A DNA stretch of 32,000 bases from Candidatus Heimdallarchaeota archaeon (GTDB lineage: Archaea > Asgardarchaeota > Heimdallarchaeia > JABLTI01). Positions 1 to 32,000 of the stretch are shown here, in pieces. Each line of letters opens with the position of its first letter. The stretch's first letter is position 1. The stretch spans positions 34,498-66,497 of the forward strand of contig JAUWKS010000011.1 of NCBI GenBank assembly GCA_030614005.1, given 5' to 3'. The translations under genes were made by a program, and so were the position numbers. The notes below the pieces were generated by a model that was given only the letters and a program-made list of their open reading frames with translations, was not told the origin of the DNA and did no database searches.

Positions 1-31
1 TTCAAACCTTAGTTATAGATGTATATAGATA

Positions 32-121
32 TTAGATACCAAGTGTCAATAATAATTCATTTCGTATTTTTTCTAAGTCTTTCTTTACTTGTTTTCGTAC
101 TTTTTCTTTCTGAGTTATCAT
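32..121 (-). CDS. Small hypothetical protein, 29 aa (MITQKEKVRKQVKKDLEKIRNELLLTLGI); not in the supplied ORF track
   Basis: ATG at 121-119 and TAA at 34-32 on the minus strand. GGTGA Shine-Dalgarno (134-130) lies 8 nt upstream of the ATG. Helical, Lys/Glu-rich sequence with a hydrophobic C-terminus. Confidence 0.5.
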   Translation of the reverse strand: MITQKEKVRKQVKKDLEKIRNELLLTLGI

Positions 122-149
122 TTTTTCTTTCACCTTAATTTTTTTTCTG

Positions 150-169
150 TGAACTTTATCTTAAGTTCA
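150..169. promoter_or_regulatory. Operator-like inverted repeat TGAACTT-N6-AAGTTCA in the putative promoter of the small ORF
   Basis: Perfect 7-bp arms (150-156, 163-169), about 30-50 nt upstream of the small ORF start and overlapping an AT-rich TATA-like stretch. Confidence 0.35.
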
Positions 170-181
170 ATTACTACTGTA

Positions 182-221
182 GTGGTCACATTATAATAAT
201 TAAGTGAGAAATAGTGACCAC
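182..221. repeat. Inverted repeat GTGGTCAC-N24-GTGACCAC (hairpin or operator) between the GH38 stop and the small ORF
   Basis: Perfect 8-bp GC-rich arms (182-189, 214-221) in a very AT-rich intergenic region. The stem extends by ATT/AAT with one bulge. Confidence 0.45.
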
Positions 222-274
222 CAAAAATAGGTGCAAAAAATAAAAAAAAATAAAATTTCAAAGTGTATTGAAAA

Positions 275-3091
275 TCAGTCAATTCGTAATAATTTAATTT
301 CGAAGGGATTGAATGTTAATGTACACATGTTCTTTGAAATTTCAGAACTTTGTTTTATTGTCCCGTCAATTTTTACATCAATGAATTTACTAAACTGTTT
401 ATGAAATTTTATTCCAGATTGTATACTCTCAGAAGACAAATTGAAAATTAACACTTGAAGTTTTCCATCACGAATTCTCATTGAAGACAATCTTAAATTC
501 TGGTTTTCAATTTCAATTAATGGTTTTGTTAAATCTTTTAAAGGCATGCTGTCTTTAAAAACAACATTTTGCGTTTCCAGACAGAATGCTTCAGAGTGAT
601 CTGCACTGAACGTTATTGGCTTCTCCTTTGAATGACACAAGAAGCTGTATCTAAATTGATACTCTTGTCCTAATTCTTGTGCTCCTGGTGTTTCTAAATA
701 TGGACCTGCATGTATTGGTCTCTCTGGGAAATCTGATCTCGAGAGAAACCCAATAGAACGAATAAGAGTTAAAGCTAAAATCGATTTATCTACCAATTCA
801 ACTTCTGGTAATCCTTTGTTTATTAGCGTAAATGCAGTCTGGTCTTTTTCTTCTGATTCCACTCGAATGAATCGTTTTTGTGGTTGTATCCCCGATGGCT
901 GCTCAACTGCATCTTTGTTTTCAATAGCTTTTCCAAGTCTCTCTGTGTAACCAAAATGTGTTGATGTTAAGGTATTTGTCGTTTCAAAAGGCATCGGAAA
1001 ACAAATTCTAAATCTGTGGTCCTTTGCTGTATTGACAAGTTTGGTAGTGATATCTATTCTTGGTAAATCTCTATAAAATCGGAATACTGTTGTAATGATT
1101 ACTTTTGTTTTACCTATTCTCTTTTCTCGTTTTTCGTTAACTTTCTTAAAGGTATTAAAAATTAATTCTTGAGTTATTTCACTTACGAGTGCTCCTTTCA
1201 ATGTAATTCTCCTTTTAACCTTTGATACTTTCGTGACAAGTGGGCCTAGACGTCCAAATGTGTACTCATCTCCACGATCACCCCAATCTTCAAAATAATG
1301 GAGATTGCTAAATTCTCTTTCTAATCCTTTATCGTACAAATTCAACGAGCCATTTTTATTAAATGTAACATCAAAGAATTGATTGCTTACAGAATTTTTA
1401 GTTATTGTTATCGGATTTGTATCAGCTTTTTTAGCTTCTCTTTTCAAAGTTACTTTTGAAAATGACCAAGGATTCAAAGGTAACAAAGCTATGTAAGATT
1501 GTTTACTTCCTAAAGATACTTTGACATGAAACTTTTTGAATTCCTTCCTATCTAATATTTCAATCGCTTGATGCTGCATTGCTTTAACATCAAATTCTCC
1601 AATTGGTTCCTTACCACAAATCAATGAAATATCTAACACTGTAGGATCAGTATATCTTGGAGCAAATGATACTTCATTAATGTAAATATCCATTAGCCTT
1701 CTACCGGGTAGCATTTTCAAACCTGCTCGAGTGATTAATGGACTCATAGTGCTTTCAAAAAAGATATCTTCTGATGAAGTTATAGCTTGAATGTTGTATT
1801 TCTCTCCCGTTGGTGTTTCGATTGATTTGATTTCATTGTCATCCAAAGAAAATTCCACACACATTGGTATCTTTGCATTATTAGTTGGATTGAAGAGCAA
1901 ACCTGAAGAATCACTTTTCTTTGTTTCCATTTTTTGTATCATTTCAAGTGAATCCTGAATTACAGATTCAACGATACCTTCTGCCCATGAATAGCGCGAT
2001 TTCATCTCATCGTGTGTTTTATCGACTGAACATCCACATATAGAATCATGTGGTTGATTTTTTAGTAACCATTTCCAAGCGAGATTCAAATATGAAGTTG
2101 GATATTCTTTAGCCAGATAAAAATGTAAAATTGCGCTTATTGGTTCTCCATGATGGATCAACAAATCTTCAATTTTTGTATCCCATTGTTTTATCCACAT
2201 TCTTGCAGAATATGTATCCTGTAATAAGGGTGCTTTAACTGATGAGCGAAACTCCCCATAATAAATTGCTGGTGAGTATTTTTCACAAGCAATCAAATCT
2301 TGTAGTTTGAGTATATACTCTTCCATTAGACCTATTCTTAGCTTCAATTTGTCATTTGATAATTTTGGTATTTGTTCAATCAAAAACGTTTGAGGTAACT
2401 GGTGATCTGTACCATTCATTAGAAGATAATAAGGAAATGGTGAATAAGGTTTCAACTCTTTTATTTTCTCATCAATTAGCTCCTTTACTAATTCAATATT
2501 ATCAGATAAGCCTGCAAAATTGCCATAGCTAAAGGGAAGATAGTTGCCTAAAATTTGACTCTTTGATTTTGGGTGACTTTTCCAAATAAAAGGAACTTTT
2601 GTAATTTCAGGACCAACACCTCTCCACATAACTGTTGCTGTAAAATTAGTTAAATCCGATAAAAGCTGTGGAATGGCTCGAGTATGACCGAATTGGTCTG
2701 GTAAATAACCGACTTGCATCTGAGGGATATCTAAACTACTTGCTAGATCAAAACTCACTTCAAGATTGCGGATTAAACTTTCTTGACCTACTAACCATTC
2801 ATCTGGAAGAATGTACCAAGGTCCAACAGAAATCTTTTTTTCACGTATTAATTTGAGGAGTCTTTCTCTATTTTCAGGTCGTATTTCGAAGTAATCTTCA
2901 AGAACAATTGTTTGCCCATCAAGCATAAAATAATACTCTTTCTTCTCCATTATCTCGAGTAATTCATCAATTAATTTAACGAGTTTGTATCTAAAGTGTT
3001 GAAATGGCAAATACCACTCTCTGTCCCAATGTGTACTTGGTATAATTATTACTTCAGCACTTTCTTGATCAGCTTGGTTCTTTTTACTCAC
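275..3091 (-). CDS. Glycoside hydrolase family 38 alpha-mannosidase (MngB-like), cytoplasmic
   Basis: N-terminal STHWDREWY (Zn-binding H-x-D), LDGQ, VGPWYILPDEWL, nucleophile motif YLPDQFGH, NGTDHQ and middle-domain QPHDSICGCS. GTG start with upstream GGAG; no signal peptide. Confidence 0.93.
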   Translation of the reverse strand: MSKKNQADQESAEVIIIPSTHWDREWYLPFQHFRYKLVKLIDELLEIMEKKEYYFMLDGQTIVLEDYFEIRPENRERLLKLIREKKISVGPWYILPDEWLVGQESLIRNLEVSFDLASSLDIPQMQVGYLPDQFGHTRAIPQLLSDLTNFTATVMWRGVGPEITKVPFIWKSHPKSKSQILGNYLPFSYGNFAGLSDNIELVKELIDEKIKELKPYSPFPYYLLMNGTDHQLPQTFLIEQIPKLSNDKLKLRIGLMEEYILKLQDLIACEKYSPAIYYGEFRSSVKAPLLQDTYSARMWIKQWDTKIEDLLIHHGEPISAILHFYLAKEYPTSYLNLAWKWLLKNQPHDSICGCSVDKTHDEMKSRYSWAEGIVESVIQDSLEMIQKMETKKSDSSGLLFNPTNNAKIPMCVEFSLDDNEIKSIETPTGEKYNIQAITSSEDIFFESTMSPLITRAGLKMLPGRRLMDIYINEVSFAPRYTDPTVLDISLICGKEPIGEFDVKAMQHQAIEILDRKEFKKFHVKVSLGSKQSYIALLPLNPWSFSKVTLKREAKKADTNPITITKNSVSNQFFDVTFNKNGSLNLYDKGLEREFSNLHYFEDWGDRGDEYTFGRLGPLVTKVSKVKRRITLKGALVSEITQELIFNTFKKVNEKREKRIGKTKVIITTVFRFYRDLPRIDITTKLVNTAKDHRFRICFPMPFETTNTLTSTHFGYTERLGKAIENKDAVEQPSGIQPQKRFIRVESEEKDQTAFTLINKGLPEVELVDKSILALTLIRSIGFLSRSDFPERPIHAGPYLETPGAQELGQEYQFRYSFLCHSKEKPITFSADHSEAFCLETQNVVFKDSMPLKDLTKPLIEIENQNLRLSSMRIRDGKLQVLIFNLSSESIQSGIKFHKQFSKFIDVKIDGTIKQSSEISKNMCTLTFNPFEIKLLRID

Positions 3092-3312
3092 TATTTACAT
3101 TTCTCCGGAAAATTCATTTCATAATCTTACTTTGACTGAATAGCTTCATTCAAAGATACTCTCAAATTATTTTCTCTAACCATTAACTAATCACCAATAA
3201 CAATTAAAAAAATTGCTGCTATAAATTTCTCTTTTCAAAACCACATTCTTACACTTAGATTATTAAGAATAAATGATTTATAATTTAGCATAACACTCAA
3301 GATGGTTACACG

Positions 3313-4179
3313 ATGGTTGAAATTACTGAACAGAATGGTTATTTTCAAACCTTTGATAGTATGGAGATGTATTATCATTGTTGGCTACCAACAGAATCTG
3401 AAGAAAAGAAAACAAAAGCAGTTTTTGTTGGAATTCATGGTGGAGAAACACACGCTCAAACCTTGAGAACTGTTGCTGAGTACTTTTCAAGTAAAGGTTA
3501 TCCCTTTTATGCTTTTGATCGTAGAGGGCATGGACATTGTGAGAAAAATGATCGAATGTATGTCAAAGATTACAATTATGTTGTTGAAGACATTAAAGCA
3601 TTCATCAATTTTGTTAAGGAAAAAGAAGAAGCCGAAAAAATCTATCTTATTGCCCACAGCAATGGAGGAGCATATGCAATTATTGCTGCAACAAGATTTC
3701 CTGAAATAATTGATAAGCTAATTCTCTCATCTCCAAGTATAAAATTGGTTGGAAATGATTTTGCCATGTTTATTCAAAAAACAGCAGTTAGCTTTTTGGG
3801 AACAATAGCGCCAAAACTAACTTTGCCTACAGTTATTAAACCTGAAGAATTAGTAAAAGATTCCGATATACTTGAAAATCGATTTCGAGATGAACTTATT
3901 TATAGAAGATTTACTAGTCGATGGGGTCGCGAGTTAATTAGGTTTCAAAAGGATGCTGATAAAAACATTCATCGTTTAGATGTTCCAACTTTATTCCTGA
4001 TAGGAACAGATGATCGTATTGTTGATTCTTACTATACTATGAAGAAATTCGAAACCATTGATCAAAAAGATAAAATGAAACTAAATATCTACGAAGATTA
4101 TTGGCATGAACTCTTTAATGAATTGCCTGAAAAAAGAGTCAAAGTATTCCAAGACGTTGAAGAATTCATAGAACTATAA
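3313..4179 (+). CDS. Alpha/beta hydrolase, lysophospholipase/monoacylglycerol lipase-like
   Basis: HGGGE-like oxyanion segment (IHGGETH), FDRRGHG, nucleophile elbow AHSNGG, catalytic Asp in GTDDRIV and His in WHELFNE. Confidence 0.9.
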   Translation: MVEITEQNGYFQTFDSMEMYYHCWLPTESEEKKTKAVFVGIHGGETHAQTLRTVAEYFSSKGYPFYAFDRRGHGHCEKNDRMYVKDYNYVVEDIKAFINFVKEKEEAEKIYLIAHSNGGAYAIIAATRFPEIIDKLILSSPSIKLVGNDFAMFIQKTAVSFLGTIAPKLTLPTVIKPEELVKDSDILENRFRDELIYRRFTSRWGRELIRFQKDADKNIHRLDVPTLFLIGTDDRIVDSYYTMKKFETIDQKDKMKLNIYEDYWHELFNELPEKRVKVFQDVEEFIEL

Positions 4180-4201
4180 GATTTGCTAAAAGTGAAAAGA
4201 A

Positions 4202-4224
4202 GAAGTGGTTTCAAATTCCACTTC
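4202..4224. terminator. Hairpin between convergent genes, possible bidirectional terminator
   Basis: GAAGTGG (4202-4208) / CCACTTC (4218-4224), a 7-bp stem in the 52-nt gap between two stop codons. Confidence 0.45.
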
Positions 4225-4231
4225 ATAAATT

Positions 4232-5026
4232 TTATTTTCCATTTTTACTTGATTGAACATCTGTACAGATAAAAGCATTGTAATGTTTTGGTTTTGTGAA
4301 ACCTAGCTTTAGAGCTAATTTTGCTGAGATTTCATTATCTGCATCCCAATGTGGTGTCAATCCTCTTTCTAGGCTTTCTTTGAGTAAAGCTGCGGAAGCA
4401 ATAGTAGCAAATCCTTTTCGACGATATTTTGGGTCATCATCTGTTAATACCTGGATTTCAAACTCATCATCAAAAATAGGCATTGCAGCCGCTACAATAC
4501 AAACTACTTTTTCTCCTTCTTTAATACAATAAGCCAAACCTCGATGAACGAAAGCTTCTGGAGAGTCAAACCAAGGTAGAAATGCCGCCGCAAGTTTGAT
4601 ATTCAAATTATAGACTGTTTCAACATCTACTTTGTGTAAAGTAAACCCATCTGCAAGTTCTTTTTCAAGTAATTTGTTCAAATGTTCTATGTTTAATTTT
4701 GAAGAAGAAAACTTGATCCGTGGATACGGAGTGAGATTTATCTGACTCATTGCAAATTTTGCCCATTCTTCATTTGGAAAAATAACCAAACGATTTTCTC
4801 GTATATTTTCTAATATTGCTTTTGCGTGAATGGATTTAACATTACCCGTTACAATTTCAAAGACCTTATAGGACATTAAGGCAACTTGTGGGTTTTTAAT
4901 ATCATCAACTAATATCCTGCCATTCCCTTCTCTTAAAACGGTTTTTGAAACAATGAACAGATAAGCATTCTGTTCGAATAAAGGGATGAGGGTAGTTTGA
5001 TTTTTAGCTGGAAATTCAATTAACAT
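4232..5026 (-). CDS. GNAT family N-acetyltransferase
   Basis: C-terminal GNAT fold with FEIQVLT...YRRKGFAT (acetyl-CoA motif A), PHWDADNEISAKLALKLGF. GTGAT SD upstream of the ATG. Confidence 0.85.
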   Translation of the reverse strand: MLIEFPAKNQTTLIPLFEQNAYLFIVSKTVLREGNGRILVDDIKNPQVALMSYKVFEIVTGNVKSIHAKAILENIRENRLVIFPNEEWAKFAMSQINLTPYPRIKFSSSKLNIEHLNKLLEKELADGFTLHKVDVETVYNLNIKLAAAFLPWFDSPEAFVHRGLAYCIKEGEKVVCIVAAAMPIFDDEFEIQVLTDDDPKYRRKGFATIASAALLKESLERGLTPHWDADNEISAKLALKLGFTKPKHYNAFICTDVQSSKNGK

Positions 5027-5159
5027 TGTTAATCACTAACTTACATTCCATTGCTCCTTAAAAAAATATAGTTATTTTCTGGTTTGACACAGTAAAAAAG
5101 AGGCAAAGTTAAATGTGTATTTGAACATTCTCAAAAGTTGAGAAGAGGGAAAAGAAAGT

Positions 5160-6881
5160 CTATTTATCCCAGAATTTCTTTTCAGTATCTCTTGATTTTA
5201 CTTTGTTTTCCGGATCTGATACTAGAGCTACAGTTTCACCATATTTTGAAGATGATTTTCTCTCTCTAAATTGCACTAAAATTGGGATTCGGAGTGCAGC
5301 ACCTGAAAGAACGCCTGTTCCTCTCTCAAGATAAGGTAATAATCCAACATACCGTTCAGCAAATCCAGCAAGAATATCTTTAGCAACTAGGATATCTGAT
5401 TGTTCAGTAATTCTTAGAATAAGTTTAGAGTTACATTGTGAAAGAATGTCTCTATCTAGACCACTAGGTCTTTGACTTACAATACCCAAACCAGCACCCA
5501 TTTTTCGTCCTTCTCGAGCGAACCATTCAATGGAACGTTTTGTTATTGATTCTCCTATTGGAATAAAACGATGTGCTTCTTCAATTAATAGAAAGACTCT
5601 TTGAATTTCCTTGCTTTCCATTGTTCTTCTCAACCGATTTAAGTAACTCGAGACGAAAATCCTTCTCGCACGCTCATCCATGCCTGGTTGACTAACATCT
5701 AAAATTGTTATTTGTTCTGCAGAGAAATTATTCTTTACGCTGGATAAATTACTCAAATCTTTCTTTTTATCTTGGCTTTCTACTCGGCGGTACCTTGCAT
5801 CGTATTCTTGTATGATTGAACCTGAAAGATGACAGATGGCCCCATTCAATTCGGTGAAAAAGCCCATTTTTCTAAACACTTCAAGCTTTCGGATAATTGG
5901 TTTTCGACTGCTACCATCAATAATATTGTTCTCTATCCCGAATCCCAAGAAGCCGTCTATGTCATAACATATTCCAAATCCGAAAGTATCTCTAATGCCA
6001 TACCAAGTATTTTCAAGCTTTTCTTTTTGAGGACTAGTTAAATCGTACATAAAATTAAACATTTCAGAAGTAGATATCTCTGAAAAAAGCATAGTAACAG
6101 GTTCAAAAGTAAAATTGCTAGCTAGTTTCTTAGACATTTTTTCCATGGAGCTGAAATACCTGGGGTGATAACGATTTGGATATAATACTTTGACGAAATA
6201 TTTCGGCAAAGATGCTGCCCCTTTTGGTCCTTTAGTATGAGAAAGTCCCCAATATTCACCATGAGGGTCAACAATTAAAGTAGGTAAACCAAACTCTGAA
6301 AACTCTTCAATGATTACTCCAGCAGCATAAGATTTTCCACTGCCTCTAGAACCAAAAATGGCTAAACCATCTGAACCCAAAGTGTTTGGATTTAACTTAA
6401 CATCCATTTCTCCCGAGTGTTCAGCAAAGAAACCGATGTCCATTGCACCTTTTTCTTTTCCAAATACTGCCAACTTTAGTAAATCATCTCTGCATTCAAA
6501 TACCATTGAACCCGGACTAACCCAAGCATTTGGAGTTGAAAGGTCTCCATCATGGGAAATATTTGAAACTAGAATTACTTCAACAACATGGAATTCAGTA
6601 AATTCCAACATTGATCTCGACTCAAGGGAGCGTCGAAGTCTATCCATCCAGAATTTTGCATACCGTTCATCACTCAATTGAGGATTCTCAGCACGAATAG
6701 TGATTATCCTACCAATCAAAGTATTTCCATTAGCTAATGGAATACTAACGAAATTTCCCTCAACGATGTCTTCATGTTCTACATTTTCATCTAAACGCAC
6801 AATTATCCGTTCTTGATCAGATGAAACACCTAAGACAAATCCAATTTTTTTTGCAGGTTCTGGCAATGAATTAACCACCAT
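5160..6881 (-). CDS. HerA/FtsK-family ATPase with N-terminal HAS-barrel-like domain
   Basis: Walker A GSRGSGKS, IVDPHGEY, Walker B LLIEEAHRF, AREGRKMG arginine-finger motif, SQRP and SQCNS. The N-terminal beta-rich region (IGFVLG...GNFVSI...IGRIITI) resembles a HAS barrel. No transmembrane segment. Confidence 0.88.
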   Translation of the reverse strand: MVVNSLPEPAKKIGFVLGVSSDQERIIVRLDENVEHEDIVEGNFVSIPLANGNTLIGRIITIRAENPQLSDERYAKFWMDRLRRSLESRSMLEFTEFHVVEVILVSNISHDGDLSTPNAWVSPGSMVFECRDDLLKLAVFGKEKGAMDIGFFAEHSGEMDVKLNPNTLGSDGLAIFGSRGSGKSYAAGVIIEEFSEFGLPTLIVDPHGEYWGLSHTKGPKGAASLPKYFVKVLYPNRYHPRYFSSMEKMSKKLASNFTFEPVTMLFSEISTSEMFNFMYDLTSPQKEKLENTWYGIRDTFGFGICYDIDGFLGFGIENNIIDGSSRKPIIRKLEVFRKMGFFTELNGAICHLSGSIIQEYDARYRRVESQDKKKDLSNLSSVKNNFSAEQITILDVSQPGMDERARRIFVSSYLNRLRRTMESKEIQRVFLLIEEAHRFIPIGESITKRSIEWFAREGRKMGAGLGIVSQRPSGLDRDILSQCNSKLILRITEQSDILVAKDILAGFAERYVGLLPYLERGTGVLSGAALRIPILVQFRERKSSSKYGETVALVSDPENKVKSRDTEKKFWDK

Positions 6882-6979
6882 TAAATCAAACAGACTCTTC
6901 TTTAATTTAACTTTCTGATTAAATTAAATAAATGCTCGCTTTTTCAACTAAAAATCAAAAATGATGATTTATTGCTAAA

Positions 6980-7288
6980 TCATCTATTCACAAGGTAATA
7001 ATAGAACCACTTAATGTTCTTAAAATAATTATGAATAGTTTCTTTTATTGAAATTTCAATTGAATTATTGCAACTTGAAGAGCAAGAATCGCTACAAGAT
7101 TCACTACATGACTCACCACAAGAAGTGCCACAACTTGTACAACATCCTTGAATTGCACCAGTTATTGCAAGCACAACTAAAACAATAATTGTAACTACAA
7201 CTACAATTGGTAAAATAATAGCAAAGATAATTATGAGAATTCTTTTCTTTCGCTTCTTTTTTAATTCTGGATTTAAATCTTCAGGCAT
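6980..7288 (-). CDS. Cys-rich single-pass membrane protein, paralog 2 (102 aa from ATG 7288)
   Basis: KKKRKKR, then a ~27-residue hydrophobic helix, then CCTSCGTSCGESCSESCSDSCSSSCNN (8 Cys) and an aromatic amphipathic C-terminal helix. The ATG start is preferred over the longer ORF-track start. Confidence 0.8.
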   Translation of the reverse strand: MPEDLNPELKKKRKKRILIIIFAIILPIVVVVTIIVLVVLAITGAIQGCCTSCGTSCGESCSESCSDSCSSSCNNSIEISIKETIHNYFKNIKWFYYYLVNR

Positions 7289-7378
7289 TTTTTTTACCCT
7301 AATAATAACTAAAGAGAATGAAAGCGCCAATTATTAAAAAAGTTTTACTAACGATAGTAAACAAATCTGAAAGGGATT

Positions 7379-7867
7379 TTAGAATCTAAAAATCCCTAAT
7401 AAATAACTAAAAATCCATTTTACAAGTTTCAGTTGCGCATTAATTGTTTCTTTTAGAGATATTGTTGCAATGCTATTGTTACAATCACAGGTGCAATTAT
7501 CACATGAACTTTGACAAGCATTATCACAACTATTTGAACAGCTTTCAGAACAGCTGTCACCACATGAGTTACAACAGTTCTCACCACATGAGGTACAACA
7601 GCTTTCCATCATACCAATAGCTGCTAATACTATAATTACGACAACTCCAACAACAAGAAGTATAGGTAAAATGATTGCAAAAATGATAATTAACCATATT
7701 TTCCTGCGTTTTTTCTTCTTCATTAGATCTTCGCTTTCGATAATTTCGCTTTCTCCACCAAATCCTTGGTGTTCTATTGGTGGGGGAGTGAACTGTTCCT
7801 CTGAGGTATCTGGTAATTTCTCCTCAGTATCATCAAAAGGATTATCAAATTGATCTTCTTTAGACAT
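7379..7867 (-). CDS. Cys-rich single-pass membrane protein, paralog 1 (162 aa from ATG 7867)
   Basis: Acidic/Pro-rich N-terminus, KKKKRRK, transmembrane helix, 14 Cys mostly at 4-residue spacing, and an amphipathic C-terminal helix. Clearly homologous to 6980-7288 (IIIFAIILPI; CNNSI...S[LI]KETI). AGGA SD precedes the ATG. Confidence 0.82.
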   Translation of the reverse strand: MSKEDQFDNPFDDTEEKLPDTSEEQFTPPPIEHQGFGGESEIIESEDLMKKKKRRKIWLIIIFAIILPILLVVGVVVIIVLAAIGMMESCCTSCGENCCNSCGDSCSESCSNSCDNACQSSCDNCTCDCNNSIATISLKETINAQLKLVKWIFSYLLGIFRF

Positions 7868-7993
7868 TTTTTGCAATCCTATAAATTGTAATTTTATAAA
7901 CTCAAATATGTTAACTGCTAATTGTTAATCTTCATTGGTTAACAATTAATAATTATTTTGTATAAATACAGTAAAAAGATTAGCTGTGATGAT

Positions 7994-8707
7994 TTAGGTT
8001 GTTTTTTTGCCCTTAGTTTGAGCTTGTTTCTGTGCTTTTTGTAGTTCTTCATCTACTATTTCATGCACTTTTCGAATTCGAATGTTTGTATTTCGTATTG
8101 GTTCACAAGGTGGATCACTATTAGCTAAAGGACAATCGATACATTCTTGTCTATTTGCATTATGTCCTCTACTCATACCATATAATTGATTACCTGCTAA
8201 TAACAGCATAGAAAGTATAATGCTTAACCACCAATAATATTTGAAGACAGCAACAATAATCGCTCCAAATGCTCCTATGCCAAACCCAGCTGAAAATCGA
8301 AAGATTGATTTCAACCATTTGTTCTTGACTCTTAGGAAGAGATGACTAATTGACAAACCAAAACCGGCAAAAGGAAGGATGCTTATTACATAGATATTGT
8401 ATCTGAAAACTGAGGGAACAGCCAAGAATAAAATAAGGTACAACAATATCGCAGAATAGATACTCGTACAACCTATACAGAAAATAAACGAGCCGATTTT
8501 AAAATAATGATTTTCATATCTGCTGCAAGCTGGGTGATGCCCTAGAACTTTCCAAGCACGTATTTTAAAGATCAACCACATTGCATGAAAAGGAGTTCTC
8601 TTCTTAAGCTCAACTTCTTCTGACATATATGGACTAAATACTTCTTCTGTTGCAATGCTTGCCTCTGATTTTACTTCGGATAGTTCTTCAGCGTTCATAT
8701 TAATCAA
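7994..8707 (-). CDS. DUF2085-like integral membrane protein with His/Cys motifs
   Basis: GHHPAC-x4-HYF-x7-CIGCTSIY resembles the DUF2085 pattern (CHQ...CxRCxGIY). About 4 TM helices follow, then C-terminal CIDCP-x6-C. Start is TTG 8707 or ATG 8698. Confidence 0.6.
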   Translation of the reverse strand: MINMNAEELSEVKSEASIATEEVFSPYMSEEVELKKRTPFHAMWLIFKIRAWKVLGHHPACSRYENHYFKIGSFIFCIGCTSIYSAILLYLILFLAVPSVFRYNIYVISILPFAGFGLSISHLFLRVKNKWLKSIFRFSAGFGIGAFGAIIVAVFKYYWWLSIILSMLLLAGNQLYGMSRGHNANRQECIDCPLANSDPPCEPIRNTNIRIRKVHEIVDEELQKAQKQAQTKGKKTT

Positions 8708-8887
8708 TTTGTTATTCTTTTGTTAATTATCTTTATCCATTCGAGTCTTTATTGTTAATTTTTCAAAAATAGCTGTATTTCTATGTGATTTTGAATATGA
8801 GCGAAGCACTCTTAAATTTAATAGCAATCTTCATTTAGGAGAAGGACAATATACCATTCCACTATTAATAGTATAGAAGTGATCACA

Positions 8888-9118
8888 ATGACCGCTGTTG
8901 ATAGATATTCCATCACATACAAAGAAGAAGTTAAGCATTTTAACAATCATGACGAGGCAATTATTTACGTGTTAAACTTACCACCAAGCACAGATAAAAT
9001 TAATATAAAAAAGTACGGTAGTTGGCAGAAAGTTTTGATTGATATTGTTGGAGAAATTAACGAAATCCAAAGATTAGTTAAGGTAGTTGGTGGTTGGAAA
9101 TCTTACGCAAAGAAATAA
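8888..9118 (+). CDS. Small hypothetical protein (76 aa from ATG 8888)
   Basis: ORF fills an otherwise empty gap, has protein-like composition and a GTGAT SD-like sequence just upstream of the ATG. No recognisable motif. Confidence 0.65.
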   Translation: MTAVDRYSITYKEEVKHFNNHDEAIIYVLNLPPSTDKINIKKYGSWQKVLIDIVGEINEIQRLVKVVGGWKSYAKK

Positions 9119-9275
9119 AGAAAAGTAATTTCATTTTTCTTGCTTCTTTCTAACCCATTACAATTTCTTTTTGAAATTTATTTTTAATTTTTAAATACAC
9201 TATCTTTTAATATTTGTATTTCAATGTTTTATGAGAAATGGCTTTTCTCGAAAAGTGGAGCTGTGATTTGTATCA

Positions 9276-10982
9276 ATGAAAAATGAACTGGTAATAGAAC
9301 AGCTAACTCAAATAGCTGATCTTTTGGAGATTATTGGTGAAAGTGTCTATAAAATAAGGGCTTATCGTAAAGCTGTTGATTCTTTACAGCAAACTGCTGA
9401 GGATATTGAAGTTATTGTTCAAGAAAAACGAGTAAAGGAATTACCAGGCATCGGTGATGCAATAGGTGAGAAAATCAAAGAGATAGTTGTAAATGGAAAA
9501 ACAACCTACTTGGATAAATTAACTCAAGAAATACCTGTAGAAGTTACTAGCTTAATGAAAGTTGAAGGTATAGGCGGAAAAACTGCTGGTAGATTATACA
9601 AAGAATTAGGTATTAAATCTATTACTGGTCTTGAAGAGGCAATCGAAAATGGCCTGTTAGCTAAACTTTCTGGATTCACTGAAAAGAAAATAGCAAAAAT
9701 CACTCGAGCATTGACTTTTGTAAAATCGGAACGGAGACCTCTTTTCAAAATGATTCCAATAGCATTAAATTTGAAGAAATTCTTGGAAGGGATAGATCTC
9801 ATTCAATCTGTGGAAATTGGTGGTTCCATTCGAAGAAGAAAATCAACAATACGAGATATTGATTTACATGCAATTGGAAAAGAAAAAGATTTTGAGCAAA
9901 TTATGGATATTTTCTCTCAAATGGATGATGTAGAGGACATTGTTGTCAAGGGTCCACTTAAAACAACTGTTAAACTTATGACTGGAATAAACGTAGATCT
10001 TCGAGTCTTGGAAGAGCATTCCAATGGATCTGGTCTAATTCATTCTACGGGTTCTAGAAATCATACCGTAAAATTACGAACAATTGCAGATAGGAATAAT
10101 CTGCTTCTGAATGAGTACGGTTTATTTGATGGAGAGGGGAAAACACTCATTGCTAGTGAAACCGAAGAAGAAGTTTACAAGGCAATGGGGATGAGTTATA
10201 TTCCTCCGGATATTAGAGAAGATCGTGGAGAAATTGAGCTGGCACAGAAGAATTCTCTGCCGGATTTAATTAACCTAGAAGATATTAAAGCTGATTTTCA
10301 TGTACATACAAATTGGTCTGATGGGAAATCTGTAATTCATGAAATGGCAGATGCAGCAGCAGAAAGGAATTATGAATATATCATTATTACAGACCACTTC
10401 GGTAAGAATCCGATCTACAAACCAATGAACGAAGAAAAATTAACGAAACAAAGAAAAGCTATTGAACAAATAGCCCAAAGTTCTTCAGTAGAAATATTGC
10501 AAGGGGTTGAATGTGATATCCTGAAGGACGGCTCTCTTAGCATTTCAAACAAATTAATGAAAGACTTGGATTTTGTTATTGCATCCATTCATTCGATTTT
10601 TGATATGCCTGAAGAAGAAATGACTTCGAGAATTATTACCGCAATGGATAATGAATTTGTACATGGTATCGGTCATCCTACTGGAAGACAATTAGGGAAA
10701 AGAGGAGGATATTCAATAAATTTCTCAAAAATAATTGAAAAATGCATTGAATCAAAGACATTTCTAGAAATAAATGCTTATCCGAATCGATTGGATGTAG
10801 ATGATAATGTTGTATTTGATTTCAAAAATAAAATTGAATTCTTCATTGGAACAGACAGTCATCAACATCAACAGCTAAAAAATATGGGTTATGGATTAAA
10901 CATCGCTCGAAGAGCCTGGTGCGAAAAGAAGAATATATTGAATACTCTGACCTCTAAAGAGCTGCTAAGAAAATTAGATTGA
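9276..10982 (+). CDS. polX: DNA polymerase/3'-5' exonuclease PolX with C-terminal PHP domain
   Basis: 8-kDa domain YKIRAYRKA, HhH motifs (LPGIGDAI, VEGIGGKTA), GSIRRRKSTIRDID with both catalytic Asp, third Asp in VDLRV, and TGS. PHP motifs HVHTNWSDG, ITDH, GVECD, SIHS, GHPTGR and GTDSH. Confidence 0.95.
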   Translation: MKNELVIEQLTQIADLLEIIGESVYKIRAYRKAVDSLQQTAEDIEVIVQEKRVKELPGIGDAIGEKIKEIVVNGKTTYLDKLTQEIPVEVTSLMKVEGIGGKTAGRLYKELGIKSITGLEEAIENGLLAKLSGFTEKKIAKITRALTFVKSERRPLFKMIPIALNLKKFLEGIDLIQSVEIGGSIRRRKSTIRDIDLHAIGKEKDFEQIMDIFSQMDDVEDIVVKGPLKTTVKLMTGINVDLRVLEEHSNGSGLIHSTGSRNHTVKLRTIADRNNLLLNEYGLFDGEGKTLIASETEEEVYKAMGMSYIPPDIREDRGEIELAQKNSLPDLINLEDIKADFHVHTNWSDGKSVIHEMADAAAERNYEYIIITDHFGKNPIYKPMNEEKLTKQRKAIEQIAQSSSVEILQGVECDILKDGSLSISNKLMKDLDFVIASIHSIFDMPEEEMTSRIITAMDNEFVHGIGHPTGRQLGKRGGYSINFSKIIEKCIESKTFLEINAYPNRLDVDDNVVFDFKNKIEFFIGTDSHQHQQLKNMGYGLNIARRAWCEKKNILNTLTSKELLRKLD

Positions 10983-11059
10983 ATTTTTTTTCTGCTTGCT
11001 AAAAAATTAATAATCCGTTATTTAGTATAATATTTCATCAATAATTTGTACATAAAAAA

Positions 11060-11215
11060 TGGCGAAAAAGGGACCATTTCAAGCGTCTTGCAATCTCAAT
11101 AGATTGAGAGTTTTGCAATATTCTATCGTGGTCTTTATCCTTCGGAAATCCTAACCAATATCTATCTCAATCCTAAAGATATTGTTAGTCTTTTTCGGAG
11201 GCTTTTTCTTCGCCA
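11060..11215 (+). ncRNA. Candidate structured ncRNA or cis-regulatory RNA (multi-branch, ~155 nt), family unrecognised
   Basis: Closing stem TGGCGAA/TTCGCCA. Long arm GGGACCAT...GTGGTCTTT with apical TTGCAA-TCTCAA-TAGA-TTGAGA-GTT-TTGCAA. Further stems TCC-TTC-GGA, CTAAC(C)AATATCT/AGATATTGTTAG and AGTCTT/GAGGCT. G-U pairs and TTCG loops favour the plus strand. Confidence 0.6.
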
Positions 11216-11289
11216 ATTAAATTATAGGCATTATCTTTAAAATAGGTTTTAATAACAGCTAAGAAGAAACTTTTATTCTCAAACAATCC

Positions 11290-11325
11290 TTTTTAACTGA
11301 AAAATTAACATGAAACAGTTAAAAA
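11290..11325. repeat. Perfect inverted repeat TTTTTAACTG-N16-CAGTTAAAAA
   Basis: 10-bp arms at 11290-11299 and 11316-11325, between the structured RNA candidate and the DUF202 gene. Confidence 0.45.
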
Positions 11326-11460
11326 CCAACTAATCTCTACTTCCAATGAATGCTTTTTCTAAGATACTATCACAAAACCATCGAAGTGATTGTTTCACAT
11401 CAAATATAAAGTAACAATTTTTAATGTTCACGTTAATATAACTATGGTAGGTCAATTGAT

Positions 11461-11826
11461 ATGAAGAAACCCAACAGAAAGAAAAAGGAAACTAAATCAA
11501 TATATAGTGTGCATACAGACGAATTAATAATGAGGGATCATCTCGCAGTAGATAGAACTTCTTTAGCAAATGAAAGAACGTTCCAAGCGTATGTTAGATC
11601 CGGATTAGCTTTCGGTGCTGTTGGATTTGGATTAATTAAACTGATTGAAACTACAATAGCTTTGGTTACCCTTGGTTGGATTCTAATTGTAATTGGTATT
11701 ATAACACTAATAATTGGAACAATACGATTCTTCCAATTTAGAAAAAGTATTAGTGCCTTGAGTTGTCAATATAATATTAAAGATAAATCAAAAATTTTAG
11801 TTGTTGAAGAAAAGGAAAACGAGTAG
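11461..11826 (+). CDS. DUF202 (YidH-like) small membrane protein
   Basis: Signature RDHLA...LANERTFxAYVRSGLA followed by two hydrophobic helices. Confidence 0.9.
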   Translation: MKKPNRKKKETKSIYSVHTDELIMRDHLAVDRTSLANERTFQAYVRSGLAFGAVGFGLIKLIETTIALVTLGWILIVIGIITLIIGTIRFFQFRKSISALSCQYNIKDKSKILVVEEKENE

Positions 11827-11870
11827 CAAATTTTTGAAAAAAATAAGATGAAGGAAGAAAAAAAGTCTTC

Positions 11871-13109
11871 CTAATAGTCAAGTTTATCGAAGAGTCTCAT
11901 AGTGTCAGGTTCGATTTCCATATCATCAAGGAATCGCATTGCTGCTCTATTGGGATCACTTGACCGGTAAATGTATCTTCCAACTATGATAATATCTGCT
12001 CCGGCGCGAAGTGCTTCTGCCAATGGTTTTCCAGGTTTCAATCCACCTGCCACTGCTACTAAACCACCAGTGATTTTCTTGATTTTCTTGATATCACCCC
12101 AAACAGAGCGCGACGCAGAAGTTCCTTCTTTCGTTGCTGTTCCTTCTTTTTGAGCAACTTCTTGATCAATACCTCTGTGTAGAATGACTACTTTTGGTTT
12201 TTCTGGAAGTGCATCAAGCATAGCGATAAATTTAACTTGATTAGTGTTTAGGGAATCAATCCAAGCATGAATGCCTCTTTTATTACAAGCACGAATGAAT
12301 TCTTTTACGGTGTCTATCGGAGCAATACCTGAGACAACACAAGCATTTGCAGTTGCATCTGCTGCTGCATTTACTTCTGCTCTACCAACATCAAGTGTTT
12401 TCATATCGGCTATAATATAACCACCTGGTTTCAATTCTCTCATTCTGCCAACAGTTTCTTCGATACCATATTTCTTGATGTATGGTGTACCGATTTCGAT
12501 AATCATTCTATCAGATTTTGGAAGTTGCTCAACAATCTTGATTGCTGCTGATAACGACCCAACATCTAAAGCTACTTGGACATAAGGAGGGTTCCAGAGT
12601 GTCTGAGGTTTGAATTTCATTACTGGGTGTCTCGCACGATCCTTTTCTGCGATGAGTTTTTTCATTGGTGGATAGTTACTGAGAGCTCGTTTTAAAGCTA
12701 ATCGTGTTGCACCATAGTTATAATAGTAAATTTTAGACTCACTTTCAGCTTTAGGATGAATATACACACTCACAATTACTACATAATTCATGAGCTTATC
12801 TTTGGGTATATCTCCTTCTGCTGCTGCATCTGCAACAGCTTTTGCTACAGCCATTTGTGCCGGACCGAAAATTTTCCCTGCTTGGTCTAAATTTTCGATT
12901 GTAACTTTTGGTACAATGAGTGTTCTAGGATGTGGTTGTAAGTTTGGTTTTATTAATGCTAAAAGGGGTGTGTGTCCTTTCGATAATTGAGTCATCCCAT
13001 TAGCAAATGCAATACCAACCGGTCCATCCTTATCCCCGATCATTAAATCTATATGGGCTAACTCATGACCTTTACCTTGAAGAGCTTCGCCAATAAAAAA
13101 GTCTGCCAA
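11871..13109 (-). CDS. fae-hps: Bifunctional formaldehyde-activating enzyme / 3-hexulose-6-phosphate synthase (Fae-Hps)
   Basis: Fae domain IGEAL...ELAHIDLMIGDKDGPVG...GHTPLL...FGPAQMAVAKAVAD...YNYGATRLA. HPS barrel PYVQVALD, IEIGTP, ADMKTLD, LHRGID, VAVAGG and IIVGR. TTG start. Confidence 0.95.
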   Translation of the reverse strand: MADFFIGEALQGKGHELAHIDLMIGDKDGPVGIAFANGMTQLSKGHTPLLALIKPNLQPHPRTLIVPKVTIENLDQAGKIFGPAQMAVAKAVADAAAEGDIPKDKLMNYVVIVSVYIHPKAESESKIYYYNYGATRLALKRALSNYPPMKKLIAEKDRARHPVMKFKPQTLWNPPYVQVALDVGSLSAAIKIVEQLPKSDRMIIEIGTPYIKKYGIEETVGRMRELKPGGYIIADMKTLDVGRAEVNAAADATANACVVSGIAPIDTVKEFIRACNKRGIHAWIDSLNTNQVKFIAMLDALPEKPKVVILHRGIDQEVAQKEGTATKEGTSASRSVWGDIKKIKKITGGLVAVAGGLKPGKPLAEALRAGADIIIVGRYIYRSSDPNRAAMRFLDDMEIEPDTMRLFDKLDY

Positions 13110-13281
13110 TTTTTCATACCACCAAGATGAATATTTAGTTTGGTTCTGTATAAACCTCGATTGCTTTTATATTATAAGTTTATCTAACTCGCTAATAATT
13201 CACAGATAATATCTCAACTCGATTTTTTGTCTCTCTAGTCTCCGAAAGGTTTTTTGCTTACTTTTTCTTTAGATAATAATC

Positions 13282-14154
13282 ATGTGGAAAAAAAGTCCTG
13301 TACCATTCTTAAAAGGGAAGAGACCTCTTGTTATGGCCCATAGAGGTGACAGTGCAAATGTTCCTGAAAATACTTTCCAAGCAGTCAAAGATGCTTTTGA
13401 TTTAAAAGTGGATGTTATAGAAGCAGATCTTCGTATTACTAAAGACGATGAGATTGTCTTCTTTCATGATGCTACTATAAATCGGACAACAAATGGACGA
13501 GGTTTTGTTAGGTCCTACATTCTTAAAGAACTCAAAATGTTTGAACAAGGATATAATTTCCAAGGTGAAGGTGAATTCAATAAAACTTTCCCATTCAGAG
13601 GTGCAGGTTTTAAAATTCAGTCAGTTGATGATATTCTTACATTATTCCCAAAAATGAGATTCAATATGGATATAAAAGATAGAGACCCTAAAGCACCAAT
13701 AATATTGGCAAATAAACTTAAAAAATTTGATGTAGAAGATCGAGTAATGGTGGGTTCATTTCACACAAAACAGCTTGAAAGATTTAGAGAAATATCAGGA
13801 GCTCCAACAAGTGCGGGTCCCTCAGAAGTGTGGCATTTTCGGCAAAGAGTGAAAAAATGGATGAAAAAGAATGTCACTAAACCTCTTGGGGATATTAAAT
13901 CACTAGAACAAGAAGAAATTTTAGGATACACTTTACCATATTTTGCTTTACAGATTCCTGAAAGAATACTTTTACTAAAAATCTTTAAAAGTTCAAGATT
14001 CTTCCAAATATCTCATTTGCTAAATATGGCAATTCATGTCTGGACAGTAAACGAGCCTGGAGATATGTTTAGATTATTAGAATGGGGTGTTGACGGTATT
14101 TTCTCGGATAATCCAAAACTATTGAAAGAAATTATCGAATTTAAATTTAAATGA
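13282..14154 (+). CDS. Glycerophosphodiester phosphodiesterase (GDPD family)
   Basis: MAHRGDS..PENT, IEADL, FFHD, NMDIK, HVWTVN and GVDGIFSDNP. Confidence 0.93.
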   Translation: MWKKSPVPFLKGKRPLVMAHRGDSANVPENTFQAVKDAFDLKVDVIEADLRITKDDEIVFFHDATINRTTNGRGFVRSYILKELKMFEQGYNFQGEGEFNKTFPFRGAGFKIQSVDDILTLFPKMRFNMDIKDRDPKAPIILANKLKKFDVEDRVMVGSFHTKQLERFREISGAPTSAGPSEVWHFRQRVKKWMKKNVTKPLGDIKSLEQEEILGYTLPYFALQIPERILLLKIFKSSRFFQISHLLNMAIHVWTVNEPGDMFRLLEWGVDGIFSDNPKLLKEIIEFKFK

Positions 14155-14217
14155 AAAAGTATTATTTAAGCAGATATTTGTTTAGAACAGAACAGTTTTT
14201 TCACTTTTTTCCTTGAA

Positions 14218-14295
14218 GTCACGTATCGTGACCTCACGAAGAGTGACCTCAAATTGAGTCTACATAATGTGAATTTTCTTTTTAAATAAAAATAG
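14218..14295 (+). promoter_or_regulatory. Promoter/operator block of bactofilin-like gene A
   Basis: Palindrome GTCACG-TAT-CGTGAC (14218-14232), two direct copies of GTGACCTCA (14228, 14243) and TATA-like TTTAAATA (14281-14288). 14243-14295 is duplicated upstream of gene B. Confidence 0.65.
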
Positions 14296-14351
14296 ACTCA
14301 GTAAACATAGGGACTAATAAGGAAATCCAGTAAAACATTGGAGGATATTCA

Positions 14352-15527
14352 ATGACGATGAAACAAATAATGAAACTAAAAAAGAGAACCCGGACGAAAC
14401 TCACTGTAGTCGAAGGGGACTTGAAAATAGGTAAAGGCGCAACAATTATTGCAGAAAAAGATACAATTGTTGTCAATGGTAAAATTAAGAATAAAGGTGG
14501 CTTTAAATGCAAAGGCAATTTACAAGTCAGAAGCATTCAAAGCGAAAAAGGTTCAGTAACAATTTTTGGTAATTTAGAGGTTGACAGAGATATCAATGTC
14601 GACAAGAAGCTTACTGTAAATGGAACCTTGACTGCACATAATGTCTCAGTAGGTATGACCGCTAAGATAACAGATGCTGTTGAAGTAGAAAAAATCAGCG
14701 CTGGTATGAAAATTATCCTTAACGGAAGTTCAAAAGCTGAAAAACTAAGTGCTGGTATGAAGGTTATCCTAAATGGAAAAGAAAACCAAATTGATAAAAT
14801 TTCAGCTGGTATGAGTCTTATATTAAATGGTTCAGGTAAATATGAATCTTTGAGTGCTGGTATGAGTATCAAAGCTTCTAGTGGCGATATTGGAAGTGCA
14901 AGTGCTGGTATGAGTATTATTACAAAAGGACCTATAAAAATGGATTCTGTTAGTGCTGGAATAAGTTTGAAACTCAAGGACATAGCAGAGCTTGGCAAAG
15001 CAAGTGCTGGTATGAGTATTAAGGCTTTTAATGATTTAACTTTTGAAAGTGTATCTGCAGGTATGTCCGTTAAAATACAGGGTAAAGCTGTTGGAGAACA
15101 AATAAGCGTTGGTATGAGTCTTTTTGCAAAAGAGTTAACAGTGCAAGGAAAGGTTTCTGCTGGTATGAAAGTTAAAACATCTAAAGAAATTACTTGTGAT
15201 GAACTTTCTGTAGGAAGAACTATTATTGCAAAATTCGTTAAAGCACGCAAGATAACTATTGGCAAAAAAGGAAGGCTCTTAGCTGATGTCTCAGCGGATG
15301 AAGTTATTCTAAGAGAACGAGTAAGAGCTAAAAACATTATTGCTCTAGATCTCGAGATGATGGAGAAAAGTAGAGCAAAAAATGTCTATGTTGAACGGTT
15401 AATAATTGAAGATGGTGCAAGAATAACCGGCAACCTAGAATACACTGATTCTATTGAAGTGGAAGCTGGTGCAAAGATTCGCAAAGAGCCAAAAAAAGTG
15501 GCTAAACTTCCACAGCATAAGATTTGA
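14352..15527 (+). CDS. Bactofilin-like (polymer-forming cytoskeletal) beta-helix protein A, S[AV]GM repeats
   Basis: 12 repeats of about 17 aa centred on S[AV]G[MIR], flanked by bactofilin-type segments (VEGDLKIG, GNLEV, ITGNLEY). GGAGG SD. Confidence 0.8.
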   Translation: MTMKQIMKLKKRTRTKLTVVEGDLKIGKGATIIAEKDTIVVNGKIKNKGGFKCKGNLQVRSIQSEKGSVTIFGNLEVDRDINVDKKLTVNGTLTAHNVSVGMTAKITDAVEVEKISAGMKIILNGSSKAEKLSAGMKVILNGKENQIDKISAGMSLILNGSGKYESLSAGMSIKASSGDIGSASAGMSIITKGPIKMDSVSAGISLKLKDIAELGKASAGMSIKAFNDLTFESVSAGMSVKIQGKAVGEQISVGMSLFAKELTVQGKVSAGMKVKTSKEITCDELSVGRTIIAKFVKARKITIGKKGRLLADVSADEVILRERVRAKNIIALDLEMMEKSRAKNVYVERLIIEDGARITGNLEYTDSIEVEAGAKIRKEPKKVAKLPQHKI

Positions 15528-15541
15528 TCACCTTTTTTTCA

Positions 15542-15565
15542 AGCTATTCTCGCGAGAGAATAGCT
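15542..15565 (+). terminator. Perfect hairpin AGCTATTCTC-GCGA-GAGAATAGCT between the two beta-helix genes
   Basis: 10-bp perfect stem with a GNRA-type loop, preceded by a T-run directly after the gene A stop and followed by T-rich sequence. Confidence 0.65.
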
Positions 15566-15591
15566 AAACTTTTTATTTTGAGTAACAAATT

Positions 15592-15645
15592 GTGACCTCA
15601 AATTGTGTGTACAAAATGTGAATTTCCTTTATATACTAAAAATAG
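15592..15645 (+). promoter_or_regulatory. Promoter/operator block of bactofilin-like gene B (copy of 14243-14295)
   Basis: GTGACCTCAAATTG...ATGTGAATTT...TAAAAATAG matches the gene A block at 47 of 54 positions by manual alignment. TATA-like TTTATATA. Confidence 0.7.
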
Positions 15646-15686
15646 TTAATCTATAATTAGAAAGAATATGTCTTGGTGATGAAAAA

Positions 15687-16853
15687 ATGTCCGAAATAAG
15701 AGTAGAAAAAGGTCAAGTAAAAAAACTAGGTGTTGTTGATGGAAACCTCCGGATAGGGAAAGAAGCAACACTCATTGCAGAGGATGGGACAATAACTGTT
15801 AATGGTTCTATTAATTCAAGAGGATCTTTTGATTGTGAAGGTAATTTACAAGCAAGGTCTTTAAAAGTAAAGAACGGTTCAGCTGAAATTTTTGGTAATC
15901 TAGAAATAGAACAAATAGTAACTGTTGATAAAAAACTCGATGTTAGTGGTTCTTTTGTATGCCCTGAGGTTTCAGTCGGTAGAACTTTGATTGTAGAATC
16001 CACTACAAAAATCAGTTCTGTAACTGTTGGTGGAACAGCGAAATTCGAAGGGGAAACTTCTATTGAGTCTGTTAGAGTTGGTGGTACTTTGAAGATTTTA
16101 GGAGAATCTGATATTGGTTCTGTTTCTGTTGGTGGTACTGCAAAATTCAATGCCAATGCTAAAGTTGATTCAATAGATGTTGGTGGTACTTTAAAGACCT
16201 CAAGCGGTGTTTTTGGCACAATTAAAGTAGGTGGTACTTACAAAGCATATGAAAAAGTTGACATTCAAGTTATCGATGTTGGCGGTACTGTTAAACTTTT
16301 GGCATCATCAAAAATACAAGATATTGATGTTGGTGGCACTTTTAGAGCTCTTTCAGATTTAGAATTTGGATTATTAGATGTTGGTGGTTCAATTAAGATC
16401 GAAGGCAATGCTGAAGGAGAAGAAGTAAAAGTAGGTGGTACCCTTGTTTGCTATAAAAATCTAACTTGCTCAGGAAATATTTCTGTTGGTGGCACTTGTT
16501 CTGTAGAAAAGGTATTGACTGGCAATCAAATAGAAGTCGGTGGAAAACTACAAGCATTATTAATTAATGGCAAGTACGTTAAAATCGGCAGAAGAGGAGA
16601 AATAATTGGTACAGTCAATTCTGATAAAATTGTTATCTCTGACCGTGCAACAACTAGAAATCTTTATGGTAAAGATATTCGTATAGAAGAAAATTGTAGA
16701 ATCAGAAACATCTATGGCGAAGATATATCTATTGAAGAAGGAACAAGAGTCTCTGGAGAGATTTTGTATACAAATGAAATTTATATTGAGGAAGGTGTCA
16801 AACTTTCCAAAGAACCAAAGAAAGTTTCTTCTCTCCCTCCTGTAAAAGCATAA
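15687..16853 (+). CDS. Bactofilin-like (polymer-forming cytoskeletal) beta-helix protein B, VGG repeats
   Basis: 12 repeats of about 17 aa centred on VG[GR][TSK]. N- and C-terminal caps align with protein A (FGNLE, VDKKL, KEPKKV). GGTGAT SD. Confidence 0.82.
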   Translation: MSEIRVEKGQVKKLGVVDGNLRIGKEATLIAEDGTITVNGSINSRGSFDCEGNLQARSLKVKNGSAEIFGNLEIEQIVTVDKKLDVSGSFVCPEVSVGRTLIVESTTKISSVTVGGTAKFEGETSIESVRVGGTLKILGESDIGSVSVGGTAKFNANAKVDSIDVGGTLKTSSGVFGTIKVGGTYKAYEKVDIQVIDVGGTVKLLASSKIQDIDVGGTFRALSDLEFGLLDVGGSIKIEGNAEGEEVKVGGTLVCYKNLTCSGNISVGGTCSVEKVLTGNQIEVGGKLQALLINGKYVKIGRRGEIIGTVNSDKIVISDRATTRNLYGKDIRIEENCRIRNIYGEDISIEEGTRVSGEILYTNEIYIEEGVKLSKEPKKVSSLPPVKA

Positions 16854-16971
16854 AATAAGCAGTAATAATTGAGTATAATCTACTCAATCATTTTTTTATT
16901 TTCTAAATCACTGATAGATTTATTTGAAGGTTCTTTTATAAAATATGAAAAGGCTAATTTGGTGAAGAATT

Positions 16972-17466
16972 GTGAAAAACACATCATTAAAATCAATATT
17001 TGGCAGCAAAATTTCTATTCTAGTTCTCGGGTTATTTGTAATTATTTTGACTTCAAATGTGCTTCTTTCTGCAGGACATTCACCTTCTGGAATGATCATT
17101 GAATATGATATTAATACTGGAGAATTAAGCGCAACCATAACTCATTTTGTATCTGGAGATTCACATTATATTGATTTAATTGAGGTAAGGAAGAATTCTG
17201 TTCTCAATCAAACTCATGAATATACAAGTCAATACGCAAATATCTTCATACAGCTTTACAGTATTAATTGTTCAATAGGTGATATCTTGAATGTAAAAGC
17301 CTATTGCAGCGAAGGTGGTTCGATTTCAAAATCTCTGACAGTTGCAGAAAATATCTCTACTACTCCAGAATCAACTGGTTTAGTTGCTGTTTCACATATC
17401 TGTATAACGTTATTTGTATTAATTGGATATTCAGTTGTTACTCGGAAAAGAACAAATCCAACGTAG
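16972..17466 (+). CDS. Secreted, C-terminally anchored small protein with superoxide-reductase/desulfoferrodoxin-like His/Cys pattern
   Basis: GGTGA SD and GTG start; signal peptide; motifs GHSP, ITHFV, HYIDLIEV and AYCSEGG; Ser/Thr linker, TM helix and basic tail TRKR. Confidence 0.65.
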   Translation: MKNTSLKSIFGSKISILVLGLFVIILTSNVLLSAGHSPSGMIIEYDINTGELSATITHFVSGDSHYIDLIEVRKNSVLNQTHEYTSQYANIFIQLYSINCSIGDILNVKAYCSEGGSISKSLTVAENISTTPESTGLVAVSHICITLFVLIGYSVVTRKRTNPT

Positions 17467-17627
17467 CTTTCAATGCTATTTCATGTTTCAATTTAAATAA
17501 ATTAATAGAAGGAAAGAAGCGGGGAAACTGATATTTTCTATTTTTGGAAATGTTCTTAAGTAGTTAGAATTATTGTGCTAGATAATAGCTAGAGAGTTAT
17601 GCTACTCGTTTAGGAGGATATCAATCT

Positions 17628-18752
17628 ATGAGCACTGGACTGACGATGAAAGTCTTACGAATAAGTATTTTAGCGTTTATATTATTATTAGCGACCTCAA
17701 TTATTTCCACGACCTTAGTCATGGGTCTTACAGATTTTGATCAGTCAAAACAATTACAAGATGGTTATAAAGAAGCTTTTACTCATACCGTTGAAAATTA
17801 TAAGAATCAAAGATTTACGATAGAAATTACTCTGGAAGAAACTGTCTCAAACAATTCTATAGTTTATGTTTTTGTTGTACCACGTGATGATTGGTTTCGT
17901 ATACGAGATAACGCTTCTTTAGGTATTAGCGATATTCCAGCTGAAAATTTCCTTTATAACGAATCTGTGGAGAAAGTATATTTTGATATTGATGACAAAA
18001 CTGTTCTTGTTACATTGGTAGGGGAAAATATTGTTATTCCTGATTGGAATCCATGGACTATGATATTCCTTAATTTAAATGGTGAGGAATTATCTTCTTC
18101 AATTAAGGTCGAACATCAGCACATTCTCTGGTGGCTCTGGATTGTTATTCCATCTCTTATTATTACCGGATTAATAACATACGGTGTTGTTGAAAATGTT
18201 ACTAGATATGAACGAGTAAAAATGAGCTCAGAAAAAGCCATTAAAAAATTAGGTATTAAAAATGAAGCTGAACGACAGAGAGCAGCTTACTGGTTAATTT
18301 CAAATGGAACAGAAGATGATTTAGCTCAGCTAATAGAGTTGTTAAGCAATGAGAATCCACTGAATCGTGCCAATGCAGCTTTTGCAATTGGTGGAATTTC
18401 AAAACGAATTGGTGATAAAAGTCTTGGACGTGTCTTAATTGACCAGTACAATGTAGATATTGATGAAATGGTCAAAGGAGAAATCGTAAATGCAATGTGT
18501 GATGTTGCTGATGAATCAGCTTTAGAAATTTTAGAACAATATTTAAAGTTTGAACACAATGAAATCCTTCGATTTAATATTGCTGAAGCATTAGAAGTAA
18601 TCGCTTCACATAAATCTATTCCAAGTTTGGTTGAAATAATCAATGGTAATAATACCGAGACCTTAAAGATTGTTTGTAAGAGAGCACTTACGAAAATTGC
18701 AAAAATTGAAGGAACAAGTGCAGACGCGCTTATTAAAAAGCATTCTAAATAA
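17628..18752 (+). CDS. Membrane-anchored HEAT-repeat protein
   Basis: N-terminal signal/TM, ~130-aa external domain, second TM (WWLWIVIPSLIITGLITYGVV), then HEAT/PBS-like repeats (RQRAAYWL, RANAAFAIG, KGEIVNAM, RFNIAEALE, KIVCKRAL). GGAGG SD. Confidence 0.8.
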   Translation: MSTGLTMKVLRISILAFILLLATSIISTTLVMGLTDFDQSKQLQDGYKEAFTHTVENYKNQRFTIEITLEETVSNNSIVYVFVVPRDDWFRIRDNASLGISDIPAENFLYNESVEKVYFDIDDKTVLVTLVGENIVIPDWNPWTMIFLNLNGEELSSSIKVEHQHILWWLWIVIPSLIITGLITYGVVENVTRYERVKMSSEKAIKKLGIKNEAERQRAAYWLISNGTEDDLAQLIELLSNENPLNRANAAFAIGGISKRIGDKSLGRVLIDQYNVDIDEMVKGEIVNAMCDVADESALEILEQYLKFEHNEILRFNIAEALEVIASHKSIPSLVEIINGNNTETLKIVCKRALTKIAKIEGTSADALIKKHSK

Positions 18753-18754
18753 AC

Positions 18755-18795
18755 AGCTGAATCATTTATTGAGTTCAGCTCAATAATCTTTTTTT
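18755..18795 (+). terminator. Intrinsic-terminator-like hairpin with an overlapping alternative stem
   Basis: TTATTGAG-TTCAG-CTCAATAA (18766-18786) followed by TCTTTTTTT. A mutually exclusive stem AGCTGAA (18755-18761) / TTCAGCT (18774-18780) overlaps it. Confidence 0.5.
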
Positions 18796-18932
18796 CATTA
18801 TCACACTTCTAGTGCATTCTTCTTTGCATTTCTAACTCAAAAAAGAATATAAGCATTATCTGAATGATAAAGATAGTATAAAAAATCAGAGAATTAATTA
18901 TTATTTCTCTTCATGTATTAGGAGGTAGATTT

Positions 18933-20792
18933 TTGACCTTTCAAATAAATAACATTACTCTTTACAAATCTGGTATAGGCTATTTTACAGGAAAATGCAC
19001 CAAGAAAGAATTTATTTTACCCGTTAATGAAAATGATATCGATGATATTCTTAAATCACTTTCAGTTGATGGATTAAAATCTGTGACTTTTAGTGCTTCA
19101 GAAGGGAAAGATAGTATCAAAGAAAAAATCGGAATAAATATTGATGCAGAATCCGCTTTCATTTCTTTTAGTAAACACCTGATAGGTTTAACAGTTGAAA
19201 TTGAAACTGATAAAATATACAAGGGAAAAGTCATTGGTATTGATTTCTTGTTGATAGATGATTTAGAAGATGAAGAAGATGGGATCGATGTTTTAATAAT
19301 TCAAGACAAAAACACCATTCTGCATTTGCCGATAAGTAGGATAAAACGAATAAAAATATTGGATGATACCATACAAAAAGACTTAGAGGTATTTTTAGAT
19401 TTAGAAGCTTCTACAAGAAAAATCGGTGTTACAAATCTAACTGTCCTTACAACTAAGGAAGATGCAAGTATCCAATGGGTTGCTCCAGTATCTGCTTGGA
19501 GATTATCATATAGAGTTCAGTATTCTCAAGAGAAAAGCAGCACTGATTTTACTGGAATCGCTATCGTTGACAATACCACTGGAATAGATTGGGAAAAAAT
19601 TAAACTTCAACTAGTAACAGGTCGTCCTGTTAGTTTTAAACATGACTTGCATACCCCTCACTATGTTGATAGACCTTGGATTTCACGAGAAGAAACGGGA
19701 ATTTCTCCTTTATTAGCACAAGCATCTGTAAAGAGAAGTGATCTGAGAAAAAAATCTGACCAATATGGACGCGGACGTAGGGAACCTTTACCAAAAGCTT
19801 CGACAACTTCTGGTATGAGTTTAGAAGGGCGATTAGGTTGGGATATTTCTCGAGATGTTATGAAAACGGTTTCAGCTGCCTCACAAGAAGAATTAGCAGC
19901 AACAGTTACTTATCAAGTAACGAAACCTGTTACTATCAACCGTTCTGAAAGTTCTTTAATTCCTCTATTTAATAAATCAATGAAAGGTGAATTATGTGTT
20001 GTCATTCGTGACGATAGAATTGAGGATGGAATGGATGCAATTCTATTTAGCAAGGACTTGGATTTGGAAAAAGGTGTAGCAACTATACATATTGATGATA
20101 TTTTTGCAGGAGATGCAATGATTGTTCGGGGAACAGATTACATTGCTTTTAGGATTAATCAAGACATTAATACTATTAAATCCGTAGAACAAACAAGTAA
20201 AATCGTCAGTGTGTCAGTGAAGAAAAATCTAATGTATCAAAAACATTCGGAAATAGCTACCTATAATTTCAAGTTTCTAAACATTGCTGATAAAAAAATG
20301 CCCATTGTTTTTGAGATAGGAAAATTGGACGAGTATAAACCAAAAACCAAACCAATTAAAGAAACAGCAAATTACTATCGCTATAAATTTGATCTTGAAC
20401 CGGGAAGTTCTGAAAAAATATTTACTTTCACAAAAATTGTCTTAACAAGTCTTTATGTTCGTAACCTTTCTGAGGATGTTGTCAAAGATATGATAAAAGA
20501 AGGTGTTCTTGACGATAAAAATGAACGATTAGTGTTGAAGATATTTGCTAATCTACGAAAAATCACTCAAAAGGAAAATGAACTAAATACTATTGAAAAC
20601 GAAATTGATTGGGAATATTCTAACCAAGAACGTTTGAGAGATAATATCATAGTTTTGCAGAAAATTTTGCAAGCTGCTGAACGAGATAGCTATATAGAAC
20701 GATTAAAAATTTCTGAAAAGCATCTCGAAGATCTCGAGAGTGAGAAGAAAAAACTCACTGTAGAGATTAAGAAATTGAAATTGAAGATATAG
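18933..20792 (+). CDS. DUF4139-like protein, paralog 1, with C-terminal coiled coil
   Basis: ITLYKSGIGYF, SAWRLSYRV, AIVDNTTGIDWEKIKLQLVTGRP, VTINRSESSLIP and C-terminal NQERLRDNI heptad region. GGAGGT SD, TTG start, no signal peptide. Confidence 0.75.
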   Translation: MTFQINNITLYKSGIGYFTGKCTKKEFILPVNENDIDDILKSLSVDGLKSVTFSASEGKDSIKEKIGINIDAESAFISFSKHLIGLTVEIETDKIYKGKVIGIDFLLIDDLEDEEDGIDVLIIQDKNTILHLPISRIKRIKILDDTIQKDLEVFLDLEASTRKIGVTNLTVLTTKEDASIQWVAPVSAWRLSYRVQYSQEKSSTDFTGIAIVDNTTGIDWEKIKLQLVTGRPVSFKHDLHTPHYVDRPWISREETGISPLLAQASVKRSDLRKKSDQYGRGRREPLPKASTTSGMSLEGRLGWDISRDVMKTVSAASQEELAATVTYQVTKPVTINRSESSLIPLFNKSMKGELCVVIRDDRIEDGMDAILFSKDLDLEKGVATIHIDDIFAGDAMIVRGTDYIAFRINQDINTIKSVEQTSKIVSVSVKKNLMYQKHSEIATYNFKFLNIADKKMPIVFEIGKLDEYKPKTKPIKETANYYRYKFDLEPGSSEKIFTFTKIVLTSLYVRNLSEDVVKDMIKEGVLDDKNERLVLKIFANLRKITQKENELNTIENEIDWEYSNQERLRDNIIVLQKILQAAERDSYIERLKISEKHLEDLESEKKKLTVEIKKLKLKI

Positions 20793-20807
20793 TTGGAGGA
20801 CAAGAAA

Positions 20808-22727
20808 ATGACCTTAAATATTAAAGAAGTAACTTTGTATCAAAGTGGTGTAGGTTTCTTCCTGGCTGATTGTCCAAAGAAAAATTTCACTTTACCTGTT
20901 AATGAAGGTGACATCAATGATGTTCTAAAATCTTTATCAGTAAATGGATTAACTTCTGTGAGATTTAATTCAGCAGAAGAAATTGATAAGATCCTAGATA
21001 AAATTGGCATCGATCTCGAAGTTGACGGAGCATTGCTTTCTTTGTGTAGCCATCTCGTAGGATTGGAAGTAAAAATAACAATTGATAAAAGCTACACAGG
21101 AACTGTTTTAGGAGTAGATGAAATTGATGATTGCTCTGAAACAGAAGAAACACTGATCAATACGAATGAAGTATTGGTTTTGAAGATTGGAAATGAAATT
21201 CAAAACTTCCCCTTAAAAGATATCAAGAAACTTGAGATTCTCGATTCTACTTTGCAAAAGGATATTGATACTTTCCTAAATCTTCTAGCAAATAAAAGAA
21301 AGGCAGGTGTGGTTAATCTCCAAGTCGATGCGAAGGCTAATTCTTGGGCTTCGTGGGTAATGCCTATTTCATCTTGGCGTTTATCTTATCGTGTTTTCTT
21401 CGATATTGCTAAGAAAGAACTTGAGATGGTCGGAATTTCGATTATCGATAATACCACTTCTATAGATTGGGAACAAGTTGTTCTGAGGATTGTGACAGGT
21501 AAACCTGTTAGTTTTCAATATGATCTTTTTACCCCTCTCCATATCAAGCGACCTGTTATTATACGGGATGTCAAAGGTGTTGCACCAATGGTATCTGAAG
21601 CAGGTGGTATGTTTGATGATTTTGATGATGAAATGGAAGAACCTTCGATGGAATATTCTGAAGGCTTAGTGGGTTACGGAGGAAAAGCATTGGGAGTAAT
21701 GGCTCCCCCTCCGGGTGCAGCTCCAAAAAGAGCTAAAATGCTTATGAAATCTCAAGCAAAAGGCATGCCTTCAGTATTACGAGAAATTGACGTTAAACCA
21801 ATTATTGAGACTCAGATACAAGAGATAGGTTCAGCAATTGCATATGTGGTTAATTATCCTATTACTATAAATAGATCCCAAAGTGCTCTAATACCTATTT
21901 TTACTGAAAAAGTAAGTGGTGAGCTTTGCGTTATTCTTAGAGATGATAGATTAACCGAAGCTATGGATGCAATCAAACTCAAAAAACCAATTGATGTTGA
22001 GAAAGGTGCTGCAACAATTTACTTGGATGGAAACTACGCAGGAGATTCTATGATAATAACAGGCACTGAATTTATTGCCTTCCGATTGAATCAAGATATT
22101 TCTGCAATGAAGGAAACAACCTCTCAAACAAGAATTGAAGCTATTGAGTTGAAAGATGCCTATCTCTCTGTCAAAAGAGTTACTGAGCTAGAATATACTT
22201 TCAAATTCATCAATAGAAACAAAGAAAGCTTGCCAACAATTCTAGAAATAACGAAATTGAGTTCTTATCAAGTAGATGATGATCCTGATGCTGAAACAAG
22301 AGATTATTATCAATACAATTTACTTCTAAAACCTGGAAATTCTGTTAAGACTCTCACATTCCGCAGGGTAACATCTGAATCTGTAAGGATTGCAAATCTA
22401 AATGAAATACAATTTAACACATACTTTGAAACAGGATTAATATCGCCGTCTGATAAAAGAAAAGCTGAAAAAATAATTGAGCTAATAAAATTGGTAAAGA
22501 AGAAAGAACGTGACTATATTGCCCTAACCAATGCTATTCAGCATCAATTCAAAAATCAGAAGCGAATCAGAGATAATCTTGTAGTAATAAAAGAAGATGA
22601 GAATCTGAAGAACGAATACTTGGTTAAATTGAAAGAATCTGAAACTCATTTGGAACAGAAAAAGGATGAATCAAAAACATTGAAAATTGAAATCGAAGAG
22701 TTAAAACAAAAAATTGAAGGATATTAG
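20808..22727 (+). CDS. DUF4139-like protein, paralog 2, with C-terminal coiled coil
   Basis: VTLYQSGVGFF, SSWRLSYRV, IIDNTTSIDWEQVVLRIVTGKP and NQKRIRDNL. Start moved to ATG 20808: GGAGGA at 20795-20800 is its SD, and MTLNIKEVTLY aligns with MTFQINNITLY of paralog 1. Confidence 0.78.
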   Translation: MTLNIKEVTLYQSGVGFFLADCPKKNFTLPVNEGDINDVLKSLSVNGLTSVRFNSAEEIDKILDKIGIDLEVDGALLSLCSHLVGLEVKITIDKSYTGTVLGVDEIDDCSETEETLINTNEVLVLKIGNEIQNFPLKDIKKLEILDSTLQKDIDTFLNLLANKRKAGVVNLQVDAKANSWASWVMPISSWRLSYRVFFDIAKKELEMVGISIIDNTTSIDWEQVVLRIVTGKPVSFQYDLFTPLHIKRPVIIRDVKGVAPMVSEAGGMFDDFDDEMEEPSMEYSEGLVGYGGKALGVMAPPPGAAPKRAKMLMKSQAKGMPSVLREIDVKPIIETQIQEIGSAIAYVVNYPITINRSQSALIPIFTEKVSGELCVILRDDRLTEAMDAIKLKKPIDVEKGAATIYLDGNYAGDSMIITGTEFIAFRLNQDISAMKETTSQTRIEAIELKDAYLSVKRVTELEYTFKFINRNKESLPTILEITKLSSYQVDDDPDAETRDYYQYNLLLKPGNSVKTLTFRRVTSESVRIANLNEIQFNTYFETGLISPSDKRKAEKIIELIKLVKKKERDYIALTNAIQHQFKNQKRIRDNLVVIKEDENLKNEYLVKLKESETHLEQKKDESKTLKIEIEELKQKIEGY

Positions 22728-22883
22728 TAACTGGTAAATTCATTTACATCTGATATCTTTCATTCCAATTTTTTTTAAATACCTTTTTAATTAATTTAGC
22801 ACCATACAAAGTACTGGTATTGGTGAGAATTATGAGTTTTGAATCAGCTTAGAAGTGGAATTTTTTTCACTAAAGCAAATTTT

Positions 22884-22900
22884 ATAATCTCAGAGATTAT
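22884..22900. promoter_or_regulatory. Palindrome ATAATCTC-A-GAGATTAT upstream of the pgk-like gene
   Basis: Perfect 8-bp arms around one central base, 21 nt before the TTG start, overlapping TATA-like TTTTATAA and TTTTATAT. Confidence 0.5.
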
Positions 22901-22921
22901 TTTATATTCATAAAATATCAT

Positions 22922-24310
22922 TTGTCTAAAATCACATATGGAGAGAAATCTTCTATGAAGCCAGCTGTCTACGATAAAATAATTCAAGAAAATAGCTATG
23001 AGGATATGAAGATTAATAAGAAAGGTTTTGTTGGGGTTCGTGTAGATATTAATAGCCCATTAAGTGTTGATCATTTTGAAGGGAAAGATTACAAAAGGGT
23101 TGTTAAGAGTCCAAGAATGAATGTCTGCGCAGAGACGATTATTCGCTTAACAAAAATGGGTTATGTGCCAATTATTTTTGCTCATCAAGGACGAATGACC
23201 AAAGAAGGTCCTGATGAGGCTTGTATTTCATTGAAATCCCACGCAGATATGCTTGATGGAATGTTGTACAATATTAATGTTCATTTTCAAGATGACCCTA
23301 TTTTAAGTTTAACAGAATATGACTTTATTGGTTTTGCTCCTGGTGATGCTATTGTTTTAGAAAATACTCGAACTGAGAAACTCTCAAATGGTAAATTTCT
23401 GGAATCAGATTTGACAGAAGGGAGAAAAGAGTTCAATAAAGTATTCGATTCAATTCTAGATTATTACATTATAGATGCATTTCCAACTTCTCATAGAGAA
23501 ACTACTACAATGGCACCTATTTTTGATACCACTCCTGTGGTTTTTGGTCCTGAGTTTATACAAGAATTTGCTGAAATAAGTAAAGTGCGAAGAAGATTAT
23601 ATTCTTCCCAACCAATTATGTTTGGTTTTGGTGGAGCTAAATTTGATAAATTGGATAATATGAAGAAAATTCTCGAACGGAAAAATGTCGTTGCTTTTTT
23701 TGGAGGAATTCCTGCCCAACTTCTTATTCGTGCTTCTGGTCATTCACTTGGGAAGGCCAATAATGATTTTCTTGATAACAAAGGAGTCGATGTAGCTAAA
23801 GAGCTTCTAGAAGTCATGGAGCAAGGTGCTGCTTGTTATCTACCAATTGATTTCACTGTAAAAATAGGTGAAAGAGGACGAACAATAAGAACTTTGAGCG
23901 TATCCGATGTTAAAAAATATAAAGATGGTATTATTCTTGATGTCGGTGATCACACAATAAATTATTTTATCAATGATATTATTCTATCATATTTATCCAC
24001 ACCAATTGGTCCTTTATTAAACAATAGTAACGGAACAATAGACTATGATTGGCTCTTTATACTTGCAGGACCATTTGGAAAAATTGATGAATATGGTTTG
24101 AATACCTTACCATTTATAGCTAGACTTCTGAAAAAAGATATACACATAACTATTCTAGGTGGCGATTCAGCAGCTTATTTGCGAACGAGTGGCTTTGGTG
24201 ACGCAATAGATCTAATATTAAGTGGAGGAGCAGCATTATCGTTTCTAGCAACTAGTAACATAAAATGCATTGATAAAAATCCTACATTCAAGGAATATTT
24301 CAAGAAATAG
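22922..24310 (+). CDS. pgk: Phosphoglycerate kinase family protein, divergent
   Basis: VRVDINSP (archaeal-type), AHQGR, LENTR, DAFPTSHR, GGAK, LDVG, GPFG, GGDSAA and SGGAAL correspond in order to the PGK motifs. Confidence 0.78.
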   Translation: MSKITYGEKSSMKPAVYDKIIQENSYEDMKINKKGFVGVRVDINSPLSVDHFEGKDYKRVVKSPRMNVCAETIIRLTKMGYVPIIFAHQGRMTKEGPDEACISLKSHADMLDGMLYNINVHFQDDPILSLTEYDFIGFAPGDAIVLENTRTEKLSNGKFLESDLTEGRKEFNKVFDSILDYYIIDAFPTSHRETTTMAPIFDTTPVVFGPEFIQEFAEISKVRRRLYSSQPIMFGFGGAKFDKLDNMKKILERKNVVAFFGGIPAQLLIRASGHSLGKANNDFLDNKGVDVAKELLEVMEQGAACYLPIDFTVKIGERGRTIRTLSVSDVKKYKDGIILDVGDHTINYFINDIILSYLSTPIGPLLNNSNGTIDYDWLFILAGPFGKIDEYGLNTLPFIARLLKKDIHITILGGDSAAYLRTSGFGDAIDLILSGGAALSFLATSNIKCIDKNPTFKEYFKK

Positions 24311-24357
24311 TTAACAATGGTTTTTTCAAAGTAATAATGTTGAAGGGTAGAAAAACA

Positions 24358-25428
24358 ATGACATTAACATATTTGGATGAATTTCATGAGAAACCTACAG
24401 CTAGGCAGAAAAAAGTGTTTCATGCTTTTCTTGACAAACAGAATCTAGAATATGAGGAAGATGTAGACTTTACTCTGAAAGTAATTGATAACGCAACTGG
24501 AGAAATGGTAGGTACCGGAAGTATTGATGGAAAAGTTCTGAAATGCATTGCAATAGACCCTACAAGGAGAGGTGAAGGACTATCGGCTCATATTCTATCT
24601 CAACTAGTTAAAGAACAGTACAAAAGAGGCAATAGTCATATCTTTGTTTTTACAAATCCAAAGAATATTGAAGAAACAGCCGGAAATGTTTTTGCCGGTT
24701 TCCGAGTAGTGAGTAAAACAGATGATATTGTTCTCTTGGAAATGGGTTCAAACTCCATTGAAGAATATCTTGATGATTTAAAATTTCAAACGAGAGGCAT
24801 TACAGAAACAGAGAAAAACCCTATCGGGTCGATCGTAGTTAACTGCAATCCTTTTACTTTAGGGCATCAGTTTCTTATTGAAACAGCAGCAAAAGAGTGC
24901 TCTTATCTAATTGTTTTTGTAGTCACAGAAGATCGTTCTTTGTTTCCAACCGAAGTTCGATATCAATTAGTTAAAGCAGGAACAAAACATCTTGACAATG
25001 TTGTCGTTTTGAAGGGAGGAGATTATATTATCTCGCCAGCCACTTTTCCAAGATATTTTATGAAAGAATTTGCTGATATATCTTTGAGGCAAGCAAGATT
25101 GGATGTAACAATTTTTGGAGAGCACATTGCTCCCGCACTCGGGATAAAAAAGAGATATGTCGGGGAAGAACCATTTGATTTAGTAACCAACGCATATAAT
25201 CAAGCTATGAAAGAAATATTAATTCCAAAGGGGATAGAATTAGAAATAATTCCTAGAAAAGATGTGAATGGAGTGCCAATTAGCGCTTCCAAAGTGCGTG
25301 CATTGATCAGAGAAGAAAGAATGGTTGAAATTATCGATTTGGTTCCCCCGACAACATACAGTTTTCTAATATCGAAGGAAGCAAAGTCAATTAGAGATAA
25401 AATTGTTAGCTCTTCATCTCGTCACTAA
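24358..25428 (+). CDS. citC: [Citrate (pro-3S)-lyase] ligase
   Basis: N-terminal GNAT-like domain (KCIAIDPTRRGEGL) and C-terminal nucleotidyltransferase domain with IVVNCNPFTLGH, ISPATFPRYF, RYVGEEP, YNQAM and ISASKVR. ATG 24358 is preferred because of the upstream AGGGT. Confidence 0.92.
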   Translation: MTLTYLDEFHEKPTARQKKVFHAFLDKQNLEYEEDVDFTLKVIDNATGEMVGTGSIDGKVLKCIAIDPTRRGEGLSAHILSQLVKEQYKRGNSHIFVFTNPKNIEETAGNVFAGFRVVSKTDDIVLLEMGSNSIEEYLDDLKFQTRGITETEKNPIGSIVVNCNPFTLGHQFLIETAAKECSYLIVFVVTEDRSLFPTEVRYQLVKAGTKHLDNVVVLKGGDYIISPATFPRYFMKEFADISLRQARLDVTIFGEHIAPALGIKKRYVGEEPFDLVTNAYNQAMKEILIPKGIELEIIPRKDVNGVPISASKVRALIREERMVEIIDLVPPTTYSFLISKEAKSIRDKIVSSSSRH

Positions 25429-25453
25429 AATGAAGAGAAGTAAGTGATTTTTT

Positions 25454-26371
25454 TCACTTATCATTTGTTAAATAGTATAACATTAAACTGACTGCTAATA
25501 GATCCGCGCAACCACCTGGACTGATGTTTTGATTTATAAATTCTGCATCTAAATCTCTTACTCTCTCGAGCCACTCATCAGAATATGCATCCTCACTCAG
25601 AACCAAATTATTTGCTTCTTGTCTAACCCAAGTGAGAACGTCGGAGCCATGCCGAGATAAAATATTTGTATCATCTACTCGAGTCATTAAAAATAATAGT
25701 GCCATAATCATTCCTCGCTCAATAACTATGCCAGACTCAAGCGCTTTTTTTATTACTTGATACGCTGCATCTGCATTTGGAAATCCTTTTTCTGCTTCTC
25801 CTCTAATACCTGTTATACCTACATCTAGAAAAATCCACTCGCCTGAAGTAATTTTCTCCTCATCTTTTGGCATACGCATTAACTCTCGCTCAACAATGCC
25901 TTTTGTGATTTCTTGGACAACAGAGAGAATTCTATTAATCTTTAATGAACCTGTTTCACGTGTTGCAAGGTATCCTGCTGCAGCAGCAATAATCATACCA
26001 CTAAAAATTAGCCCTTTTTGTGTATTGATGTTTTTTGTTGACAAAAACATCTCTTCTTCAGCTGACAATCCTACAGAACGTAATTTGGGTAAAAGGTCGC
26101 ACAGCTCTCCTCGATGATCAATAGCTATCTGTGCAGCAATAACCATAAAATGTGATATTGTAGCAGAGCTCAGCATGAACGTGCTAATGTCCATATCTTT
26201 GTGTGCACCAGAATTGTTTCTGTCTACTAAACCTGGTTTTGGGGTGCAAATAGATTCGAGTAAAATTGCTTTTGTGATATTTGCTCCAATATTGAATGAT
26301 ATAGGTTGGATTATCATACCTTTCATATATTTAATCCGAGTAGTGTTATCATACGCTATTCTTTCTGACAT
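25454..26371 (-). CDS. citG: Triphosphoribosyl-dephospho-CoA synthase
   Basis: PKPGLVDRNNSGAHKDMD, NTQKGLIF, TGIRGEA, DTNILSR and NISPGGCADLLA. Confidence 0.93.
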   Translation of the reverse strand: MSERIAYDNTTRIKYMKGMIIQPISFNIGANITKAILLESICTPKPGLVDRNNSGAHKDMDISTFMLSSATISHFMVIAAQIAIDHRGELCDLLPKLRSVGLSAEEEMFLSTKNINTQKGLIFSGMIIAAAAGYLATRETGSLKINRILSVVQEITKGIVERELMRMPKDEEKITSGEWIFLDVGITGIRGEAEKGFPNADAAYQVIKKALESGIVIERGMIMALLFLMTRVDDTNILSRHGSDVLTWVRQEANNLVLSEDAYSDEWLERVRDLDAEFINQNISPGGCADLLAVSLMLYYLTNDK

Positions 26372-26588
26372 TTACAGTCTTCCTTAATCTTCTCACAATA
26401 TTCTCTTTTAAAGGCATTTTATAATCCTTTAGGTTTGTAAAAGTATTCAAATACGTTTTTCACTAAAAAATAGATATATTTATTTCTAAAAGAAAGAAGA
26501 ATAAATATAGTATAAGACCTTCTTATATTATACACTTTAGTAGTTAATAAGTTCAAAACTATTTCACTAAAATTTGAGAGATGAAAAA

Positions 26589-29147
26589 ATGAACAAGAGA
26601 AAACTTGGATTTATGTTTCTAGTGTTATTCGTCTTTACTCTTGTTTTGAGTTCTCAAATTAGTTCTCCAGCTTTGTGTTTAATAGACAATCAGTTAGTAA
26701 CTAAAATTACTAGTATTCAACCTGGAAATTATGATATAGTCACTGATGACGTAGAGATTGGCTTTATGGAATATGGTGCATATGATGGATCTGGCGGAAG
26801 TTCAGCAGGTGTAGCAATTGGTGGTGAAATTGTCTACGTTGCAAATGGAAATCAGGGACTAGAAATTATCAACATCTCGAATCCAACCAAGCCTAGAAAA
26901 ATCGCTAATATTTTAACACAAGGTGATGCTGTAGATGTTTTAATCTACGGAACTATGGCTTATGTGTCTCAAAAATTCTATGGTGTTGCGTTAATTAACA
27001 TCTCAAATCCTGCTACTCCAGTTCTGAAAAGTACAATAACGCCTGGTGGAGATGCACTAGAAGTATCCATTCATGCAAATATTCTCCGGATTGCAACAGC
27101 AAATAATGGGTTAAATCTGTATGAAGTCAGTAATCCTTCTAACCCTCTGTTTATTAGTAGATGGAAAGGTAATAATGAATTATCAGGTAGTTCAGTAATA
27201 ACAAAATACAATTGTTTAGCTGCTAAAGAGGGTGGGCTTGAAATTGTTGATCAAACATTTCCTGCTGATCCATATTTGGTGGGTTCATGGAATGATTCTT
27301 CTGGAATAGCTTTTGGTGTAGATTCGATTGCAATTGACGATTGTAAATATGCTTTTTTGGCTTATGGTTTAGGTGGTCTGATAATACTAAATTTTACAAA
27401 CCCGAAAACACCTGAAAAAATAGCAGAGTATACATTTAGTAATGTAATAGATGTCACTGTTGTAGATTCATATGCTTTCTTAAGTTGTAAAAATTATGGA
27501 TTAGTAATATTAGATATTTCTGACCTGGAAAATCCCGTTGAATTAAGTGTTTACGATACTCCTGGTTTTTGCTTAGATGCAGCAAGAAGTGGAGATATTG
27601 CAGTAATTGCTGATGAGGAAGATGGAATCCAAATATTAAGCATTTCAACTCCAGCAAATCCAATAATGCTTTCACAATTTCTCGGTTTTGGTAAAGCAAC
27701 AAGAGTAGTAATTCGAGATGAGTTAGCTTATATTGTTGATTATTACAAAGGATTAGAAATCTATGATATTTCTGACCCCTCAGAACCTTACAAAATAGGT
27801 TACTTTGATAACAATAACGATGATGAGATCTACGCCTTCGATTTAACCTTAAGTGGAGATATCGCGATTATTTCAGCATATGAGGATGGCGTACTTTTTG
27901 TAAATATAGCTGACCCTGAAAATCCATTTTTAGTAAATTCCTATTATGATGGCAGTAGAGTTCATTGTACAGCAATAAATGAAGACATTGTATTTGTTGC
28001 TGGTTTGAATAGAACAGTAGTTGCACTCAATGTCAGCGATATAGCAAATTTATCTGTAGAAGGAACCTATGATTTTCCAATCCCATACCCATATGTATAC
28101 AGCTTGTTATACGAAGATGATATTCTATATGCAGGAACAACTTTTCTTGGATTATACAGTTTGAATGTTTCTGATGTTTCTGCTATTACAAAAATTGATG
28201 ATATTGCAAGCACCCACCAAATTCGAGATATTTATAAAAAAGATAATCTCTTGTTCGCAGCAGTAGGAGGTAATGGTTTCAAAATCTATAATACTTCAGG
28301 TACAGAATTAGCACTGATAGCTGAAATGGATACAGAAGGATATGCGTATGAGATTTCATTATTTGGAAATATGCTATTTGTTGCAGATGGATATTATGGT
28401 CTGAAGGTTTTCAATGTAAGTGATCTCCAAAACCCAATATTTGCTGGGAAATATACCAAACATAGCTTCTATGGCGTGAAGCATTTTGATCAATATATTA
28501 TTGGAGGCATAGGTTTTGATGGCGTATTAATTCTTGCTTTAGATTCCGATCGAGACTCAATTTCAGATATCGATGAAATCAACATTTATGGAACCAACCC
28601 CTATAATTCAGATACCGATTCGGATGGAGCATCTGACGATTTCGAAATACTCTATGGACTGGATCCACTTGATCCAACAGATGGAAGTCAAGACCCTGAT
28701 CAAGATGGATTAACCAATGCGGAAGAGAGTGAGCTATTGACTAATCCTTTTGAAGAAGATACAGACCAAGATGGAATGCCCGATGGTTTTGAAGCTGAAA
28801 ATCGTTTGGATCCTTTATTTGATGATAGCCAAGAAGACATAGATAATGATCATCTATCAAATTATGAGGAATATCTTATTGGTACAGATCCCAGAGATGA
28901 TGATACCGATCGAGATGATTTTGAAGATGGCTTAGAAGTTATTTATGGCACAGATCCACTAAATGAAAAAGACAATCCGTATACTAGGAAAATAAAACGA
29001 CTAATAGCTACTTCATCAATTGGCATTGTATTAATTGCTACTGGAATATTCTTCATTGTTAAAACTGCAAAGAAGAGAATTGCTCGAAACAGAGAACGTG
29101 AACAACAATTATTACAAGAGGAACAAGAAAAAGTACTCATTTTTTAA
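26589..29147 (+). CDS. Cell-surface protein: LVIVD beta-propeller repeats, Ca-binding TSP3-like repeats and C-terminal TM anchor
   Basis: Signal peptide from ATG 26589; 14 GL-x-I-x-[DN]-I-S-[DN]-P type repeats; 6 DxDxDG-like repeats; TM helix, basic stretch and charged coiled tail. Confidence 0.88.
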   Translation: MNKRKLGFMFLVLFVFTLVLSSQISSPALCLIDNQLVTKITSIQPGNYDIVTDDVEIGFMEYGAYDGSGGSSAGVAIGGEIVYVANGNQGLEIINISNPTKPRKIANILTQGDAVDVLIYGTMAYVSQKFYGVALINISNPATPVLKSTITPGGDALEVSIHANILRIATANNGLNLYEVSNPSNPLFISRWKGNNELSGSSVITKYNCLAAKEGGLEIVDQTFPADPYLVGSWNDSSGIAFGVDSIAIDDCKYAFLAYGLGGLIILNFTNPKTPEKIAEYTFSNVIDVTVVDSYAFLSCKNYGLVILDISDLENPVELSVYDTPGFCLDAARSGDIAVIADEEDGIQILSISTPANPIMLSQFLGFGKATRVVIRDELAYIVDYYKGLEIYDISDPSEPYKIGYFDNNNDDEIYAFDLTLSGDIAIISAYEDGVLFVNIADPENPFLVNSYYDGSRVHCTAINEDIVFVAGLNRTVVALNVSDIANLSVEGTYDFPIPYPYVYSLLYEDDILYAGTTFLGLYSLNVSDVSAITKIDDIASTHQIRDIYKKDNLLFAAVGGNGFKIYNTSGTELALIAEMDTEGYAYEISLFGNMLFVADGYYGLKVFNVSDLQNPIFAGKYTKHSFYGVKHFDQYIIGGIGFDGVLILALDSDRDSISDIDEINIYGTNPYNSDTDSDGASDDFEILYGLDPLDPTDGSQDPDQDGLTNAEESELLTNPFEEDTDQDGMPDGFEAENRLDPLFDDSQEDIDNDHLSNYEEYLIGTDPRDDDTDRDDFEDGLEVIYGTDPLNEKDNPYTRKIKRLIATSSIGIVLIATGIFFIVKTAKKRIARNREREQQLLQEEQEKVLIF

Positions 29148-29306
29148 TCTAATTGAGAAAATTAATTGTTAATTAGAATGCTTTTTGAATAAGAAGGTTA
29201 TCTAATATAATTACTTGACATTCGTTTCAATTGCCATAATTGAAACGTTTTTATCACAGAAAATAGTAAAATAAAATAGTATAGATTTTATAAAAGGTTG
29301 GCGCCT

Positions 29307-31769
29307 ATGTCCGAAGAAGACTATTATATTGACATCCTTAATAAAGAGGAAGATGATGAAGAACCCCCAAAGAAACAAGAAGAATATTCTTGGGGAAGTG
29401 AAACTCCTCCTGAAAAACAGCCGGATCCAAATGGAAGTGATCCATATCAATCTGACACATATCAATCACAAGAACCTTATCAAACAAGCCAACAAGAAGC
29501 AAAACCACCCCAAGAAGAGTATTATGGGGATAGTTACTACCAAGATTATCAAGTTGAAGGTCGTTCTGGCAGAGAACCACCAAAAGAAGAGCGTCCATGG
29601 TTTTGGATTGGCGTTCTTATTGCAATAGGCGCATCAGTCGTTATAATGCTTATTTTCAACTTTGTTGGCACATCCAGTCATCCCGGTTTAGCTTATCTTG
29701 AAATTGTTTTCTTATTGATTTGTTGCACTCTACCTGGATTGTTTGTTAGAAAGGTTGGTAAAGGTATTCTCGGTGGGATGATGATTTTTGGTTTACAATT
29801 CTTTATACCATTAATTGTCTTTTACGCTGGTGGACAAAATCCTACTTTGTTCTTTTCACCGTACTTAATTTTTCTAAATGCACTTAGTTTAATTATGATG
29901 GGTTTAGATGATGTTTTTGGATTTAGCTTTGTACCAATAGATCAAACATTTATTGATGCATACGACCAATATGCAGGTTGGGCTACTTTCGTTTGGGTAT
30001 TTGATTTACTGATAATGTTTGGAATAATGATTTCACTAGTTATTGCAAGTTCTTGGTTATTCTCCAATTTATTCACTCAAAAAGCAAAGAGCTTTTGGAC
30101 CTGGTGTTTATTACCAGGTCAAGCTATGGTTATAATACTTAATCTTGTGGTCATCCCGTGGCTACTATTGTGTACGTCTAGTGGAATTCAAATTGGTGGT
30201 TCATTAGCAGCTGGCGCAGCTAATGTTGCAGAAATAGCAATGCCATTTGTTGATGGCAATGCAACTGGTTTTGAAAATCTTGATACAGAGGCAATATTGG
30301 CTCAATTGGATCGAGCAGATTACTGGTTTGAAATAGCTCGTAATAATTACGGCGGATTAAATCGACTGCAATTTTTACGTTTAATGAAAGCTGCTTCAAT
30401 GCAATATGGTTTTGTGGTTGATATATTCAATGCAACGATATTTGCCGGTTTCGAGCTTTTACAAGCTCTTGGACCATTAGGACATGGTTTCTTTGATAAT
30501 TCAAATAATTCAGATGTGGAAGTAGATGGCTTCTATTATCAATACAATGAATTTATGGAAGTATATGATACATTCTCAGGAATGTTCAATATGTCTTCAG
30601 GAATGAAACCAAGTGAAACTGAACTCGATGCAGCTGAAGTTCAAGTTGGAGGAATAATCAATGATATTGAGTATTTACTTGATGAATATTTTGATGATAT
30701 ATTTGCCCACATCTTGACAGCTGATGCAATTCTTAGTACTATTGACCCTGAAGATATGCGTGATATCCCAGGAAATGCCCAAGTAGCCGAAGTATTGAAT
30801 CAGGTAGCAGATGGCTTAGATATGGTGATGAACGTAACAGATGAATATCGTGTTCTCGTTCCTCTCTTACTAGATCTGATTGATTCAACTCCTAACCTAC
30901 TTCGTGCAATGTTCAATATGTTAGTAGGAAATGTACGATTAATAATGGGTTATCAATTCATCCAAAGTCAAACATATCTTACAAATGCCTCTGCAGAACT
31001 GAGTTTTGTACAAGCAATATTCACTCCCGCAAGAAGAGTTGAAGTTGAAGAATCATCTACTGCTTTAGGATTCTTTGACTTTGTCAATGATACTCTCTCA
31101 TTGCTTACACCAATTATTGCTGAAGAAGGGTATATCGGTGGTACTGTTGGAAATATCATTAATGCTCTAGATGTATTCCATGATGAAGGAACTAATACAA
31201 CAAAAGATATCTATTCGCCAACAATGGAATATGATCAAGTATTTGCAAATATGAGTTATTCGATTTCAAATAGCACAGCAGGTATTGCTGCAGGAGCAGA
31301 AGCCTCGGCAGTTTTAATTCATATAGGAAATAAAGCTAACAGCTCAGGTTATTCAATAATGAGCGAAGCGGCTACAACATTAGCTGAAACAATCAGTAGT
31401 GCTTTCCAACCCGTAGAATTCGCCTTGGAGATGGATTATATAACCAAAGCCGTAAATGGTACTTTTGCAGCAATATATTATATCTCTAAAGATGATGAGG
31501 TTAATGCTAATTTAGTATTAGCTGAAGCTGAAGCTGAACTCGATGATGGTATCGCACTTGCAGATGCTAATCCAGGTACTCCAATAGCTATATTCAAAGC
31601 GTTCATGGAACCATTCAAAGTAGCCATTGGAAGTATCAAACAAGTCCTAATAGATTATGCTACAATTTTACCCGGATCTCATGGAGCAATAGGTCCTCTA
31701 ATCGGGGATACATTGCTAACGTTGCATGCAAGTATTCATCTGGTTGTTGATGAAGGCTTACCTGCCTAA
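29307..31769 (+). CDS. Large polytopic membrane protein with low-complexity N-terminus and helical, sequon-rich C-terminal domain
   Basis: About 90-aa acidic E/Q/P/Y-rich N-terminus, about 6-7 TM helices, then ~520 aa of amphipathic helices with 12 N-X-S/T sequons. ATG 29307 with upstream AGGT is preferred over TTG 29298. Confidence 0.85.
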   Translation: MSEEDYYIDILNKEEDDEEPPKKQEEYSWGSETPPEKQPDPNGSDPYQSDTYQSQEPYQTSQQEAKPPQEEYYGDSYYQDYQVEGRSGREPPKEERPWFWIGVLIAIGASVVIMLIFNFVGTSSHPGLAYLEIVFLLICCTLPGLFVRKVGKGILGGMMIFGLQFFIPLIVFYAGGQNPTLFFSPYLIFLNALSLIMMGLDDVFGFSFVPIDQTFIDAYDQYAGWATFVWVFDLLIMFGIMISLVIASSWLFSNLFTQKAKSFWTWCLLPGQAMVIILNLVVIPWLLLCTSSGIQIGGSLAAGAANVAEIAMPFVDGNATGFENLDTEAILAQLDRADYWFEIARNNYGGLNRLQFLRLMKAASMQYGFVVDIFNATIFAGFELLQALGPLGHGFFDNSNNSDVEVDGFYYQYNEFMEVYDTFSGMFNMSSGMKPSETELDAAEVQVGGIINDIEYLLDEYFDDIFAHILTADAILSTIDPEDMRDIPGNAQVAEVLNQVADGLDMVMNVTDEYRVLVPLLLDLIDSTPNLLRAMFNMLVGNVRLIMGYQFIQSQTYLTNASAELSFVQAIFTPARRVEVEESSTALGFFDFVNDTLSLLTPIIAEEGYIGGTVGNIINALDVFHDEGTNTTKDIYSPTMEYDQVFANMSYSISNSTAGIAAGAEASAVLIHIGNKANSSGYSIMSEAATTLAETISSAFQPVEFALEMDYITKAVNGTFAAIYYISKDDEVNANLVLAEAEAELDDGIALADANPGTPIAIFKAFMEPFKVAIGSIKQVLIDYATILPGSHGAIGPLIGDTLLTLHASIHLVVDEGLPA

Positions 31770-31780
31770 TAATAAAATAG

Positions 31781-31797
31781 AAGCAAATAATTTGCTT
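31781..31797 (+). terminator. Terminator-like hairpin AAGCAAA-TAA-TTTGCTT plus T-rich tract
   Basis: 7-bp stem 11 nt after the stop codon, followed by about 35 nt of T-rich sequence. Confidence 0.55.
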
Positions 31798-31865
31798 TTA
31801 TTTCTCTTTTATTTTTCTTTTTATTTACAAGCGGAAATTTACTTTTTGTGCTCTAATTGTTTATT

Positions 31866-31993
31866 ATAGACTAGTCATGGTCTATCTTGGTTAACGAGCT
31901 CTAATAAGAGTTAGAGTTAACTTTTGACTTTCTGCGAGTCCGCCCAACTCCCCGAAGGGAGGAACTTTCGTTTGACGTTTGGCTGTATGTCGC
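31866..31993. other. Cluster of hairpins including a GC-rich structured element, possibly truncated by the window edge
   Basis: ATAGAC/GTCTAT, CTCTAA/TTAGAG, GACT/AGTC, CTCCC/GGGAG and AAC/GTT stems. On the minus strand the last two have UUCG and GAAA tetraloops. Confidence 0.45.
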
Positions 31994-32000
31994 TAAAAAA

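Follow-up and report, generated by a model that had tools for sequence, protein, structure and literature searches.

The minus strand of a 32,000-nucleotide stretch of a Candidatus Heimdallarchaeota genome (the window, meaning the whole stretch that we analysed) carries four consecutive genes, encoding a HerA-family ATPase, two small Cys-rich membrane proteins and a protein with four transmembrane (TM) helices. The locus raises the question whether these genes belong to one system. An earlier note on this DNA had suggested a Ced-like or new translocation module, to be checked by gene-neighbourhood analysis and a phylogeny of the ATPase. The open reading frames are present as described there, and the intergenic gaps, given as 90-130 nt, measure 98, 90 and 126 nt; start codons of the four genes were adjusted using orthologues. 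Our analysis indicates that the stretch probably holds two unrelated units, which are neighbours only in one order of Heimdall-group archaea.

The gene at 5160..6881 (minus strand, 573 aa) encodes a HerA-family hexameric ATPase paralogue with a HAS-barrel-like N-terminus and a RecA-like core, as assigned from family and structure matches and a tree. Its central domain scores 68 bits against Pfam DUF87/HerA (PF01935; cut-off 23.2), and 70 bits in a PF01935 search of the whole genome. The closest solved structure is Sulfolobus HerA (4D2I; E 2.8e-26, alignment starting at residue 13), to whose residues 3-183 the N-terminus aligns. The HAS-barrel Pfam match is sub-threshold (14.8 bits, cut-off 25.2), so the barrel is deduced from the 4D2I alignment; in the description 'HAS-barrel HerA-family ATPase', the family lies well above its cut-off and the barrel below. 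The Walker A motif (GSRGSGKS), the Walker B motif (IEEAH) and the SQRP arginine-finger region are intact and invariant in the HerA alignment. A scan of the whole protein found no hydrophobic or TM segment, and the CedB model was unmatched, in agreement with the earlier statement that the ATPase has no CedB-type TM anchor. The top NCBIfam and PDB matches are canonical archaeal HerA, with scores of 128 and 121 bits against the canonical repair HerA models NF040819 and NF040937 (cut-offs 970 and 800). The window HerA is a paralogue, and not the canonical repair HerA. The gene is present in 12/12 genomes of the order, with identities of 80-96%, compared with 40-59% for neighbouring genes.

The ATPase had been described as stand-alone. 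This holds within the window, where no nurA, mre11 or rad50 is linked to it, but not genome-wide. In four related loci (P0021, P0044, P0026 and P0048), an overlapping gene of 479-512 aa lies directly upstream of herA, and the four upstream proteins are homologous to each other. A profile of this partner, searched against 151 Asgard genomes, matched in 18 other genomes from 11 further genera. In 18/18 of them the partner gene immediately precedes, and shares the strand of, the herA gene whose product is the best match to the window HerA, and these partner-linked HerAs include the 15 best matches to the window HerA. The herA and partner genes overlap in the relatives' loci where gene ends were inspected. 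The distribution of the family is patchy (12/52 Asgard genera). In the window's own genome (G000) the partner, a winged-helix/NurA-like protein of 502 aa, is encoded at G000:C57:6987-8495, ~7 kb past the right end of the window and ~32 kb from HerA, and it is 38% identical to the nearest outgroup copy (E 4.6e-95). The end of contig C68 joins the start of C57, as judged by colinearity with G152, and the HerA-partner distance is 26-31 kb on a single contig in G152, G153, G155 and G160. The partner was found in 8/12 genomes of the order, and the four without a match are all 64-84% complete. Its identity across the order is 73-95%, again compared with 40-59% for neighbouring genes.

The evidence on the nature of the partner is mixed. 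Pfam NurA (PF09376) matches 10/18 members of the family (best E 3.7e-6), the G000 copy reaches 21.6 bits (cut-off 21), and the NCBI label for the orthologues is NurA. The motifs ISASDAS and IRDGPIVPH are kept in the order and in the partner of P0021; sister-clade partners do not have the two motif aspartates in the alignment made here. Comparison of the partner family with the order's 357-aa NurA by hhalign was negative (probability 0.2), and a profile search of solved structures with the partner returned no NurA and only a chance match to flagellin. The AlphaFold2 model, from an 18-row alignment, has a pLDDT of 45 and is poor for judging the fold, the N-terminal winged helix alone being confident. 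An Atlas feature search gave a weak lead, a cluster with 17% NurA-carrying members (score 0.82). In the Pfam NurA search of the 151 Asgard genomes, the matches listed were strong canonical NurAs only, which is uninformative on partner genes. Complex prediction for full-length HerA and partner residues 76-502, each supplied as an alignment, gave an ipSAE of 0.00 in 2/2 runs, a result that gives no verdict and weighs neither way. We consider the partner a borderline candidate for a NurA-like nuclease, and the window HerA would then be one half of a split HerA/NurA-like pair, with its partner ~32 kb away.

The putative pair resembles the archaeal HerA-NurA end-resection machinery (Sulfolobus 4D2I; Pyrococcus/Thermococcus) in the HAS-barrel-like N-terminus, the RecA-like core, Walker A/B and the arginine finger, and in a partner gene that has a Pfam NurA match and DxS- and DG-type motifs and that, in relatives, lies directly upstream of herA, like nurA in sister families. 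Several features differ. The window HerA scores 128 bits where the equivalog cut-off is 970, has ~55 aa inserted between its two Walker motifs compared with 4D2I, and lies outside the mre11-rad50 operon, in which siblings have a separate HerA; the partner is ~500 aa long with an N-terminal winged helix and borderline NurA similarity, and the two genes are ~32 kb apart here. Two-gene HerA defence systems, such as SIR2-HerA and DUF4297-HerA (PMC11291478, PMC11472057, PMC11514289), likewise pair a HerA ATPase gene with an effector gene. Relatives of the pair lie near TIR, PRTase, MmeI-type methyltransferase, SAVED or Cas6 genes, and the spread over 12 of the 52 genera is patchy, as for defence systems. 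In contrast to these systems, the effector is NurA-like and not SIR2 or DUF4297 (neither was found beside the window HerA), and the anti-phage models NF042943 and NF042944 give 67 and 78 bits, below their cut-offs of 800 and 850. The order differs too, with HerA in 12/12 genomes, strong conservation of both genes and non-defence surroundings. PADLOC was undiscriminating, with canonical HerA outscoring the window HerA on all HerA models.

The other three genes encode membrane proteins. The DUF2085-like 4-TM His/Cys protein, the conserved neighbour of the Cys-ladder genes (7994..8698, minus strand, 234 aa), was modelled by AlphaFold2 with a pLDDT of 92 and four TM helices. Its invariant motifs are HHPxCSxYxxH...CxGC and a C-terminal CxxC...C, and the conserved residues H57, H58, C61, H67, C77, C80, C189, C192 and C201 (counted from the TTG at 8707) are all predicted on the cytoplasmic side. 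Like DUF2085 proteins, it has four TM helices and, where TM1 begins, a His/Cys motif with CxGC after it; TM-scores between the model and DUF2085-carrying Atlas clusters are moderate (0.44-0.61). The Pfam DUF2085 score (PF09858) is sub-threshold, at 18.5 bits against a cut-off of 25 (distant relatives 17-24 bits), so that, of the earlier label, the four TM segments and the His/Cys motifs hold and the Pfam assignment falls short. The protein is a member of a wider unnamed family (466 matches at E <= 0.001) whose signature is AHHPxC..H..CxGC with CxxC..C at the C-terminus. We found no functional literature on DUF2085. Foldseek on the PDB gave nothing at E <= 0.001 for the model, and a wide VIA-align search gave generic helical bundles only, the best (Z 8.3) a designed protein; the model has no known fold match in these searches, which is not in itself a sign of novelty. 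A role as a DsbB/VKOR-like oxidase of the ladders is unlikely, since the prediction places its conserved Cys/His residues in the cytoplasm and its outer loops are short (3-8 residues).

Cys ladder 1 (7379..7867, minus strand, 162 aa) consists of an acidic cytoplasmic N-terminus (net -14), the cluster KKKKRRK, one long TM segment and a predicted extracytoplasmic, acidic CxxxC ladder, with 14 Cys and nine CxxxC motifs in all, and ends in a conserved K..KW-hydrophobic/amphipathic tail. Cys ladder 2 (6980..7288, minus strand, 102 aa) has a short N-terminus, a K/R cluster, one TM segment, a ladder (eight Cys, six overlapping CxxxC) and a K..KW tail; it is absent or partly matched in several related genomes, and some of the matches have in-frame stops. 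With one TM segment each and 50% identity, the two proteins are indeed small single-pass Cys-rich paralogues, as first read. An Atlas feature search with Cys ladder 1 gave no match. The targets of radical SAM enzymes with Cys-Xaa-Xaa-Xaa repeats (TIGR04117) are similar in being small, with a TM-like segment followed by CxxxC repeats, but the ladder proteins, at 29.6 and 32.9 bits, stay below the cut-off of 50, and a scan of window ORFs found no radical SAM/SPASM maturase gene.

Outside the order, strong ladder matches occur only in genus g5 of family f2, where each ladder gene adjoins a DUF2085-like orthologue convergently. All clear ladder genes that we found (in 11 genomes of the order and five of g5) have such a neighbour, in tandem in the order and convergent in g5, amid otherwise different flanking genes. 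The three f2 loci examined have neither HerA nor a NurA-like gene near the pair. The adjacency of the membrane pair in a second family, in stretches without these genes, therefore indicates that the pair is probably a real module. It also lends support to the earlier proposal that the His/Cys membrane protein has the thiol-rich proteins as partners, as every clear ladder gene lies beside a DUF2085-like orthologue in two orientations and two families. The DUF2085-like and CxxxC-ladder proteins probably form a membrane complex. With the ladder predicted outside and the His/Cys cluster inside, contact would be made via the TM helices or the acidic cytoplasmic tails. As a speculation, the pair may serve as a surface array that binds metals or thiols, with the 4-TM protein anchoring or organising it.

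The region between HerA and the gene upstream of it contains candidate transcription signals. A BRE/TATA-like box (GCGAGCATTTATTTAA; 6924..6939, minus strand), probably the HerA promoter, lies ~45-55 nt upstream of the HerA ATG, and its core RGNTTTATTTA is found at the same place in 4/6 related loci. A hairpin (TGATTTA-GCAA-TAAATCA) followed by T-runs (6950..6982, minus strand), a probable terminator, overlaps the Cys ladder 2 stop codon, and hairpins with T-runs of different sequence occupy the equivalent position in three other related loci. The genome has a G+C content of 33%, and both calls were made from sequence alone; a sigma-70/intrinsic-terminator scan, which is ill-suited to archaea, gave shuffle-level results. 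The signals suggest that HerA is transcribed separately from the upstream gene.

Against this background, a single membrane system of all four genes, in which the HerA hexamer would dock on the 4-TM and single-pass proteins and power transport, as Ced-like DNA transfer or a new envelope translocon, is very improbable. HerA/VirB4-type ATPases do cooperate with small membrane proteins in the Ced system, and the Sulfolobales import genes (CedA, CedA1, CedA2, CedB) show the same arrangement of a HerA/VirB4-superfamily ATPase gene beside small membrane protein genes. Wherever contigs permit checking, genomes of the order have the four genes colinear and in one orientation, and the HerA, 4-TM and ladder proteins are each confined to few lineages. 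However, the flanking GNAT, 79-aa ORF and PolX genes are equally syntenic in the order, and the colinearity is therefore unspecific. The neighbourhood analysis counts against the earlier proposal: synteny of HerA with the membrane genes is confined to the order, the f2 membrane pair is found without the window's HerA type, and no clear ladder gene was found in the 18 genomes that have the HerA/NurA-like pair. In all of those genomes a dedicated gene for a soluble partner accompanies this HerA subfamily, and that partner is present here. Unlike the Ced ATPases, the window HerA has no TM anchor, no CedB match and a CedD score of 77 bits (cut-off 600), and the small proteins cross the membrane once and carry Cys ladders, unlike VirB2-like hairpins; the promoter-like box and terminator-like hairpin between HerA and Cys ladder 2 also speak for separate transcription. 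Within the order, HerA may have a secondary, lineage-specific link to the membrane proteins, since the four genes are strictly colinear and co-oriented there. That the DUF2085-like/ladder adjacency is itself leftover synteny of related lineages, with proteins that do not cooperate, is a more substantial possibility, though not the one that we favour. The two families with the pair are members of a single class. No ladder gene adjoins the DUF2085-like orthologues of genera g2, g4 and g7 or the second copy in g5, Cys ladder 2 is missing or partly matched in several genomes, and the His/Cys residues are predicted to face the cytoplasm whereas the ladder is predicted outside; yet the clear ladder genes of 11 genomes of the order and five of g5 all lie beside a DUF2085-like orthologue despite changed orientation and flanks.

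The window HerA might alternatively be the organism's working repair HerA, pairing with the 357-aa NurA (contig C31) and Mre11-Rad50, with the 502-aa protein unrelated. It is the top HerA match in the G000 assembly, in which no herA-mre11-rad50 operon was found; its best database matches are canonical, it is very conserved, and the 357-aa NurA is likewise unlinked to any HerA in the order. We nevertheless consider this unlikely. At least 7 of the 11 other genomes of the order have a second, more typical HerA-like gene, which adjoins mre11-rad50 in 3/3 checked; in siblings G152, G160 and G161 another HerA (PF01935 ~140 bits) lies inside a herA-mre11-rad50 operon. In G000, at 90% completeness, the whole operon region is absent together with its flanks, which points to an assembly gap and not to gene loss. 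In the HerA tree, the window clade and P0021 form a group (SH-aLRT 100) that joins a 34-row clade (SH-aLRT 98), with the operon HerAs on the opposite side. The phylogeny thus places the window HerA with HerAs that have a dedicated NurA-like partner gene, its own being elsewhere in the genome, which goes against a membrane-module ATPase as well. G102, from the same class, retains two pairs, one with the winged-helix/NurA-like protein and one canonical (nurA-herA), in which each HerA has a NurA type of its own. A further reading, somewhat doubtful in our view, is that the DUF2085-like and ladder proteins are an undescribed Heimdall-group surface module (for example, a metal-/sulfide-binding or redox-active outside Cys array) that may have secondarily recruited a HerA paralogue, and that the winged-helix/NurA-like protein and HerA are a distinct Asgard-wide nucleic-acid-processing or defence system and not a copy of the repair complex.

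In the favoured reading of two unrelated units, the window HerA would supply the motor of a second, non-canonical HerA/NurA-type pair. If this pair works like the characterised HerA-NurA, a hexamer of HerA would pass double-stranded DNA into the dimeric 502-aa partner, whose predicted N-terminal winged helix would precede a C-terminal NurA-like nuclease domain with the ISASDAS and IRDGPIVPH motifs. The putative pair is adjacent in other Asgard lineages and would have been pulled ~26-32 kb apart in the window's order, where HerA would be transcribed from its own promoter. Some adjacent-pair loci lie in defence-like neighbourhoods. The role of the pair may be DNA repair or degradation of foreign DNA. 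The second unit would comprise the 4-TM protein and the single-pass ladder proteins in the membrane, with the ladder outside the cell and the His/Cys cluster inside, according to the predicted topology.

A tempting candidate for a 'Ced-like' Asgard translocon is hereby removed as unsupported. What takes its place is a putative second HerA/NurA-type pair in about a quarter of the sampled Asgard genera, with a nuclease-like partner that carries a winged helix; the genes of the pair have been separated in one order, yet still evolve slowly. Asgard NurA homologues, some of them multi-copy with long N-terminal extensions, have been described as entirely uncharacterised (2026 review, PMC13748450), and the HerA/partner pairing would tell which HerA matches which Asgard NurA type. 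The lineage-restricted membrane pair, with its unusual periodic cysteine ladder, is a testable object in its own right.

The four consecutive genes that the earlier note described on the minus strand are all present: a HerA-like ATPase (5160-6881), Cys ladder 2 (6980-7288), Cys ladder 1 (7379-7867) and a DUF2085-like protein with four transmembrane segments (4-TM protein; 7994-8698), with the start codons of the last three refined by orthologue comparison. They lie on contig C68 of an Asgard metagenome-assembled genome, G000 (~33% G+C, 90% complete), and close protein relatives carry the label Heimdallarchaeota. By Pfam, NCBIfam and PDB searches, the ATPase belongs to the HerA family and is catalytically intact; no TM segment was found in it. 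The species set contains no more than 12 genomes of the window's order (11 from one genus, 1 from another), and wherever contigs permit, their genes run colinearly as 4-TM, ladder 1, (ladder 2), HerA. On the plus strand, a 79-aa ORF (8879-9118), divergent from the DUF2085-like gene, is conserved in G153 and G160 (65-66% identity) and matches no family. The window further holds a 568-aa family-X DNA polymerase that carries a PHP domain at its C-terminus (9276-10982, plus strand); it also lies near the cluster in G160 (59% identity), and not in the genomes of loci L008 or L010.

A BRE/TATA-like box upstream of the HerA gene (6924-6939, core RGNTTTATTTA) is kept in 4 of 6 related loci. Directly 3' of the Cys ladder 2 stop codon, a hairpin with a T-run (6950-6982) is present in 4 of the 6 loci, its sequence not being conserved between them, and in the other two gaps T-runs follow the stop codons and AT-rich boxes, at 7329-7344 and 7890-7903, precede the start codons. 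Together, these sequence signals suggest four monocistronic units.

Window-type HerA is found in 11 of the 12 order genomes (80-96% identity), and the least complete one (64%) yielded just a weak fragment. A second HerA-like gene, encoding 542-574 aa, occurs in at least 7 of the 11 order genomes other than G000. In G152, G160 and G161 its product scores ~140 bits on PF01935, and the gene lies within a canonical herA-mre11-rad50 operon (seen at L012:4059-10092 on G152:C6, and at loci L013 and L014). Neither this region nor the GT87-like and 203-aa genes that flank it have a match in the G000 assembly, an absence that probably reflects an assembly gap. The window HerA clade pairs with the related protein P0021 (36% identity; SH-aLRT 100) in a quick maximum-likelihood tree built from 107 HerAs. 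Next to attach (SH-aLRT 98) is a 34-row clade containing Njord, Jord, Loki-group and other Asgard sequences, and the opposite half of the tree holds the operon-linked HerAs of the sibling genomes. The window HerA is a paralogue in the order, distinct from the operon-linked HerA. G000 also encodes three more long (630-968 aa) HerA/VirB4/CedD-like ATPases (L002 on C109, L003 on C104 and L004 on C9), none of them above any equivalog cut-off. Only one clear Pfam NurA turned up in G000, a 357-aa protein (L007:7971-9044, on C31) that is unlinked to any HerA in all order genomes. Its neighbours are a family-B DNA polymerase (PolB), an Arf-family small GTPase of 330 aa with a long C-terminal extension, and a TPR protein.

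At four loci of the P0021 and 34-row clades, an overlapping gene encoding 479-512 aa lies upstream of the HerA gene. The encoded proteins are mutually homologous and have a winged-helix N-terminus, with no precomputed Pfam hit. The G000 copy of this partner (C57:6987-8495, 502 aa) is 38% identical over 521 residues to that of P0021 (E 4.6e-95), and just reaches the Pfam NurA cut-off (21.6 bits against 21, residues 296-475). Pfam NurA matches were obtained for 10 of 18 partner family members (best E 3.7e-6), and several orthologues are named ‘DNA double-strand break repair nuclease NurA’ at NCBI. The motifs ISASDAS and IRDGPIVPH, conserved in the order's partner copies and in the partner of P0021, resemble the Asp motifs of NurA. 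A 2026 review describes Asgard NurA homologues as uncharacterised and often with extended N-termini (PMC13748450), a remark that is consistent with the partner and is no test of it.

We searched 151 Asgard genomes with a partner-family profile and found matches in 18 besides G000, so that, with G000 included, 12 of 52 genera are represented. In all 18, the genome's best match to the window HerA has the partner as its immediate upstream neighbour on the same strand, as in G006:C3 (partner 461756-463156, HerA 460267-461634), G017:C34 (4260-5660 and 5783-7153) and G102:C61 (2770-3549 and 1268-1741). The 15 best window-HerA matches in the genome set are all partner-linked. Canonical nurA-herA adjacency is common in the sister families f2 and f4, and G102, from the window's class, also has a canonical nurA-herA pair, on C16. 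Therefore, two distinct HerA/NurA-type pairs coexist in Asgard archaea, and the window HerA most likely belongs to the second, non-canonical one. Some of the partner-linked HerA relatives are near TIR, PRTase, MmeI-type, SAVED or Cas6 genes, and one adjoins ribonucleotide reductase.

Searches recovered the partner from 8 of the 12 order genomes, and the four without it are 64-84% complete. In G152, G153, G155 and G160 it shares a contig with HerA, at a distance of 26-31 kb. Colinearity between G152 and G000 makes the end of C68 abut the start of C57, the matches being ~200 bp apart; this join places the G000 partner ~32 kb from HerA and ~7 kb past the window's right end. Within the order, identities of 80-96% for HerA and 73-95% for the partner show far stronger conservation than in neighbouring genes (DUF2085-like 51-59%, ladder 1 34-41%, GNAT 47-52%, PolX 59%), and the window HerA looks like a conserved core gene. 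Beside the NurA-like gene on C57 is a divergent ORF of 502 aa (L021:5277-6785, minus strand) for which neither Pfam nor PDB sequence searches gave a match; the opposite flank of the NurA-like gene carries two ArsR-type HTH genes.

Four membrane helices are confidently modelled for the 4-TM protein (pLDDT 92), which has the invariant motifs HHPxC..H..CxGC and, C-terminally, CxxC..C. From the positive-inside rule and the model, both termini and all conserved His and Cys residues are predicted to be cytoplasmic; the outer loops span 3-8 residues. Close relatives (45-100% identity) come only from this archaeal group, and a profile search recovers a wide unnamed family, marked by the signature AHHPxC..H..CxGC and counting 466 proteins at E <= 0.001, some of which have sub-threshold DUF2085 matches. 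The model aligns with Atlas clusters carrying DUF2085 at TM-scores of 0.44-0.61, and structure searches found no solved structure that resembles it. Two further distant paralogues in G000 match the family profile (C16:9412-9879, E 8e-20; C39:2779-3273, E 6e-19).

Both ladder proteins have an acidic N-terminus that leads into a K/R cluster and one TM; a strict CxxxC ladder follows, and then a K..KW-hydrophobic tail, which is conserved. They are predicted to be oriented N-in with the acidic ladder outside the cell. G157 and G161 lack Cys ladder 2, and some order genomes give a partial match or one with an in-frame stop; the gene thus seems degraded in certain relatives. A call cut down to 57 aa is found at L008:7569-7742, and profile matches with in-frame stops at G155:C55:10966-11163 and G160:C14:207210-207533.

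Outside the order, strong matches to the ladder profile occur only in genus g5 of family f2 (5 genomes), each directly adjoining a DUF2085-like orthologue. At the three g5 loci inspected, the two genes are convergent and flanked by amidohydrolase and Hef-like helicase genes, with no HerA or NurA-like gene. The ladder genes therefore track the DUF2085-like gene, and not HerA. The Hef/FANCM-like SF2 helicase (1WP9-like, E 2.5e-12), directly beside the ladder gene (L032:7310-9085 on G123:C20, L033 and L034), is a second DNA-repair-type ATPase beside the membrane pair, probably by coincidence. No ladder gene neighbours the DUF2085-like orthologues of genera g2, g4 and g7, or a second g5 copy (like P0154). 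Directly upstream of these, on the same strand, is a conserved membrane ORF of 93-98 aa carrying the motif FINCFTVV (L035:3632-3922 and L038:3684-3974, with small ORFs also in L036, L037 and L039), which may be another small partner that replaces the ladder proteins. An 85-aa gene beside P0154, placed similarly to the window's 79-aa ORF, is not homologous to it.

The proposal that the four genes form one Ced-like or novel membrane-ATPase system is not supported. Outcomes that the earlier note itself named as refuting were observed: the tree puts the ATPase in the partner-linked clade, with its NurA-like partner elsewhere in the genome, and at the three inspected g5 loci the ladder/DUF2085-like pair stands without HerA. 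The 4-TM and ladder proteins probably constitute a separate membrane module, for which a metal- or thiol-binding surface array is our speculative best guess. HerA most likely acts as the motor of the second HerA/NurA-like pair, the two genes having drifted apart in this order, and the pair may serve either repair or foreign-DNA degradation.

Follow-up and report, generated by a model that had tools for sequence, protein, structure and literature searches.

The segment at positions 11060 to 11215 of the 32,000-nucleotide stretch of Heimdallarchaeota DNA analysed here (the window) reads as an independent minus-strand gene for a non-coding RNA, with a covarying, Y-shaped fold and membership of an uncatalogued RNA family; we put the probability of this reading, covering gene model, fold and family together, at roughly 0.75. 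By comparative analysis, the RNA is a three-way junction in which a closing stem, P1, carries two arms of about 22 layers each, with complementary tips. Judged by its sequence matches among the genomes sampled, the family is uncatalogued, lineage-restricted and confined to a single family of Heimdallarchaeia. We infer the strand, the ends and the transcription of the gene from sequence signals, and the positions of its features are collected in Table 1.

The segment folds well on both strands. The minus strand reached -44 kcal/mol (z -4.26) and the plus strand -49 kcal/mol (z -5.18), and with 200 dinucleotide shuffles for each strand, none (0/200) folded as well. The folding is thus far better than that of shuffled controls on both strands, in line with the first-pass annotation, which had read the segment as a multi-branch structured RNA. 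The closing repeat TGGCGAA/TTCGCCA (11060-11066/11209-11215) also stands exactly as that annotation had placed it. Its five-helix layout gives way to a three-way junction: the two elements it had drawn as separate hairpins, TCC-TTC-GGA (its P3) and AGTCTT/GAGGCT (its P5), pair with each other, form the base of arm 1 and covary across the paralogs. The two further copies in the source genome, types b and c, each fold alone into the same Y (z -2.4 and -5.8, respectively).

Table 1. Positions of the RNA gene, its parts, its signals, its neighbours and related genes. Plain numbers are window positions; G, C and L labels denote genomes, contigs and loci. R1 and R2 are the two covariance models.
Feature	Position	Strand	Remarks
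RNA gene, type-a family member	11060-11215	-	~156 nt mature length; 5' end 11215, 3' end 11060; 176 bits (R1), 158 bits (R2)
Type b copy	G000:C83:17828-18006		126 bits (R1)
Type c copy	G000:C92:5094-5263 (end about)		105 bits (R1)
P1 5' strand, UGGCGAAGAA	11206-11215	-	10-bp helix, 95% of cells paired, 4 double-change pairs
P1 3' strand, UUUUUCGCCA	11060-11069	-	from alignment and covariation
Junction J1/2, AAAG	11202-11205	-	RAAG in all three paralog types (alignments)
Arm 1	11139-11201	-	basal helix, internal loop, distal helix, 13-nt loop 1
Arm 1 basal helix, CCUCCGAAAA / UUUCCGAAGG		-	10 bp; C.A and A.C mismatches in type a
Arm 1 conserved small internal loop, xAC / GG		-	followed by a variable distal helix of 10-12 bp
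Loop 1 of arm 1	11164-11176	-	13 nt; 12-16 nt across the family
Loop-1 segment, GGAUUGAG	11166-11173	-	proposed kissing partner of 11101-11108 (RNAduplex)
Junction J2/3, AUAAA	11134-11138	-	A-rich; within near-invariant GAWAAAGAC
Arm 2	11072-11133	-	P3, loop, 3-bp helix, 4x4 loop, 6-bp helix, tip
Arm 2 base		-	P3 GACCA/UGGUC, then 3x4-5 internal loop, then 3-bp helix
Arm 2 conserved 4x4 internal loop, AAUA / GACG	11119-11122 / 11084-11087	-	family form AAUA/GAC[G/A]
Arm 2 upper part	tip 11094-11112	-	6-bp helix UUGCAA/UUGCAA, variable tip
Arm-2 tip segment, CUCAAUCU	11101-11108	-	proposed kissing partner of loop 1
TATA box, TATTTTAAAG	11235-11244	-	-30 to -21 from the G of UGGCG
Upstream element, CTGTTAT	11252-11258	-	(A/C/G)TGTTAT at about -44 to -38 in type a and type c promoters
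Oligo-T run, T6	11054-11059	-	putative archaeal terminator, directly 3' of P1
Small ORF	8879-9118		on the other side of PolX-PHP from the RNA gene
PolX-PHP polymerase gene	9276-10982	+
DUF202 protein gene	11461-11826	+
Fae-Hps fusion gene	11871-13109	-
SRP RNA gene (G000:C30)	L042:1471-1502 and 1799-1816
RNase P RNA gene (G000:C82)	L043:1470-1501

P1 is conserved in sequence, while the other helices vary freely and keep their pairing. In arm 1, 18 of the 19 varying pairs of helices 2-4 change on both sides; in arm 2, 90-98% of the cells of helices 5-7 are paired and 12 pairs show double changes. Only 1-2 nt separate arm 2 from the 3' strand of P1. The conserved unpaired bases are grouped at the junction (RAAG and GAWAAAGAC) and in the internal loops of both arms (AAUA/GAC[G/A] and xAC/GG). 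On inspection, these internal loops gave no clean match to a K-turn, a loop E or a UAA/GAN motif.

Covariation supports the same helices. Across 30 distinct sequences, 92.6% of 1402 pair cells held standard pairs, compared with 70% for shuffled partners and 35-47% for slid partners; fitting the alignment to the model works in favour of the structure, and the margin over the controls is large. The compensatory change that the first-pass annotation had expected in homologs of a genuine RNA was found in 34 of the 48 pairs, which change on both sides, and none of 500 shuffles reached any of five covariation measures. Covariation was also counted in the 26-sequence set. RNAalifold, applied to a plain MAFFT alignment, returned the same helices except for the variable distal helix of arm 1.

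We read the gene on the minus strand because a conserved TATA box precedes it, an oligo-T run follows P1, its promoter resembles those of the SRP and RNase P RNA genes, and wobble pairs across the family favour this strand. The TATA box (TATTTAAAAG-like) keeps both its position at -30 to -21 and its sequence in types a and c, and type b carries an AT-rich box at the same place. A run of T4-T6 stands at the same point after P1 in all three paralog types, and the promoter geometry matches that of the SRP and RNase P RNA genes. Transcription would begin about 25 nt past the TATA box, at the first bases of UGGCGA, with the start probably at the U or G of UGGCG in the 5' strand of P1, and would stop at the oligo-T run immediately after the closing stem. 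The first-pass annotation had favoured the plus strand on the grounds of its G-U pairs and of a TATA-like stretch upstream. That stretch is not conserved, and the conserved TATA box lies on the other side, where it serves the minus strand. The wobble count ran in the opposite direction as well: 87 G-U or U-G cells support the minus strand and 19 A-C or C-A cells would support the plus strand, in alignments fitted to the minus-strand model, which somewhat inflates paired and G-U cells. At two positions of the arm 1 basal helix, type a has C.A and A.C on the minus strand, which would be G-U on the plus strand; types b and c have U-A, U.G or A-U at the same positions. A plus-strand reading would also carry conserved internal U5 runs, and U5 runs terminate transcription by archaeal RNA polymerase.

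In the source genome, the SRP and RNase P RNA genes share a stable-RNA layout: TTTTTAA(A/T) lies at -30 to -22, and the RNA begins with UUGG(C/U). The SRP RNA there ends in CGCCAC followed by T7, the same ending as in the new RNA. Further upstream, the element (A/C/G)TGTTAT is common to the promoters of the anciently diverged types a and c (for example, type c at L074, about 1457-1463); no such element was seen in front of the SRP or RNase P RNA genes. It may be a transcription-factor site that co-regulates the RNA family.

To follow the family through related genomes, we used covariance model R1, built on the minus-strand alignment, and a second model, R2, built from 26 members. R1 gave two to three strong matches (90-200 bits) per genome in all 12 genomes of one Heimdallarchaeia family (GTDB). 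The paralog types are 41-68% identical to one another, and the three model matches in the source genome 45-60%. In the tree, the split between (a+b) and c is older than the split of the two genera, and the split between a and b falls within the genus of the source genome; the sequences point to two ancient lineages of paralogs, a+b and c, each of which survives in the two genera of the one family. The BLASTn search for copies that the first-pass annotation had proposed returned a single copy in the source genome, together with homologs in 9 of the 10 genomes of the genus and in the second genus of the family. All nine other genomes of the genus that carry type a have it at the syntenic locus.

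Outside this family, R2 gave no convincing match in 70 other Heimdallarchaeia genomes, and the family model gave none in 150 other genomes sampled across the Asgard phylum. A scan of GTDB genomes with an exact pattern found matches only in the same family. A degenerate-pattern scan of metagenomes returned 26 contigs, of which 13 were model-positive and 4 add new sequences; the single match on a viral contig does not score with the family model and is attributed to chance. Weak matches in four genomes (G005, G012, G007 and G003) are truncated or degenerate. Among weak matches, a shortened one of 27.7 bits with the family model lies at L077:1501-1626 on the minus strand (G005:C55:247093-247218). 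A P1-like stem (UGGUGAAAAU.../...CAUCA) and a T-run are recognisable, arm 1 is almost wholly missing, and the match may represent a fourth copy, decayed or minimal.

Genus-wide, type a sits between PolX and the DUF202-FaeHps pair. The start of the DUF202 reading frame lies 246 nt from the RNA, within one nucleotide of the 245 given by the first-pass annotation. Type b is flanked by two GT1 glycosyltransferase genes, and type c of the source genome has convergent genes on either side; the gene next to types a and b on the 3' side runs toward them. In the source genome, no gene lies downstream of any copy on the supported strand, and no neighbour gene is common to all three paralog types. At the type-a locus, most species of the genus have PolX-PHP between the small ORF and the RNA gene. 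Three species lack it there (G004, G005 and G007; loci L022, L016 and L018 compared), and in these the small ORF takes its place and the RNA and DUF202-FaeHps are kept.

The tips of the two arms are complementary in most homologs, and with moderate confidence we read this as pairing between the arm-1 loop and the arm-2 loop. For the window copy, RNAduplex gave -10.6 kcal/mol for loop 1 with the arm-2 tip, against a shuffled mean of -4.1 (p 0.005). Across homologs, the partners change together: GGAUUGG occurs with CUCAAUCC, GGGUA with UACCC, GGGUU with AACCC and, in the second genus, GAGAGA with UCUCUC. In type b, the G-rich partner is a GGGAG bulge in arm 1 instead of the terminal loop, and it faces a UUCCC loop, and in some type-c members the contact is weak, at 3 bp. 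Over 14 representatives, own partners paired at -7.0 kcal/mol and swapped partners at -5.5 (permutation p 0.008); a GGG/CCC core is common to the types, and part of this signal is therefore not covariation. The first-pass annotation had located TCTCAAT at 11094-11100 and 11165-11171 and ATTGAGA at 11103-11109, all correctly, and had proposed that the duplication makes either a switch or a long-range contact. The long-range contact is borne out, with complementary loops in most homologs and partners that covary. The switch is not general to the family: in the source species, the arm-2 tip at 11101-11108 can also pair locally with 11094-11100 in the minimum-free-energy fold, and this competing stem is confined to that species and its nearest kin.

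Comparison with known RNAs yielded no relative. At gathering thresholds, Rfam 15 had no match in the whole window, and at E<=10 the interval 10900-11500 gave chance-level matches only (CRISPR-DR45, CsrB and CncR1). ARAGORN and RF00005 found no tRNA or tmRNA cloverleaf in the RNA. These searches agree with the first-pass annotation, which had been unable to match the segment to tRNA, 5S, SRP, RNase P, C/D sRNA or the common riboswitch consensus sequences. Its suggestion of a novel non-coding RNA likewise holds, given strong covariation, the RNA's own promoter and terminator, and no credible Rfam match at E<=10. Literature searches on Heimdallarchaeia or Asgard non-coding RNAs gave nothing that bears on the Y-shaped RNA. 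Several identities were considered and set aside. The 5S rRNA model (RF00001) gave no match at E<=10, the 5S motifs (loops A, C and E) are absent, and a genuine 5S gene lies elsewhere in the genome. The SRP and RNase P models (RF01857 and RF00373) had no match in the window, and both genes occur elsewhere in the source genome at full length, the SRP RNA with 105 bits and the RNase P RNA with 125 bits. For the Y RNA of the Ro RNP, no PF05731 (Ro60/TROVE) protein was found in the 90%-complete source genome, and control genomes were positive. For a C/D or H/ACA guide, inspection of the alignment revealed no conserved C, D or ACA box, the internal loops measure 3-4 nt, and no Rfam snoRNA model matched the RNA.

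The design nevertheless has parallels. Like the purine (RF00167) and TPP (RF00059) riboswitch aptamers, the RNA has a P1, near-parallel arms, a distal loop-loop or loop-helix contact and conserved junction bases. Unlike them, it is about twice the size and has extra conserved internal loops, its own promoter and terminator, and no expression platform or downstream gene; neither sequence nor model similarity connects it to them. In the Alu domain of SRP RNA (RF01857), helices 3 and 4 are likewise hairpins at a junction whose loops are joined by G-C pairs, and the SRP RNA of the source genome starts with UGGCAAGAC and ends with GUCUCGCCA plus a T-run, resembling the P1 and terminator of the new RNA. 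The arms of the new RNA, in contrast, span about 22 layers rather than 5-8 bp, and the UGUNR U-turn and helix 5 with the S domain are absent. 5S rRNA shares the paired ends that close a three-way junction, a loop of about 13 nt on the first arm, internal loops in the second and a stand-alone gene; it differs in length (about 120 nt against 156), and the new RNA has arm tips paired together and three paralogs. Y and vault RNAs are 100-160 nt long, with a conserved terminal stem followed by oligo-U and several diverged paralogs per genome, as here. The new RNA differs from them in internal architecture and has no Rfam score with them, and we claim no relatedness.

As to function, two arms of about equal length would pack side by side and be clamped at their tips into a rigid body, the clamp consisting of base pairs between an arm-1 segment with GGG(A/U) and an arm-2 loop with (A/U)CCC. 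The conserved junction and internal loops would form a binding surface or pocket. We hold it slightly better than an even bet that the RNA is a compact, rigid body acting in trans, binding either a protein (as an RNP scaffold or decoy) or a small ligand. A more specific proposal, tentative and on the unlikely side, is a lineage-specific small RNP RNA family, stable, U-tailed and closed by a terminal stem, serving as scaffold or decoy of a putative protein complex, comparable to eukaryotic Y, vault and 7SK-type RNAs, or else a free-standing metabolite sensor acting in trans. A ribozyme or some other function is quite unlikely. Antisense pairing is unlikely as the mode of action because the loops are occupied with each other. 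A trans-acting antisense RNA would use loop 1, the arm-2 loop or the A-rich junction to pair with mRNAs, and the choice between local stem and kissing contact in the source species would serve as a switch. Such a role would suit a free-standing gene equipped with its own promoter and terminator, the Shine-Dalgarno-like GGGAU and AGGAU carried by the loops, and an arm-2 tip that in the source species pairs either locally or with loop 1. The loops are complementary and covary together, however, which is unexpected of a seed for external targets; conservation is highest at the junction and in the internal loops rather than in an accessible seed, and the competing stem is limited to the source species and its nearest relatives. 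We regard this alternative as doubtful, a little more so than the RNP or sensor proposal.

A cis-regulatory RNA on the plus strand, either a riboswitch-like 5' leader of DUF202, as the first-pass annotation had suggested, or an element in the PolX 3' UTR, is very unlikely. It would gain from the slightly more stable plus fold in the source species (-49 against -44 kcal/mol), from the two invariant type-a mismatches that would become G-U, from the adjacency of RNA and DUF202 kept within the genus, and from type b, whose plus sense also faces a gene about 200 nt away. Against these stand the unconserved plus-strand upstream region, the absence of a plus-strand terminator or expression platform after P1, conserved U5 runs that would end archaeal transcription within the RNA, and the 87 to 19 wobble count. 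Paralog c lies between convergent genes, the downstream genes differ by paralog (DUF202, a glycosyltransferase and none), and three species retain the RNA while lacking PolX. We exclude a role as leader or riboswitch for the family, since no gene follows any source-genome copy on the supported strand; on the minus strand, the terminator comes directly after P1 and the next gene is convergent. Still less probable is a mobile or reverse-transcribing element of which the RNA would be a remnant or passenger, be it a MITE, a retron msr/msd-like RNA or a transposon guide RNA, two forms of which (a small mobile element and a retron-like layout) the first-pass annotation had raised. P1 does make a terminal inverted repeat and there are several copies per genome, but BLAST finds one copy in the genome, the copies are old, diverged paralogs at loci syntenic across species, and the one viral-contig pattern match fails to score with the model. 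None of the copies of the three paralog types has a gene for reverse transcriptase, transposase, TnpB or IscB beside it, the type-c neighbour reading frames having been judged to lack reverse transcriptase outside the Pfam scan. Least credible of all is a divergent, expanded 5S rRNA, or another core RNA, missed by Rfam. On the minus strand, the elements do follow the 5S order (helix I; helices II/III with a 13-nt loop; helices V/IV with internal loops), and Rfam 5S gave nothing above E 0.001 in the source genome or 11 family members. A recognisable, permuted 5S, an SRP RNA and an RNase P RNA are nonetheless all present elsewhere in the genome, and three diverged paralogs per genome and a loop-loop contact are unlike 5S, whose motifs are absent.

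Asgard archaea are the archaeal group closest to eukaryotes, and apart from the universal ones only a small number of structured non-coding RNAs are known there. The new RNA has strong covariation behind it, its gene model is clear, its tertiary design is compact, and its paralogs are old and have been retained; we found no Rfam or literature counterpart. Orphan RNAs of this kind have repeatedly proved to be ribozymes, ligand sensors or RNP cores. At 156 nt, the RNA is a defined, testable object, for which a long-range contact is predicted and whose junction and loop surfaces are conserved; the narrowness of its family limits its immediate impact. Annotation based on Rfam misses RNA genes in this lineage, a permuted 5S rRNA gene among them.

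That 5S gene came to light at E<=10, where two weak 5S-like matches on contig C124 revealed a circularly permuted arrangement. It carries canonical sequences for helices I-II, loop C and loop E, together with pairing flanks, and the same arrangement occurs in complete genomes of a sister family. The Rfam 5S model scores such permuted genes at only 14-38 bits, and it gave no match in most of the Heimdallarchaeia searched. In the literature searched, permuted 5S genes were found only for organelles (PMC4267664). The gene lies at about 850-1010 of locus L033 (minus strand) in the source genome (G000:C124), and further loci are L028:1501-1680 (plus strand), L029, L027 and L030. In the permuted order, the 3' two-thirds of the molecule (the 3' strands of helices III and II, helices V/IV and the 3' strand of helix I) precede the 5' third, which holds the 5' strand of helix I, helix II, helix III and loop C. 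The flanks pair as CUCAUCA/UGGUGAG in the source genome and as CUAAUGGCA/UGCCAUUAG in two complete genomes, and this complementarity suggests excision and circularisation of the 5S rRNA.
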